64,000 bases of DNA. It comes from Spirochaetia bacterium (lineage in GTDB: Bacteria > Spirochaetota > Spirochaetia > WTKD01 > G963693115). This document shows, piece after piece, positions 1 through 64,000 of this stretch. Each line of letters opens with the position of its first letter. The stretch's first letter is position 1. Under the pieces are notes generated by a model, which ran no database searches, was not told the DNA's origin, and saw only the letters and a program-made list of their open reading frames with translations. The translations under genes were made by a program, and so were the position numbers. The DNA is taken from positions 152,695 to 216,694 of the forward strand of contig CBDDCA010000004.1 of assembly GCA_965226055.1 (NCBI GenBank), read 5' to 3'.

Positions 1-59
1 GGGGGCAGACTGTAAATCTGTTGGCGTCGCCTTCGCAGGTTCGAATCCTGCACTCCCCA
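1..59 (+). tRNA. tRNA-Tyr (GTA), 5' part truncated by the window edge; CCA not encoded
   Basis: Anticodon arm CAGA-CTGTAAA-TCTG, long variable arm, T-arm GCAGG-TTCGAAT-CCTGC, 3' acceptor strand ACTCCCC plus discriminator A59. Confidence 0.95.
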
Positions 60-333
60 AAATGTATTGCAAATATATTGCGTAATGCTTGAATTATTGA
101 AAGAAATGTGTAGATCTAATAATAGAGAAGGAATAAGTATCGCAGTCGTGTTTTGTATTACGTTAATAGTAAGTTCTTAGTTTTTATCTGTTTTTCTTTT
201 AGTATTTATTGATTTTATATGATTGTAATGATAGCATTAAATATGTGTGGTAGTATATATGAGAGATATGTACTATAGTGTATAATGAAATTATACCAGA
301 GGTATAATAAAATATATTATTTTTGTTACAAGT

Positions 334-1296
334 ATGAAATTTTGTTGTAGAGGAGTTAGAGGATCTCGCACTGTTATCAATACAGTTGAAGACTATATGC
401 ATAATTTTGCACGATTCTTTCTGTCTCTTGATAAGCACGAGCTTCTTTCTCTTGGTGATGATTTAGAGTCAGTGAAGAAGCATTTCTATTCGGTGTCTTC
501 GCGTGAAAAAATGCATTCGATACTAGGATATGGTAATAATACTCCTTGTGTTGAATTACAGTGCGGTGATAAGGATACATCTTTTATTTTTGATCTTGGA
601 AGTGGTGCCAGTAATATTGTTCTTCCTGAGCACTTAAAGTCAGTCCATATATTTTTTTCGCATTTTCATTATGATCATATTATTGGTATTCCTTTTACAA
701 AATTTTTACAAAGAAAAGATATTGATATTCATTTTTATAGCCCTGTTGAAAATTTTGAAAAAATAGTTCGTGATTATCTACAACCGCCCTTTTTTCCTAT
801 TGATTTAGATATAATTACAGGGTACAATAAAAAAGTATATTTTCATTCATTACATGGTAAAAAGAGTATAAGCATAGCTGGAAAAGATATAACATGGATG
901 GAGCTTAATCATCCTGGTGTTTCTTATGCATATAAAGTGAAAGATGGAAGCAAATCATTTTGTTATTTTACTGATGTAAATATAATAGATGACTATTTTC
1001 TTGCATCGGAAGAAAAAAATGTATTTTTGGATACTATTGATAGTATGATTATTGATGCATCACTTAATTTTGCTGATTCATTGCAGAAAAGATCGTGGGG
1101 ACACACCAATATTTATGAAGGAGTAAATTTTGCAACGAAATGGGGAGTAAAAAAAATATATCTTTTTCATTATGATCCAGAAGATAGTGAGCTTGCAATT
1201 AATATAGGATATCAAACTGCTCTTTGGTATAAGAAAATGGTGTCTTCAAATACAAAAATTTTTCTTTCTCATGAAGGTCAGTGGGTTACCGTATAA
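334..1296 (+). CDS. MBL-fold metallo-hydrolase (RNase Z/beta-lactamase-like)
   Basis: GVRGS start motif, FDLGSG, SHFHYDHI (HxHxDH), LNHPG, WGHT, LFHYDP. Confidence 0.9.
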   Translation: MKFCCRGVRGSRTVINTVEDYMHNFARFFLSLDKHELLSLGDDLESVKKHFYSVSSREKMHSILGYGNNTPCVELQCGDKDTSFIFDLGSGASNIVLPEHLKSVHIFFSHFHYDHIIGIPFTKFLQRKDIDIHFYSPVENFEKIVRDYLQPPFFPIDLDIITGYNKKVYFHSLHGKKSISIAGKDITWMELNHPGVSYAYKVKDGSKSFCYFTDVNIIDDYFLASEEKNVFLDTIDSMIIDASLNFADSLQKRSWGHTNIYEGVNFATKWGVKKIYLFHYDPEDSELAINIGYQTALWYKKMVSSNTKIFLSHEGQWVTV

Positions 1297-1545
1297 TTGA
1301 AAGTAACAGATTCTTCTTTAGAGTCAAATATGCATACTCTCTTATGTGATGAAAAAGAATTAAAAGAAATGTATGTTGTTCTCTGTTCTTTTGAAAATTT
1401 ACCGAGTAGTTTATGGAATTTGCAAAAAAGAATAGGAAAGTTACTTACAAAGAAAATAACGGTACATGAATTACTTACAATGAAGAGTAGGATGAAGCAT
1501 CTATTCCTTGGGACATTGATTGAAAAAAATGAGAAGTTAGATTGA
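1297..1545 (+). CDS. small hypothetical protein
   Basis: 82-aa ORF with a TTG start directly after the upstream TAA, abutting dnaG. Confidence 0.55.
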   Translation: MKVTDSSLESNMHTLLCDEKELKEMYVVLCSFENLPSSLWNLQKRIGKLLTKKITVHELLTMKSRMKHLFLGTLIEKNEKLD

Positions 1546-3455
1546 TCATGAATTCATTATTAAACAAAGGCTTTATTTCTAAGCATATTATAGATGAGAT
1601 TGAAAGAAAAATTGACATAGTATCAGTCATTGGACGCTATGTTGCACTTCATAAACGAGGAGGGAAATATTGGGGATTAAGTCCTTTCAAAGTGGAAAAG
1701 ACTCCATCGTTTACTGTTGATCCTGTAAAGAAATTATATTACTGTTTTAGTACACAGCAAGGAGGGAATGTATTTACTTTCATTAAATCTGTTGAAAATG
1801 TCAATTTTGTAAATGCTGTACATATACTGGCAAAAGAAGCAGGAGTTGTTATTCCTGATGTACAGTATTCTTCTACAGGGAAAGACCAAGATGAAAATAG
1901 TATCTATGAGAGAGCGCTTAAGATACTATCGTATATAAGTGAGCAGAGTGTTGCTATGCTATCTCATGATCCACAGGCTTATACAGTGAGAGAATATCTT
2001 CATAGAAGAAATATACATCAGGATAGTATACAACGCTTTCGTTTGGGCTATGTTCCATCTAAAAGAGATTGGGCTTATCAGCTTTTGAAGCAAAAAGGAT
2101 TTAGTGATCATGAAATGGCATCTTCTGGGTTATTTAGTAAAAAATCTCCGCAATACTGTCTTTTTACACAGCGATTGGTGTTTCCTATTATGAAACTATA
2201 CGGACAAGTTGTTGGTTTTGGAGGACGTTTATTAGAAGGAGAGGGACCTAAGTATCTTAATTCTCCACAAAGTAGCTTTTTTGAGAAGAAACAAATGGTG
2301 TATGGCTTATATGAGGCTACACAAGGAAAATATAATTTTGAAAAACTTTATGTAGTTGAGGGATATTTTGATGTTATTGCTATGCATCAAGCTGGTATCA
2401 CTAATACAGTGGCTCCGTTAGGTACTGCATTTACTGTTGAGCATGCACGAATACTACGAAGGTTTACGGATACCATCGTACTGGTGTTTGATAATGATGA
2501 GGCAGGGAGACAAGCTGCATTGCGTGCAGCAACTATATGTGAGAGCATAGGGTTTCGTGCTATTCGTACAGTAGATCTTCCAAAAAAAGATGTGGCTGAT
2601 ATTCTACAAGAGTATGGAGAAGGAGGCGTAAGAGATGAAGTACTTGAAGATAGGGATTTTTTTGATTATTATATTGATAGGTTGCTTTTAGGACAGAACG
2701 AAAGTCAAGAGTATAGAGAAAAGGCTTTGTTAGAGATAAGTTCGTATATTTCTGGTGTGTCACTAGGGTATAGAAAGGAAATGTATCTTGCAAAGGTTAC
2801 ACAGTTATTTGGAGTAACAAAAGCTACATTACAGGGGATTATGAAATATATGCTAAAACAAAGGGGGGACGGAAACAGTACTCATTATGAAGAACAGCAT
2901 GATTCTACTGGCGTAACACAGCAGAAGCCGAGTAAAAAAGTCCCAAAAACAGCTGAGTTATTGTTTGTAGCAGCATTAAGTTATAATCTTACAAATTATG
3001 AGGTGATAAGACGAGAGATAGCAGCAGATGATTTACTTGATAGTAATGCAAAGCATGTGTATCTGAAAATAGAAGAATTATACAGAACAGATACTCTTAG
3101 TTTTACAGAGTTAATGGAACAAATTGATCAAGATGTGGCTACTGCTATTCGTACCTTAGTGTTTAGCGGAGAAGTTTCAAGGTATGCTAATGTGTTAGTG
3201 ACAGAGTTTATAGATAAGCATAAAATATTAAAATATCGACATAGAAGTAATGAAATAAATAGGTTGCTTGCAATAAAAGAGCAACAGCTTGTTCAACAAA
3301 ATGCCTTGGGTGATGGTAATGTTTTGTTAATGAGAAAGGAGATGAAGGAGCTTTTAGAAGAGAAAAAGTATATTAGTACTATGCTGTTGCACCTAAGTAA
3401 AAATAAAGGAAATGGCAGTAATAGTAATGGTGGAAAGACATATTCTTCGGTATAA
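1542..3455 (+). CDS. dnaG: DNA primase (likely start ATG 1548)
   Basis: N-terminal WGLSPF..EKTPSF..YYCFS region (spirochete-like, Zn-ligand-poor), PKYLNSP, TOPRIM VVEGYFDV and FDNDEAG; upstream of rpoD. Confidence 0.97.
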   Translation: MIMNSLLNKGFISKHIIDEIERKIDIVSVIGRYVALHKRGGKYWGLSPFKVEKTPSFTVDPVKKLYYCFSTQQGGNVFTFIKSVENVNFVNAVHILAKEAGVVIPDVQYSSTGKDQDENSIYERALKILSYISEQSVAMLSHDPQAYTVREYLHRRNIHQDSIQRFRLGYVPSKRDWAYQLLKQKGFSDHEMASSGLFSKKSPQYCLFTQRLVFPIMKLYGQVVGFGGRLLEGEGPKYLNSPQSSFFEKKQMVYGLYEATQGKYNFEKLYVVEGYFDVIAMHQAGITNTVAPLGTAFTVEHARILRRFTDTIVLVFDNDEAGRQAALRAATICESIGFRAIRTVDLPKKDVADILQEYGEGGVRDEVLEDRDFFDYYIDRLLLGQNESQEYREKALLEISSYISGVSLGYRKEMYLAKVTQLFGVTKATLQGIMKYMLKQRGDGNSTHYEEQHDSTGVTQQKPSKKVPKTAELLFVAALSYNLTNYEVIRREIAADDLLDSNAKHVYLKIEELYRTDTLSFTELMEQIDQDVATAIRTLVFSGEVSRYANVLVTEFIDKHKILKYRHRSNEINRLLAIKEQQLVQQNALGDGNVLLMRKEMKELLEEKKYISTMLLHLSKNKGNGSNSNGGKTYSSV

Positions 3456-3468
3456 TTTTTATTGTACT

Positions 3469-3517
3469 GATAGTTAAAAAAATAGCTAAAAAGATAGTTA
3501 AAAAAGACAGCAAAAAA
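3469..3517. repeat. four imperfect ~12-bp tandem units (GATAGTTAAAAA-like) in the dnaG-rpoD spacer
   Basis: gatagttaaaaa / aatagctaaaaa / gatagttaaaaaa / gacagcaaaaaa. Confidence 0.6.
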
Positions 3518-3579
3518 GGATGGATTTACTATAATATATAGGTATATATATGCACTATAAACATAAAAAAGGATAGCGT

Positions 3580-5718
3580 ATGGAAAAAAAAGAGAAAAAA
3601 AGTAATGTTATAAAGAAGAAGCAAAAAATGGATGAAAATAAGAAAACAAAAAGCAGTGTTACTGAAAAAAAGAACACTGCGGTGAGTACTAAAAAGAATG
3701 TTCCTAAAAAAGAGGTAAAAAAGAAGAATAGTACTACAGAAAAAAAAGGAGCAGATAAGGAAACAAAAGTTTCTCGTAGTAGCAAAAAAAATGCTACTAC
3801 TGTTAGTAAGGAAGCAAAAGTAAGTGTAAAGCTAAGTAATGCTGATGTACATAAAGATGTACAGAAAAAGGAAAGCGTGCCTAAGAGAAAGAAAAAGTCG
3901 TCTGGGTCTACTGCTGTGAAAAAGAAAGCTACAGTTGCAGTGTCGGCAGAGGGTATACTTGAGTACGATATGGATGAGGCGAGTTATAGCGTACAATTAC
4001 CAAAGGATATTCAAGATAGTGTTGATGAGTTGTTATTGGAAGCTAATGTAAAGATCCCAATATCCGTTGATAAGCTCATAGAAGGGGTGAGTAGTGATGA
4101 GATGATAAGTGCTAAAAATGTTAAGAATATTTTGAGCTATGTACAAAAAAGGGGTTTTACGGTAACAGACATTGATTTAGAAGGAAAGGATGGTTTAATA
4201 AGTGATGTAGATGAGAATGAAGACACCATTAATGATCCTGTTCGACTGTATTTGCGAGAAATAGGGAGAAAAAAATTATTAAGTGCAGAGGATGAAATAA
4301 ATCTTGCACGTGAAATGAGGGAAGGAGAGCAAAAAATTGCAAGCCTCATAAAAACATCAGGGTTATTTTTGTTAGAGCTAAACAATATAATGCTCAATAT
4401 GAAAAAGACAAAAGATAATGATGCCGAATCTGATACCTTACATAAATCTGAAAATGAAGATTTCGATTCTAATGTAGAAATTAAGCGTTTGTCTCAGTTG
4501 TATAGATCTATTATTAATCAGATTGAAAATCCTTTGACACAGTATTTACACTTAAAGAAAAAAGCGTTTATGAATGGGGAAAATTTTTTTGATGATCCTA
4601 CTATTCTTAAGCTGAGAGAAGGTATATTTAAGAAGATTAAAAAAGTTGAAATTGATGCATCAGAAATACAACGGATAACTGATGTGTTTTTCTCTATCTT
4701 AAAGACTATTGAGGGATATAAAAAAAGAAAGCAAACTATATGTAATTTATTTCAAGTAAGGGACCCTAAGGAAGTACGAAAGTTTGGGCGTAATTTAATT
4801 ACTGCTACGCAGAGAAAAGAAATATATCAAAAGTTAGGGATTTCTATTTCTGATATAAAAAAGTATATACAAGAATTTAAGGAAGCTGATAAACGATTGT
4901 CTCATGTAGAATACTATTATGATATGACATTACAGGAGATAAAGGATATACTGTCTAAAATTGCAAGATTACATCTTCATCTTCAAGAAGTAAAGGAAAA
5001 TCTTATTGAATCTAATTTACGATTAGTGGTGAGTATTGCAAAAAAATATACAAATAGAGGTCTTATGCTATTTGATCTTGTACAAGAAGGAAATCTTGGC
5101 TTAGTAAGAGCAGTGGAAAAATTTGAATACTTAAAAGGCTTTAAGTTTTCTACCTATGCAACATGGTGGATTCGACAGGCAATAACGAGAGCTATTTCTG
5201 ATCAAGCAAGAACTATTCGTGTTCCTGTGCATATGATTGAACAGATAAACAAAGTATCACGAGTAGAGAAAAAGCTCATGCAAGGATTAGGGAGGGAAGT
5301 GAGTGATGAAGAAATAGCAGAAAATTTAGGATGGGAAAAAAATAAAGTGAAGAATGTTCGTAATGTGTCGCGTGAGCCTATTTCTTTAGAGACTCCTGTT
5401 GGGGAAGAAGATGATTCGTTGTTGAGTGATTTTGTAGAAGATAAGAGTACTCATTCTCCAAATCAGCTTACATCGTTTTATTTATTGCAAGAACAGCTAC
5501 GGGAAGTGCTGTCAACATTGCCTCATCGTGAACAACAAGTCATTCGTTTACGTTTTGGGTTGGACGATGGATATCCTCTCACTTTGGAAGAGGTTGGGCT
5601 GCATTTTAATGTAACGCGTGAGCGTATTCGACAAATAGAATCAAAGGCATTGAAACGTCTTCAAAATTCACGATTTAGACTAAAATTACGTGACTATCTT
5701 GAAGAAGATGAGAAATAG
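3580..5718 (+). CDS. rpoD: RNA polymerase primary sigma factor with Lys-rich N-terminal extension
   Basis: [68 protein letters not shown]. Confidence 0.98.
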
Positions 5719-5731
5719 TGTATAATAGATT

Positions 5732-6724
5732 ATGAGAGATATTATAGTGGAGGAAAGAGTGCTAAAAAATACATTAGAACAATTAAGAAAATTTCAGGAG
5801 ATTCTTAACCAAAAATTTGAAGTTGAAAAACAGCTTCAGGAACTCCCTAAGGAAATTGAAAGAAGAGATGAAATAGTCATTCGTATGAAAGAAAATTTCC
5901 TTGAGTTTAATGATAAGCGAAATGCTTTGAAGAAAGAAATTATTGTTAAGCGAGATGAGCTTGATAAAGTGGTAGAGAAAACATCTAAACTTGAAAAAGA
6001 AGTGGGAAACGTAAGTTCTCAGCGAGATTATGAACAAATTGATAGGGCTATTAAAGATAATAATGAGTCTGAGCAAACCTTACGTAGGGAAATACAAGTA
6101 GCTGAGAAGAAAATACATGATTTTCAAGAAGAATTTACGAATGCAGAAACATTGTTGCAAGAACAAGAGCATTCTCTTATGAATATTAAGGATAAAATTG
6201 AACAAGATATTATAAAGTATGAAGTGCAACTGAAAGAACTGGAAGCAAAGAAACAAGAAGTGACAATGTATATGGAAGATAATCTAGTATTTAAGTTTGA
6301 GCGTATTCTAAAGTCGAGAGAAGGTGATGGTATTGTTCCTATTCGGCAGAATGTATGTTATGGGTGTCATATGCTCCTTCCTCTCAAGATAGTAAATGAA
6401 GTATGTGAAGAACAGAGGGTAGTCACTTGTCCTTATTGTTCTAAAATTTTATTTTATGATGGAGATAGCGATAAAGAAGAAGTTGAGAACATAGAGATTG
6501 CAGGATTGAAAGATATTATTGATACTCAAGATATTTCTCTTGATGATTTTGATGAAGAAGATTATCATAGTTTTATGCAAAAAGATGATTTAGGATCTGA
6601 TGAGTATATTCCTGCTCAAAATTTAGAAGAGATGGAAGATGATATAGAGGATGATTTGGACGATGATGATATAGAGGATGAATTAGGTGACGATATAGAG
6701 GATGAAGATTTAGGTGATGAATAA
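5732..6724 (+). CDS. coiled-coil C4 zinc-ribbon protein (CT398/DUF164-like) with acidic tail
   Basis: Long coiled coil, CYGCHM...CPYCSKIL; conserved position after rpoD. Confidence 0.88.
   Translation: MRDIIVEERVLKNTLEQLRKFQEILNQKFEVEKQLQELPKEIERRDEIVIRMKENFLEFNDKRNALKKEIIVKRDELDKVVEKTSKLEKEVGNVSSQRDYEQIDRAIKDNNESEQTLRREIQVAEKKIHDFQEEFTNAETLLQEQEHSLMNIKDKIEQDIIKYEVQLKELEAKKQEVTMYMEDNLVFKFERILKSREGDGIVPIRQNVCYGCHMLLPLKIVNEVCEEQRVVTCPYCSKILFYDGDSDKEEVENIEIAGLKDIIDTQDISLDDFDEEDYHSFMQKDDLGSDEYIPAQNLEEMEDDIEDDLDDDDIEDELGDDIEDEDLGDE
6638..6721 (+). repeat. three copies of GATATAGAGGATGA encoding a DIED acidic tail
   Basis: Copies at 6641, 6668 and 6692. Confidence 0.7.
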
Positions 6725-6769
6725 TACTCTATATACATAGCTGGTATTTGTATGTATAATAAGATGAGA

Positions 6770-7103
6770 GCAATTATAGGTAGTAAGGGGTACTGCTACA
6801 ATTATTTGTAGAGGAAAGTCCGGACTCCATAGAGAAAGTCACTGGGTAATGCCCAGCGAGCGTGAGCTTAGAGAAAGTGCCACAGAAAATATACCGCCAA
6901 GAGGTAAGGGTGAAAAGGTAAGGTAAGAGCTTACCGATTTTATAGCAATATAAAATGCATGGTAAACCTTGACTGGAGCAAAACTAGAAAGTAAAGGATA
7001 TCTCGTCTTTATTTACAGGTAAGTTGCAAGAATACAGTACAATACTGTATCAAGATAAATGGTGCCCATTACAGAATCCGGCTTACGTACTGCCTATAGT
7101 TGT
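6770..7103 (+). ncRNA. rnpB: RNase P RNA (class A)
   Basis: GAGGAAAGTCCGGACTCC, GAAAGTGCCACAGAAA, GGTAAGGGTGAAAAGG, GGTAAACC, ACAGAATCCGGCTTAC; P1 arms GCAATTATAGGTAGTA / TACTGCCTATAGTTGT. Confidence 0.96.
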
Positions 7104-7181
7104 TTTTACTTTTTAAGATTTTCTTTATAGTGTATAATCAATAGTGAGTGTAGATATATACTGTATAATTAGGGAGGGAAT

Positions 7182-8096
7182 GTGAGGAAAACTCATTTAT
7201 TTCTTATTATTGTATTACTTATAAGCATTCTCTTTATTGGATATTTTGTATTTCGTGGGCTATTTATACAAAGCAGGGAAAGAGAGGTACATTTACATAC
7301 TATCAATAAGTATTGGAATGCACAGGATTATGAGGGACTCATAGAGTTTGTAGATACATATCAAACACAATTTTTAGATGATGATTATGTAATGCTTTTG
7401 AAAGGATTCTCTCTTTTTAATGTTATTTTTTTAGAAAGCATCCATGATTTAACTACTCTTAATTATGAAAAATTATGGGAAGCTATTCGGCATATACGCA
7501 GAGTAATTGCTTTACATAGCTCAAATGAGTGGATAGCTGAAGCATATTATGTGTTAGGAAAAGCATACTATTTTTTATCAAAAAATAATCTTAATAAATC
7601 TATAGCGTATTTTGAGATGGCACAAGCACAAGGGTTTTATTTAGAAGATATAAATGAATATTTGATAGCTGCTTATAGGGAATTAGGGGATGTTGAGATG
7701 CTTGAAACGATACTTATGCGTTCAATTAAAGAGAATCCAAAGTTTGAATATTTTGAAATATTACTGGATCTGTATTTAGAAACAAAGCAAGATAATAATA
7801 TTTCTGATACAATAAAAAAAGCAGAGCAATTTGTAGTTTCACAAGCTGATACTGAAGCATTAACGATTATAGAAGCAAGACGTTTAATGAATAACAATCA
7901 GTTTGATAAAGCAGAAGCATTATTGCTAAATATTTTAGAATCCAATGTACAGTCTGCACAAGCCTATTTTTTTCTAGGAAATGTATATGAAAGAATGGGG
8001 AAAATGGTAAAGGCACGCTTTAATTGGAGGCAAGCATATAAATTACGGCCTACATGGGAGGAAGTAATTATAAAACTAAAAGATAATAATAGCTAA
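7182..8096 (+). CDS. membrane-anchored TPR protein
   Basis: N-terminal TM; TPR motifs AYYVLGKAYY and AYFFLGNVY; SD GGAGG before GTG. Confidence 0.85.
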   Translation: MRKTHLFLIIVLLISILFIGYFVFRGLFIQSREREVHLHTINKYWNAQDYEGLIEFVDTYQTQFLDDDYVMLLKGFSLFNVIFLESIHDLTTLNYEKLWEAIRHIRRVIALHSSNEWIAEAYYVLGKAYYFLSKNNLNKSIAYFEMAQAQGFYLEDINEYLIAAYRELGDVEMLETILMRSIKENPKFEYFEILLDLYLETKQDNNISDTIKKAEQFVVSQADTEALTIIEARRLMNNNQFDKAEALLLNILESNVQSAQAYFFLGNVYERMGKMVKARFNWRQAYKLRPTWEEVIIKLKDNNS

Positions 8097-8118
8097 ATAA
8101 AAGCACAAAGAGGGAGCA

Positions 8119-9138
8119 ATGGGTTTTTTTTCTAATTTTATTCGTTCTGATATTGGGATTGATTTAGGTACTTGTAATACATTGGTTGCAGTATATAATA
8201 AAGGCATTGTAATTGATGAGCCTTCGGTGGTGGTAGTACATCTTGAGACTAACAAGATTATTGCGGTAGGAAAGGAAGCACAATCAATGTTACACAGAAC
8301 TCCTGGTTACTATGATGTCATACGTCCATTACGGGATGGTGTAATAGCAGATTTGGGGATGACAGAGAGGATGATTCGTCATTTCTTAGGAAAGGTATTA
8401 CAGCATAGGCGTTTCATCAGTCCTCGTATTGCTATTGGTGTTCCTTCTTGTATTACCGATGTAGAGAAACGAGCGGTAGTTGAATGTGCAGAAAGAGCAG
8501 GAGCACGTCAGATACGGGTAATACATGAATCTCTTGCTGCAGCAATAGGGGCAGATCTTCCTATTTATGAGCCTGAAGGGAACATGATTTGTGATATTGG
8601 GGGCGGAACTACTGAAATATCTGTGTTGTCTTTAGGGGGAATGGTAATATCCAATGCAATTCGGGTAGGAGGAGATGAATTTGATGAGGCTATTATACGT
8701 AAAATTCGCAATGAACATAACATAACAATAAAACAACCGACCGCAGAAAAAATAAAGAAAACTATAGGTACGCTTGATCCGCAGGATAATAGCGATGTGA
8801 TGGAAATTCGAGGAAGAGATGCTTTGACGGGTTTACCAAAGAAATTAGAAATTAACAGTCGTGAGATAAGCGAAGCTCTTATGGAACCATTTAATATTAT
8901 TATTGATGAAGTGAAAAAAACATTAGCACAAACTCCTGATGAGTTGGTATCAGATATTATTGAAAGAGGTATTGTGTTAGCAGGTGGTGGGGCTTTATTA
9001 AGGGGTATTGATGCCAAGCTCGCTGAAGGTATTGGGATACCAGTAATTATTACAAAAGACCCTCTTCGTTGTGTTGCTGAAGGTGCAGGAAAATATTTTG
9101 AGCATGAGAGAAAAATAAAAGCGCTGTTTAGACATTAA
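8119..9138 (+). CDS. mreB: rod shape-determining actin MreB
   Basis: IGIDLGT, DEPSVV, RPLRDGVIAD, CDIGGGTTE, LAGGGALL. Confidence 0.98.
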   Translation: MGFFSNFIRSDIGIDLGTCNTLVAVYNKGIVIDEPSVVVVHLETNKIIAVGKEAQSMLHRTPGYYDVIRPLRDGVIADLGMTERMIRHFLGKVLQHRRFISPRIAIGVPSCITDVEKRAVVECAERAGARQIRVIHESLAAAIGADLPIYEPEGNMICDIGGGTTEISVLSLGGMVISNAIRVGGDEFDEAIIRKIRNEHNITIKQPTAEKIKKTIGTLDPQDNSDVMEIRGRDALTGLPKKLEINSREISEALMEPFNIIIDEVKKTLAQTPDELVSDIIERGIVLAGGGALLRGIDAKLAEGIGIPVIITKDPLRCVAEGAGKYFEHERKIKALFRH

Positions 9139-9160
9139 TAATGTTGTTATTCTATTAGTA

Positions 9161-10003
9161 TTGTTGTTGAATTATATGTTCCAAATTCTACAAAAGCGTG
9201 TATTTTACTTTATTATATTATTAGTAATTTCAATTCTTTTTATTGTCAATTATAAGATAAACTCTCGTCTTTTATATAATCTTAGTTCCTATGCTCTTAA
9301 TACATCGGTAGCGATAAAAGAAGGAATAGGGTATGTCGTGTTCAAGCTCAATAATTTTCGAGAATCTATAGCGAGCAATTTTGTGTTGCGTGAGCGTATT
9401 AAAACATTAGAAAAGGAAATTTTAGAGTATGAACAAAATTATCGTTCTACAGTATCGCTTGATTATCAAATATCACGTTTACAGCAGATGCTGGGGTTTT
9501 CTCTCAATACTGATTATGAGTTGCTTCCTGCATTTCTTTATTCTCAAGATACTACATTTCCTCACCGATATTTGATAAACAAAGGGCAACAGGATGGAGT
9601 CTATGATGATAATCCTGTGCTTGCTATGTATCAAAATAAATTGGTATTTTTAGGAAAAATAAAAGAGAGCTATGATGGTTCTTCTCTGTTTGTTTCAGTC
9701 AATGATATAGATTTTTTTGTTCCTGTTATTACTGATGTTACGAATCAAATAGGTATATTGTATGGGAATGGTATGAGGGATGACACTATGACATTAGAGC
9801 TAGATGCTATTTCTGGTATAGAACAATTGTTTGTTGATGAGGTGGTGTTAGTCAATGAGTTTTCAAAAAATTATCCTCCAGGTATTCCTATAGGACGAGT
9901 AGTAAATGTCAGTTATGGAAAAGAAGATCTTCTTATTAGAGCAACAGTGAAACCGTATGTGGATATAAAATCTATTGATATAGTGTTTATATATAAGCAA
10001 TAA
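9161..10003 (+). CDS. mreC: MreC (likely start ATG 9176)
   Basis: TM, coiled coil, INKGQQDGV, YPPGIPIGRV, VKPYVD; follows mreB. Confidence 0.93.
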   Translation: MLLNYMFQILQKRVFYFIILLVISILFIVNYKINSRLLYNLSSYALNTSVAIKEGIGYVVFKLNNFRESIASNFVLRERIKTLEKEILEYEQNYRSTVSLDYQISRLQQMLGFSLNTDYELLPAFLYSQDTTFPHRYLINKGQQDGVYDDNPVLAMYQNKLVFLGKIKESYDGSSLFVSVNDIDFFVPVITDVTNQIGILYGNGMRDDTMTLELDAISGIEQLFVDEVVLVNEFSKNYPPGIPIGRVVNVSYGKEDLLIRATVKPYVDIKSIDIVFIYKQ

Positions 10004-10013
10004 AGAGAGTAGT

Positions 10014-10520
10014 ATGTTTATTTTTGTGTTATTGTTTAAGCATATAGTGCCTGGCATACTATTGCTCTCTATTCAACAAGTTTTGTCGTTGCAAGTACAT
10101 TCAGCATTTTCTCTTCCTGATGTACTATACATATATATATTATTACTGCTTTACTTTAATGAAGAACAGAACCCGTGGATATTTATTGCTGCTTTTGTTC
10201 TCTCTCTTATTCAAGAGTATAATTCTGGTCAGATAATAGGTATTACTTCTTTATATTTTCTGTTGTTTTCTTATTTTTATTCTAGGATAAGTAACCTTTT
10301 TTCTTATAATACTTTTTTTATTGTTATTGCTGTATCGTCTTATATAGCATGGATCTGTTTTGAAATTCTTATGCATTTTATTTTAGGATTTCCGTTACCT
10401 GTATATTTTTTTTCCGTTACTATGTTGATTAAATTTGGTATAAACATTATCATTATTATGGTATTTTATTTCTTCTTGTCAGTTGTTCTTTCTAAAAAGG
10501 ATTCAAGATATGAAGAGTAA
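10014..10520 (+). CDS. mreD: MreD
   Basis: Highly hydrophobic, about 5 TM, LPDV motif; lies between mreC and mrdA. Confidence 0.85.
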   Translation: MFIFVLLFKHIVPGILLLSIQQVLSLQVHSAFSLPDVLYIYILLLLYFNEEQNPWIFIAAFVLSLIQEYNSGQIIGITSLYFLLFSYFYSRISNLFSYNTFFIVIAVSSYIAWICFEILMHFILGFPLPVYFFSVTMLIKFGINIIIIMVFYFFLSVVLSKKDSRYEE

Positions 10521-12342
10521 GTTTATTTATTTAGGAATTTTTTTTAGTAGTGTAGTTCTCTTGTTTTTATCTTTTTTATATCGATATCAAATTATAGATA
10601 ATCAGCAATATCGAGATTATATTGATAAGCTTGCTACACGACAAAATCAGCTACGTTCTTTGCGAGGAAATATTTATGATCGTAATAAAGATGTACCTCT
10701 TGCAATGAATGTCAGTGCGTATCGTATTATTATGGATACAAAAAAATTTCCAATGAAAGAGAGAGCAAAGTTAGTAAAAGATCTTTCTCTTTTACTAAAT
10801 GTAAGTGAAAATTTTATATATTCTGTACTGGATGAAAAAAAGAAAGAAATTGTGCCTCAGGTTTTACTGGATAATTTACAATATGAAGAAGTAATAAATA
10901 TAGTAGAAAAAATAGGGAATTTTCCGGGCGTAACATGGCAAAGAGTAATTAACAGATATTATCCTCATAATAGTTCTATGTCACATATTATTGGTTTTAT
11001 AGGAAAAATAACAGATACAGAGACACGTTTATTAAACTATGAAGGGTACACGGTCTATGATGAAATAGGAAAAGCAGGGATTGAAAAAGAGTATGAAAAG
11101 GAATTACGAGGACAGGCTGGACAAAAAAAAGAGTTAGTCAATGTTTTTGGTGAAAAAATTGAACAAAGAAAAGAGATTGTAGAAACAGTAAAGCATGGAC
11201 ATAACCTTATATTAAGTATAGATAGAAATATTCAGGAGATTGTAGAGAAAGCTATTGGTGACAGGGTAGGGGCAGCTGTGATATTGAAACCACATAGTGG
11301 GGAGATTCTTTCGATGGTGTCGTACCCTCGTTTTAATCCTAATATTCTCTCTCTTAGCTCTGATAAGAAACTTATTTCTGATATTATATCGAATGTAAAC
11401 TCTCCTTTTTTTAATAGAGCTATTCAAGCAAGTACTTCTCCTGCATCTACATTTAAGGTTCTTATGGCACTTGCATTTTTACAAGAGTATCCTCGTCAGT
11501 GGGATTATTCAATATATGATGAAGGGTATATTACTATTGGAGATAGAGTCTTTTCTGATTGGTATCGTTTAGGACGTGGGTGGGTTTCTATTTCTGATGC
11601 TCTTGCGTATTCTAATAATACATTTTATTACAGTATAGGGGTAGATAAACTAGGTATTTCAAATATAGTGCAATATTCATCGTTTATGGGCTTAGGAAAA
11701 AAAACGAACATAGATTTACCGGGAGAAGTGAAAGGAACAATACCAAGTCCTCGTTGGAAATTTTTACGGTATAGAAAGCCTTGGCTTGCTGGTGATACAG
11801 CAAATATCTCTATAGGGCAAGGGTATCTTTCTACTACCCTTATACAGCTTGCAAATCTTACTGCAGGAATTGTGAATGAAGGTACTATTTATACCCCACA
11901 TCTTCTTAAAGAAGTAAGGGAACAAATTTCTGGTACGGTAATTAAAAAAATTGAGCCTGAAGTTCTTTATACCATAGATACTATAGATAAAAAAGTATTT
12001 AAGAGAATGAAAAAGGATATGCGTGGAGTAGTACAATATGGTACTGCAGAAAAAGTTATTACTACTGATGCAGTTGCAATAGCTGCAAAGACTGGTACAG
12101 GGCAGGTATACGCAGATGTAAGTGAGCCTCATTTTAATTCAATGTTTATTTCCTATGCTCCTTATGATGCTCCTGTTGAAGATCAAATAGTGTTAGCTAT
12201 TTGGATAGATGCAGTAAATGAATGGGAATGGTGGGCTCCTAAAGCAGCGAATATTATTTATCATGCTATCTTTACTGATAGTACCTATGAGGAAGCTCTA
12301 AAATCATTGAAAGATAAAGGGACCTGGTATTTATATGAATAA
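10483..12342 (+). CDS. mrdA: penicillin-binding protein 2 (likely start ATG 10510)
   Basis: RGNIYDRN, RYYP, STFK (SxxK), SNN (SxN), KTG. Confidence 0.96.
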   Translation: MFFLKRIQDMKSKFIYLGIFFSSVVLLFLSFLYRYQIIDNQQYRDYIDKLATRQNQLRSLRGNIYDRNKDVPLAMNVSAYRIIMDTKKFPMKERAKLVKDLSLLLNVSENFIYSVLDEKKKEIVPQVLLDNLQYEEVINIVEKIGNFPGVTWQRVINRYYPHNSSMSHIIGFIGKITDTETRLLNYEGYTVYDEIGKAGIEKEYEKELRGQAGQKKELVNVFGEKIEQRKEIVETVKHGHNLILSIDRNIQEIVEKAIGDRVGAAVILKPHSGEILSMVSYPRFNPNILSLSSDKKLISDIISNVNSPFFNRAIQASTSPASTFKVLMALAFLQEYPRQWDYSIYDEGYITIGDRVFSDWYRLGRGWVSISDALAYSNNTFYYSIGVDKLGISNIVQYSSFMGLGKKTNIDLPGEVKGTIPSPRWKFLRYRKPWLAGDTANISIGQGYLSTTLIQLANLTAGIVNEGTIYTPHLLKEVREQISGTVIKKIEPEVLYTIDTIDKKVFKRMKKDMRGVVQYGTAEKVITTDAVAIAAKTGTGQVYADVSEPHFNSMFISYAPYDAPVEDQIVLAIWIDAVNEWEWWAPKAANIIYHAIFTDSTYEEALKSLKDKGTWYLYE

Positions 12343-13672
12343 AAAGATAGATTTTGTTATGCTTTTGTCTGTTCTCACTTTGCTTATTGTAGGGGTGTTG
12401 GCAATTTATTCTAGTTCAGTTGATATACATAATGAAATTAAATCAAACGAGTATATTCGTCAAATTATTTTTATTGTACTTGGTATTGGTTTATTTTTGA
12501 GTATACATCTTATTTCATTAAAAGATATTCAAAAATATGTTGTTGTATATTATATAGTGTGTATTCTGTTGCTTATCATAACATTATTTTTTGGACAGAT
12601 AAGAAATGGAGCGAAATCATGGATTGGTATTTGGAATTTTGGAATACAAATTTCTGAATTTTCAAAAATTGCGGTAGTGTTAATGCTGGCTAAGATTGCT
12701 GAAGATGGAGGAGAATATAATTTTAGTGCAAGGTTTATCATACGTGCTTTGTGTCTTGTTGCTATTCCTTTTGCGCTTATATTATTACAGCCCGATATGG
12801 GTACTGCTTTAGTATACATTCCTATACTGCTTTCTATTTTTTTTGTGTCTGGGGTACAGTGGCATCGTATCATGTTTGTAGTGTTTGTTGGGATTGTAAG
12901 TATTATTACATTGATTTTGTTATTTTTCTTTTATTCTTCTGATATTGCTTCTATCAGTCCTGAAGATATTATTCGTCAATCAACTTCTATGATAACTATT
13001 TATATCATAATACTGCTTTCTTTAGTTCTTTTAAGTTTGGTAGGTATCAATCTCTCCCATTTTAAGAAATTTTTTCATGTTTCATTATATATATCGTCAG
13101 TGTTGAGTGTAGGGACTGTTTTAGCAGTAGCTGCTTTGCGTATACTGAAACCGTATCAGTTACAACGATTGCTTATTTTTATAAACCCTAACTCTGATCC
13201 TCTTAATACTGGATGGCATATTTTACAATCGAAAAATGCTATTGGAACTGGAGGATTGTGGGGACTAGGGTTTCTTGAAGGTAATCAGTCAAAATTACAA
13301 TATCTTCCAATGGCACAAACTGACTTTATTTTTTCGGTTATAGGAGAAGAGTTTGGATTTATAGGAGCATCGTTTGTGTTGTTGTTGTATTTTGCTATTA
13401 TGTGGAGAATACTCATTATTGGATATAAATCTTCTAGTATTTTTGGGGCTATCTGCTGTGCTGGTATATTTGCTATTTTCTTTACTCATTTTACGGTAAA
13501 TGTTGGCATGACATTGGGGTTAATGCCAGTAACAGGCATTCCTCTGATGTTGCTTTCGTATGGAGGCTCTTCTTTATGGACAGCTCTTATGTGTATAGGA
13601 ATAGTCCATACTATTTTTTTTCAAGAAACGAAATATAAAGCTGGGGCTGTTGCGTTACTTGTAGTAAAGTAA
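12335..13672 (+). CDS. rodA: SEDS peptidoglycan glycosyltransferase RodA
   Basis: GAKSWI, QISEFSK, LQPDMGT, TDFIFS..GEEFG, PVTGIPL..LSYGGSS. Confidence 0.96.
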   Translation: MNKKIDFVMLLSVLTLLIVGVLAIYSSSVDIHNEIKSNEYIRQIIFIVLGIGLFLSIHLISLKDIQKYVVVYYIVCILLLIITLFFGQIRNGAKSWIGIWNFGIQISEFSKIAVVLMLAKIAEDGGEYNFSARFIIRALCLVAIPFALILLQPDMGTALVYIPILLSIFFVSGVQWHRIMFVVFVGIVSIITLILLFFFYSSDIASISPEDIIRQSTSMITIYIIILLSLVLLSLVGINLSHFKKFFHVSLYISSVLSVGTVLAVAALRILKPYQLQRLLIFINPNSDPLNTGWHILQSKNAIGTGGLWGLGFLEGNQSKLQYLPMAQTDFIFSVIGEEFGFIGASFVLLLYFAIMWRILIIGYKSSSIFGAICCAGIFAIFFTHFTVNVGMTLGLMPVTGIPLMLLSYGGSSLWTALMCIGIVHTIFFQETKYKAGAVALLVVK

Positions 13673-13858
13673 TAGTAACATATCCAATATGTAGGTCATA
13701 TTTAGGGGATATAATAGTGTATTGAAAAAATATGTACAAAAATTACATTGAACATTAAAGATTAAAAAAATATGTAAATGTACATGAAAATAAGATATTT
13801 TTTATATAGTATGCTATCATTATTAGATAAAATACTATATACTTAAAGCAGAGGCTTA

Positions 13859-14317
13859 GTGAGAATGCAAAGAGGACTTTATGATGTCATTGATTTTTCA
13901 AAAAGGGTATTGGTAGATATTCCTTTTGGTATCACAAATCTAAAATTACAAAAATTAATGTATTTTATCTATGGGACCTATTATTGCGAAACAGATAAAG
14001 AATTATTTAATGAAAGACCACAAGCATGGGATTATGGTCCTGTATTTCCTAAAGTCTTTTATAAATACAGAAGCAGTGCTGGTGGAGATATAGATAATAC
14101 TCACATTTTTTCTAAATTAGAAATTGATGATAAAAAAGTAAAAAATATAAAAGAGGCAGTACTAAACCAATTAGCCGATAAATCTGATTCTAAGTTAATT
14201 GGTATGACACATATAGATAATGCTGCTTGGAGTCGTGTCTATAAACCTGGGGTAAGAGGTATACTTTTAGATCTAAAGGATATTAAGAAGGATTTTGCCA
14301 AATATGTCAGAAAATGA
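13859..14317 (+). CDS. Panacea-domain (SocA/GepA/DUF4065) antitoxin
   Basis: ITNLKLQKLMYF, LFNERPQAWDYGPVFPKVF, L..MTH...AW signature. Confidence 0.92.
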   Translation: MRMQRGLYDVIDFSKRVLVDIPFGITNLKLQKLMYFIYGTYYCETDKELFNERPQAWDYGPVFPKVFYKYRSSAGGDIDNTHIFSKLEIDDKKVKNIKEAVLNQLADKSDSKLIGMTHIDNAAWSRVYKPGVRGILLDLKDIKKDFAKYVRK

Positions 14318-14663
14318 ATCAGAAGATATATTAGAATATGATTACAGTGATCCACAAGTTCAAGAAAAAAATAAAGACGATAATAGAGAACAAGAGTTAG
14401 AGAAATTAAGAGAAAAAGTGAATCAACTAGAAGCTGAAAGACAAAAATTAGCTGCATTAAGTTCAACATATATAAGTATTATTGTGATTGGAAGTGCTTT
14501 ACTTTTTAATATCTATATATTTCATAATTTTAATTTCAATATAGTAGGATCTATTATTATAGGGTTAATTGAGGTGATAGCACTGCTTATAATAGCAAAA
14601 ATGTATAAGATAAGCGTCATCAATAATCTATGGGAAGAAATTACATCTCTTTTTAAGAAATGA
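14295..14663 (+). CDS. putative toxin partner of the Panacea antitoxin; acidic/coiled N-terminus plus 2 TM (start may be ATG 14304)
   Basis: Overlaps the Panacea stop; two hydrophobic segments YISIIVIGSALLFNIYIF and IVGSIIIGLIEVIALLIIA. Confidence 0.6.
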   Translation: MPNMSENESEDILEYDYSDPQVQEKNKDDNREQELEKLREKVNQLEAERQKLAALSSTYISIIVIGSALLFNIYIFHNFNFNIVGSIIIGLIEVIALLIIAKMYKISVINNLWEEITSLFKK

Positions 14664-14743
14664 TAAAAAGTAACAATACTTATATTAGCATTCTCCTTTA
14701 TCTCATATAATCTTTGAATTTACAAAAAAACTCTCATTTTCAC

Positions 14744-14773
14744 TTGATTTTTTTTTTTTTTTTATTTTAAAAT
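14744..14773 (+). promoter_or_regulatory. sigma70-like promoter TTGATT-N18-TAAAAT with a T16 homopolymer through the spacer
   Basis: TTGATT 14744-49, T run 14748-14763, TAAAAT 14768-73; SD AGAGGA before ATG 14815. Confidence 0.7.
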
Positions 14774-14814
14774 AAAGTAAATTATAAAAACAAATATAAA
14801 GAGGAACAAGTAAT

Positions 14815-16512
14815 ATGAGAAAAATATATCTCCATTTTTTACAAGAAATGGAAAAAGAATTACAAACTATTGATTATGATACCCAAAAGGTACGTGATTT
14901 GCAACAGTACATAGAATCAAAAGAGCTACTGCTTCCAGTGATAGGGCAGTTTAGCTCTGGGAAAAGTACGCTCCTCAACTCGTTTATAGGGAGAGATATA
15001 CTGCCAGTGGGCATTACGCCCGAGACAGCACTAGCATCAGAGCTGAGATATGCAAGTGATGAAAGAATAGAGGCTATCAAAAAAGATGGGGGCATCACAA
15101 CATTTTCAATAGACGAAATAGAAAAGATAAAGGAAAGAGCAAAAGATTTTTCGTATCTTACGTTTTTTATCAATAGTAATGTTGTTCGTGATATTGCTCC
15201 GTTAATCCTTGTTGATATGCCAGGCTTTAGTGCAGCCAATGAGTTTCATCAACAGGCTATTATGGAATATCTCAACAAAGGAGTGCATTATGTCTGTCTT
15301 ATCAGTGTTGAAGAAGGAACTATTCAAAAATCTATGGAAATACAGCTGAGGGATGTTAAGGAGTTTGAAAGAAAATTTTCAGTATTTTTAAGCAAATGTA
15401 ATCTCCGTTCTCCAGAAGAATCGAAGGAAATAGCCACTAAGATACAAGAACAGCTAGAAGATAATTTTGATGAACATATATCTGTTGTGCCAATAGATGA
15501 CAATGGAGGCGAAAGTCTTGGGACAGTCATGCAGGAGATACATATTTCTGATCTTGAGAAACAAGTATTTTTCTCAGGAGTTGAAGCGTTATACAGAGAT
15601 ATTTTAGGGAGCATCAATACAGAAATAGCATCTCTCACAAAAAGCAAAGAACAAAACGATGATGCCATTACTGCACTCAAAGAAAGTGTAGCAAAGATTG
15701 AACAAAAACGCGATCAGCTTATGAATGATGCTCGTAATACCTACACAGAGCAACATGCTCGTCAGATTATTGAAGCAGTAGGTTCTGATCTTTCAAGCAG
15801 TGTAGAGCAGTTTGTATCTATTGCAATGTCAGGAAACTCTGATGAGATGTCACGGCAAATATCAGAAGTAGCACGTTCATCCTTAATTTCAAAGATGAAA
15901 GAAGTTATGACTACTATAAGCAGTAGTATTATTGATACGTTTCAGCTTAATATACAGGATATTGAGACGAATGTATCAGGCTATACTCCTGATGCTTCAT
16001 TGCTTGAGAATATTGCAGATACAGTAAAAGGGAAGATGTCAGGTATACAACAGAGCATGACAGATATGGTAGCTGAACGCCAAAAAAAGAAAGGGGCAAG
16101 CGGAATATATATGGCTATTACTGGTATTTTAGCACTTTCTACTGGTGTTATTGCACCAGTATTAGAAGCAATAATTGTATTTTTGCCAAGTCTATTGAGC
16201 GGGCTTTTTAAGAAATCGAGAGAAGAAAAACAAAGAGAACAAATTAGATCTACATTGCTCACACAGACATTTCCATCAATAAAAAGAGAAATAGCAACTA
16301 AAGTAGAATCGTTATTGGAAGAGCAAACAAAAACCTTAATACAAGGCATTGGTACTCAGTATCAGGAATTGTTGGAACAAAAAAGCAAAGAGATTGAAAA
16401 AGCAGAGGAAGAAAAAAATAAAAAAATACAGGATATTGAACAGATAATAGCTACAAAAAAAGAATGTGTGGCACATATTACCTCTCTTGCAAACGAGAAA
16501 TTATACGGATAA
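14815..16512 (+). CDS. bacterial dynamin-like GTPase, LeoA-like
   Basis: G1 GQFSSGKS, G2 LPVGITPET, G3 DMPG, G4 SKCN; hydrophobic paddle near residues 430-462; size similar to LeoA. Confidence 0.88.
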   Translation: MRKIYLHFLQEMEKELQTIDYDTQKVRDLQQYIESKELLLPVIGQFSSGKSTLLNSFIGRDILPVGITPETALASELRYASDERIEAIKKDGGITTFSIDEIEKIKERAKDFSYLTFFINSNVVRDIAPLILVDMPGFSAANEFHQQAIMEYLNKGVHYVCLISVEEGTIQKSMEIQLRDVKEFERKFSVFLSKCNLRSPEESKEIATKIQEQLEDNFDEHISVVPIDDNGGESLGTVMQEIHISDLEKQVFFSGVEALYRDILGSINTEIASLTKSKEQNDDAITALKESVAKIEQKRDQLMNDARNTYTEQHARQIIEAVGSDLSSSVEQFVSIAMSGNSDEMSRQISEVARSSLISKMKEVMTTISSSIIDTFQLNIQDIETNVSGYTPDASLLENIADTVKGKMSGIQQSMTDMVAERQKKKGASGIYMAITGILALSTGVIAPVLEAIIVFLPSLLSGLFKKSREEKQREQIRSTLLTQTFPSIKREIATKVESLLEEQTKTLIQGIGTQYQELLEQKSKEIEKAEEEKNKKIQDIEQIIATKKECVAHITSLANEKLYG

Positions 16513-16553
16513 CAAGAAGAAAAAACAATATTAAATAGTAAAGAGGTATATAT

Positions 16554-18782
16554 ATGAACAAAGAAGAATTATTGACAAAGCTAAAAGGTATTGAAGCTAT
16601 TGTTAATAGCAATCATACTGTTATTGGAAAGGATGCAGAATATCTAGCAGATGACTGTGGCGTAGAAGAATCATCGAAAATACAAGATGCTATGAAACAT
16701 ACTGAAGACGAAGGGCGTCTATTAAAAATTGGTATCATAGGCAGGGTAAAAGCAGGAAAGTCTTCATTATTAAATTCACTTATCTTTGAAGGAAAGGATA
16801 TTCTCCCAAAGGCAGCCACTCCCATGACTGCCAATCTCACGGTGCTGTCCTATGGTGAGAGGAATGCAGCAGAAATAGAATATTTTAGTCCTGAGGACAG
16901 AGAAGATATTAAAAAGAAACATGACATATACGAAAAAAGAATGCATGATTTAATGGCACAATACCAACAGGAACATAAAGAAAAGCAAAAAGAAGAGCCA
17001 GCTGACAAAGAAAAGATAGAACGCAAAGCCAAGCGAGAACTAAAAGGCAGTATCGAAGAAGCCTCGTATGATCAGCACAAACGCATGCAAAAGTCAGGGG
17101 TAGATCCAACTCGCCTTGAAGAGAAAACAACGCTAGAATCAAATACAATGGAGGAGCTAGCCCATGAGCTGATAGACTATGTCTCAGCTGAAGGAAAATA
17201 CATGCCATTTACAAGAAGCATCCGTGTGGCATTGCCGAATGAATTTCTCAAAGACATAGAAATTGTTGATACGCCTGGACTGAACGATCCTGTAGTATCA
17301 AGGGAAGAAAGAACAAGGGAGCTACTACGGTACTGCGATGTTATTTTTATTGTGAGTCCTTCGGGGCAGTTTATGACCGAGCAAGACATAGAATTATTAC
17401 AGCGTATATCGACAAAAGAGGGACTGAGAGAGCTGTATGTAGTAGCAAGTCAGGTTGACACACAGCTATTTGGGAGCGAAAAGAAAGCTACAGTCATTGA
17501 TGCTATTGATGGCCTTAGCAACATACTTGCTACAAGATTGCAGGAGGTAATTTCAAAACTAAAAGAACATTCTCCTGAGGTAGGAGATAAATTAAATCAG
17601 CTTATTGAAAACAATCGTGAGCGTATTATATGCTGTTCGGGGATAGCACAATCTATTCTTTTGCGTATGTATGACTCTGGTACAATAACGGATGAAGGAC
17701 AAACAACAGTATGGAATAATCTAAAACATCATTATCCAAATAATTTTTCTGACGGAGACAAAACTACATCGGAAGAAAATCTAAGAGTGCTTGCAAACAT
17801 TACAAAAGTGGAAGAAAAAATACAATATGTGCGTTCTCAAAAAGAGAAGATTTTTGAAGACAAGCAGAAAGATTATATACATGCAAAATCACAAGCACTG
17901 AGTAACTATCAAAAAGCACTCCTTGATGCAGTAGAGAAAAAAATACAAGAGCTTCAAGAGGCTGATATAGATGAACTAAAAAAGAAACAAAAGGAACTAC
18001 AAAAAAGTAAAAAAACAGGAGAAATGAATCTTAATAAAACCTTCAGTGAGCTTGTATTAGAACTATGTATGGACATGAAGAATAGGCTCAGTGCTGGGGT
18101 AAAAGTGTTATTTCGAGAAGCATCACAAGGAGTAGCTTCTGCTGAGGGTACAAGTACAGAATATGAGACTGTTAATGATGGTGTTGGGGCAAAAATTGTG
18201 AATTTTGTTACTTTTGGTTTATTTTGTAAGGAAGAGACGACGAGTTACTCAGTTACAACAGTACGAACAGGAGATATACGAAATACTCTGAGAGATTTAA
18301 CATCAGAGATAGAAGCAGAGATAGAAAATGTAGCATATGAAAAAGTAAGCACATGGAAGAAAAAAATGCAAAGTACCCTTGTATCTTCTCTCAGAGAGGT
18401 AATGGATGATGAGTACTTGGATGATTTTATGATTAAAAGTATGCTTCATACCCTTGCCAATACCATTGTATATCCTGATATATCCTTTGAAGATAATAGT
18501 CTTAATTCTACTCTACGGCAATCAGGGACACTTAAAGAAGATGAAGCAGAGGAGTATATGGAAGCAGCCAGAGACTATATAAGTACTTTTAAGGCTTCTG
18601 TCACCAAAAAGACAAAACAATATACAGAGCAACTAAAAAATACACTTTCCAAATATGAAATTGGCACAGAAATATTTGCAAACATTGACGAGACTATCAC
18701 TGCTTTTGAAGACAATATAAAAAACAAAAAGGCGGTATTAGCACAATATGACACAATAAAAAAGGATTTAACAGTAGTATGA
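16554..18782 (+). CDS. bacterial dynamin-like GTPase, LeoBC-like
   Basis: G1 GRVKAGKS, LPKAATPMT, DTPGLNDPVVSR, SQVD; long helical stalk. Confidence 0.88.
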   Translation: MNKEELLTKLKGIEAIVNSNHTVIGKDAEYLADDCGVEESSKIQDAMKHTEDEGRLLKIGIIGRVKAGKSSLLNSLIFEGKDILPKAATPMTANLTVLSYGERNAAEIEYFSPEDREDIKKKHDIYEKRMHDLMAQYQQEHKEKQKEEPADKEKIERKAKRELKGSIEEASYDQHKRMQKSGVDPTRLEEKTTLESNTMEELAHELIDYVSAEGKYMPFTRSIRVALPNEFLKDIEIVDTPGLNDPVVSREERTRELLRYCDVIFIVSPSGQFMTEQDIELLQRISTKEGLRELYVVASQVDTQLFGSEKKATVIDAIDGLSNILATRLQEVISKLKEHSPEVGDKLNQLIENNRERIICCSGIAQSILLRMYDSGTITDEGQTTVWNNLKHHYPNNFSDGDKTTSEENLRVLANITKVEEKIQYVRSQKEKIFEDKQKDYIHAKSQALSNYQKALLDAVEKKIQELQEADIDELKKKQKELQKSKKTGEMNLNKTFSELVLELCMDMKNRLSAGVKVLFREASQGVASAEGTSTEYETVNDGVGAKIVNFVTFGLFCKEETTSYSVTTVRTGDIRNTLRDLTSEIEAEIENVAYEKVSTWKKKMQSTLVSSLREVMDDEYLDDFMIKSMLHTLANTIVYPDISFEDNSLNSTLRQSGTLKEDEAEEYMEAARDYISTFKASVTKKTKQYTEQLKNTLSKYEIGTEIFANIDETITAFEDNIKNKKAVLAQYDTIKKDLTVV

Positions 18783-20278
18783 TAAATGAAAATATATTGA
18801 TTGTATTAATTTCTACTATTGTCTTTATATGCATAGTAATGCTTATTATCCGCCTCATTCAGAACAATAAAAAAATAAAATCGTTAGAGGATACAATAAC
18901 TCGTATACATAAGAAATTACAAACACTAGAGGAAAAAATAGTTCACCAAAGCAATAATATAACCAGAATAGAAAAAGAGAAGACAGTATTAGAGGAGCAA
19001 TATATGAAAAAGAAGAGAGATTTTGATGCTCTTGAACAAGAATCACGAGAGGCACGTGGAGCAAAGGATAAACTAGACTTAATAAGTGCTATTCTTGGAG
19101 CAAAACTCCCTAGCAATGCTGGATTGGTTGAATTTAAGCGATTATTACGTGAAGATTTTCTCGATTTTGCTAATGAAGAATCTTCTGTAGCAGAAGAAGC
19201 TACATGTATATTAAAGTTACAGAATATTGAAAAAGAGCTAGAGCTTATGAGCAATTATTCTGCTATTATAGGAAAAACACGTATAGCAGTTGCAGGGGGC
19301 TTTAGCAGTGGAAAATCTAGTTTCTTAAATGGGATTATCCCTGATACAAACATTAAGCTCCCTGTGGGAGTAAATCCTGTAACGGCAATTCCTACCTATA
19401 TCATATCTCAACAATCAGAGAGTGCTGATACTACTATTACTGCTTTTTCCACAAAGGGAGGAAATACGCCTATCTCTAGTGAAATATATAATAAATTATC
19501 CCATGATTTTATCAACTCACTAGGGTTTAATCTAAAAGATATTCTTGCCTTTATGGCAATAACCATTTCAGAAAAAATATATGAACATATTTGCTTTATT
19601 GATACCCCTGGATATAATCCTGGATCTTCGGGAGAAAGTACTCATTCTGATACAAAAACAGCATCTGAGTTTGTGGAGCAATCTGATATAGTGTTGTGGT
19701 GTATTGATATTGAAAGAGGTACTGTGCCAAAAACAGATCTTGAATTTATAAGGGAACATTTACAAGAAAAGACACTCTATGTAGTGATGAGCAAGGCTGA
19801 TATAAAATCCTCTGAGGAAATTGAGGATATACTGGATGAGGTGGAAGAAATGCTCCATGATGAAGATATTGCCATAGAGGGAATCTCAGCCTGTAGTTTT
19901 CTTAATGGCATAGAGGAGAAAACATCAAGAAAAATGAATATAGACGATTTTCTCACATTGTATAACAAAAACAGTACAAAGCATGAAAAAGAAATACTCA
20001 TTGCTCGCGTAGAGGAGGTTTGTGATATATATGATAAGGCTATCAACGAAAGTATCAAATTTAGCAAAGAGCATCAAAAAGAATTACACTCTATTGGGCT
20101 TGATGTATTAGAGTTAGGAGTAGATGATGAGGATAAAAGTGTTAAAACAAGTAGAACGAGTAAAACAGGAAGAAGCAAGAAAACAAGTAGATCAGGAAAA
20201 ATAAGTAAGGAATCATCATCAATATTCGGATGGCTTGGACAGTTTGTTGGTGATGAATCAGATAATGATGAGGAGTAA
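18779..20278 (+). CDS. third dynamin-like GTPase with N-terminal TM and coiled coil (C-terminus possibly split)
   Basis: N-terminal TM, G1 GGFSSGKS, LPVGVNPVTAIPTY, DTPGYNP, SKAD; ATGA overlap with the previous gene. Confidence 0.85.
   Translation: MINENILIVLISTIVFICIVMLIIRLIQNNKKIKSLEDTITRIHKKLQTLEEKIVHQSNNITRIEKEKTVLEEQYMKKKRDFDALEQESREARGAKDKLDLISAILGAKLPSNAGLVEFKRLLREDFLDFANEESSVAEEATCILKLQNIEKELELMSNYSAIIGKTRIAVAGGFSSGKSSFLNGIIPDTNIKLPVGVNPVTAIPTYIISQQSESADTTITAFSTKGGNTPISSEIYNKLSHDFINSLGFNLKDILAFMAITISEKIYEHICFIDTPGYNPGSSGESTHSDTKTASEFVEQSDIVLWCIDIERGTVPKTDLEFIREHLQEKTLYVVMSKADIKSSEEIEDILDEVEEMLHDEDIAIEGISACSFLNGIEEKTSRKMNIDDFLTLYNKNSTKHEKEILIARVEEVCDIYDKAINESIKFSKEHQKELHSIGLDVLELGVDDEDKSVKTSRTSKTGRSKKTSRSGKISKESSSIFGWLGQFVGDESDNDEE
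20144..20215 (+). repeat. four 18-bp tandem units encoding KTSRTS/KTGRSK/KTSRSG/KISKES
   Basis: AAAACA/AAAATA starts at 20144, 20162, 20180 and 20198. Confidence 0.7.
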
Positions 20279-20283
20279 ACATT

Positions 20284-20433
20284 ATGAGCGATAGTAACAG
20301 CATAGGCGATAAACTGAGAGAAATGCAGAAAAAGTTTGATTATAAGAAAAATCAAGAGCAATTAAAGAAATTAGCTATTATCAGAAAAAAAATGATAGAT
20401 GCTATACATACTACTTTTGAATTTAAACACTAA
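20284..20433 (+). CDS. 49-aa ORF (MSDSNSIGDKLREMQKKFDYKKNQEQLKKLAIIRKKMIDAIHTTFEFKH); separate peptide or detached C-terminal helix of dynamin 3
   Basis: Translated by hand (below the ORF track cutoff); GAGGAG 8 nt upstream; helical character. Confidence 0.55.
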   Translation: MSDSNSIGDKLREMQKKFDYKKNQEQLKKLAIIRKKMIDAIHTTFEFKH

Positions 20434-20553
20434 TATTGTTGCATTCAAGATGTGTGAGAAATAGAATTTTTGGTGCTGACATGGATAACTGAAAAATGAA
20501 ATAATTCAGAGAGAAATGCCAAGAAAGAGAAAATTAGTACATAGGAAAAAATT

Positions 20554-20748
20554 ATGTTTAAATTTATGTTTAATATCTTTAAATGGGGTACAGCCCCAAA
20601 TGAAGAACAGTCGCCTCCAGCAAATCCGACTACTCTAGATACTGAGCAGTATAGAAAGTATTCAGAATCCATGCAAGAGATACAAAGAGAAATTGCAGTT
20701 GCGAATTCAAAAACATTAAATGAGAAAAGGAGAAAAAAGAATGAATAA
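20554..20748 (+). CDS. small hypothetical protein
   Basis: 64-aa ORF with an AGGA SD; plausible composition. Confidence 0.45.
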   Translation: MFKFMFNIFKWGTAPNEEQSPPANPTTLDTEQYRKYSESMQEIQREIAVANSKTLNEKRRKKNE

Positions 20749-20889
20749 TTTAGATAAGGGTCAATTTTTATTAGATGCATCTACTTGTTTGATAGATATA
20801 TTTAATAGGAATAAAGTAGTTTCATCTTAATATGATGAAAGATATATATTTCTTTAAAAGCATGGTAGTATAATTTGAAAATTCAATAT

Positions 20890-21393
20890 CTACATACACA
20901 ACTCTTCGTATTCTAGCTGCTGGGATGAATGTGTTGCTTCAATGGGAGTTTTGAATATAGTTTGTGTAAACACCTGTTGCCAGTGCAGTATTTTTGCTGT
21001 TTCTTTTGTTTTTTGTCTAAACAATGTGAGTGTTGCTTCGTATGTATCGCTAAGTTCATATATAAAGTATAAGTATATTTCGTATAGTTTTGATTGAGAG
21101 AAATAGGTATTGTTATATGCGGTATGTACTGCATCAATAGTATATAACAGACTGAGAAGATGCTGTACATGGTAGTCTATTTCTGACATATGTATAGCCT
21201 CTGTGTCGGTATGTGTTAAGAGTGTTTGTATGTGTGTACATAATTCAATAGCGGTATGTACAGAGTCAATTTGTTTTTTTATGTTATAGGCCTTAGTTTC
21301 TTGCATATCTTCTTGTATATCTATAGTGAAATATTGAGTCCTTTTCGTGTGTTTGGCATAGTCTTGCTGGTAGTCCGTACTACTTCTTTCCAT
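20890..21393 (-). CDS. hypothetical helical protein downstream of fliS (start more likely ATG 21306)
   Basis: Co-oriented with fliS; the long form overlaps fliS by 73 nt. Confidence 0.6.
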   Translation of the reverse strand: MERSSTDYQQDYAKHTKRTQYFTIDIQEDMQETKAYNIKKQIDSVHTAIELCTHIQTLLTHTDTEAIHMSEIDYHVQHLLSLLYTIDAVHTAYNNTYFSQSKLYEIYLYFIYELSDTYEATLTLFRQKTKETAKILHWQQVFTQTIFKTPIEATHSSQQLEYEELCM

Positions 21394-21761
21394 GCTTCTA
21401 GTAGTTCTTTTAAGCAGTGAATAATAGGAATGATTCTTTTGCTATCTTTAGTAAAGTTTGCTTCTCGTAGCTCTTGATTAAAATAAAGATATAAATTATG
21501 TAGGTTATCATACAATGAGCTACTTGCATTTTTGTTGAGAGAGAGCATAAGCTCGGTAATAAGTGCTTGAGATTTAGTGAGGAGATTGTTTACTGTATCA
21601 AACGATTTATGTTTTTCTTTTTCTAGTAATGCTACTGCTTGTTCTAAAAAAGTTATAGTTTCTTCATACATGGTAATGATTAAAGTGCCACTATCCGCAG
21701 TTTTTAGATCTATTTCTTTATACATTTTTGCTAATTCGTATTGTTCTTGATTCTGATTCAT
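21321..21761 (-). CDS. fliS: flagellin export chaperone FliS
   Basis: Y...TA...LI.MYE, KSQALITELMLSLN, NLHNLYLYF, ELLEAWKEV. Confidence 0.93.
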   Translation of the reverse strand: MNQNQEQYELAKMYKEIDLKTADSGTLIITMYEETITFLEQAVALLEKEKHKSFDTVNNLLTKSQALITELMLSLNKNASSSLYDNLHNLYLYFNQELREANFTKDSKRIIPIIHCLKELLEAWKEVVRTTSKTMPNTRKGLNISL

Positions 21762-21807
21762 ATGCTATGTCCTGTACTAATTATGCTTGTAAGTAGTAAT
21801 ATATATA

Positions 21808-21834
21808 GTATCGGCTTTCATACACAAAAGTTTA
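21808..21834 (-). promoter_or_regulatory. sigma28 (FliA) promoter for fliS
   Basis: Minus strand TAAA-N15-GCCGATAC, near-perfect consensus. Confidence 0.85.
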
Positions 21835-21851
21835 TATATTTTGCATTTCTT

Positions 21852-23516
21852 CTATGTACCCGTTTTGTTATTTTTGTCTATTTGCTGTAAAAATAAATAG
21901 GCTTGCTCTTTTGCTTGTGCACTAAACATAGCACTCCCATTCATGGTAGAGCAGCCATGTTGTTTTGCTTCTCGGAGAAATTTTGTTTCTGGGGGAGTAT
22001 AGATAATATCATAGACGGTTTCTTTGCCCGAAAAATGATATGCAGGAAGAGGGGATATATCTTTTGTCATGCCAACGCTCGTGGTTTGTACGATAATATC
22101 TGCGTTCCATTGTTTCATTGTTGCATAATCTTGCAGCAAACAGTAAGATATAGGATAAGGAGAGAAGTGCTGTGCTATTATTTTTGCGTTATCAATGCTT
22201 CTGTTTGCTATGAGGATATTTGCTCCACAGAGCTGTAACGCATAAGCTACTGACTTTGCTGATCCTCCTGCTCCTATAATGAGGCACGATATATCTTTAA
22301 GTGCATTATGGTAATTATCAATACTGAGAGGCGATGTGTGTTCTTTATAGGGGATATGGAGTGTTTTCAGTAATGGATGTAAAAAACCAAATACATCAGT
22401 ATTGTATCCTTTCCATTCTTTTTGTGTACAGAGTACTGTGTTGCAAGATGCACATGCTTGCACTACTTGATTGCTATATTTCAAGGTACTGATAATAGTA
22501 CTTTTATGAGGTACTGTTACCGATAAGCCTTGTATGTTCATATATTCTGCTATGTTCTGTATATGTGTGATAGTATCGCTGTGGAGGTGAATATACACTG
22601 CTTTTTTATTCTTTTTTTGAAATAAGGCATTGAAATACTGGGGCGATTTTGAATGGAGTACAGGGTCGCCTATGACTGCAAATACAGGAATATTGTTATT
22701 AGTGTTCAGTTGTAGTTCATGATAACGATACATGGTATCAAGCTGATATGCTGAGATTTGTCCTAGTGTTTGTGTAAGTGTTGAGGATGAGTCTGTAGAG
22801 TCAGGCACATCTGGACTACAGTAGGTCCACAACGATGAACTAAGATAACTGAGAATACGAGCAGCTTGTCCAAAACTTCCCATAGGAATGAGGATATACT
22901 CATGTGCGTCTTTTTGTAATTCATTACTCGCTATGAGGTATTGGTGAAAATCTGCACTACTGTTACAGTGTATTGCATATTTGATAATAGCAAAAGGGTA
23001 TTTGTTTGCATAATATCGTAGAGTGTGTATAAGTTCTTCGGCAGAAAAGGAGGGGGAAGCATTGTCTTTTTCATGATGCGTTTGTTTTTTTGCAGAGTGA
23101 GGTGTAAATACATGCTGTGAAAGAATAATACGACAAGTGCTGTTATGTGCTATAGATGTTTCATGTGCAGCAAGTATAAATGAGGTATTTTCTTGCTTGG
23201 TGCTATCTTGTAATTCTATATCAACATACTCAAATAAGGATGCTTGTATTATCTTTATGAGTATATCTTGTTTTTGTAATGGACTATTGTTATTACTGTC
23301 GTTATTACTCCAATGCCCACCATCGTAGTGTTCACGAATGGTACATATACCTGGTAATGAGAGCTGTTGTTTCCATTGTTCTATATTGTTCCAATGCAGC
23401 TCATTTTTATCAAGAAAATCGACTCGTAACTCAAATAAATCAGCATAATTTTGATTTATTTGCAATAAATGATTATTTTTTTCAAAAGTAGTAGCATTTA
23501 AGCAGACACATATCAT
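21852..23516 (-). CDS. aroDE: bifunctional type I 3-dehydroquinate dehydratase / shikimate dehydrogenase (AroDE)
   Basis: ELRVDF, ICTIR...GG, YVDIE, SQH, IIKYA; then GDPVLHSKSP, SVTVPHK, NTD, GAGGSAK, NRS, DIIYTP. Confidence 0.93.
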   Translation of the reverse strand: MICVCLNATTFEKNNHLLQINQNYADLFELRVDFLDKNELHWNNIEQWKQQLSLPGICTIREHYDGGHWSNNDSNNNSPLQKQDILIKIIQASLFEYVDIELQDSTKQENTSFILAAHETSIAHNSTCRIILSQHVFTPHSAKKQTHHEKDNASPSFSAEELIHTLRYYANKYPFAIIKYAIHCNSSADFHQYLIASNELQKDAHEYILIPMGSFGQAARILSYLSSSLWTYCSPDVPDSTDSSSTLTQTLGQISAYQLDTMYRYHELQLNTNNNIPVFAVIGDPVLHSKSPQYFNALFQKKNKKAVYIHLHSDTITHIQNIAEYMNIQGLSVTVPHKSTIISTLKYSNQVVQACASCNTVLCTQKEWKGYNTDVFGFLHPLLKTLHIPYKEHTSPLSIDNYHNALKDISCLIIGAGGSAKSVAYALQLCGANILIANRSIDNAKIIAQHFSPYPISYCLLQDYATMKQWNADIIVQTTSVGMTKDISPLPAYHFSGKETVYDIIYTPPETKFLREAKQHGCSTMNGSAMFSAQAKEQAYLFLQQIDKNNKTGT

Positions 23517-23541
23517 ACTATCATTGTAGAATATAAAAAGA

Positions 23542-24816
23542 ATGAATGAAAGAGTATATTGTAATGAATTATATAAGTATGTAGGTACACAGGTATGTAT
23601 TGAAGGATGGGTACATAAGGTACGTGATTTAGGAGCAATAAGCTTTATTATTGTCCGCGATAGAACGGGCTTTGTACAGGTTGTGAGTGATACAGTTGCT
23701 TGTAAGGTGGAAAGCGTAGTTCGTATGACTGGGACTGTGCTAGAAAATGAGAAAGCCCCAGAAGGGGTAGAACTGCAGTTACAGGATATGAAACTGTTTT
23801 CAGAGCCTGCTGATGAGCTTCCTATTTCTGTGTCTTTGGAGTATGAAAAATATGGCCTTGAGGTATTGCTAAATCAACGGCATCTGTCTCTGCGAAACCC
23901 AAAGTTGCGTTCAATTTTTGAAGTGCAATCAGAGATTATCTATGCATTTTCGCAGTGTTTACGTGAAAAAGGATTTTATGAGATAAAGACAAGCAAAATT
24001 ATCAATAGTGGCACAGAAGGTGGTACGGGATTATTTGAAGTACAGTATTTTAATACCACTGTGTTTCTTTCTCAGTCCCCACAGTTCTATAAGCAAGCGG
24101 CAGTGGCTACAGGTTTAGAGAAAGTGTTTGAGGTAGGCGCTGCATATAGGGCAGAAAAACATGAAACAAACAGGCATCTCAATGAGTATGTTTCCCTTGA
24201 TTTAGAAATTGGATTTATAGAAAGTCTTGATGTATTGTTTTCAATAGAGAGAGACATTATGAGTTTCATAGCAGAACGCCTTTTAAGTGCCTGTGCTACT
24301 CAAATACAATTATGGGATGTTACTATTCCGAGTCCTGAGAGTTTTCAAAAAGCTCCTGCCTTGTCCTATGATGAAGTAAAAGAGATAGCGTCACAGCAGG
24401 TAGGGAAAAAGCTTATGGAAATTGATGGGATAGCAGAAAAAGCTATTTCGGATTGGGCAAAGAAAGAGCATGGTATTGCTGCAGTATTTATTTATGGGTA
24501 TCCTAGGAGAAAGCGTCCATTTTATACTATGCCCGATGATGCAAAAACAAAGAGTTTTGATTTTATCTTTAATGGAGTGGAACTCACTTCAGGAGGATTA
24601 CGTATTCATGATTATGCTATGTTATTAGAAAATGTAAAGCGTTTTGGAATGGATGCAAATACATTGCAAGATTATCTTTCTATTTTTAAGTATGGATGTC
24701 CTCCTCATGGGGGCTTGGCTATTGGCTTAGAACGATTGACACAGAAATTTCTTAATATAGATACAGTAAAACTTGCATCAATGTTTCCTCGCGATAGAAA
24801 CAGAGTAAGCCCATAG
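23542..24816 (+). CDS. aspS: aspartate--tRNA(Asp/Asn) ligase, short archaeal-type (non-discriminating-like)
   Basis: GWVHKVRDLG, EGG..LF, LSQSPQFYKQ, YRAEKHETNRHLNEY, PPHGGLAIGLERL, FPRD; 424 aa with no GAD insert. Confidence 0.9.
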   Translation: MNERVYCNELYKYVGTQVCIEGWVHKVRDLGAISFIIVRDRTGFVQVVSDTVACKVESVVRMTGTVLENEKAPEGVELQLQDMKLFSEPADELPISVSLEYEKYGLEVLLNQRHLSLRNPKLRSIFEVQSEIIYAFSQCLREKGFYEIKTSKIINSGTEGGTGLFEVQYFNTTVFLSQSPQFYKQAAVATGLEKVFEVGAAYRAEKHETNRHLNEYVSLDLEIGFIESLDVLFSIERDIMSFIAERLLSACATQIQLWDVTIPSPESFQKAPALSYDEVKEIASQQVGKKLMEIDGIAEKAISDWAKKEHGIAAVFIYGYPRRKRPFYTMPDDAKTKSFDFIFNGVELTSGGLRIHDYAMLLENVKRFGMDANTLQDYLSIFKYGCPPHGGLAIGLERLTQKFLNIDTVKLASMFPRDRNRVSP

Positions 24817-24840
24817 TGTAAAGGCTGGATTATATAGCAT

Positions 24841-25992
24841 ATGCAATCGCAGAAAAATATTGAACTTATGTTAGGGCATAGCCCCTCCTCTATTTGTTTT
24901 GTTCCATCGTTGCAAGAGCTATTTTCTATGCTTGTGTCTACTGATATGGTGGTGCTTGATAGGGCAATACAGGATAATTTTCCTTTTCAATCGTTATTGG
25001 ATGCTTCTCCTCATCTTGTGATGAATGGAGGTGAGCTAGTAAAAACACAGTCATCGGTACGAGAGATAACGGACGCTTTTTTTCAGCATACTCTGTTACG
25101 TACAAGTACTGTTACTGCAGTAGGAGGAGGAGCAATTTGTGATAGTGTTGCTTTTGCAGCTTCTCTGTACATGAGGGGGGTGGATTGTGTGCTAGTACCA
25201 ACGACATTGCTTGCTATGGTAGACGCATCGATTGGAGGAAAGACTGCAATAAATGCCTATCATCGTAAAAATATTATTGGGAGTTTTTATCCTCCTAAAA
25301 AAGTTATCATCTGTCCTGAATTTTTGTCTGCTTTGCCACAGCGTCATTATATAAGTGGTATTGCAGAAATTATAAAAGCAGGGATGTTGTATGATCCTGT
25401 TATTCTGAGTATGTTTGAAACACTAGTATCTCAAAGTGGCATTTTTAATGATAACAGAGAACATACAGACAACACAGACAAGGAACATACACATACCAAA
25501 GATATCTGTTCTTTGTTACGACAAGAATCTCATAGTGCGGTGTTACTTGAGCTTATTGAACGATCTGTTTTAGTCAAAAAAATGGTAGTAGAAACTGACT
25601 TTAAGGAACAGAATATTCGTTCTTTTCTTAATTTAGGCCATACCTTTGCTCATTCTATTGAAAGTAATGCACAAAAGAAAGGCTTGGATATGTTACACGG
25701 GGAGGCAGTAGGATTAGGGATACGAAGCGCTTTGAAATTAGGGGAACGCTTAGCCATGACAGAGAGTGCCTATGCAGGCAGGATATACGCCCTGCTTGAT
25801 GCTATAGGGTTTCTGAAAGAGTATACTGTATTTGATATGGACGATATTCTCTCTGCCATGAAACACGATAAGAAAGTAGATGCAAAAGGATTGCGTTTTA
25901 TACTACAAAAACAGCAAGGTGAGACCGAAATAGTATATGTAGAGGAAACTATAGTGAAAGAAGTACTTCTTTCTATGAATATCTCTTCTTAA
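24841..25992 (+). CDS. aroB: 3-dehydroquinate synthase
   Basis: GGGAICD, PTTLLAMVDASIGGKTA, KNIIGSF, LNLGHTFAH, HGEAV, DKK. Confidence 0.96.
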   Translation: MQSQKNIELMLGHSPSSICFVPSLQELFSMLVSTDMVVLDRAIQDNFPFQSLLDASPHLVMNGGELVKTQSSVREITDAFFQHTLLRTSTVTAVGGGAICDSVAFAASLYMRGVDCVLVPTTLLAMVDASIGGKTAINAYHRKNIIGSFYPPKKVIICPEFLSALPQRHYISGIAEIIKAGMLYDPVILSMFETLVSQSGIFNDNREHTDNTDKEHTHTKDICSLLRQESHSAVLLELIERSVLVKKMVVETDFKEQNIRSFLNLGHTFAHSIESNAQKKGLDMLHGEAVGLGIRSALKLGERLAMTESAYAGRIYALLDAIGFLKEYTVFDMDDILSAMKHDKKVDAKGLRFILQKQQGETEIVYVEETIVKEVLLSMNISS

Positions 25993-26066
25993 AAATAGAG
26001 CGATATATGAGTATTTATTGTAAACACACACAAATAGCATAGAAATAATAGTATAAAAATAACAGT

Positions 26067-27221
26067 ATGAAAGTATCAAACATAGCATTTATATCCCTGT
26101 ATCTTGTATGCACAGTGTTTTATAGCGTTGTAGGACAACAAGCATCGCAAAATCAAGATACAGCAGTAATTTCAGAACAAGGAAGAGAAGGTGCATCATC
26201 GCATGATGAAGCAGTATCAGTGGATGCTACGGGTACTGCTGTTGCGTATAGCCAGTTTCTTTTTAGTAGCAGTGGAGTTATAAACTCTCTTTCACAAACG
26301 GTAAATACGGTACTCTTAAAAGGAAATACTGTTTCATGGGATGTAGTTGCTAAAAAACGCTATGCGGCAGTAGTACAATCTTCAACATTGGATACTGCCA
26401 TTCGTTTGAATGTAGATGGCATAACAGTATACCGCGATCTATATCTTGGGGAACAAGCTGGGATTGTGTTTAGTCCCGTGCAAGACTCTACTGTACAATT
26501 AACAGCATTTGCTAACACAACATTTTTTTCTTATGATGCAGAAACATTTGATGGATCGTATGTTATGAAAGTATATGAGGTACAAGCAGAGCCTGATGTG
26601 ATAGAGCAGTTTCCTTACAATAGTAGCTCTCGTATAGATGAACAACATTCTCTTGCGTTACGCAAAGCAAGGGAGTATACTATTGCTTTACAACAGGATG
26701 TACGGGTATACATCCGTTTGTTTAGTGATGTGTTTGATCCTTTGCTTGAACTGTCTGATACATATGGAAGGAGCATTACATCAGATGACTGGCAAGGAGA
26801 TGAATCAATCATTACACTGCTCTCTCCTAAAACAGATGATTATTTTATCACTGTAAGTTCTTTTGATGGAAACCAAAGTGGTGCATATACATTGTTTGCT
26901 ACTACCAGTAATAATGAGATTTTCCTTGAAGAGAGTAGTACTATTTCACAGTCGGATACGCAATTACTATCGCAATATTACAAGGAATATAGCATTACTA
27001 TGGGCGAAAAAGATTTTCGAGCTCTTGATATACATGCTCTTGATGGGGATATTACCATTGCTTTTACCACTAAAGAAAAGCAGACTATTGTACAGTATGA
27101 TGTCGCAAAGAAACAGCGTTTATCTCTGCCGTTATTTGTCAGTAAAAGGGGAGAATATTTAATTGTACTGTTATCTTCTACTCCTGCCATTGTAAACTAT
27201 ACTCTGACAATATATAAGTGA
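26067..27221 (+). CDS. secreted beta-rich protein with PPC-like (pre-peptidase C-terminal) domains
   Basis: Signal peptide; SDVFDPLLEL..DD...ES.I..L....YFITVSSF....GAYTL pattern. Confidence 0.65.
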   Translation: MKVSNIAFISLYLVCTVFYSVVGQQASQNQDTAVISEQGREGASSHDEAVSVDATGTAVAYSQFLFSSSGVINSLSQTVNTVLLKGNTVSWDVVAKKRYAAVVQSSTLDTAIRLNVDGITVYRDLYLGEQAGIVFSPVQDSTVQLTAFANTTFFSYDAETFDGSYVMKVYEVQAEPDVIEQFPYNSSSRIDEQHSLALRKAREYTIALQQDVRVYIRLFSDVFDPLLELSDTYGRSITSDDWQGDESIITLLSPKTDDYFITVSSFDGNQSGAYTLFATTSNNEIFLEESSTISQSDTQLLSQYYKEYSITMGEKDFRALDIHALDGDITIAFTTKEKQTIVQYDVAKKQRLSLPLFVSKRGEYLIVLLSSTPAIVNYTLTIYK

Positions 27222-27301
27222 TAAATAATGATATAATAAATAGCATCGAGAGAATATATGTATCGCTATTGTAGTTGTATAGGATTGTATGTATATAAGG
27301 C

Positions 27302-28798
27302 TTATTTATAGTTTCGTGGGTTTATAGCATATTTATTGATACGCAATCCTAGTTGACGTTCTGTTAATTGTAAAAGTAGAGCTGCTTGCTTTATGTTTCC
27401 TCTTGAGCTTTTTAAGGCATCAATAATTAAGTCGGTTTCTACTTGGGAAATTTTTATATGAAAACTTTCTGTAGTATTGGTATTGGAGCTTTCTGCACTT
27501 TGTAAGCTAGGAGGAAGGAGGTGAGCATGAATGACCCCGCTTTCACACGATCTATAGGCATAGTTGATGACTTGTTGTAGTTCACTTACATTTCCAGGCC
27601 AATGGTACGAAGTCAATAAATTGATAGCAGGAGTAGAGATACGTTTGATATTTTTTTTGAATCGTTTGTTTTCATTGTTTAAGAAATGGTTCATAAAAAT
27701 TACAATATCATTTTTTCGTTTTCTCAGTGGAGGCACAGTAACCTTGTTTTTGATAAGCAAAGCATATAATTGTTCATCAATCAAAGCATTGTCTTTAAGG
27801 ACAGAAATAATATCAGAGCTAGTAAAAATACATCGAGTTTTTAGTGGTTCTATTGAATTATGAATAGCATATTCTTTATTGAATAGAATTTGTATAATAT
27901 GTTTTTGTAATACTAAGGGAAGTAATGTAAATTCTTCTATGATGAGAGTTGAATTTTGTGCTTGATGTAACGCTGTATTAAATTCCTGCTCTAGTTCTTT
28001 AGGAGATTTGTTATCGGATTTATAACAGTAATAGCTGATAGGAGCAAGTGTTTTTCGATTACTTGCGTAATGGATAGCATGTGCAAAAAAAGTCTTGCCA
28101 CTCCCTTCTTCTCCGTATATCAGAATATGAGTATCAAGTTTACTTATTTTGTATATTTCCATCTTAAAGTCTTTTATTATGCCTGAATTGCCTAGTAAAT
28201 TTTCTATTCTTAATTGAGAGTTTTCATGGGTAAGAAAAGGAGTTTCATCTATTGATTGTAATTTTGTAAGGCGTCTTACTACTGCTGGAGCAATAAGGAA
28301 AGAGAGTATTTTTAGCTTATTAGCAATGCCAAGCAATTTTGTCATACTTTGTTTTGGAGGAGTAATGCTGATAGTGCCAAGAATTTTTTGTTGATACAAT
28401 ATAGGGATACAAATAAATGCAAGCTGAGATAGCCGATTTCCACGTTGCTTTGTTTTTTCTAAAAAACGTTTTTCTTGAGATATATCAGGGATAATCATTA
28501 CTTGTTTTGATTGCACTACCTGTCCAATAATACCTTCTCCTGTTTTGTATTGTCCTTTCATTTTTTCTTCTGCTGAGAGACCATAGGAAGAATCGATATA
28601 AATTTCTTCTTTTTTTTGATCGTATATGGTGATAGCACCATCTTCAATCTCAAAGTAATCTGCGACAATCATAAAAATAGGATTGAGTGTATCTTCAAGG
28701 TTAATGTTGCTTTCCAATAAGTAACATATATCCATAAAGAGATTTAATTCTGTATTGTTGTCATCTGTTAAGGTTTCTTGAAAATTGTGTATTGTCAT
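27302..28798 (-). CDS. NifA-like GAF-AAA+-Fis HTH regulator with a degenerate AAA domain
   Basis: GAF (GEGIIGQV, FICIPI), GEEGSGKT, VPPLRKRK.DI, WPGNVSEL, HTH TERQLGLRINKY; no GAFTGA. Confidence 0.85.
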   Translation of the reverse strand: MTIHNFQETLTDDNNTELNLFMDICYLLESNINLEDTLNPIFMIVADYFEIEDGAITIYDQKKEEIYIDSSYGLSAEEKMKGQYKTGEGIIGQVVQSKQVMIIPDISQEKRFLEKTKQRGNRLSQLAFICIPILYQQKILGTISITPPKQSMTKLLGIANKLKILSFLIAPAVVRRLTKLQSIDETPFLTHENSQLRIENLLGNSGIIKDFKMEIYKISKLDTHILIYGEEGSGKTFFAHAIHYASNRKTLAPISYYCYKSDNKSPKELEQEFNTALHQAQNSTLIIEEFTLLPLVLQKHIIQILFNKEYAIHNSIEPLKTRCIFTSSDIISVLKDNALIDEQLYALLIKNKVTVPPLRKRKNDIVIFMNHFLNNENKRFKKNIKRISTPAINLLTSYHWPGNVSELQQVINYAYRSCESGVIHAHLLPPSLQSAESSNTNTTESFHIKISQVETDLIIDALKSSRGNIKQAALLLQLTERQLGLRINKYAINPRNYK

Positions 28799-30570
28799 GG
28801 TTCATATGCATATAGTTCTTTGCCCGATATAATAATTTCTTTACCATCAGGAATATCAGTAAATACTAATTTATTAGTTTGTACTAATATAGCAGTATTA
28901 GGAGCATACTTTTGTAATGTCTCTATGGGAATTTCTACTGGCATTTCTATCACTATTCCTGCAATTTCTGATAGTACCGTAATTATTTGAAAATTCAACT
29001 TTTTAATGAAGTAGATATATTTTTCATTTTTATTGCTATTTTCATCTTTGTGCTGAATGAGCTGCTGAGGGGTTTGTACATGTACTATTTTTCCATGTAT
29101 GGCTGGTCCTATACCAAATCTAGCACGAAGTATTATTTTTCCTTCAAAATGTATTTGTACTGTATTAAGCTGAAATGGTTTATTCATAGGAAAGCCACCA
29201 ATAATAACGATTTTTTCATTTTTCTTGATGAGCTTTTGTGTGCGTATTTGATCGATAACATCTTCTGGGGTATTGTTTGCGGCATGTTCACTAATTAAAA
29301 TTGGCTTTACTCCCCATAACAGATTGAGCTTTTTATAAATACGATGACTTGTAGTGGGAGCAATAATGGGCTGTTTCGGTCGTGTACATGCCATAATTCT
29401 AGGGGTATTTCCTGAAGACGTTGGGCATGCAAACATAGTAGCGTTTGATTTATCTGCCACCACCTGTGCAGCAGATACAAAGGTTTCGCTTGCAGAATCT
29501 CCAGTGCTTGCTTGTGTTTCTGTAAATTTTTGGCGAATGTGAGTACTGAATAAACTGGATTTTTCTACTGCTAAGGCTACATTGTTCATTACTGTAATGG
29601 CTTCTACAGGATACTTTCCTTTTGCTGTTTCTCCCGAAAGCATAATGGCATCAGTTCCATCAAAAATAGCATTTGCTACATCAGTAAGCTCTGCTCGTGT
29701 AGGAGCATTGGAGTTTTCCATAGACTGTAGCATCTGCGTAGCAGTGATAACAATTTTTCTGAGTGCGTTGCATTGCGATATAATATCTTTTTGTATCAGA
29801 GGAATGGTCTCTGCAGGCACTTGTTCTGCAAGATCCCCTCGTGCTATCATAATACCGTCAGCTACTTGGATAATGCTTTTTAAGTTATCAAGGCCTTCTT
29901 GGTTTTCTATTTTTGCAATGATGTGTATATCACTGCCATATTCTAGCAGTATTTCTCGTATTTCTTGAATATCTTCGGAGCTTCTAATAAAAGATGCTGC
30001 AATATAATCAAAGTCATGCTGTACCGCAAACTTTATGTCTTCAATATCTTTTGCTGAAATGCTTGGTAGTTGAAGATGCGCTTCGGGAATATTGACATTT
30101 TTTTTGCTACTGAGCAAGCCTCCATCAATAATGTCTGCTATAATAATTTCTTCTTGTATATCTTTTATTCTAAGATGTATAGAGCCATCTGCAATTTTTA
30201 TATTCATCCCTTGTTTTACTTCATTGTGTATACGAGCATACGAAAGAGCAATACATTTTGCGGTGCTTATAGTTTGTTTTCCTGACAGCATTATTGTCTT
30301 TCCTGTTTTGAGCTCTATAGGTTCGCCTTCTACAATACCAGTACGTACTTCGGGACCTTTTGTGTCAAGTAGATATACTGAATCGATACCAGTTTTCTTT
30401 TCGGCTTCTTGCAGTAATGTAAGTCGTTCCAAGTGTTCTTTGTGATCACCGTGACTGAAATTGAAACGTGCACAATTCATTCCTGCTTTTAGCATGTTCA
30501 TGATAGTATTGGTATTATGACATCCAGGACCTAATGTTGCAATAATTTTTGTTCTTTTATAAGATTCCAT
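28795..30570 (-). CDS. pyk: pyruvate kinase with C-terminal extension (start ATG 30570 preferred over 30657)
   Basis: RTKIIATLGP, RFNFSHG, LDTKGPEVR, IAKIEN, IMIARGDL, ATQML, PTRAE, MLSGETA. Confidence 0.96.
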   Translation of the reverse strand: MESYKRTKIIATLGPGCHNTNTIMNMLKAGMNCARFNFSHGDHKEHLERLTLLQEAEKKTGIDSVYLLDTKGPEVRTGIVEGEPIELKTGKTIMLSGKQTISTAKCIALSYARIHNEVKQGMNIKIADGSIHLRIKDIQEEIIIADIIDGGLLSSKKNVNIPEAHLQLPSISAKDIEDIKFAVQHDFDYIAASFIRSSEDIQEIREILLEYGSDIHIIAKIENQEGLDNLKSIIQVADGIMIARGDLAEQVPAETIPLIQKDIISQCNALRKIVITATQMLQSMENSNAPTRAELTDVANAIFDGTDAIMLSGETAKGKYPVEAITVMNNVALAVEKSSLFSTHIRQKFTETQASTGDSASETFVSAAQVVADKSNATMFACPTSSGNTPRIMACTRPKQPIIAPTTSHRIYKKLNLLWGVKPILISEHAANNTPEDVIDQIRTQKLIKKNEKIVIIGGFPMNKPFQLNTVQIHFEGKIILRARFGIGPAIHGKIVHVQTPQQLIQHKDENSNKNEKYIYFIKKLNFQIITVLSEIAGIVIEMPVEIPIETLQKYAPNTAILVQTNKLVFTDIPDGKEIIISGKELYAYEP

Positions 30571-30692
30571 ATGTTTATTATAGAGCATTTTTGAATTATA
30601 GAAAAATAAAGGACTGGTATAGCAGAACCTGTGATTAATTTGAAATTTTATTTTCATAATTCCAAAAATAAAATAAATGGTATAATAAGGCT

Positions 30693-30968
30693 ATGTCATA
30701 TCAAGAAGAATTGAAAAATGTAATAGAAGAATATCACAGTGCAAAGGAAGTATTTGAACGATTGCACAACAAAAAAGATGAAGGCATATACAATCAAGAC
30801 GAATACGAAAAAGCAAGAGCAAAGGCATATGACATAGCACAAAAAGCATATGACATAGGAAAAAAAGCATATGATGAAGGATATTATATGCATAAACAAG
30901 AATTTCAAAAAGTATTATCAGCATTAAAATCAGAACTAGATTATTATAATAATAGAAATAAGAAATAA
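30693..30968 (+). CDS. small helical hypothetical protein with KAYDI/KAYDE heptad repeats
   Basis: 91 aa; three 21-bp repeat units at 30822-30880; TGGTATAAT 6 nt before the ATG. Confidence 0.7.
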   Translation: MSYQEELKNVIEEYHSAKEVFERLHNKKDEGIYNQDEYEKARAKAYDIAQKAYDIGKKAYDEGYYMHKQEFQKVLSALKSELDYYNNRNKK

Positions 30969-31014
30969 GGTTTATAATAATGCTAAAATATAAGCAATTA
31001 TTTTAGGAGGTTTA

Positions 31015-32103
31015 ATGAGTGAAATTAAAACACAAATTATTAGAGTAAATAGTAAAAAATTATCTTTGGATGCAAAAAATCCACGTTTCCCTATTTCTTT
31101 TGAAAATAAATCTCAAGATGAGATATGGGAATGTATGAGTAGAGCTTTTAGGCTTGAAGAATTAGCTCTTTCAATGGTTGAGAATGGATATTTTGAAATT
31201 GAGCCTATGGCAGTCATTCCAAAAAAAGCAATTTCCAATCAGAAAGAATATGATACATATAAAGTATCTGATAATGAGTTTATTGTTGTTGATGGTAATA
31301 GAAGATTATCTGCTATAAGAGGGCTTATTAATAATAAATTTCCTGATATAAAGATAACAAAGGATTTACAAAAACAATTTGAAGATGGTATTCCTGTACT
31401 ATTTTATGTTAAGAGAGATGATATTTTGTCATTCTTAGGAGTGCATCATCTTGCTGGAGTAAGAAGTTGGGATATATATGATCGTGCAAGGTATATAGTG
31501 CATTTAAAAAGAGAAAAAGGTAGATCGTTGTCACAAATTCAAGATATGATAGGAAATGATATGAATTTACCAACAAAATTGTATGTATCTTATCGACTGA
31601 TTGAAATATTGAAAGAACATGATGATAATTTTGATGATAAGAGTGCCAAAGACAATTTCTCTTTTTTGACATTAGCACTAAGTAAGCCAGAAATAAGAGC
31701 ATATATCGGTTTACAAGCATGGCAAAAATTATCTGATAGTGAAGTCGAAAATCCCATTGCCTCTGAAAATCGAGAAAGATTAAGTAATGTATTCAGATGC
31801 ATATTTGACTATAATAGCGATACAAAACGTATAATAAGGGAATCTCGTGATATTGATACATTATCTATAATTTTTTCTTCTGAGGAAGGGATAAATCATC
31901 TACTAACTCATAAAGATATTGATGAGGCATATGAAATAAGTATAGATGAAACTCCACCTCATGTATTGATTAATAAATATTGGCTAGGAAAGGAAGCTAC
32001 AGATAATGTTTCATCCATAAAAATGATGGATTTTCTTATTTATAAAATATGTTCTGGATTAGAGGCAAGGCAGGGTGAGCAATACAGAGAAAACTATATG
32101 TAA
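31015..32103 (+). CDS. ParB/Srx-like N-terminal domain protein
   Basis: LSLDAKNPRF, LALSMVENGYF..EP, VVDGNRRL.A, H..G...W; SD AGGAGG. Confidence 0.85.
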   Translation: MSEIKTQIIRVNSKKLSLDAKNPRFPISFENKSQDEIWECMSRAFRLEELALSMVENGYFEIEPMAVIPKKAISNQKEYDTYKVSDNEFIVVDGNRRLSAIRGLINNKFPDIKITKDLQKQFEDGIPVLFYVKRDDILSFLGVHHLAGVRSWDIYDRARYIVHLKREKGRSLSQIQDMIGNDMNLPTKLYVSYRLIEILKEHDDNFDDKSAKDNFSFLTLALSKPEIRAYIGLQAWQKLSDSEVENPIASENRERLSNVFRCIFDYNSDTKRIIRESRDIDTLSIIFSSEEGINHLLTHKDIDEAYEISIDETPPHVLINKYWLGKEATDNVSSIKMMDFLIYKICSGLEARQGEQYRENYM

Positions 32104-32106
32104 TGG

Positions 32107-32994
32107 ATGAACATGAAAAACAATGCAAAAGCAAAACTGAAAGAGAAAGAACAATATGCAAAAGCAAAACTAGAAAAAGAATTATTACAGAAAAAGAGAA
32201 TATCTAAGGAAGATATAAAGGAAGATATAGTAGCTCTTTTGGGAGAAGAAGATGATAGTATTGATAGTAAGGCTGATGATAAGATTAATAAATATAAGAA
32301 ATTATTTGATATTTACGGAGAAACTGTTTTTACATGGGATGATGAAGCAAAGGTTATATCTCTCCATAAAGATTTTAAAGCAATAGAAGAATATCTATAT
32401 TGCTTAGCATGTCATTTATTAACAGAAAAAGAGAAGTCAACTATAAAGGATAAATTCTGTTTCGAAAAAATTGTTGGAGAGGCATTAAAAGTATTATTCG
32501 GAAAAGATTCGCATTATGAGATTACTGACGCTCATTATAGAAACTTAATTAAAAATACTGATTCTGATAATAAAAACTTAATTAAAGATATAGCAGAAAA
32601 AATGAATGAAGAATTTGTACAAAAAATCGAAACAGGAAAAGATGCTGCTTGTGATATTGTATTTTGGAAGTGTATTGAAAAATCTTTAGGGAGTAATATA
32701 GTAGTATTGGCTCAATGTAAGACAGGAAATAATTGGAAAGACGGTAAAAGTGTATATGTTGATTTTTGGAGAACTTTGATAATTTTTTCTATACCTCCAA
32801 TAAAAGCATTTGCTATTACTGATTTAGTAGTAGATAGAAAAGATATAAGAAGATGTACAAAACAAAGAGGTTTATTTTTAGATAGGGCAAGTATTATAAA
32901 GATTCTCTCAAATCAGGATAATGAGGGATTACAGAAGATTCGGGCAGATATATCTCAATTAGAGTTGGGACAAAGATTGGAAGAAGAAATGTAA
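32107..32994 (+). CDS. PD-(D/E)xK (QxK variant) nuclease-like protein; may be the C-terminal half of the upstream gene
   Basis: FEKIV, KDAACDIVFWK, VVLAQCKTGNNW, LFLDR; same frame as the upstream ORF across TAA-TGG. Confidence 0.65.
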   Translation: MNMKNNAKAKLKEKEQYAKAKLEKELLQKKRISKEDIKEDIVALLGEEDDSIDSKADDKINKYKKLFDIYGETVFTWDDEAKVISLHKDFKAIEEYLYCLACHLLTEKEKSTIKDKFCFEKIVGEALKVLFGKDSHYEITDAHYRNLIKNTDSDNKNLIKDIAEKMNEEFVQKIETGKDAACDIVFWKCIEKSLGSNIVVLAQCKTGNNWKDGKSVYVDFWRTLIIFSIPPIKAFAITDLVVDRKDIRRCTKQRGLFLDRASIIKILSNQDNEGLQKIRADISQLELGQRLEEEM

Positions 32995-32997
32995 ATA

Positions 32998-33276
32998 CTA
33001 TGACTCAATAGCTTCGTCTAAGCGAGAAATGAGTTTAGATGCAGAATAGGCAGTATCATTGCTCAGTTCTACATTGAATTTTTTCTCATCAAGCAATTCA
33101 TGGGAGAGGAGCAGAGATACCATAATAGATAATTTAAGAGGATCAGAACAATCAATTTCACTTTGTATGCTCTGCATTCTTGCTTCAATTATTTCACATA
33201 ATTGCTGTATGTAAGCACTGCTTTCATCGCTATGTAAGATAAAGGAAGTTCCAAATAAATTAATTCTTGTTTTCAT
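32998..33276 (-). CDS. zapA: cell division protein ZapA
   Basis: INLFGTSF.L, YIQQL, DPLKLSIMVSL; spirochete order rpmI-rplT-zapB-zapA. Confidence 0.85.
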   Translation of the reverse strand: MKTRINLFGTSFILHSDESSAYIQQLCEIIEARMQSIQSEIDCSDPLKLSIMVSLLLSHELLDEKKFNVELSNDTAYSASKLISRLDEAIES

Positions 33277-33295
33277 TCTTATTCCAGTGAAATTG

Positions 33296-33985
33296 CTAGA
33301 GAATTTCTAATTTAGTATGTTCGTCCTCTTTTCTATCTGATAGGGGGTCAAAGTCGCTTGAAAAATCAATTTCATCAATGTTTATATCATTATCATTTTG
33401 AAACACATTATCGTCATCATGGAAAGAATCGCCAATATCTAAGGAGGTATCGCCCATAGATGAATGAAGTGAATCATTCATAGTATCATCTGATACGAAA
33501 ATTGTGTCACCTTCATCGTGTGATGAGCCTGAAGAAATAGCACTGTTTGTAGAAGTATCTATACCCGTATTGCTACGAGATGTTGGCACTGTGTTATCGG
33601 TAGAGGCATGACTTTCTTTCGCTTTTGCACTGGAGCTACTGTTGCTGTTGTCTATGGTAGCAGAGGGTTGTGTTTGTGTGCTTGAAAAATCTACACCATT
33701 TTGAAGCTCTTCGATAGTTTCAAAATTGCTTATGGCATTTACAACACTTTTTTCGAGATTAGATTGCTCTTTTTGGGCAGAATCTACCAGCTTTTCCAAT
33801 TCCAATACACGTTCTTCGTATTCGTCAAGTTGCCCTTGAATCGTTTCTTCATACTCTTGAAACTTTTTCTGCATTTGTTCTTTCTCTAAGGATATTTGTG
33901 TTATTCTTTGTTTTAGTTGTTGAATAAGATCAATAGCAGCTTCCACTTTTGTTTCTAGCTTAAAGATAATTTGCTTAGGACTCAT
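33296..33985 (-). CDS. zapB: ZapB-like coiled-coil protein with disordered acidic C-terminus
   Basis: LETKVEAAIDLIQQLK coiled coil; upstream of zapA. Confidence 0.7.
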   Translation of the reverse strand: MSPKQIIFKLETKVEAAIDLIQQLKQRITQISLEKEQMQKKFQEYEETIQGQLDEYEERVLELEKLVDSAQKEQSNLEKSVVNAISNFETIEELQNGVDFSSTQTQPSATIDNSNSSSSAKAKESHASTDNTVPTSRSNTGIDTSTNSAISSGSSHDEGDTIFVSDDTMNDSLHSSMGDTSLDIGDSFHDDDNVFQNDNDINIDEIDFSSDFDPLSDRKEDEHTKLEIL

Positions 33986-34017
33986 AATTCCCCCTTAATT
34001 TTCCTATAAAAATATTG

Positions 34018-34362
34018 TTAGGCTATGAGTTCAATAATTTTGTTGAACTCACTACTATTTGTAACGGCAAGATTAGAGAGTACTTTACGATTTATTTGTA
34101 TATTTTTTTGGGCTAGCCTATGTATAAAGTCTGAATAACGAAGTCCTTTTGCACGAACGGCTGCTGAAATTCTTGCTATCCATAGCCGTCTGAACTCTCG
34201 TTTTTTGTTTTTTCTATCCCGATATGCGTATAATAACGCCTTAGATACAGCGTCTTTGGTACTACGATAGAGGTTTTTACGTCTTCCCCAATATCCTTTT
34301 GCTAATTTTTGTAATTTTTTACGATGAGTTTTTCGAATACTTCCGTTTGTTGCTCGTGGCAT
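34018..34362 (-). CDS. rplT: 50S ribosomal protein L20
   Basis: AKGYWGRR, YAYRDRKNKKREFRRLWIARI, INRKVLSNLA. Confidence 0.98.
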   Translation of the reverse strand: MPRATNGSIRKTHRKKLQKLAKGYWGRRKNLYRSTKDAVSKALLYAYRDRKNKKREFRRLWIARISAAVRAKGLRYSDFIHRLAQKNIQINRKVLSNLAVTNSSEFNKIIELIA

Positions 34363-34407
34363 GTACTTCCTCCGATACTAAATAAGTTTGGTTATATTGG
34401 TAGCTTT

Positions 34408-34602
34408 TTAATTATTAAGCATCAATGAAACTCGCTTTGTTTCACTTGATGATAAAATACTAGGCTTACGTAAATTTCTTTTTCTTTTTGTGCTTTTCTT
34501 TGTCAATATATGTCGTAATCCCTGTCTTTTGTACTTAATTTTACCAGACGCAGTCTTTGAGAATCGTTTAGCTACACTTTTAACTGTTTTTTGTTTTGGC
34601 AT
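34408..34602 (-). CDS. rpmI: 50S ribosomal protein L35
   Basis: [34 protein letters not shown]. Confidence 0.98.
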
Positions 34603-34640
34603 ATTACTCCTAATGTATATTAGTTTATATAACTTTTTAT

Positions 34641-34670
34641 AGTATACTAACTTTTGAAAAATTAAGTCAA
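34641..34670 (-). promoter_or_regulatory. sigma70-like promoter directly upstream of rpmI
   Basis: Minus strand TTGACT-N18-TATACT. Confidence 0.6.
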
Positions 34671-34773
34671 CTGTAGAATACAGATTTTTGTATTATTGTT
34701 ACATTGTAAAGAAATTTAGTATATCTATAGTGGATGTGATACAATAGTAGTAGTATAAATAGGAGGAAAACAT

Positions 34774-36864
34774 ATGGCAGAAAGTAAAAGTATAGGACAA
34801 TTACAAAAAGACGCGGAGCAATTTTTTAAGGATAAAAAATATTATAAATGTATAGAGGTTTGTACAGAGATTATTAGTAGGGATGATGCAACAGAAACAG
34901 ATAAAGCAAGTGCGTATTATAACAGCGGAAAAGCGAAAGCTAAACAAGGAAAGATGGATGAAGCGATAGCTGATTACGATAAAGCGATAGAGCTAGATCC
35001 AAAAGATGCATCAGTATACTACAACAGAGGAGTCGCGAATAGTAAACAAGGAAAGTATGAAGAAGCGATAGCTGATTACGATAAAGCGATAGAGCTAGAT
35101 CCAAAAGATGCATCAGTATACTACAACAGAGGATATGCAAAAGATGAATTAAAAAAGTATGAAGAAGTGATAGCTGATTACGATAAAGCGATAGAGCTAG
35201 ATCCAAACAAAGTAGAAGCATACATCAACAGAGGAAATACGAACTATCGACAAGGAAAGTATGAAGAAGCGATAGCTGATTACGATAAAGCGATAGAGCT
35301 AGATCCAAAAGATGCATCAGTATACTACAACAGAGGATATGCAAAAGATGAATTAAAAAAGTATGAAGAAGCGATAGCTGATTACGATAAAGCGATAGAG
35401 CTAGATCCAAACAAAGTAGAAGCATACATCAACAGAGGAAATACGAACTATCGACAAGGAAAGTATGAAGAAGCGATAGCTGATTACGATAAAGCGATAG
35501 AGCTAGATCCAAACAAAGTAGAAGCATACTACAACAGAGGAGTCGCGAATAGTGAACAAGGAAAGTATGATGAGGCGATAAAAGGTTACGATAAAGCGAT
35601 AGAGCTAGATCCAAACAAAGTAGAAGCATACTTCTACAGAGGAATTACGAAAGCTAAACAAGAAAAATATGAAGAAGCATTAGCCGATTATGATAAAGCG
35701 ATAGAGCTAAATCCTCAAGATCCAAAAGCATATTATTACAAAGGTTTATTATTATTAATTCATAAAAAATACGATTCATCAAAAATATTAGAAGGTATTT
35801 ATTGTTTGAATATTGCTTTACAAAATGGTATATCTGGTATAGATATGAATGATATTGCAGATAGTGATAGTAATGATAATAAAAACAATATTTTGTCTGT
35901 ATTTAAAAATGTATTGGAAATATTGGATAAATTAAAAGTAACAAAAAATGATAAAAATTATAAAGAGTATCTTTCACATACTACTCGTTTATCTGTATTA
36001 AAACAACTTTTGCCTATACCGTCACCATCCTCCCAAAGTGAAAAAGCATCTTCCAAAAATATAGTGTCAGCATTTCGATTGTACCATATTGTATATTCAA
36101 ATGATCCGACAGAAGGAGATATTCTCTTTAAGACATTAGGTATTGAAGATGAAAAAGAATCACTCCCTTATGTAATGATAGCGAGCTTTTCTAGTGGGGA
36201 TTCCTCAGAAAAATTAGATGTTTTGCCTCTATGGAGTACATATGGAGATAATACAAAGGGTGTATCTCTATTATTTAAGACAGAAGGTATAGCTTCTGAT
36301 GAAAGAAAACATATTGGTGTTTCTGGAGTAAAGAAGGTATTGGAAAAAGATATAAACATAACAAAAGATACGGATGATAGTTCTTATTTAAAGCCAATAC
36401 TCTATAGAGTTTATTATACTGATATAAGTAAAAATGAAGATGGAGTGACTAAAAATAATGAAGAAGAAATAGCTATTTATCTCAAAAATATAAAAGATAG
36501 TCTTAAAGAGATAAAACCAAAAGAGAAAAATGAGCAACAAGAAGAAATATACAAAAAAATCTTAGAATTGTTATTTGGATTGAGGTATCTTATTAAGGAT
36601 AAAAGCTATGAATATGAAAATGAATATCGCTTAGTATGTTTTCCTCCATTTGATAGTATACAATATGACGAAAAAGATACTGAAAACGATGCAATAAACC
36701 GTATGTATGTAGAAGAGGATATTATAACAAAATTAGATAGCTTAATAGTAGGAGCTAAAGTTCCTCCTGCCAAAGTGCTTGAAATAAAATATTTGCTAAA
36801 AAAGTGTGATAAGACTAAAAATAGAGAAATTAAAGTAATACCAAGCAGTATTCCCTACCGCTAA
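34774..36864 (+). CDS. TPR-repeat protein with C-terminal DUF2971-like domain
   Basis: About 9-10 TPRs; C-terminal HTT, SNDPTEG, ASFS, LPLWSTYG..KGVSL, LYRVYY, K..YEYENEYRL, IVGAK. Confidence 0.85.
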   Translation: MAESKSIGQLQKDAEQFFKDKKYYKCIEVCTEIISRDDATETDKASAYYNSGKAKAKQGKMDEAIADYDKAIELDPKDASVYYNRGVANSKQGKYEEAIADYDKAIELDPKDASVYYNRGYAKDELKKYEEVIADYDKAIELDPNKVEAYINRGNTNYRQGKYEEAIADYDKAIELDPKDASVYYNRGYAKDELKKYEEAIADYDKAIELDPNKVEAYINRGNTNYRQGKYEEAIADYDKAIELDPNKVEAYYNRGVANSEQGKYDEAIKGYDKAIELDPNKVEAYFYRGITKAKQEKYEEALADYDKAIELNPQDPKAYYYKGLLLLIHKKYDSSKILEGIYCLNIALQNGISGIDMNDIADSDSNDNKNNILSVFKNVLEILDKLKVTKNDKNYKEYLSHTTRLSVLKQLLPIPSPSSQSEKASSKNIVSAFRLYHIVYSNDPTEGDILFKTLGIEDEKESLPYVMIASFSSGDSSEKLDVLPLWSTYGDNTKGVSLLFKTEGIASDERKHIGVSGVKKVLEKDINITKDTDDSSYLKPILYRVYYTDISKNEDGVTKNNEEEIAIYLKNIKDSLKEIKPKEKNEQQEEIYKKILELLFGLRYLIKDKSYEYENEYRLVCFPPFDSIQYDEKDTENDAINRMYVEEDIITKLDSLIVGAKVPPAKVLEIKYLLKKCDKTKNREIKVIPSSIPYR
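34906..35721 (+). repeat. eight tandem 102-bp TPR-coding units with a near-invariant core and swappable variable blocks
   Basis: Core GAAGAAGCGATAGCTGATTACGATAAAGCGATAGAGCTAGATCCAAA recurs every 102 nt; units 3-4 and 5-6 form a near-identical 204-bp duplication. Confidence 0.95.
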
Positions 36865-36959
36865 ATAGTAGAGAGTATGTGGTAATATATGTATTCTAAT
36901 CAAGCTGGTATTTTTATAGTATATTTTCACTGATTAAAGAAAAAATATTACTAATTGAG

Positions 36960-37514
36960 TCAGTGGCAAATAAATCTAAGTAATGCTGAAAAGAGAGAAA
37001 GATTATTATAATAACACCTACAAATATTAGGAAAAAATAGAATAGAAAGAAATAATAGAATAGAAAGAAATAAAAGTACAGAAAAGAAAGATATAAAAAC
37101 ATAAGTAGTAGCATATTCTCTCTTTTTTACTATATGGTATTCTTCAGGAAGTCGTTTTCTTTCTATATCTTCTTCTGTAAAGCATTCAAAAGGGAAATAT
37201 TTTTCTATCCTTTTGATAACTTTGTATTTTGCTTTATTTAAATGTTTGTATGAGTATACATTACAAAGCCATATTATAGAAAAGCATAATCCAAGAATAC
37301 TCATAACAAAAATAAATACAGTAGTAAATGGAAGTTCTAATTTATCCTGTGTAGCAAGAATAGCAACAATCCCTCCAATAGAAGTAAGTATAAGAGAGCA
37401 AATAGAAAAATAAAAGTTATTACTTCGCAGTCTTCTATCGCTAGTATCTTCTGCTGTTTTTAAGTATATTTTGTATATTTCCAGTAAACGATCTTTACTT
37501 TTATAATCACCCAT
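36960..37514 (-). CDS. RipA-family-like small multi-TM membrane protein
   Basis: LLEIYKIY..TAE..SDRR..SNNFY, TM pair, W...V.SYK.LNKAKYKVI..IE..FP. Confidence 0.75.
   Translation of the reverse strand: MGDYKSKDRLLEIYKIYLKTAEDTSDRRLRSNNFYFSICSLILTSIGGIVAILATQDKLELPFTTVFIFVMSILGLCFSIIWLCNVYSYKHLNKAKYKVIKRIEKYFPFECFTEEDIERKRLPEEYHIVKKREYATTYVFISFFSVLLFLSILLFLSILFFPNICRCYYNNLSLFSALLRFICH
37036..37071. repeat. perfect 18-bp tandem duplication lengthening the last TM of the RipA-like protein
   Basis: AATAGAATAGAAAGAAAT x2 (FLSILL/FLSILF). Confidence 0.85.
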
Positions 37515-37627
37515 ACCATAATTATATATTGTTTAGTAGTTTCCGTTACATTTTTGTTACAATATGCTTTACATATTTTTTATTCTATGGTATTATCTTA
37601 TTATGGGAATAATAAAGGGGGACAGTA

Positions 37628-39238
37628 ATGATTATTCGCGGTATAGAATCTATTGGTGAGCAGGAAGGCACGCCGTCAGCACATGAGCAACATAGTCGAG
37701 AAGTAAATACAAGCCATACTCATGGAGCTTTTTCAGGAAACATGCCTGAAAGAGAAAATGGTGTCTCAGGCACATCGCAAGGAGCAACTGCTCCTGCTAA
37801 TACCATTGTAAATAATAGCACTATTGATACCTCTGTGTCAAACTCCGAGTTATTTTATAAGAAACGCGTTATTGGTGGAATAGAGAGTGCATTTAGTCCC
37901 ACAAAGATAGCCGTTATTGGTGTTGGTGGAGGCGGAGTAAATGCAGTAAGCAGTATGGTAGACTTAGAATTAGATGGCATAGACCTGTGGGCTGCAAATA
38001 CCGATGCTCAAACCTTAAGCGACTGTCCCGTGAGTAATGTCATATTGCTTGGTTCTAAATCCTGTAATGGTCTCGGAGTAGGAGGAGATCCACAACGGGG
38101 AGCCGAAGCTGTGTATGAAATGCAAGAGGATATTGGTGGTGTACTAAAAAACTATGACATGATATTTCTTGCCACAGGCTTAGGAGGAGGAACAGGCTCT
38201 GGAGCTATTCCTGTACTTGCAAAAATAGCACGGGATAGTGGCGTACTTGTTGTCTCTATTGTTACTATGCCATTTCTCTACGAAGGACAGAAAAGACAAA
38301 GCAATGCCGAAAACAGCTTAGAAGAACTAGAAGAATTTACAGACGCGCTGATAATAGTGCCTAATAACAGCCTTATCACTACCAGTGCTTCTCGTTCTGA
38401 TGTGTTTGTGGAAGATAGCTTTCATACTGCCAATAAGATTTTGTCAGATACCGTTAGCTCCATTACTAATATTCTCACTACAAGAGGACGTGTCAATATT
38501 GATTTTGCAGATATTAAAAGCTGTATTCAAAATTCTGGTCTTATTTCGGTTGGCATTGGAGAATCGAATATTGAAGAAAGTCATGGAGGCAATGCTCACA
38601 GAGCCACTGAAATAGCCCTTACAAATAAATTGCTTTCCGAAGAGAACGCACAGGTACTTTCGTATGCAGACAATATTATTGTAAATGTTGTGCTAGGAAA
38701 GAGCTGTCCTATGCATGATTATGCCGCTATTACAGATATGATTATTTCACGTACCTCTGTTAAGCCAAGCAATATAAAAACAGGACATCGTTTTGAATCC
38801 ACATGGGATCATAAAGTGCAAGTTACCATCATTGCAGCATCCAGCTTAAAAAGTCATGGAAAAAAAATAGTCAATCCCAACAGAAGCATGAGCAGTGCAA
38901 GGAGCATGCCCGTACATGATACAGGCAGGCATGCTACTGTCAATCACGTGCCTACCTCTGTAGCTCCAGCACATGATACCGTGTACTCACACGCGTACAC
39001 TGAAGAACAAGCAGCACATAACAATAGTCCTCCATATCCCTACGATAGAGAAAAAAGAGACATCAGTTTACAAGGCATGTACGAAACCTCTGACTCGGAT
39101 CAAAAATATATAGACAGCGATGTATTTCGCTCGTTGATAAATCAGCCCATAAGAGATGTCAATGAAATTTTACAGGAAGAACTTGACACGATGAAAAAAA
39201 CAACACCAGTGCAACAGTATTCTGATATCATTCCATAA
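37628..39238 (+). CDS. ftsZ: cell division GTPase FtsZ with long N-terminal extension
   Basis: VIGVGGGGVNAV, ANTDAQ, GLGGGTGSG, PFLYEG.KR, VPN, NIDFADI. Confidence 0.92.
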   Translation: MIIRGIESIGEQEGTPSAHEQHSREVNTSHTHGAFSGNMPERENGVSGTSQGATAPANTIVNNSTIDTSVSNSELFYKKRVIGGIESAFSPTKIAVIGVGGGGVNAVSSMVDLELDGIDLWAANTDAQTLSDCPVSNVILLGSKSCNGLGVGGDPQRGAEAVYEMQEDIGGVLKNYDMIFLATGLGGGTGSGAIPVLAKIARDSGVLVVSIVTMPFLYEGQKRQSNAENSLEELEEFTDALIIVPNNSLITTSASRSDVFVEDSFHTANKILSDTVSSITNILTTRGRVNIDFADIKSCIQNSGLISVGIGESNIEESHGGNAHRATEIALTNKLLSEENAQVLSYADNIIVNVVLGKSCPMHDYAAITDMIISRTSVKPSNIKTGHRFESTWDHKVQVTIIAASSLKSHGKKIVNPNRSMSSARSMPVHDTGRHATVNHVPTSVAPAHDTVYSHAYTEEQAAHNNSPPYPYDREKRDISLQGMYETSDSDQKYIDSDVFRSLINQPIRDVNEILQEELDTMKKTTPVQQYSDIIP

Positions 39239-39241
39239 TCA

Positions 39242-40141
39242 TTGACTGCACCCATTCCTGTTTACGATATATTTGATATGTATGTTGATTTTCTCGTGAT
39301 AGAAAAACAACATCTTCCCTTGACAATAGAAACATATAAACAAGAAATTCGTTTTTTTTGTGGTTTTCTTGAACAGAACGCTCTGCATGTACAAAATGTA
39401 TCTCTTGATGTTATTCAATCCTACATTATTGAAAGAAACACTAAAAAAGAATTATCAGGAAAAACAATAAATAAAATAGTGTCTACGCTAAACAGCTTTT
39501 TTCTTTTTTGTATAAAAGAAAAACATGTGCATCAAAATCCATTACAATTTTTATCAAAAGCAAAAACTACCATAACATACCCAAATGCTATGACAGAACA
39601 ACAAGTACAGACCGTGTTAGAAAGCATTGATGTTTCTACGGTGTTAGGGCTACGCGACAAAGCCATTTTTGAATTGATCTATGCATGTGGGTTACGAATA
39701 CATGAAGTGGTAAATTTACAATTATCTTCCTTGTTTCTTGATGATGAGTATATTGTTGTGCATGGCAAAGGAGATAAGATTCGTATTGTTCCTGTGGGAG
39801 AACAAGCAAACGATGTATTACAGTCGTATCTACAAAGAGGACGTCCTAAACTCATACAAGTTGGAATACAATATTCCAATGTGTTCTTAAATTATCGTGG
39901 AGAACCCATATCTCGTAAAGGTATTTGGAAAAAATTTAAGGCATTGCTAGGTCCAGAGCTAAAGCATTTTAAGGTGCATAGTCTACGGCATTCTTTTGCT
40001 ACGCATTTATTACAATCAGGCATGAATCTTCGGGCGGTGCAAGAGCTACTGGGACATGCTGATATTAGCACTACAAGTATTTATACAAATATTTCTGACA
40101 CTTCTCTTAAAAAATCGCATGCAAAATATCATCCCAAGTAG
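39242..40141 (+). CDS. xerD: tyrosine recombinase XerD-like
   Basis: [49 protein letters not shown]. Confidence 0.88.
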   Translation: MTAPIPVYDIFDMYVDFLVIEKQHLPLTIETYKQEIRFFCGFLEQNALHVQNVSLDVIQSYIIERNTKKELSGKTINKIVSTLNSFFLFCIKEKHVHQNPLQFLSKAKTTITYPNAMTEQQVQTVLESIDVSTVLGLRDKAIFELIYACGLRIHEVVNLQLSSLFLDDEYIVVHGKGDKIRIVPVGEQANDVLQSYLQRGRPKLIQVGIQYSNVFLNYRGEPISRKGIWKKFKALLGPELKHFKVHSLRHSFATHLLQSGMNLRAVQELLGHADISTTSIYTNISDTSLKKSHAKYHPK

Positions 40142-40202
40142 TATATAATATATACGCTACTTTCTGTTTCTATAAGAAGCACAGATATAAGCAGATGATG
40201 AA

Positions 40203-41093
40203 ATGAGAGAAATACAAAGAGCACTCTTTTTACAACATATACCGTTTCTCAAGCCTATTGAGAGGCTACGCGTGTATCACACAAAACATACACTGCAAAC
40301 TATGGCAACATGGGAAAAATGCGATTGGGAATTACAAGTAGGAAGAGCAATACGAAGTAGTAAGGCGACATCATCTCTCTTTTCTCAATCTGTCTTAAAA
40401 AGAGTTGATTTTGATCTATGGTGGGTAAACAGTGGAAGAGGATGGCTGTGCTGTATAAGTGATACCGAATACCCTGAATTATTGCGGCATATTCCTGATC
40501 CTCCGTTGCTGTTGTATGGAAAAGGAAATAAAACTGCATTATCAAATACTTGTATTTCAATAGTAGGAACACGCAGTCCCGATGCCTTTGGTACATGGGC
40601 ATCGCAACAGCTAGCTCATCATTGTGTAGAAAAAGGAATGACTATTGTCTCTGGGCTTGCCTATGGTATTGATGTTGCATCTCATAAAGCAGCACTTGAA
40701 AAACAAGGACCATGCATAGCAGTGCTAGGAACAAGCATAGATTATGTGTATCCTAAAGTGCATAAAAGTATAGCTATAGATATTCTTAACAATAATGGAG
40801 CAATCATTAGCGAAATAGCTCCAAGAAAGCAGACAGCAAAATATCGTTTTATTGGCAGAAATAGAATCATAAGTGGAATGTCAATGAATACTATCATTGT
40901 GCAAGCTCCTCACTCATCAGGTGCTTTAGCTACAGCAGATTTTGCGTTAGAGCAAAATAGAACAGTATTAGTACACCGTGCAGGAATTCAAAATGCGTTT
41001 ATGGGAAGTGTTAGATTATGGCAAGATGGAGCTACCGTATGTTCGTGGGGAGATACATTTTCGCTTGTCAATGTTGAAACTACAATACTATAG
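40203..41093 (+). CDS. dprA: DNA processing protein DprA/Smf
   Basis: YPELLRHIPDPP.LLY, IVGTR, VSGLAYGID, FIGRNRIISG, SGAL.TA. Confidence 0.95.
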   Translation: MREIQRALFLQHIPFLKPIERLRVYHTKHTLQTMATWEKCDWELQVGRAIRSSKATSSLFSQSVLKRVDFDLWWVNSGRGWLCCISDTEYPELLRHIPDPPLLLYGKGNKTALSNTCISIVGTRSPDAFGTWASQQLAHHCVEKGMTIVSGLAYGIDVASHKAALEKQGPCIAVLGTSIDYVYPKVHKSIAIDILNNNGAIISEIAPRKQTAKYRFIGRNRIISGMSMNTIIVQAPHSSGALATADFALEQNRTVLVHRAGIQNAFMGSVRLWQDGATVCSWGDTFSLVNVETTIL

Positions 41094-41172
41094 TTGAATG
41101 CTGATATAGATAGTGTCATGCAAGATATGTTTTATTATAGGCAAGCATTATGTCGATAAATACTATAGTAAG

Positions 41173-42186
41173 ATGCAACAAATATCAGAACAGCATAGTA
41201 ATCCTATACCATCTCATATAGAAGCGTTACTGAGAGCATATATAAGTGAACTCTATACTATTAGAAAATTAAGCAAGCATACCTTAGTAGCATATAAAAC
41301 AGATGTCCTTCAGCATCTTGTATGGCTTACTGACAAAAAGAGAGACATACGTAGCGTAGATAGCACAATCTTACGAAGCTACTTACGATTTTTATCAGAT
41401 AAAAAAATAGCCAAGAGCAGTATCAATAGAAAAATGGCTGCATTAAGAGGGTTTTTCTCACTGTTACAGCGAGATGGGTATTGTACGCATAACCCTTTTT
41501 TGCAGTTTCATTCTCTAAAGAAAAAAAGACACATACCAAAAGTATTTTCGCGAGAGCATATTGAGAAAATAATAGAGTATCCAGCATACACATTTTTTGA
41601 TGTAAGGGATAATGCACTGTATTTTTTTCTTTACTCTACAGGATGCAGAATATCAGAGGCTTTATCTCTCACCGTATATTCAGTGTCTATGGTACGGCAA
41701 CCCAATATACAAAAGAGCGGTGAAGCATCATCTTCTTTTTCTCGTAATGATACTACTGGCAGTAATATTTCTATTCCCATTATAGGAAAAGGGAACAAAC
41801 AGCGTTTTGTGTTTATAAGCAAGGCATGTGCTGTACGCCTTGCCCAGTACCTTAACGAAAGAGAACAATACTTGTCACAGAGAAACATACAACAGGACGC
41901 ATTGTTTATCAATGCAAAAGGAGGGAGGCTTGGCAGGAAAGGAGTAGCGTATAACTTAGAAAGAAGGCTCTTAAAGACAGAGATTCCACAGTTTCATTCC
42001 CATTCGTTTCGGCATTCTTTTGCTACTCATCTATTGGATAATGGCTTAGGCATTAGAGAATTACAATCTATGCTAGGGCATAGTAGTATCAGCACTACGC
42101 AGATATATACTCATATTAGTAAAAAACAGCTTTTTGCACAATATAAAGAGAAACATCCAAGGGCGAAACGAGAATCAAGTATATAA
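41173..42186 (+). CDS. xerC: tyrosine recombinase XerC-like (start ATG 41173 preferred over GTG 41113)
   Basis: [58 protein letters not shown]. Confidence 0.88.
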
Positions 42187-42321
42187 ATTTCCACTATAAG
42201 AATAATAAAAGAGGATGCATAGAAATTATATATTTCATTATACTAGTATATATAGGCTAATTTTACGAGTATTCAAGGCCTAATTTCTATTTTTTTTTGA
42301 TAATTTTTTTCATTTTTACAC

Positions 42322-42374
42322 TTGAATTTGAAACGCCTCTATATATAATGATATATAATGTATAATACATTATA
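42322..42374 (+). promoter_or_regulatory. sigma70-like promoter (TTGAAT-N16-TATAAT) followed by a perfect 10-1-10 palindrome
   Basis: TTGAAT 42322-27, TATAAT 42344-49; TATAATGTAT-A-ATACATTATA 42354-74. Confidence 0.55.
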
Positions 42375-42400
42375 AAAGACAGTAAAAAGGAAGGTTTAAA

Positions 42401-43249
42401 ATGAAACTCAAAACCATAGTATCAATGTTACTTATCGTGATAGCATTGTCTACAATGTTAGTAAGCTGTGAAATAGAATCAGATAGTAGCACCGCATCTG
42501 GTACAGATCCTGTTTCGTTAGTACTCCCAATCAACAAGAGTATCAGTCCTGCTATAGAGGTAGCATTGCCTGATCACAAAACAGGTGATAGCTATACTAT
42601 AGAACCGAGCTTGCCGAGTGGGATAACAAAAAAATCATCTTCACTAGGCATATCTTTGTCAGGCACGCCAGATAATAACCGAAACAGTAAGTTTGAAGAT
42701 TTAACTAAAAAAGTAATAAACTACACTGTCAAAAGAAATAGTAAAGCAATAGCCTCTTTTGATATGAGATTAGCGTATACTAAGACTCCAACTACTACGG
42801 CAGAATTAAAAAAAATGATAAGGGACGCAGTAGACACAGATGGAAATGGTTCTGCTGATAATGATACCCCTAATCTGCTCCATATAGATACGAGTAATAT
42901 TACTGATATGAAAGAATTATTAGGTTCTTTTGTAAAAAGTGATGAGACTTTCTTTTTCAATTTTAATGGGAGAGTATCAGGATGGGATGTAAGTAATGTA
43001 ACTATAATGAAAGGGATGTTTAGAAATTCAACCAGCTTTGATAGAGATATAGGAAATTGGGATGTAAGTAAAGTAACGGATATGTCAAATATATTATCTT
43101 TGTCTGCAGGATATGATAAAAATCTCTCTAAATGGAATGTAGCGAAAGTAACCGCTTGTAAATATGCCTTTAATGCAACAATTAACTCATCTTTATTGCC
43201 TAAATGGGCTAATAGTTGTCTTACTAAAAATACATACGAGAGTCCATAG
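42401..43249 (+). CDS. surface lipoprotein with DUF285/BspA-type repeats
   Basis: Lipobox LVS-C; repeats DTSNITDM, WDVSNVTIMKGMF, WDVSKVTDM, WNVAKVT. Confidence 0.88.
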   Translation: MKLKTIVSMLLIVIALSTMLVSCEIESDSSTASGTDPVSLVLPINKSISPAIEVALPDHKTGDSYTIEPSLPSGITKKSSSLGISLSGTPDNNRNSKFEDLTKKVINYTVKRNSKAIASFDMRLAYTKTPTTTAELKKMIRDAVDTDGNGSADNDTPNLLHIDTSNITDMKELLGSFVKSDETFFFNFNGRVSGWDVSNVTIMKGMFRNSTSFDRDIGNWDVSKVTDMSNILSLSAGYDKNLSKWNVAKVTACKYAFNATINSSLLPKWANSCLTKNTYESP

Positions 43250-43256
43250 TATATAT

Positions 43257-43285
43257 TTGACATACAAAAAATTATTGAATATACT
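43257..43285 (+). promoter_or_regulatory. consensus sigma70 promoter
   Basis: TTGACA-N17-TATACT. Confidence 0.75.
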
Positions 43286-43313
43286 TATAGTGATATAAAA
43301 AGAGGAACATGCA

Positions 43314-43583
43314 ATGGAGGAAGAACAAGAAGAAGTAAAAAATAAAGCTATAGATACTGTAAAACAAAAAAATCATAGCATCGTTGATTGGATGATAGTG
43401 CTTTTGTTATCTGCTGTACCTATAGTAAATATAATAATATGGTGTATATGGGCTACTGATACATATGATAAAGAAAAGAAAAATTTTGCGATAGCACAAT
43501 TACTATTGTCAGTTATACCTGTAGTAATACTATCAATACTTATAATTGTTTTCTCAGATATTATTGCTAATAGGGTCTATTAG
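43314..43583 (+). CDS. small 2-TM membrane protein
   Basis: S..DWM..LLL.AVPIVNII...IWA...KKNFA.AQL pattern; SD AGAGGA. Confidence 0.75.
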   Translation: MEEEQEEVKNKAIDTVKQKNHSIVDWMIVLLLSAVPIVNIIIWCIWATDTYDKEKKNFAIAQLLLSVIPVVILSILIIVFSDIIANRVY

Positions 43584-43685
43584 AAAAATAGGGAGTATTA
43601 TTTTTGTTACAATAAAGAGCTATAATAAGTATTGATTATGGCTCATAAAAAGTATATATTTCTCTTTATGATATACTAGTAATAT

Positions 43686-44267
43686 ATGAATGATATATAT
43701 TTACAATCTTTACATGGCACTACTGGACAGGCACATACTATGCATGCCACTACAGTACTAGCCGTGCTTCGGGATAATGTTGTGGCTATGGCTTCTGACG
43801 GGCAAGTAACGCTAGGAAATACGGTAGTAAAGCATTCTGCTAAAAAAATTAGAAAGATACAAGAACATAATGTTTTAGTAGGGTTTGCAGGAAGTACAGC
43901 CGATGCTTTTTCTTTGTTTGAACGTTTTGAAGCTAAACTAAGTGAATACAAAACAGATCTTAGACGGGCTGCAGTAGAGCTTGCGAAAGAATGGAGAACA
44001 GACAAAGTACTGAGGCGTTTAGAGGCGATGCTGGTTGTTGCCAATAAAGACACTATGCTTATGGTTTCTGGTTTGGGAGATGTTATTGAGCCCGAACACG
44101 ATATTCTTGCGATTGGCTCGGGAGGATCTTTTGCATATGCAGCAGCGAAAAGCTTGTATGATAACACTCAGCTGGATGCTGAAACTATAGTACAAAAAAG
44201 TATGGAAATAGCTGCAGATATATGCATATATACTAATAATTCAATAACATTAGAGGTGATAAAATAA
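43686..44267 (+). CDS. hslV: ATP-dependent protease peptidase subunit HslV
   Basis: [43 protein letters not shown]. Confidence 0.97.
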
Positions 44268-45622
44268 TGGCTTTTGAACATTCTCATCAAGATAGCATAA
44301 AAAAATTTATGGAACAGCTGACTCCAAGGGTAATAGTAGAGTACCTTGATAAATTTATTATTGGTCAGTCTGATGCAAAAAGAGCAATTGCGGTAGCATT
44401 ACGAAATAGATATAGAAGAATGATGTTGCCTCAAGAATTACGTGAAAGTATAAGTCCGAAAAATCTTCTTATGATAGGACCTACTGGGGTAGGAAAAACG
44501 GAGATTGCAAGGCGTATATCGCGTCTCATAGGAGCTCCTTTTATTAAAGTGGAAGCTACTAAATATACCGAAGTAGGGTATGTAGGACGTGATGTTGAGT
44601 CTATGATTAGAGATTTAATGTCTAATAGTCTCGGTTTAGTGAAAAAGGAAATGCAAGGCAGTAATAAGACGAAAATACAAAATCAGGTAGAAAAACGTGT
44701 ATTACAGGAAATTTTGCAGAGAAAGCATTCGTTCAATTTAGAATCTTTAACTGAGGAAGAAATAGCAAAAAAAATTGCAAATGGCGATTTTGAAGACAAA
44801 GAGCTTGATATTCAGCTTCCTGCAAGCAATCCTCTTAATGATATGATACAAGGAATAGGGATAGTAGGAGTAGAACAAAATATTCCCCCTGATTTATTTA
44901 AGATGTTTTCTGGCCAGAACAAGAAAAAGAAAGTAAAACTTTCAAAGGCTCGAGAAGTGTTTGAGCAAGAAGAAATGAATAAAATTGCTGATGAAGACAA
45001 GATTCAAGAGATGGCTAAATGGCGTGCCGAAGAAATGGGGATTATATTTATAGATGAGTTTGACAAAATAATTAGTTCTCAGTCAGTAAAAGGAAATGAA
45101 AGTGTAAGCAGAGAAGGGGTGCAAAGAGACATACTTCCTATCGTTGAAGGGTCGCAGGTGCAAACAAGATATGGTTTGATTGATACAAGTAATGTATTAT
45201 TTCTTGCGGCAGGAGCATTTCATCTTTCTAAACCAAGTGATCTCATTCCTGAGTTGCAAGGGCGTTTTCCTATTCGTGTCGAGCTAAAAGAATTACATCA
45301 GAGTGATTTTGTTCGTATACTTCATGATACGGAAAATTCATTAGTTGATCAATATTCAAAATTACTTTCTACTGAAGGGTTGCTTATTACTATGCAAGAT
45401 TCTGCTATACAAACTGTTGCTGAAATAGCTTATAAAATGAATACAGAATCAGAAAATATTGGAGCTCGCCGTTTATACACTGTAATGGAGAAATTGTTTG
45501 AGACTCTTATGTTTGATGCATCTGATATGGCAGATACTTCTCTTGTCATTGATACTGATTTTGTTCAGACTCAGCTAAAAGGAATATTTGAAGATATTGA
45601 TTTTTATAAGTATATTTTATAA
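44267..45622 (+). CDS. hslU: ATP-dependent protease ATPase subunit HslU
   Basis: GPTGVGKTEIARR, KVEATKYTEVGYVG, IDEFDK, REGVQRD, ELQGRFPIRVEL, NIGARRL. Confidence 0.98.
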   Translation: MAFEHSHQDSIKKFMEQLTPRVIVEYLDKFIIGQSDAKRAIAVALRNRYRRMMLPQELRESISPKNLLMIGPTGVGKTEIARRISRLIGAPFIKVEATKYTEVGYVGRDVESMIRDLMSNSLGLVKKEMQGSNKTKIQNQVEKRVLQEILQRKHSFNLESLTEEEIAKKIANGDFEDKELDIQLPASNPLNDMIQGIGIVGVEQNIPPDLFKMFSGQNKKKKVKLSKAREVFEQEEMNKIADEDKIQEMAKWRAEEMGIIFIDEFDKIISSQSVKGNESVSREGVQRDILPIVEGSQVQTRYGLIDTSNVLFLAAGAFHLSKPSDLIPELQGRFPIRVELKELHQSDFVRILHDTENSLVDQYSKLLSTEGLLITMQDSAIQTVAEIAYKMNTESENIGARRLYTVMEKLFETLMFDASDMADTSLVIDTDFVQTQLKGIFEDIDFYKYIL

Positions 45623-45661
45623 ATGTTTGTAAAAGGAATTATTATATAATGAGGTGTTAGC

Positions 45662-46885
45662 ATGGATTTTTTGAAACGTACATTTCGTTTGTGGTGGCAA
45701 GTACCAAGGAGTGTACACAATCGCCCTGAAAATCGTAAAGTTTCTTTTTTAGAGTTATTTTATGATCTTGTGTATGTTGTTGTAATTTCAGCATTAACGC
45801 ATGCCTTAGCTGAGGATATTACTGTTACTGCGTTTATTCAATTTTTATTTTTGTTTATGTTTGTTTGGTGGACATGGGTAAATGGTACTTTTTATCATGA
45901 ATTGCATGGAAATAACGATATTCGTACTCGTGTGTTTACATTTTTACAAATGCTAGTAGTAGCATCTATGGCAGTTTTTGCTCACGATGCTTTTGGAGAG
46001 CAAGCTGATAATTTTACTATAGCGTGTATTACACTGCAAGTAATTTTTTTGTTTCTTTGGTGGCGTACTGGGGTGCATGATGAAGAGCATCGTGTGCTTT
46101 CTCGTCCTTATATAATTTCAACTTTTTTGAATATCATACTGTTTGTGATTTCTCTCTTTTTAGAATCTCCCCTACGGTATTATGTGTGGATAGCGGCTGT
46201 ATTGTTATATATGATAATGCCATTTTTAGTTGCAGGAATTTCAAGATACAATCAAGATATGCAAGCACAACGTGAGGTAGTGTACAGCCCTTCGGAGTCA
46301 GTTGTTGAGCGATTTGGCTTATTTACTATTATTGTTCTTGGAGAAGTAATTGTAGGAGTGGTAAATGGAATTACAAGTCATCATGCTTGGACTATGTATA
46401 TAGGTACTATAGGGGGCATAGGCATGTTAATTGCTATTGGGTTATGGTGGTTGTATTTTGATTTTGTTTCAAGTCGTCTTCCTAAGAGACAGTTTTTTTT
46501 GATTTGGGTATACACGCATTTGATTGTAACAGGAGGCATAGCTACCATTGGTGCTTTGATATTATATATAATGAAACACCCACAGGACGATTTGCCTAAT
46601 TTTGTACGAATGCTCTTATCAAGTGCTATTGCAGTAACATTGATGGGAATTTTTGTTCTTATGGGGACAGTGCAATCGCCAGTAAAATGTGCGAGATTTC
46701 GTGTAGTAGGACAATATGTTATTGCATGTATTACTGTAGTAATTGTTACGCTTGGATTTTTTACTGTACCAGCACTATTGTTGTTGATAGCTATTGATGT
46801 TTTATTATTGTTTCCTATAGTGTTTGGAGTTTTGTTCTGGGTACGTAATATGGAAGAAATGAATATGATTCAAGCTCCTGCATAA
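45662..46885 (+). CDS. ltrA: low temperature requirement protein A family membrane protein
   Basis: RKVSFLELFYDLVYV, WWTW, ERFGLFTIIVLGE, WWLYFD. Confidence 0.9.
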   Translation: MDFLKRTFRLWWQVPRSVHNRPENRKVSFLELFYDLVYVVVISALTHALAEDITVTAFIQFLFLFMFVWWTWVNGTFYHELHGNNDIRTRVFTFLQMLVVASMAVFAHDAFGEQADNFTIACITLQVIFLFLWWRTGVHDEEHRVLSRPYIISTFLNIILFVISLFLESPLRYYVWIAAVLLYMIMPFLVAGISRYNQDMQAQREVVYSPSESVVERFGLFTIIVLGEVIVGVVNGITSHHAWTMYIGTIGGIGMLIAIGLWWLYFDFVSSRLPKRQFFLIWVYTHLIVTGGIATIGALILYIMKHPQDDLPNFVRMLLSSAIAVTLMGIFVLMGTVQSPVKCARFRVVGQYVIACITVVIVTLGFFTVPALLLLIAIDVLLLFPIVFGVLFWVRNMEEMNMIQAPA

Positions 46886-46933
46886 TTTTATGCGATACAA
46901 GAAAATAATGCTGTTTATGTAGTAATAAGTAGC

Positions 46934-48247
46934 TTGTGGAGTCATATGAAATTTTTGATATATGTTATAGTACTATTAAGTGTAGTTTCTTTTAATGCAC
47001 ATGCGTATCTCGATCCTGGTTCAGGCAGTATGTTTCTGTATGCTCTTATTGGCATACTGAGTACTTTATTGTATGCATTTAAGAATGTGTATTATAAGAT
47101 TGTCTTATTTTTTAGTGGCAAAAAAATAAGTATAGGTACTGATATGCAGGATGTAAATATTATATTTCATTCTGAAGGAGGGAAATATTGGCATGTATTT
47201 GCATCTGTTATAGAAGAGCTTGATAAGAGAAATATAAAGATAGCATATATAAGTCCCGATCCAGATGATCCTGCTCTTGCGTATGCATCAGAGAATGTAA
47301 TAGTAAAAATAGTACCTTCTAGTATGCAAGCATATATGTATATGAAGCAAGTAAAAGTTCCTGTAGTGGTGTCTACTACTCCTCAGCTTGATGTATATAT
47401 GTTTACTCGTTCTAAACATGTTTCACATTATGCACATATTATACATGCTCCTACTGATGTGTATCTCTATAAAAAATTTTCTTTTGATTTCTATGATTCT
47501 ATTTTATGTTCAGGTCCTCATCAAATACAACATCTTCGTGATATTGAAGATAAAAGAAATACAGCACGAAAAAGATTGTTTGAAACAGGTTGTACATATT
47601 ATGATATATCTGCTCCTGTTTCTCATTTGAATTTTCAGAGAAAAATATCCCATGATAAAAAGATAACAGTGCTTTTTGCTCCTACATGGGGAGAAGCAAG
47701 TATTCTTACTAAATATGAGTATACACTGTTTGAAATATTGTTTGGTGATCCTGATATTGCTATTATATTTAGACCTCATCCGCAGATGAAAATATCTCAG
47801 TCACAATTATATGATAGGATTACCTCTTCATTATCTCAACATTCTTGTGTTAGTATTGATGAGGAAAGAGAGAATACAAAAGCCATACAGCAAGCAGATG
47901 TACTTCTTTCAGATATATCAGGTATCATATTTGATTTTGCTTTTTTACAACAGAAGCCTGTAGTGACAATACAAGAAAACACAATGTATAGTGAAAAAGG
48001 GTATGATGGAGAAGGGCTTATTCCATTTCAGGAAGTATGGGAGTATACACAGAGAAATGTATTAGGTCCTACAGTAGCAGAACAAGATATGCATATGTTA
48101 CCTCGTATTATAAGGGATACTATAGTTAATAGTAGTACATATACAAAGAATATTCATAAGTTACGAGAAAGTTCTGTGTATAATTTTGGTTCAGCAGGAA
48201 AGGTAGCTGCTGATCAGTTACAGGGAATACTAAAGGAGTTATCGTGA
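46934..48247 (+). CDS. CDP-glycerol glycerophosphotransferase (TagF/TagB-like) with signal peptide + YLDPGSGS + TM leader (start probably ATG 46946)
   Basis: AHA/YLDPGSGS; TTPQLD, IIHA, LFAPTWG, FRPHPQ, ADVLLSDISGIIFDF. Confidence 0.85.
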   Translation: MWSHMKFLIYVIVLLSVVSFNAHAYLDPGSGSMFLYALIGILSTLLYAFKNVYYKIVLFFSGKKISIGTDMQDVNIIFHSEGGKYWHVFASVIEELDKRNIKIAYISPDPDDPALAYASENVIVKIVPSSMQAYMYMKQVKVPVVVSTTPQLDVYMFTRSKHVSHYAHIIHAPTDVYLYKKFSFDFYDSILCSGPHQIQHLRDIEDKRNTARKRLFETGCTYYDISAPVSHLNFQRKISHDKKITVLFAPTWGEASILTKYEYTLFEILFGDPDIAIIFRPHPQMKISQSQLYDRITSSLSQHSCVSIDEERENTKAIQQADVLLSDISGIIFDFAFLQQKPVVTIQENTMYSEKGYDGEGLIPFQEVWEYTQRNVLGPTVAEQDMHMLPRIIRDTIVNSSTYTKNIHKLRESSVYNFGSAGKVAADQLQGILKELS

Positions 48248-51198
48248 TAGATACGCTATTTTATCCTATAGAATATGTGCTACAGGTCATACTGGAAATC
48301 AGTTATGGTATAACCAATAATTATGGTGTTTCCCTTATTTTGCTCAGTGTAATAGTGAGTTCTGCATTATTGCCGATATATGCACTTGCAGATTCATGGA
48401 GAGAAAAAGAGAAGGCTCATCAAAAAAGAATGAGTGTTGATATACAACCGATAAAAAAGCATTATCATGGTGTAGAACGATATTACAGCATTCGTGCTGC
48501 CTATAAAGTGTATAAATATTCTCCTTTGTTTTCGTTGCGTACTGCATGTGGGTTTCTTATTCAGATACCGTTTTTCTTTGCTGCATATCATTTTCTTTCT
48601 CAGTATACGGCTTTATCAGGAGTACATTTTGGTATTATCCAAGATTTAGGAGCTCCAGATGGGATATTGTATGGGATTAATCTCCTTCCTTTTGTTATGA
48701 CTATCATAAATGTTACTGCAGGATTTTTCTATATAAAAGAATGGAATAAAAATGAGTTGCTACAGTTATGTGGGTTATCATTATTTTTTCTTATTGTTCT
48801 CTATAATTCACCTGCAGGGTTAGTGTTATATTGGACAATGAACAATTGTTTTTCTCTTGTAAAATACATATATATAAATAGAAAAAATCTTCGTGTACGT
48901 ACTTCACAAAGTATGGCATTTATTACTCGTGCTGGTGCTAGTAAAGAGATGGTCTCGATCATTATGTTTTTACTGTTTCTTGGGGGGTATTTTCTCCTTC
49001 ACTATGCTTTGTATGTTGATAGAGCTTCTATCAGTGCACAGTATTCTCTCTACACTGCTCTGTGGTTGTTATATGTATGTACTTGTCTTGTGTATTTCTA
49101 TTATATTGTAAGTGCAGGAACAAAGAGAATGTTGCGTTTAGATGTGATATTGTCATTGCTGTTTTTTATTCCTTCGTTGATAGGAGGGATATATCTTTTA
49201 CAGCAACTCCATGCTACATCACTTATAGGAAGTTTCGGTAACTCTTCTGTAATGGTGTTTCAGCGTGTTGTTACTCTTAATAATGTAGCTCAGGGAGTAG
49301 CGCTATTGCTCTTACTTTCTGTTCTTTTTAGTAGCTATTCTCTGTTACGGCACAATGTCTCTATTCCTATTGTTGCAAACATTTCCTATACCTTTAAGCT
49401 ATTTGCGATTATGCTCTTCTTTTTTGTATTTATAGTGATATGTGCAGTTCCGTTTAGTTTATACATAACAGATCCAGAAGATTTAGGGGCAAGTGTGTCT
49501 GTATTGGTAAGTTCTGTATTAGTAGTAGCTGTAATAGTATATGCTGTGTTGTTTTTGATAGGATATGGTAGCTTTCGGGTGAGTACTCGTGTGTTTCATA
49601 GTATCACCACGATAGTGATTGTGCTTACTGTAGTGAGTGTATTGTATGGGTTTATCTTAGATTTAAGAATAGGAGTGTTGCGAGGAGGAAGGTTTTCAAA
49701 TGATGATATTCTTCTTACAGAGCAGATGCTTGCTAATTTTTTTGAAATAGTAGCTTTATGCGTGCTTATATATATTATATATTATTATCTTCCCTATATA
49801 AAAAGATATTTGGTTATTTTTTTAAGTATAATGGTTCTCTTTTTAGGTGGTACTATGATACAGAAAACAGTAGCATACAATAATACTGTAGCAAGCAATG
49901 TCGATATAGACAAGGCAACAGTATTGCCAAACTATCATACTCATATCGCTTCTTTTTCTGAGGAGAAAAATATACTCTATGTGATTCTGGATGCATTTTC
50001 TGCAAATTTTTTAGAAAAGATATTAAAGAGATATCCGCAGCTGAATGTTGGATTAGATGGGTTTACGTGGTATAAAAACACAGTATCAATTTCTGAACAG
50101 ACATATCATAGTATGAATGCGATGATAGCAGGATATAACTATGCTCCAGACAATATAGGAAAATTCAATAGACCAATGAGTGAGAATATATATCAAGCAA
50201 GAGCGTATTGGTCAAAAAAACTCCCTGAATATGATATAAGTTATATTGATGGAGCATGGGCTAATGTAGAAAGATTGAATACATTAAAAAATGTAACTGC
50301 TGTGAAGACTCCGTATGATTATTTTCCTTATTATGAAAACAATGTTCCAGAGCTGCATACAATGGTACAATTTTGGAAAAATTTTAAGCAAATATTGGAT
50401 ATTGATAAGATTATAGGAATTTCATTATTTAAGATTGTGCCTTTTCATGTGAAGCAAAGACTATATTCTACAGAAGGAGATATTTTTGAATCTATCAATG
50501 ATGGAGTAGACAAAGACAAATTTATATCTGCTAAATATGCATATAGATATTTGAGGGATTTTGCTTTTCTTAACACTATGGCCACTACAAGTACCGTAAG
50601 TAGTCCTAAACCTACTTTTAAGATGTTTTGGTCATCTGCCCATATGCCATATTTTGTAGAGGAGAACTGTACTTCTATTGCCTCAGATATTCTTTCTGGT
50701 GAACATACAGATTATTATTCTCCAAAGTACAGCTATTCTCATCTTAAATGTTTACTAGAGATCATGGTTACATGGATACAGTGGATGAAAGAAGTGAATA
50801 TATATGATAATACAAAAATTGTTATAGCCTCTGATCATGGTTCAAGTTCTTTTCTTTCTTCTAATGATAAAGAAGATATATATGCTAAAGAAGGGGATAT
50901 TTTTGCGTTATTGATGGTAAAAGATTTTTACGAGCGAGGTAACATAAAAATTTCTCAACAGCTTATGTCAAATGCAGATATTCCTTCTATCCTTGCAAGT
51001 GGTATCCCAGAACATTCTTTTCCTGAACTGCAACAGGATCCTATAATGACAAATCGGGAAGGGGTAGCTCTAAAACATTTTGTATTAGAGTCTGATTATA
51101 ATTTGGCATTGACTGATTTTCAGCTTAAGTATACTATTACTGTGCAAGGTGATGTGTATGATAAAGAAAAATGGGTATTTCAGTATTTTGATAAATAG
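48244..51198 (+). CDS. YidC/Oxa1-like N-terminal domain + multi-TM + alkaline phosphatase/sulfatase-superfamily domain fusion
   Basis: NYGVSLILLS..LLP, LIQIPFFFAAY, DLGAPD, NLLPFVM, PAGLVLYWTMNN; C-terminal ILDAF, SEQT, SAHMPY, YDNTKIVIASDHG, NADIP; GTGA overlap with the previous gene. Confidence 0.82.
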   Translation: MIDTLFYPIEYVLQVILEISYGITNNYGVSLILLSVIVSSALLPIYALADSWREKEKAHQKRMSVDIQPIKKHYHGVERYYSIRAAYKVYKYSPLFSLRTACGFLIQIPFFFAAYHFLSQYTALSGVHFGIIQDLGAPDGILYGINLLPFVMTIINVTAGFFYIKEWNKNELLQLCGLSLFFLIVLYNSPAGLVLYWTMNNCFSLVKYIYINRKNLRVRTSQSMAFITRAGASKEMVSIIMFLLFLGGYFLLHYALYVDRASISAQYSLYTALWLLYVCTCLVYFYYIVSAGTKRMLRLDVILSLLFFIPSLIGGIYLLQQLHATSLIGSFGNSSVMVFQRVVTLNNVAQGVALLLLLSVLFSSYSLLRHNVSIPIVANISYTFKLFAIMLFFFVFIVICAVPFSLYITDPEDLGASVSVLVSSVLVVAVIVYAVLFLIGYGSFRVSTRVFHSITTIVIVLTVVSVLYGFILDLRIGVLRGGRFSNDDILLTEQMLANFFEIVALCVLIYIIYYYLPYIKRYLVIFLSIMVLFLGGTMIQKTVAYNNTVASNVDIDKATVLPNYHTHIASFSEEKNILYVILDAFSANFLEKILKRYPQLNVGLDGFTWYKNTVSISEQTYHSMNAMIAGYNYAPDNIGKFNRPMSENIYQARAYWSKKLPEYDISYIDGAWANVERLNTLKNVTAVKTPYDYFPYYENNVPELHTMVQFWKNFKQILDIDKIIGISLFKIVPFHVKQRLYSTEGDIFESINDGVDKDKFISAKYAYRYLRDFAFLNTMATTSTVSSPKPTFKMFWSSAHMPYFVEENCTSIASDILSGEHTDYYSPKYSYSHLKCLLEIMVTWIQWMKEVNIYDNTKIVIASDHGSSSFLSSNDKEDIYAKEGDIFALLMVKDFYERGNIKISQQLMSNADIPSILASGIPEHSFPELQQDPIMTNREGVALKHFVLESDYNLALTDFQLKYTITVQGDVYDKEKWVFQYFDK

Positions 51199-51258
51199 AT
51201 ATTGTACAAATACTATGAAACTATAAGAAAAAAATATCTCCATAGTGGTAAAAAAAAC

Positions 51259-51285
51259 TTAACTACATGTGTATTGTTCCGAATA
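51259..51285 (+). promoter_or_regulatory. sigma28-like promoter upstream of flgB
   Basis: TTAA-N15-TCCGAATA. Confidence 0.5.
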
Positions 51286-51303
51286 TAAATAACGAGGATA
51301 CCA

Positions 51304-51723
51304 ATGTTTACAAATACACAGTTTGGAAAATTTTTAGATATATCACAACGATCTCTCAGTGCTAAAAAATTTCGTTTTGAGGTTATTGCAAATAATATAG
51401 CAAACGCTGAAACTCCTAATTTTAAGCGTTCTGAAGTAACGTTTGAAAATCGTCTCAGAGAGGCATTAGCATCAGAAAAGTATGAGCCTGTGTTAAAGGC
51501 AGCCAAGACACATGCTTCTCATTATGACTTTTTTACTCCTATGGACTATAGGAAAGTAAAAGTGCGTAGATCGCTTGATTGGAATACACAGGCACTTAAT
51601 AATGGTAATAATGTGTCTATAGATCAAGAAGTAAGCAATAGATTAAAAACTCAGTTATCGTATAATTTAATTACGCGAAGTGTATCCAATGCTTTTAATC
51701 GAATAAATATAGCAATTAGGTAG
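51304..51723 (+). CDS. flgB: flagellar basal body rod protein FlgB
   Basis: VIANNIANAETPNFKR, NGNNVSIDQE. Confidence 0.96.
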   Translation: MFTNTQFGKFLDISQRSLSAKKFRFEVIANNIANAETPNFKRSEVTFENRLREALASEKYEPVLKAAKTHASHYDFFTPMDYRKVKVRRSLDWNTQALNNGNNVSIDQEVSNRLKTQLSYNLITRSVSNAFNRINIAIR

Positions 51724-51729
51724 GTCCTT

Positions 51730-52191
51730 ATGGGAATGTTTACCAGCATAAATATAGCATCGTCTGGGCTAAGTGCTCAGCGTTTACGTGAATCGGTTAT
51801 AAGTAATAATATAGCCAATGTAAATTCTACTCGTACTACACAAGGTGGGCCGTATAGACGTAGCAGGGTAGTTTTTGCTCCTATTACTGATGGTCCAGAA
51901 TGGAAATCTCGTATTGTTCCTAAGATGCTTGATCCAGGTACAGGAAAAGGAGTAAGAGTGGCTGCTATTGAAAAAGATTACGACAATCAATTACGATTGA
52001 AGTATGATCCTACTCATCCAGACGCTATCATATCTGGTCCACGAAAAGGCTATGTTGAAATGCCAAATGTAAATATAGTAGAAGAGTTTACTGATCTTGT
52101 TTCTGCTTCTCGTGCATATCAAGCAAATGTCGAAGTGATAAATAGTGCTACTTCAATGTTTGAGATGGCATTGAATATTGGGATTGCTTAG
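51730..52191 (+). CDS. flgC: flagellar basal body rod protein FlgC
   Basis: SGLSAQRLR..ISNNIAN, YDPTHPDA, GYVEMPNVN, SRAYQAN. Confidence 0.97.
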   Translation: MGMFTSINIASSGLSAQRLRESVISNNIANVNSTRTTQGGPYRRSRVVFAPITDGPEWKSRIVPKMLDPGTGKGVRVAAIEKDYDNQLRLKYDPTHPDAIISGPRKGYVEMPNVNIVEEFTDLVSASRAYQANVEVINSATSMFEMALNIGIA

Positions 52192-52273
52192 TATATACTA
52201 ATTATAGTGTATAATAGTTAGAATGAATATAAAAATATAGGTTTTATTGTAGACTATAACAAAGGGAGGATAT

Positions 52274-52633
52274 ATGAATACAATACTTATACAAGCTAAG
52301 GGAGTGCCTGCTCCTATAGATTCTATAATAACAAATAAGCTCGCATTACAAAAAACACATCCTGCACATTTCTCAAGTGCAACAGATAGCAGCAAAGAGC
52401 TGTCAGAAAATGATTCAAGCAGTTTTAAGAATATTTTACTCAAAGGAATTGATAAGGCATCAGAATTAGAGCACTATGCAGTAGACATTGCACAGCAATC
52501 TCAATTAGATCCCTCTATAGATGAACATGATGTGAGTATAGCAGCAGCAAAAGCGAGTATGGCAGTACAATTAACGCGTAGTATTGTTGATAGAGCTTTA
52601 GAAGCATACAGAAGTATTATAGCATTACGATAA
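52274..52633 (+). CDS. fliE: flagellar hook-basal body protein FliE
   Basis: HDVSIAAAKA, IVDRALEAYRSI; follows flgC. Confidence 0.9.
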   Translation: MNTILIQAKGVPAPIDSIITNKLALQKTHPAHFSSATDSSKELSENDSSSFKNILLKGIDKASELEHYAVDIAQQSQLDPSIDEHDVSIAAAKASMAVQLTRSIVDRALEAYRSIIALR

Positions 52634-52802
52634 AAGAGAACAATGTATTCTCTTTCCTTTCTATAGTACTATCTATTTCGTATGTATAGTATGTTGTATA
52701 AAATAGGAAAGAGTATGTTTTACTAATTGTTAGTATTAGTAGGACTTGTCATTATTTCTTTTTTTTAGTAATATAATTCTTGAGGGGCATTAAAAGGGGA
52801 CT

Positions 52803-54509
52803 ATGCTAAATTTCTTTAAAAAATTTTTTATGTCCATAGTAACATTATGGTCAAAAATATCTGTATTACAAAAAATAATAGCAACTGCATTTTTTGGTAT
52901 TGTAATAATTTTTGTTATATTTATCTCTGTATACAGTGTTCGTGATACGGATATATATTTGTTTACTAATGGTATCAGTGATTCTGTTCAATTACAGAAA
53001 ATAACATTTAGGCTTGATCAGGAAGCTGTGCCATATACTGTTGATAGTAATAATCGTATTAAAGTAAAAGATGTTGGTACTGCACGATATTTAAGAAATA
53101 TTATTGTTCGAGAAAATCTTTTGCCTTCGGATACTGATCCTTGGGAATTATTTGATATTACTCGTTGGACACAAACAGATTTTGAAAGAAATATTAATTT
53201 ACAACGATCTCTTACAAAGCAAATTAAGCAACATATTGAATCTCTTGATGATATTGATAGTGCTGAAGTAACACTGGTTATTCCTGAAGATACTTTATTT
53301 GAAAGCGATAGGAATCCACCATCAGCATCAGTAATACTTACCATTAAGCCTAGTTCTACCATTAGAGAAGAACGAAAGAAGTTAGAAGGTATTGAGCAGT
53401 TGATACTGTTTGCTATTGAAGGATTAACAGAAGACAATTTAACTATCAGTGATTCAAGTGGAGTAGTCTTAAATAATTTTGAAGATTTCGCTGCTTTTGA
53501 CGATCTTGAGCTTACAAAGCGACAGCTGGATATAAAGGCAGGTATAGAAAAGGAATATAAAGAAGCTATATATGATGCATTATCGGGAATATATACTCCT
53601 GATAGAGTGAAGATAGTAAACATTAATGTTGATATGGACTTTGCAAAAAAATCTCAAGAGACAACAGAAAATTTTCCTATAATTGTTCGTAAAGATAATC
53701 CTGAAACTCCATATGATGAGTCGGAAGTTGTTCTCAGTATTGTACGAGCACAGCAAACGGCTAATCAAACATATAAAGGAAGTGGTTTTAATCCTGAAGG
53801 TCCGCCTGGAGTAGAAGGGCAGGTCCCTCCTAGTTATAAAGATTTAGATGGCTTAGTGGCTGAATGGACACATGATACTGATACTTTTAATAATGAAATA
53901 AATCAGCGCAAAATAGTAGAGGAAAAACGTCCTGAGATTACTCGTATCACTGCTAGTGTTGCTCTCGATGGTATCTGGTATACAGAATATGATGATAACG
54001 GAAAGAGAGTGGTCACTTCAAATGGTTCAATACAAAGACGATATGAAGCGTTAGAATCCGCTCAGATACGTCAAGCAAAATTGCTTGTAGAGGCAGCAGT
54101 AGGATATTCTACTGATAGAGAAGATATTGTAAATGTTGAAAATATTCAGTTTGATAGAACAGCTCTTTTTGCTATTGAAGATGCGAAAATTCGTGCTCAA
54201 ATGAGACTGTATCGTATATTGCGCATAAGTGGTTTTGTGGTATTAGGCTTACTTATTGTGTTTATTATATTTAGAATTATTTCTCAGCTTGTTGAAAGCT
54301 ATAGATTAAGAAAAGAAGAAGAGTTAGCAAATAGGTATAGAAGACTGAGAGAGGAACAAATTTCATCATTCCAAATTGGTGAAGAACCTGAGTCTGAAGT
54401 AGATATTTTAAGAAAAGAAATTACACATAAAATTAAACAGTCGCCTGATGAAGTAGTAAAATTAGTTCGTTTATGGGTTGATGGGCCTGTTTCTGTAACA
54501 TTGGAGTAG
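52803..54509 (+). CDS. fliF: flagellar MS-ring protein FliF
   Basis: Two TMs, DPWELFD..WTQTDFERNINL, VTLVIPE, PSASV, GPPGVEG. Confidence 0.95.
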   Translation: MLNFFKKFFMSIVTLWSKISVLQKIIATAFFGIVIIFVIFISVYSVRDTDIYLFTNGISDSVQLQKITFRLDQEAVPYTVDSNNRIKVKDVGTARYLRNIIVRENLLPSDTDPWELFDITRWTQTDFERNINLQRSLTKQIKQHIESLDDIDSAEVTLVIPEDTLFESDRNPPSASVILTIKPSSTIREERKKLEGIEQLILFAIEGLTEDNLTISDSSGVVLNNFEDFAAFDDLELTKRQLDIKAGIEKEYKEAIYDALSGIYTPDRVKIVNINVDMDFAKKSQETTENFPIIVRKDNPETPYDESEVVLSIVRAQQTANQTYKGSGFNPEGPPGVEGQVPPSYKDLDGLVAEWTHDTDTFNNEINQRKIVEEKRPEITRITASVALDGIWYTEYDDNGKRVVTSNGSIQRRYEALESAQIRQAKLLVEAAVGYSTDREDIVNVENIQFDRTALFAIEDAKIRAQMRLYRILRISGFVVLGLLIVFIIFRIISQLVESYRLRKEEELANRYRRLREEQISSFQIGEEPESEVDILRKEITHKIKQSPDEVVKLVRLWVDGPVSVTLE

Positions 54510-54511
54510 CT

Positions 54512-55594
54512 ATGGATACATTTGATAATGATGGTCAGTTTGATATGGACTCGGATATTTTTGTTTCATCTGATGAGAAAAAAATAGAAATTAGTGAAGA
54601 AAAAGATATTTCTGGGAAACAGAAAGCTGCTATACTCATGGTGTCTCTTGGGAATGAAATAGCAAGTGATTTGTTTAAGAAGCTATCAGCAAAAGAAGTA
54701 GAGAGTTTAGTGCTTGAAATTTCTCAGCTAGGAAAATTTAGTAATGATGTAAAATTAAGCGTATTAAAGGAGTTTAATGATATCCTTAGTGCTAATGAGT
54801 ATATAAATATTGGTGGCGTTGATTATGCCCGATCTATACTTGAAACATCGTTGGGAACTTTACGTGCATCCGAGATTATAAATCGGATTATTTATTCTAA
54901 AAAAGGCCCTTTTGATCTTCTCAGAAAAGCAGATGTACCACAGATACAAAGTTTAATTCAAAAAGAAATGCCTCAAACTATAGCTTTATTGTTATCGTAC
55001 TTAGAGCCTAAAAAGGCATCAGAAGTACTGGCAGGACTACCTCCGCAACAGCAAGCGGAAGTAGCAAAGCGTATTGCTACTATTCGACAGATTAGTCCTG
55101 ATATGCTAAGAGATGTTGATAGAGTGTTAGAACAAAAAATTATGGCAATGTCTGGAAGTGATGTGTTAGTTGCTGGTGGTATTGATACAGCGGTAGAAAT
55201 TCTTAACGTTGTTGAGCGGGGTGTTGAAAAAAATATTATAGAGACTATTGAAGATACAGATCCTGAGCTTGCCGAAGAAATTAAAAAACGTATGTTTATA
55301 TTTGATGATATAGTATTACTGGATGATAGATCAATTCAGCGTGTTATTCAAGAAATTGATAATTCGGAATTGGCAAAAGCATTAAAAGGTACTAATGAAC
55401 GTGTGAAAGAAAAATTGTTCTCAAATATGTCTAGTAGAGCAGGGGAGCTTATAAAAGAAGAAATAGAATATATGGGTCCAGTGAGATTACGAGAAGTTGA
55501 GGAAGTGCAACAAAAGATAGTTACAATTATCAGACGTCTTGAAGATCAAGGTGAAGTAGTTATCTCCAGAGGAGAACAGGAAACATTTGTTTAG
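54512..55594 (+). CDS. fliG: flagellar motor switch protein FliG
   Basis: GKQKAAIL, GGVDYA, EMPQTIA, MFIFDDI, NMSSRA, GPVRLREVE. Confidence 0.97.
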   Translation: MDTFDNDGQFDMDSDIFVSSDEKKIEISEEKDISGKQKAAILMVSLGNEIASDLFKKLSAKEVESLVLEISQLGKFSNDVKLSVLKEFNDILSANEYINIGGVDYARSILETSLGTLRASEIINRIIYSKKGPFDLLRKADVPQIQSLIQKEMPQTIALLLSYLEPKKASEVLAGLPPQQQAEVAKRIATIRQISPDMLRDVDRVLEQKIMAMSGSDVLVAGGIDTAVEILNVVERGVEKNIIETIEDTDPELAEEIKKRMFIFDDIVLLDDRSIQRVIQEIDNSELAKALKGTNERVKEKLFSNMSSRAGELIKEEIEYMGPVRLREVEEVQQKIVTIIRRLEDQGEVVISRGEQETFV

Positions 55595-55618
55595 TTTCGG
55601 TAAGTATAGGGAGGTGTC

Positions 55619-56542
55619 GTGAAGTTAAAAAAATTATTACGAGCAGAAGAACTTTCTTCAAGGCAAACTAAGATTATTAGATTAGATTATTCTCATGTTG
55701 AAGGAGTAGGTATTCCTGCAAACTCTACTTTGCCTTCAGATGAAGATAGTAAGAAACAAAAGGTAGTGGAAGCAGCTAAAAAAGAAGCAAAATTATTGAT
55801 AGATAATGCAAAAGAAGAAGTTCAAAAAATAAAGGATATTGCTCAAAAAAACTATGAACTGGAAGTTACTGCAATAAAGCAAGAATATGAAGAAAAAGGA
55901 CAGATATTACAGAATGAGTTTAATCAAAAACAGGATGCACTTGAACAAGAGTATGAAATAAAATATAAGCAACTGCAGCAAGAACAAGAAGCTATAGATA
56001 TCCATTTAGAGCAGTCTAAGGAAGAAATTCGACAGAAAGTATTTCAAGAAATTGTTGAAACGGTAACAAAAGAGACACAGAAACGTGTGAGAGGGGAGTA
56101 TGTACAGTTGATGAAGCAGGTACACGCTATACTTGATCAAGCTATTGAAAAACGAAGGGAGCTTATTAAAGAGTTTGAGCATGAAGTTTCAGATCTCATA
56201 GTACTTATTGTTCAGAAAATTGTAAAAGTGATGAGTGAAAAAGATAGAAGCATTGTAATTAAGAATATACATCAATCTTTGTCTTTGTTGAAAGATAGGG
56301 AGCATTTCCTCGTCCGTGTAAATACTATTGACTTAGGTGCAGTACGTGATGAAGTAAATTCAATGAAAAAGGTACTGAAAATTAAAGGAGTAATCACTGT
56401 AGTTGAAGATAGTACAATTGATCCAGGCGGCTGTGTTATTGAAACAGAGCTTGGCGAAGTTGACGCAAGAATCTCTACTCAGTTGCTTGAGATGACTAAT
56501 AAAATTCGTGAATTAAGTCCTATTAAACATGCAAAATTCTAG
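55619..56542 (+). CDS. fliH: flagellar assembly protein FliH
   Basis: Coiled coil, C-terminal DPGGCVIETELGEVDARI. Confidence 0.93.
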   Translation: MKLKKLLRAEELSSRQTKIIRLDYSHVEGVGIPANSTLPSDEDSKKQKVVEAAKKEAKLLIDNAKEEVQKIKDIAQKNYELEVTAIKQEYEEKGQILQNEFNQKQDALEQEYEIKYKQLQQEQEAIDIHLEQSKEEIRQKVFQEIVETVTKETQKRVRGEYVQLMKQVHAILDQAIEKRRELIKEFEHEVSDLIVLIVQKIVKVMSEKDRSIVIKNIHQSLSLLKDREHFLVRVNTIDLGAVRDEVNSMKKVLKIKGVITVVEDSTIDPGGCVIETELGEVDARISTQLLEMTNKIRELSPIKHAKF

Positions 56543-57848
56543 TTTTAAAAATACTTTCCTAAGATCTATTGCGCAATCTATTGAATATTTTTCTCCTGTT
56601 CATGTGTATGGTCATGTTGTTTCGGTAGAAGGAAACTCTATTATAGTAAAAAATATACAAGCTACTATAGGAGATATTTGTATTGTTGGAAATGGTATTT
56701 TAGCTGAAATTATAGCTATGAAAGAGAATGAAGTGGTAGTAGTTCCTTTTAGCAAAGTAGAAAAAATTAATATTGGGGATAAGGTATGGGTGCAAAAAAC
56801 ATATGGTACTGCTATAAGTGATGCATTGATAGGAAGAACTGTGAATGCATTAGGAAATGCCATTGATGGAAAAGGAAGCATTGCTCATACTGATGATTGT
56901 GTATCCAACACGTATATTCCTAGTGTATTGGAGCGACCTTTAATTGATGAGCAATTATGCACTGGAGTGAAAGCTATTGATAGTTTTATCCCGATAGGAA
57001 AAGGGCAGCGGATAGGGATATTTTCTGGCAGTGGTGTTGGTAAAACAACACTGTTAGGAATGATGATACGTAACTCCTCAGCAGATGTAAATATAGTATG
57101 TTTAGTAGGGGAACGCGGAAGGGAGGTAAAGGAGCTTATTCAGTATACTTTGGGAGAGAGAGGATTAGAGAAAGCTATTATTGTGAATGCATCTTCGCAT
57201 GAATCAGCACCAATGAGAATTAGAGCTGTCAATTATGCACTATCAATAGCTGAATATTTTAGAGATAAAGGAAAAGATGTTGCTTTTTATTTAGATTCTG
57301 TTACACGATTAGTACATGCACAAAGGGAGATTGGGCTTATGAGAGGGGAATTGCCTGCTTCACGTGGATATCCTCCTTCAATATTTCCTCTTCTTGCTAG
57401 TACCTTTGAACGTTGTGGTACCTCTGCTTTTGGATCTATTACAGGTATATTTACTATTTTGGTAGAAGGAGGAGATGCTGACGAGCCTGTTTCTGATGTT
57501 GTAAGAGGTCTTATTGATGGACATATACACTTACAAAGAGAGCTTGCAGAGAGAAATCATTATCCTGCTATCCATATAGCAAGTTCGTTGAGTAGGGTAG
57601 CAAATGATATAGTGAGTAAAGATCATAAGGAAGCAATACATAAAATACGAAAGTATTTAGGGATATACGAACAATCAAAGGATATTATAAATGCTGGAGT
57701 ATATGAAAAAGGATCTAATACTGCATTGGATAATTTTCTTGATGTTATGGATGTATTTAATGCGTTTGTGCAACAATCTATTGATGAAAGTGTTGATTGT
57801 TCCGAAATTCAGAATGAATGTATGGCTTTGGCAAAGCATTTGAGGTAA
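56529..57848 (+). CDS. fliI: flagellar export ATPase FliI
   Basis: GQRIGIFSGSGVGKT, GERGREV, LDSVTR, RGYPPS, DGHI. Confidence 0.96.
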   Translation: MQNSSFKNTFLRSIAQSIEYFSPVHVYGHVVSVEGNSIIVKNIQATIGDICIVGNGILAEIIAMKENEVVVVPFSKVEKINIGDKVWVQKTYGTAISDALIGRTVNALGNAIDGKGSIAHTDDCVSNTYIPSVLERPLIDEQLCTGVKAIDSFIPIGKGQRIGIFSGSGVGKTTLLGMMIRNSSADVNIVCLVGERGREVKELIQYTLGERGLEKAIIVNASSHESAPMRIRAVNYALSIAEYFRDKGKDVAFYLDSVTRLVHAQREIGLMRGELPASRGYPPSIFPLLASTFERCGTSAFGSITGIFTILVEGGDADEPVSDVVRGLIDGHIHLQRELAERNHYPAIHIASSLSRVANDIVSKDHKEAIHKIRKYLGIYEQSKDIINAGVYEKGSNTALDNFLDVMDVFNAFVQQSIDESVDCSEIQNECMALAKHLR

Positions 57849-57854
57849 TACTAT

Positions 57855-58319
57855 ATGAAAAGAAGTAAGTTTGCTCTAAATGGAATTATGACTATTCGCA
57901 AATATAAAGAGCTTATTGCAAGAAAGTCATTGATTGAAGCAAGGCAGCCTTTAGTAAAAGTTGATGAAAAAATACAGATGCTAGAGCAACAAAAACAAAA
58001 AGTGTTGCATAGTACCGCTCCATTATATGATGCCAATAATAGAGAGAAGGAGAAAATACAGAAAGAAAGGAAAGATTCTGATGCTTCTCAGTTACTGTAT
58101 AATTTAGCGTCTTTATCAAGTTATAGTAATGCTATTACTCTATTACACGCAAAGAGAAAATTTATAAAAAAAGAAATAGAGCCATTTCAAAAACAGTATG
58201 GTATTGCTAAAAATAAGTTAGAGACAATGCAAATTTTGTATCGAAATTTTAAGAGTAAAGAAACGAAAAAAATAAATAAGGAAAAAATGGCTGAATTGCA
58301 GGAGATCATGCTATGCTAA
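57855..58319 (+). CDS. fliJ: flagellar export protein FliJ
   Basis: Coiled coil with MKR.KF.L..I..IR start; directly after fliI. Confidence 0.75.
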   Translation: MKRSKFALNGIMTIRKYKELIARKSLIEARQPLVKVDEKIQMLEQQKQKVLHSTAPLYDANNREKEKIQKERKDSDASQLLYNLASLSSYSNAITLLHAKRKFIKKEIEPFQKQYGIAKNKLETMQILYRNFKSKETKKINKEKMAELQEIMLC

Positions 58320-58915
58320 AAAAAGTAAGTATTATTTTAGTTCTGTTGCTCGTTTTTAGTGTGTTGTTAGGGAGTCTTCTTTATTGGTTAGAGTTAGTGA
58401 ATGTCTTACCATCTAGGGTATTTATCAATTTTTTTGACAATATAACGAATGAAAGTACTCCTACACTTGAAATTGAATCTGTGAGTGATACTCTATTGCT
58501 TGAAAAAATTAGGTTAGAGAAGCAATATGAAGCCATACAAACACAACAGCAAAATCTTGTTGATTTTGAACAAACGCTTGTACAAAGAGAGCAAGAAATA
58601 GTGAAAAAAGAAGAGATAATACGTATGCGTGAAGAAGAATTAGATAATCAAGAATTAAGTCTAAACCAGCGTGCAAAAACAATCGACAATAAAACTGAGG
58701 GAGTACGGTATAATACACAAGCTCTTTTAAATATGCCTCCGCGTTCTGCTGTTAGAATATTGGAAGGATATGAAGATCAACAGTTAATTGATACTCTGTT
58801 AATTGCAGATCAAATAGCAAATGAAAATAATACCCAATCATTAGTGCCATTTTGGTTGTCACTGATGGATCCTGTGAAAGTTGCTGAGATACAAGCAAAA
58901 ATAACATATAGATAA
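58313..58915 (+). CDS. flbB: periplasmic flagellar collar protein FlbB
   Basis: N-terminal TM, coiled coil, MPPRSAV.IL, SLVPFWLSLMDP; spirochete position. Confidence 0.88.
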   Translation: MLKKVSIILVLLLVFSVLLGSLLYWLELVNVLPSRVFINFFDNITNESTPTLEIESVSDTLLLEKIRLEKQYEAIQTQQQNLVDFEQTLVQREQEIVKKEEIIRMREEELDNQELSLNQRAKTIDNKTEGVRYNTQALLNMPPRSAVRILEGYEDQQLIDTLLIADQIANENNTQSLVPFWLSLMDPVKVAEIQAKITYR

Positions 58916-58923
58916 GGACGTCT

Positions 58924-60384
58924 ATGATTCAAACTATATCATTGCAGAACAATTATGGAACATTGTTTGCACATGAAAGCAATACTTATTCTGCTAATAT
59001 ACTGTTAGATGGAAAAGGAAGTGATGTATATTCTGCAGGTTCGCCTCTTGAAAATACCTATCAATCATTTCAAAAAGAGCTTATGAATACTGCAGATAAG
59101 AAAAATACCTATCAATATTCTAGCCAACAACAAGAAAAGCAAAGTATTGTTCAGCAAAATACAGATAAGTCGTATAAAGAAGCCCATTCTTCTTATAAAG
59201 ATAATATCTCCGTGCATAAAAAGGTACGTACAAAGACTGCAGAGAAACAAAAAGATACTGATAGTGTTTCTAAGCAAAAAATACATGAAGGAACAACGAG
59301 AGAGAAAGAAGAGAGTACTAGCTTTGTAGAGCAGACATTTCTTTCTCATGTATTACAAGAAAAAAAGTTGCCTGTACATGCATCAACACACAGATCTGAT
59401 GAAGAAAATACAGAGAAGACGAAACCAAAACATAGGAGTACCCTACAATTATCCAAGCATGATAATGAAGAAGAATCTTCTATTGTATTTGATATGCTTT
59501 CTAAATATCATAAAAAATACGATAAAAAAACTGATACTTCTGCTGATAGTTTTACGGTAAAAGAAGCAACTGCACAGAAAGGAGCAATATCTCAAGAAAG
59601 TCTGTCTTCATCCTTTGTGTCTCAGAAAGAACAAATACAAGATACTATTGAAACTCTTATAAAAGAAAGTAATCTTAGCAAAGAAAAAAATAATGCTTCC
59701 TTACATCAAACAGAAGAAGCTGCTTCTTTTGAAAAAACGGAAAAGGAAACTTCTCTTTTTTCACAGTTACAGCATACAATAAAAAATAATTATCATAAAA
59801 AAAAGTATAAACAGTCACTTACTGCTGATAACAAAAATGTATTTTCTCATGAAAATGTAAAAGCCTCTTCTCAAGAATATGCTATGTTGCATCAACAGAT
59901 ATCTTTAGAAACTCAAGGTATGTCGATTCCTCGTAAAGTATCTCTGTTACATAATGCACAAAATCAGTTACAAAATTTTATTCAAAATGATTTTATGAAA
60001 CAAGCTCGCTTGCTCATACACCCTAATGCTTCAGGAGAGATTAAAATTGCATTACAACCACGTGAATTAGGTGATGTTAAGTATACTATAAAACTTGATA
60101 AAAATAGTATTAGTGCTAAAGTGGTGGTAGAAAGCGATGCAGTAAAAGAGTTGGTATTAAAAAGTATTGAACAGCTATCTAAACAATTTTTGCAAGAAGG
60201 GTATGAAATTGGTAATTTTACTGTTTCAGTTGATTCTAAAAATACCGAAAATAATACAAATGATAAGGACGAATTGCCAAAGCAGTTACAACAAGACAAA
60301 GAAATAGATTTGCTTGGATATGTAGCTGATGCTTTTGAAGGAGCATATGTTGGGGTTTCAGACCGTATCAATTTAATTGCATAG
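58924..60384 (+). CDS. fliK: flagellar hook-length control protein FliK
   Basis: Low-complexity N-terminus; [15 protein letters not shown]; before flgD. Confidence 0.88.
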
Positions 60385-60392
60385 GAGTTATA

Positions 60393-60854
60393 ATGAATAT
60401 AAGCCAATTACAAGTTGCACAATCAAGTGTAGCTTCAGTATCAAACAATACTGAAGCTACAGCACAACAAAGAACAGATCAATCAAGGGATATTATTCAA
60501 AATCAGCAAGTGTTAGGAAAAGATGATTTTTTGCAATTATTGGTAACACAATTAAAATATCAAGATCCAAGCAAGCCTATGGAAGATACTGCATTTATAT
60601 CGCAAATGGCTGAATTTTCTGCACTTGAGCAAATGACAAATATGAGTAAAGGGTTTGAAAGTCTTGCAGGTAATCTTAATAGCGCTTTTGTTTTATCTCT
60701 TATAGGGAAAGATGTTGAAATTACTAATAATACTAATGTGGTTTCAGGAAAGGTAAATGAGGTTACATTGGGCTCTAGCCCTCAAGTGAATGTTGAAGGA
60801 TCATACTATGCTATAGACAATATAAGCCGAGTAGGCAACATGGAGGTACAATAA
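60393..60854 (+). CDS. flgD: flagellar hook capping protein FlgD
   Basis: [36 protein letters not shown]. Confidence 0.96.
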
Positions 60855-60855
60855 T

Positions 60856-62265
60856 ATGATGAGGTCTCTTTATTCAGGAGTTTCTGGTTTACAGAATCAT
60901 CAAACAAAAATGGATGTAATTGGAAATAATATATCGAATGTGAATACAATAGGATTTAAGAAAGGACGTGTTACATTTCAGGATATTTTTTCACAATATC
61001 TTGATAGCCCTTCTGCTCCAAATCAACGTTTAGGTGGAGTTAATCCAAAGCAAGTGGGGCTTGGTATGTCAATAGCTTCTATAGATACATTATTTACCGA
61101 AGGCTCATTACAAACAACAGGAGTGAAAGGAGATCTTGCAATTACTGGAAACGGTTTTTTTATTTTACGTTCTGGTGAAGAAGAGTTATTTACTCGAGCA
61201 GGTGCTTTTGATGTCGACTCAGAAGGGCGTTTAGTAAACCCTGCAAATGGTATGAGGGTACAAGGATGGAATGCTCAAAGAATTGATACTGATTATGTAA
61301 TAAACACGACTGGTTCAATTGAAGATGTGCAAATTCCAATTCAAGCAAAAGATCCAGCAAACGCTACTACGCAAGTATTATTGCGTTCTAACTTAAATAA
61401 GAACACTCAGGTTATTCCTCCTGGTTCTGACGCTACTACTATTGCAGAAAATACTTGGGTAGTAGAGGAAACTATTTATGATGCTTTTGGAGTAGGTCAT
61501 TTATTACAGATGAGTTTTACAAGAGATGGTGCTACAGTAAATCAATGGAATGTTGATGTTGTGATAAATCCAAATAATGAAAATAATCTTCCTATTCTTC
61601 CTGCGTTAACAATAGGAGGACAGGCTTTGCCTGCCAATAATTTTCAGGTTACTTTTGATAATCAAGGGGTTATACAATCAGTAGGGGAAGATGCAGCAGG
61701 ACCTCTTGATCTTTTAGATAGGTTAGAGGTAGCGGTTACATTTGCTGTTCCAGACGCGAACCCTGTTCCTGATGCAACTGGAGCTTTGATTACACAAACA
61801 CAGCAATTTAATATTGATCTAGGAAATGCTGGACAGTTTGTGGATAGTGTTACTCAGTTTGCTTCTGAAAGTTCTACAAAAATATATTCACAAGATGGAT
61901 ATACTATGGGATATCTTCAAGATTTTTCGATAGATCAATTAGGGAATGTTGTTGGAAAATTTAGTAATGATCAGAGACGAGTGCTTGCTAAGATTGCTCT
62001 TGCTTCATTTGCAAATCCAGAAGGATTGGAAAAAACTGGTGATACAAATTTTACTGTAACGAGTAACAGCGGTTTGGCAAATATAGGTGAGCCTGCAACT
62101 GTAGATAGGGGATTTATCCAAGCAGGAAAACTTGAAATGAGTAATGTAGATATTGCAGAAGAATTTACTGATATGATAGTCACACAGCGTGGGTTTCAAG
62201 CTAATAGTAGAACTATCCGTACTTCTGATCAAATGATACAAGAATTGCTGACATTGAAACAATAA
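60856..62265 (+). CDS. flgE: flagellar hook protein FlgE
   Basis: MMRSLYSGVSGL, GNNISNVNT.GFK, TRAGAF, LEMSNVD..EEFTDMIVTQRGFQAN. Confidence 0.97.
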   Translation: MMRSLYSGVSGLQNHQTKMDVIGNNISNVNTIGFKKGRVTFQDIFSQYLDSPSAPNQRLGGVNPKQVGLGMSIASIDTLFTEGSLQTTGVKGDLAITGNGFFILRSGEEELFTRAGAFDVDSEGRLVNPANGMRVQGWNAQRIDTDYVINTTGSIEDVQIPIQAKDPANATTQVLLRSNLNKNTQVIPPGSDATTIAENTWVVEETIYDAFGVGHLLQMSFTRDGATVNQWNVDVVINPNNENNLPILPALTIGGQALPANNFQVTFDNQGVIQSVGEDAAGPLDLLDRLEVAVTFAVPDANPVPDATGALITQTQQFNIDLGNAGQFVDSVTQFASESSTKIYSQDGYTMGYLQDFSIDQLGNVVGKFSNDQRRVLAKIALASFANPEGLEKTGDTNFTVTSNSGLANIGEPATVDRGFIQAGKLEMSNVDIAEEFTDMIVTQRGFQANSRTIRTSDQMIQELLTLKQ

Positions 62266-62346
62266 ATTTTTTAATGCATATATTGTATAATGTATGTTTT
62301 AGAGAGTAAAAAATAACATTTGTTATAGTGAAATATGTGATAAAAT

Positions 62347-62565
62347 ATGGTGTTAGTTACAAAATTGAATAATTCTTATTATTATCTTAATCCTCATCTC
62401 ATTGAAACTGTGGAATCAAAGCCAGATACCACCATAACGTTAGTATCAAATAAAAGTTTAGTTATAAAAGAAAGTCCTCAAGCGTTAATTCAAAAAATTA
62501 AAGAATATAGACGTTCTATTGGTATAGAAATAAGTGAGGATGAAGGGAAAGAGGTACTTGAATGA
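62347..62565 (+). CDS. flbD: flagellar protein FlbD (SwrD family)
   Basis: VTKLN...LNPHLIETVESKPDTTITL. Confidence 0.93.
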   Translation: MVLVTKLNNSYYYLNPHLIETVESKPDTTITLVSNKSLVIKESPQALIQKIKEYRRSIGIEISEDEGKEVLE

Positions 62566-63350
62566 GATTAAATATACTTACTGTAGTGGGCTTATTGTCA
62601 GTGTGGGGGGTGATAATAGTTGGTATATTGTTTGCCGGAGTAGGAATTTTTCCTTTTATAAGTATATCTTCTCTTTTTATTATTTTTGGAGGCATTATAA
62701 CAATACTGATGATAGCGGCTCCAAAAGGATTTATACGTAATATGTATGTATATCTTCGTATATGTCTGTCAAATACAGATTCTAATAAAATTGAAACTAT
62801 TGATTTACTGGTAAATCTTTCTAACAAAGCAAGAAGAGATGGATTACTTGCTCTTGAAGATAATTTAGCTGATATAGAGAATCAGCATATGCGCAAAGGA
62901 ATACAAATGGTTATTGATGGAACTGATCCTACTATTATTAAACGTACTCTTTTAATAGAGCAAGATGAGGTTCATTCTCGACATGAAAAAGTACAGAATA
63001 CATTTGTGTTTTTAGAAAAAATTTCTCCTGCACTCGGTCTTATTGGAACTGTTATTGGCCTTATTGCACTTTTAGGTAATATTGGAGGAGATCCTGCTTC
63101 TATTGGCTTGGGTATGCAAACTGCTCTTGTTACTACATTGTATGGATCTTTGCTTGCAAATGTATTTTTTGCTCCTATTCGTAACAGACTAATAGAACAT
63201 GATATAGAAGAATTTCTTGTTTACGATATAATTTTAGAAGGGGTACTTGGAATACAAGCTGGGGATAACCCTCGTATATTGAAAGATAGATTGCATGCTT
63301 TTCTTAGCAATGAGGAAAAGGAAAAAGTATACATAGATGAGGAGCGATAA
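62562..63350 (+). CDS. motA: flagellar stator protein MotA
   Basis: ARRDGLLALE, DG.DP, PALGLIGTVIGL, ALVTTLYG, IQAGDNPR. Confidence 0.96.
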   Translation: MRLNILTVVGLLSVWGVIIVGILFAGVGIFPFISISSLFIIFGGIITILMIAAPKGFIRNMYVYLRICLSNTDSNKIETIDLLVNLSNKARRDGLLALEDNLADIENQHMRKGIQMVIDGTDPTIIKRTLLIEQDEVHSRHEKVQNTFVFLEKISPALGLIGTVIGLIALLGNIGGDPASIGLGMQTALVTTLYGSLLANVFFAPIRNRLIEHDIEEFLVYDIILEGVLGIQAGDNPRILKDRLHAFLSNEEKEKVYIDEER

Positions 63351-63353
63351 TAT

Positions 63354-64000
63354 ATGCCTCAATTAACTCAAGAAACTGTACAAAGAAAAAGGCAAACAAA
63401 AAGAGGAAGTGTTGGAGCTCCATTATGGATGGTAACGTTTGGTGATATGACAACATTATTGCTCACTTTTTTTATTATTCTTCTCACTGCAGCAAAAATT
63501 GATGGACATGAATTAAAGATAATTCTCTCTAATTTTCCAGGGTTAGATAAATTGCTTACAGGAACTACGCTTGTAGAAGGTCCTCTTACGAGTCAAAGTG
63601 TACTATTAGAATCTTCAGTGTCAAATGTTATTGAAACTGCCCTAAATGCAGTAGAAAAGGATCTTACAGGATTTTTTGAAGATTTTGACCAAGATACAGT
63701 ACAGTTATCAAGCAATGAGAGAGGTTTAGTGATATCTCTTGCTTCTGATTATTTCTTTGAACGTTATTCAGCAAAAGTTAATTTACTAAACTATGGAGAT
63801 TTGTTGAGAAAAATAGCCCAAGTGTTACAAAATTTTGCCCAAGAAGGAGGGCTTTTTAGAGTGGAAGGACATGCCGATGAAACTAATTTTCCACTTGGAT
63901 TACAGTTTGATGATGTATGGGAATTATCGTCTGCGAGAGCTGTATCTATTATACAGATTTTAGAAAAATATTTGGTTCCGTTAAGGAATGCCCATGTGTC
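63354..64000 (+). CDS. motB: flagellar stator protein MotB (truncated by the window end)
   Basis: Translated by hand: MPQLTQE...APLWMVTFGDMTTLLLTFFIILL; later ERGLVISL and RVEGHAD...WELSSARA (OmpA-like). Confidence 0.93.
   Translation, partial: MPQLTQETVQRKRQTKRGSVGAPLWMVTFGDMTTLLLTFFIILLTAAKIDGHELKIILSNFPGLDKLLTGTTLVEGPLTSQSVLLESSVSNVIETALNAVEKDLTGFFEDFDQDTVQLSSNERGLVISLASDYFFERYSAKVNLLNYGDLLRKIAQVLQNFAQEGGLFRVEGHADETNFPLGLQFDDVWELSSARAVSIIQILEKYLVPLRNAHV

Follow-up and report, generated by a model that had tools for sequence, protein, structure and literature searches.

Switches based on promoter homopolymers are familiar from surface antigens and restriction-modification genes. In the vlp genes of Mycoplasma hyorhinis a poly-A tract lies between the -35 element and the -10 (Citti and Wise 1995, as cited in the review PMC10502178). 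For Helicobacter pylori 26695, 25 promoter loci with T or A tracts have been described, nine of them with the tract between -35 and -10 (PMC4081817), and in the spirochaete Treponema pallidum poly-G tracts occur in the promoters of tpr genes, tp0126 and tprL (PMC7864442). Tandem dynamin genes are common across bacteria (PMC4159319). One such pair, LeoA and LeoBC, makes up the anti-phage system Eleos (10.1101/2022.12.12.520048).

We analyzed a 64-kb window (C4:152695-216694) of the spirochaete genome G000. A run of 16 T's in this window is located upstream of three genes for dynamin-like GTPases and is probably a promoter-spacer slippage switch, as judged from its sequence context and from a comparison with related genomes.

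The dynamin operon and its surroundings

The three dynamin genes are adjacent and co-oriented, and all of their products contain a Dynamin_N domain (Table 1), the PF00350 cut-off of 27 bits being exceeded with scores of 66.2, 83.6 and 59.2. They constitute a tandem bacterial dynamin-like protein operon. The intergenic distances are 41 nt between dynamins 1 and 2 and -4 nt between dynamins 2 and 3; since the latter two genes overlap by 4 nt, we treat all three as a single operon. No promoter within the operon rose above the level of shuffled sequences, and no + strand terminator was found after position 20278. The operon is present in only two of 61 related genomes, namely in G000 and in G001, a closed 2.36-Mb MAG of the same genus that was the sole relative in the scan of the genome collection. 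The three genes are intact in both.

Table 1. Features of the dynamin locus (positions within the 64-kb window).
Feature	Position	Strand	Basis and remarks
Panacea/SocA-type antitoxin domain protein, 152 aa	13859..14317	+	PF13274, E 4.2e-13
Small protein, 122 aa, coiled-coil head and hydrophobic tail (two hydrophobic segments)	14295..14663	+	ORF; sub-threshold family matches only
Candidate -35 hexamer TTGATT	14744..14749	+	Read from sequence; identical in the sister genome G001
Poly-T tract T16, slippage-prone spacer filler	14748..14763	+	T18 at the orthologous site in G001
Candidate -10 hexamer TAAAAT	14768..14773	+	TACAAT in the sister genome G001
Ribosome-binding site AAGAGGA (GAGG-type)	14799..14805	+	Read from sequence; conserved in G001
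Dynamin-like GTPase 1, 565 aa	14815..16512	+	Dynamin_N, E 4.6e-18; 5owv_C, E 1.3e-11
Dynamin-like GTPase 2, 742 aa	16554..18782	+	Dynamin_N, E 2.2e-23; 5owv_A, E 2.3e-14
Dynamin-like GTPase 3, 499 aa	18779..20278	+	Dynamin_N, E 6.5e-16; weak PADLOC LeoA match

Among solved structures, dynamins 1 and 2 matched two chains of PDB entry 5OWV, which we take to be the DLP1/DLP2 pair of Campylobacter jejuni; our table of matches lists the entry as 'GTP-binding protein' only. Look-ups in the ESM Atlas led to generic 'dynamin family protein' clusters only. Proteins of the dynamin family generally act in the remodelling or repair of membranes.

A preliminary description of this DNA had called the operon Eleos-like, a label that the profile searches do not bear out. 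The PADLOC model for LeoBC matched dynamin 1 with 40.9 bits over profile positions 303-583 of 601 (47%) and the model for LeoA matched dynamin 3 with 29.4 bits over positions 101-277 of 559, whereas dynamin 2 had no PADLOC match. The NCBIfam LeoA/HP0731 family matched dynamin 1 only, at 15.6 bits against a cut-off of 325, and membership of the LeoA family was rejected on the LeoA scores of both collections. No LeoA structure was found among the solved relatives of dynamins 1-3 at E 0.01 or better. Because the LeoA and LeoBC matches are weak and partial, 5OWV is nearest and Eleos is a pair, we file the proteins as bacterial dynamin-like GTPases and not as Eleos.

The dynamin genes are preceded by a gene for a Panacea/SocA-type antitoxin domain protein, which scored 70.8 bits with the NCBIfam model SocA_antitoxin (cut-off 190). 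A 122-aa ORF overlaps this gene by 23 nt and ends 151 nt before dynamin 1. Its product may be the partner toxin of the antitoxin, and in the stretch 13859-14663 we see a candidate toxin-antitoxin pair of the PanA type, whose toxin would be a small membrane protein. Most of the 122-aa ORF (14337-14587) is missing from a diverged strain in the public run X5. With the exception of this pair the neighbourhood consists of housekeeping genes: the locus is preceded by dnaG, rpoD, mreB, mreC, the PBP2 gene and rodA and followed by fliS and genes of the shikimate pathway.

Between G000 and G001 the dN/dS ratios of the dynamins are 0.27, 0.51 and 0.51, compared to 0.11 for rodA, 0.06 for the antitoxin gene and 0.14 for the small ORF. 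Since the dynamins evolve faster than their neighbours and adjoin a toxin-antitoxin-like pair, we keep open a role in defence or envelope stress. Anti-phage defence is one possibility.

The T16 tract and its candidate promoter

Upstream of dynamin 1 the sequence reads cacTTGA, followed by 16 T's (14748-14763) and by ATTTTAAAATAAAG. The hexamers TTGATT and TAAAAT are separated by 18 nt (14750-14767), most of which are contributed by the tract, and 51 nt lie between the tract and the start codon of dynamin 1 (ATG at 14815). On the + strand of the 151-nt intergenic region this is the only sigma-70-like site. A second reading of the sequence reproduced exactly the positions and counts that had been reported for the tract and both hexamers, together with their 18-nt spacing; the accompanying arithmetic, according to which one T fewer gives a 17-nt spacer, is also right. 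The tract had furthermore been described as the longest homopolymer in the window, and it is indeed the sole run of at least 10 nt there (C4:167442-167457 in contig coordinates).

The window encodes an RpoD with regions 2, 3 and 4. A sigma-70 model is applicable to G000, since perfect TTGACA-17-TATAAT promoters are present at other genes of this genome. TTGATT and TAAAAT match the promoter hexamers at nine of 12 positions, the -10 element being imperfect. Between 13600 and 15100 we counted seven promoter-like sites of this quality, which is not above chance (10.4 +/- 3.3 in shuffled sequences). Since shuffles of such AT-rich DNA yield as many of these sites, the hexamer pair taken alone is not beyond chance.

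Such a match would also fit a tract that is hypermutable but of no regulatory use, a by-product of slippage in AT-rich intergenic DNA, with the operon being read through from upstream or started elsewhere. We consider this unlikely, though it has to be taken seriously. A promoter-like site is present at 13722-13749, upstream of the antitoxin gene. Because no terminator lies between the upstream pair and the operon (14663 to 14815), read-through from the pair is possible, and a switch at the tract could be leaky or irrelevant.

The preliminary description had also considered that the antitoxin/small-protein pair upstream might end in an intrinsic terminator, with the tract serving only as its U-tail. 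The T-run does follow the stop codon at 14663 by 85 nt on the same strand, but it is not preceded by a G+C-rich stem. The region 13600-15100 contains no terminator-like site, and the minimum free energy of the stretch 14655-14775 (-8.4 kcal/mol) corresponds to z = -0.02, with 88 of 200 shuffled sequences folding equally well. With no hairpin ahead of the tract and a fold like that of shuffled DNA, the terminator was rejected; we regard it as highly improbable.

Long homopolymers in G000 and in its sister genome

G000 comprises 2.25 Mb with 35% G+C and contains about 60 long homopolymers in total. Its A/T runs of 6, 7, 8, 9 and 10 nt number 5262, 2290, 765, 98 and 4, respectively. Runs of 11-12 nt do not occur at all, and 29 runs have lengths of 13-30 nt. 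The G/C runs likewise show a second mode, with 31 runs of 11-20 nt. Because the run lengths are bimodal, the long homopolymers represent a distinct class and not the tail of a random distribution. By these genome-wide counts the T16 tract is far beyond chance. The steep decrease from length 9 to length 10 and the gap at 11-12 nt indicate that long A/T runs are otherwise purged, which argues against a tract without any use.

The placement of the long A/T runs argues in the same direction: all but one of the 29, thus 28, precede a gene and are poly-T on its sense strand. This number includes 25 tracts assigned by scripted distances, which are located 40-128 nt upstream of the called start codon, and three assigned by reading the flanking sequence; at two of these (C3:41621 and C6:948309) the crude gene caller had chosen a wrong start, and the third (C6:35) is at a contig edge. 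A lipobox is present in the products of the genes behind about 26 of the 29 tracts. These lipoproteins belong to families of approximately 1550-1700 aa, 2550 aa and 2100-2200 aa, and include a 590-aa DUF285 protein. Near-identical paralogous promoters in G000 range from T14 to T27.

Three cases depart from this pattern: the dynamin operon, a tract that precedes a gene for an EF-G paralogue by 128 nt, and a T30 tract at C6:742767. The EF-G paralogue (702 aa, all EF-G domains) has its T15 tract (C6:554563-554577) in a divergent intergenic region, where the tract is also 100 nt away from a 301-aa lipoprotein gene on the opposite strand; related copies in G001 have T13 and T14. T30 is the longest tract (C6:742767-742796; T26 at G001:C1:2241070-2241095) and lacks a gene on its sense strand over a distance of 1.6 kb. 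In the poly-A orientation it is followed after 59 nt by a gene for 219 aa.

Outside the window, poly-C tracts are found in three type I restriction-modification specificity genes (hsdS; Methylase_S, E 1e-30 to 9e-45). They measure 14, 15 and 20 nt and are located some 30 nt inside the reading frame (C3:96327-96340, C4:27722-27736 and C6:662400-662419). For another hsdS-like ORF, the fourth, the tract measures 18 nt and is found 105 nt upstream (C1:13372-13389). These are probably phase-variable restriction specificities. With poly-C tracts in the 5' coding region of three hsdS genes, homopolymer switching in G000 would already reach defence genes.

Long poly-T tracts are nearly confined to the genus: we counted 1, 0, 0, 5 and 0 in five further genomes from the same family or order, whereas G001 has 30 A/T runs of at least 13 nt (29 in G000). 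In G001 all poly-T tracts are on the + strand up to 1.12 Mb and on the - strand from 1.23 to 2.24 Mb, with one more on the + strand at 2.26 Mb. As the strand switches between the chromosome halves, the tract-bearing genes follow the two replication arms.

The tracts are found in two promoter layouts. In the first, which is typical of the large families, the core promoter follows after the end of the tract, for example as Tn-ATCTATA-TTGACA-17-TATAAT in the 2550-aa family. About 22 of the 29 tracts in G000 are found upstream of the -35 and not in the spacer, and at most poly-T loci a distance of 7-36 nt separates the end of the tract from a downstream -35 or extended -10 element. The dynamin tract could act in a similar manner, upstream of or overlapping the -35 element of a downstream promoter with TATAAA (14783-14788) as its -10, where its length would alter the DNA shape and the phasing of upstream contacts and not the -35/-10 spacing. 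The sabA promoter of H. pylori works as such a rheostat (PMC4081817). TATAAA, however, would have to pair with the -35 sequence TTTTAT (two of six matches), has no TG extension and does not end in T. It becomes TATAGA in G001, and the site failed the criteria of the promoter scan. For the dynamin operon a rheostat of this type appears distinctly improbable.

In the second layout the tract is itself the spacer, TTG(A/C)nT-Tn-N2-5-TATAAT, and is found before genes for DUF285 and other lipoproteins. Examples from G000, with spacers counted by hand from the sequence as in all promoters of this layout, are TTGCGG-T13-ATTG-TATAAT (C3:41621, spacer 17), TTGCGG-T15-GTTG-TATAAT (C3:51427, spacer 19) and TTGC-T19-GG-TATAAT (C5:621165, spacer 19). 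A paralogue at C5:619209 has an interrupted tract, TTGCA-T8-A-T5-ATG-TATAAT, and a spacer of 16. The seven promoters of this layout in G001 have spacers of 16, 17, 17, 17, 17, 18 and 18 nt; two of them begin with TTGATT, as does the dynamin promoter. The dynamin tract falls into this layout, with spacers of 18 nt in G000 and 20 nt in G001. By a criterion chosen after the data were seen, 0.93% of random intergenic positions are bracketed in a comparable way (a gap of 16 nt with TTG at a distance of 1-3 nt in front and TAnnnT at 2-4 nt behind). That the bracketed layout recurs at lipoprotein promoters with a consensus TATAAT argues against a tract of no use.

The genes behind C5:619209 and C5:621165 are tandem DUF285 lipoprotein paralogues, one with T8-A-T5 and a spacer of 16 and the other with a pure T19 and a spacer of 19. 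Since the tract at C5:619209 is interrupted, it should be stabilized, and the length of this promoter would be locked.

The orthologous dynamin site in G001 reads TTGA-T18-CTTTTACAATAAAG. The tract is thus two T's longer and the spacer measures 20 nt. The -35 hexamer is the same in both genomes, and the -10 hexamer of G001 retains A as its second and T as its sixth base. A comparison of tract lengths in related genomes had been suggested in the preliminary description; it gives T16 versus T18 at a site where both hexamers are kept. The retained position and hexamers are a further argument against a tract without use, and the 20-nt spacer next to intact dynamin genes is an argument in its favor. 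In the intergenic region of G001, 22 nt are inserted at a distance of 23 nt upstream of the tract (window position 14725; L001 2889-2910). The contig from run X5 has a loose end at 14699 and seems to contain the insertion as well.

Synonymous divergence (dS) between the two genomes is only about 0.07-0.23. Ten orthologous pairs of pure poly-T tracts were matched by hand via long unique upstream flanks, and nine of them are unequal in length. The lengths in G000 and G001 are 16 and 18 at the dynamin locus, 30 and 26 at the longest tract, and 17/19, 20/15, 17/15, 13/15, 16/15, 26/17, 20/14 and 14/14 at the others. Three more G001 tracts align to an interrupted or short run in G000. As a control, seven of 265 runs of 5-8 nt were altered in length in aligned loci; these counts derive from gapped BLAST alignments, which misplaced gaps in long tracts (T15 versus T20 was called unchanged) and were used for 5-8 nt only. 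When exact 14-nt flanks were required, all of the 64 short runs had kept their length, and none of the long tracts qualified. In this genus long poly-T tracts gain or lose length far faster than short runs do, the sample being composed of paralogues and of two close species that are not independent. Loss of mismatch repair was rejected as the cause of this instability, as both genomes encode MutS_I and MutL_C.

Long homopolymers are prone to errors whatever the sequencing platform, and the tract or its length might be an artefact of sequencing or assembly. The only public contig that spans the locus, from run X1, shows 0 differences (positions 14737-14786 were excluded from the comparison) and possibly derives from the source data of the assembly. 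As the length of T16 rests on one assembly and on this contig, it could be off by one. The independent, closed genome G001, however, has a tract at the same site, and 29 and 30 such tracts occur in the two genomes at conserved positions. Given two independent assemblies, an artefact is very hard to credit.

Contigs from runs X2 and X3 (depth 2-8) stop at the tract, with 27 letters extending past 14736 and 39 or 43 letters preceding 14787. By arithmetic from these letter counts, the ends fit contigs that terminate after the T-run; they are equally compatible with length heterogeneity, with a failure of homopolymer sequencing and with low depth. Run X5, which represents a diverged strain, is uninformative on the tract, since its contig extends 97 letters beyond 14699. 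Metagenome scans gave 0 hits with a 30-nt coding anchor and, with the dynamin 1 protein, 526 pattern matches of which 0 were confirmed.

Proposed switch and comparison with known systems

Based on the anatomy of the locus and on the comparison of both genomes, we lean towards the following reading: the slippage-prone T16 tract fills the spacer of a sigma-70-type promoter of the three-dynamin operon, and its length sets the level of transcription. TTGATT-18-TAAAAT would be the operative promoter and drive all three genes. Slippage in the tract during replication would change the spacer length and thereby transcription, so that changes in tract length may alter expression of the operon. A tract of about T15 would correspond to the optimum spacer of 17 nt, T16 in G000 to a near-optimal promoter, and T18 in G001, with its 20-nt spacer, to a promoter that is weak or off. 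The dynamin tract would then belong to a set of about 30 poly-T tracts at promoters throughout the genus, the others of which almost all precede genes for surface lipoproteins. Since T16 fills a likely promoter and the genome holds about 30 such runs, expression of the dynamin operon probably drifts up and down by replication slippage. The variation may be used adaptively.

The preliminary description had proposed a spacer switch for an Eleos-like operon. Its first part is supported by the only sigma-70-like site of the region, by hexamers kept in G001, by length differences in nine of ten tract pairs, by the recurrence of the layout and by the failure of the terminator alternative; the term Eleos-like is given up. 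Against the switch stands the combination of a 20-nt spacer and intact dynamin genes in G001, according to which the spacing is perhaps unconstrained and the site perhaps not a promoter.

A wider reading places an operon that is only distantly related to Eleos under a stochastic switch, so that the gut population would hold cells with and cells without a costly membrane-remodelling or anti-phage machinery, while three hsdS genes and dozens of lipoproteins switch as well. We regard this as doubtful. If it were true, the operon would be the first dynamin operon known as a contingency locus, and homopolymer bet-hedging would extend from the cell surface to intracellular defence. If the switch itself is real, it suggests that the dynamin GTPases are costly or conditionally useful, as defence and envelope-stress systems are, and it would offer a natural ON/OFF series for bacterial dynamin function in an uncultured gut spirochaete. 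The picture of the genus would also be widened, with a set of about 60 long homopolymers that reaches past lipoproteins to hsdS genes and a dynamin operon.

The preliminary description knew of no such switch for Eleos, and our searches of the literature on Eleos or dynamins and phase variation or homopolymers likewise gave no description of a phase-variable dynamin operon. Papers containing both 'dynamin-like' and 'phase-variable' were, in the portions available, unrelated to phase variation of dynamins. A literature link of the C. jejuni DLP pair or of dynamin-like genes to phase variation was not found.

DLP1 and DLP2 of C. jejuni are the best solved relatives of dynamins 1 and 2, and they match the gene order as a tandem pair. 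The similarity is confined to the GTPase region, however, and the spirochaete operon adds a third dynamin. With Eleos and the LeoABC proteins of ETEC the operon shares tandem dynamin-like GTPases in one operon and the weak matches of dynamin 1 to LeoBC and of dynamin 3 to LeoA. In contrast to Eleos, which is described as a two-gene system, it encodes three full-length Dynamin_N proteins with low, partial matches, and its middle gene matches neither component.

On the side of the switch, the vlp system of M. hyorhinis is similar in that indels in a long A/T homopolymer of the promoter switch transcription and in that there are many such tracts per genome, mostly before surface lipoproteins, as far as the review covers them. 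Lipoproteins of the mycoplasma-type DUF285 family are even among the tract-equipped genes of the spirochaete G000. The two differ in that the spirochaete target is an operon of cytoplasmic or membrane GTPases, mismatch repair genes are present, and the case is known from sequence alone. In H. pylori, T or A tracts of at least 9 nt at promoters vary among strains and grade the output, with outer-surface genes over-represented and other genes in the minority; most of these tracts have 11-16 nt, compared to 13-30 nt for the G000 tracts (PMC4081817). At sabA, unlike at the dynamin operon, the tract is described next to the -35 element and not in the spacer (PMC4081817). T. pallidum, also a spirochaete, has promoter homopolymers whose length sets transcription and varies within isolates, but these are reported as poly-G of 7-12 nt before genes for outer-membrane proteins, as opposed to T16 before a dynamin operon (PMC7864442). 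What is particular to the dynamin tract is that the gene behind it does not encode a surface protein. The type of switch is thus already known, whereas a dynamin operon behind one would be new and is plausible on the basis of the anatomy of the locus and the comparison between the two genomes.
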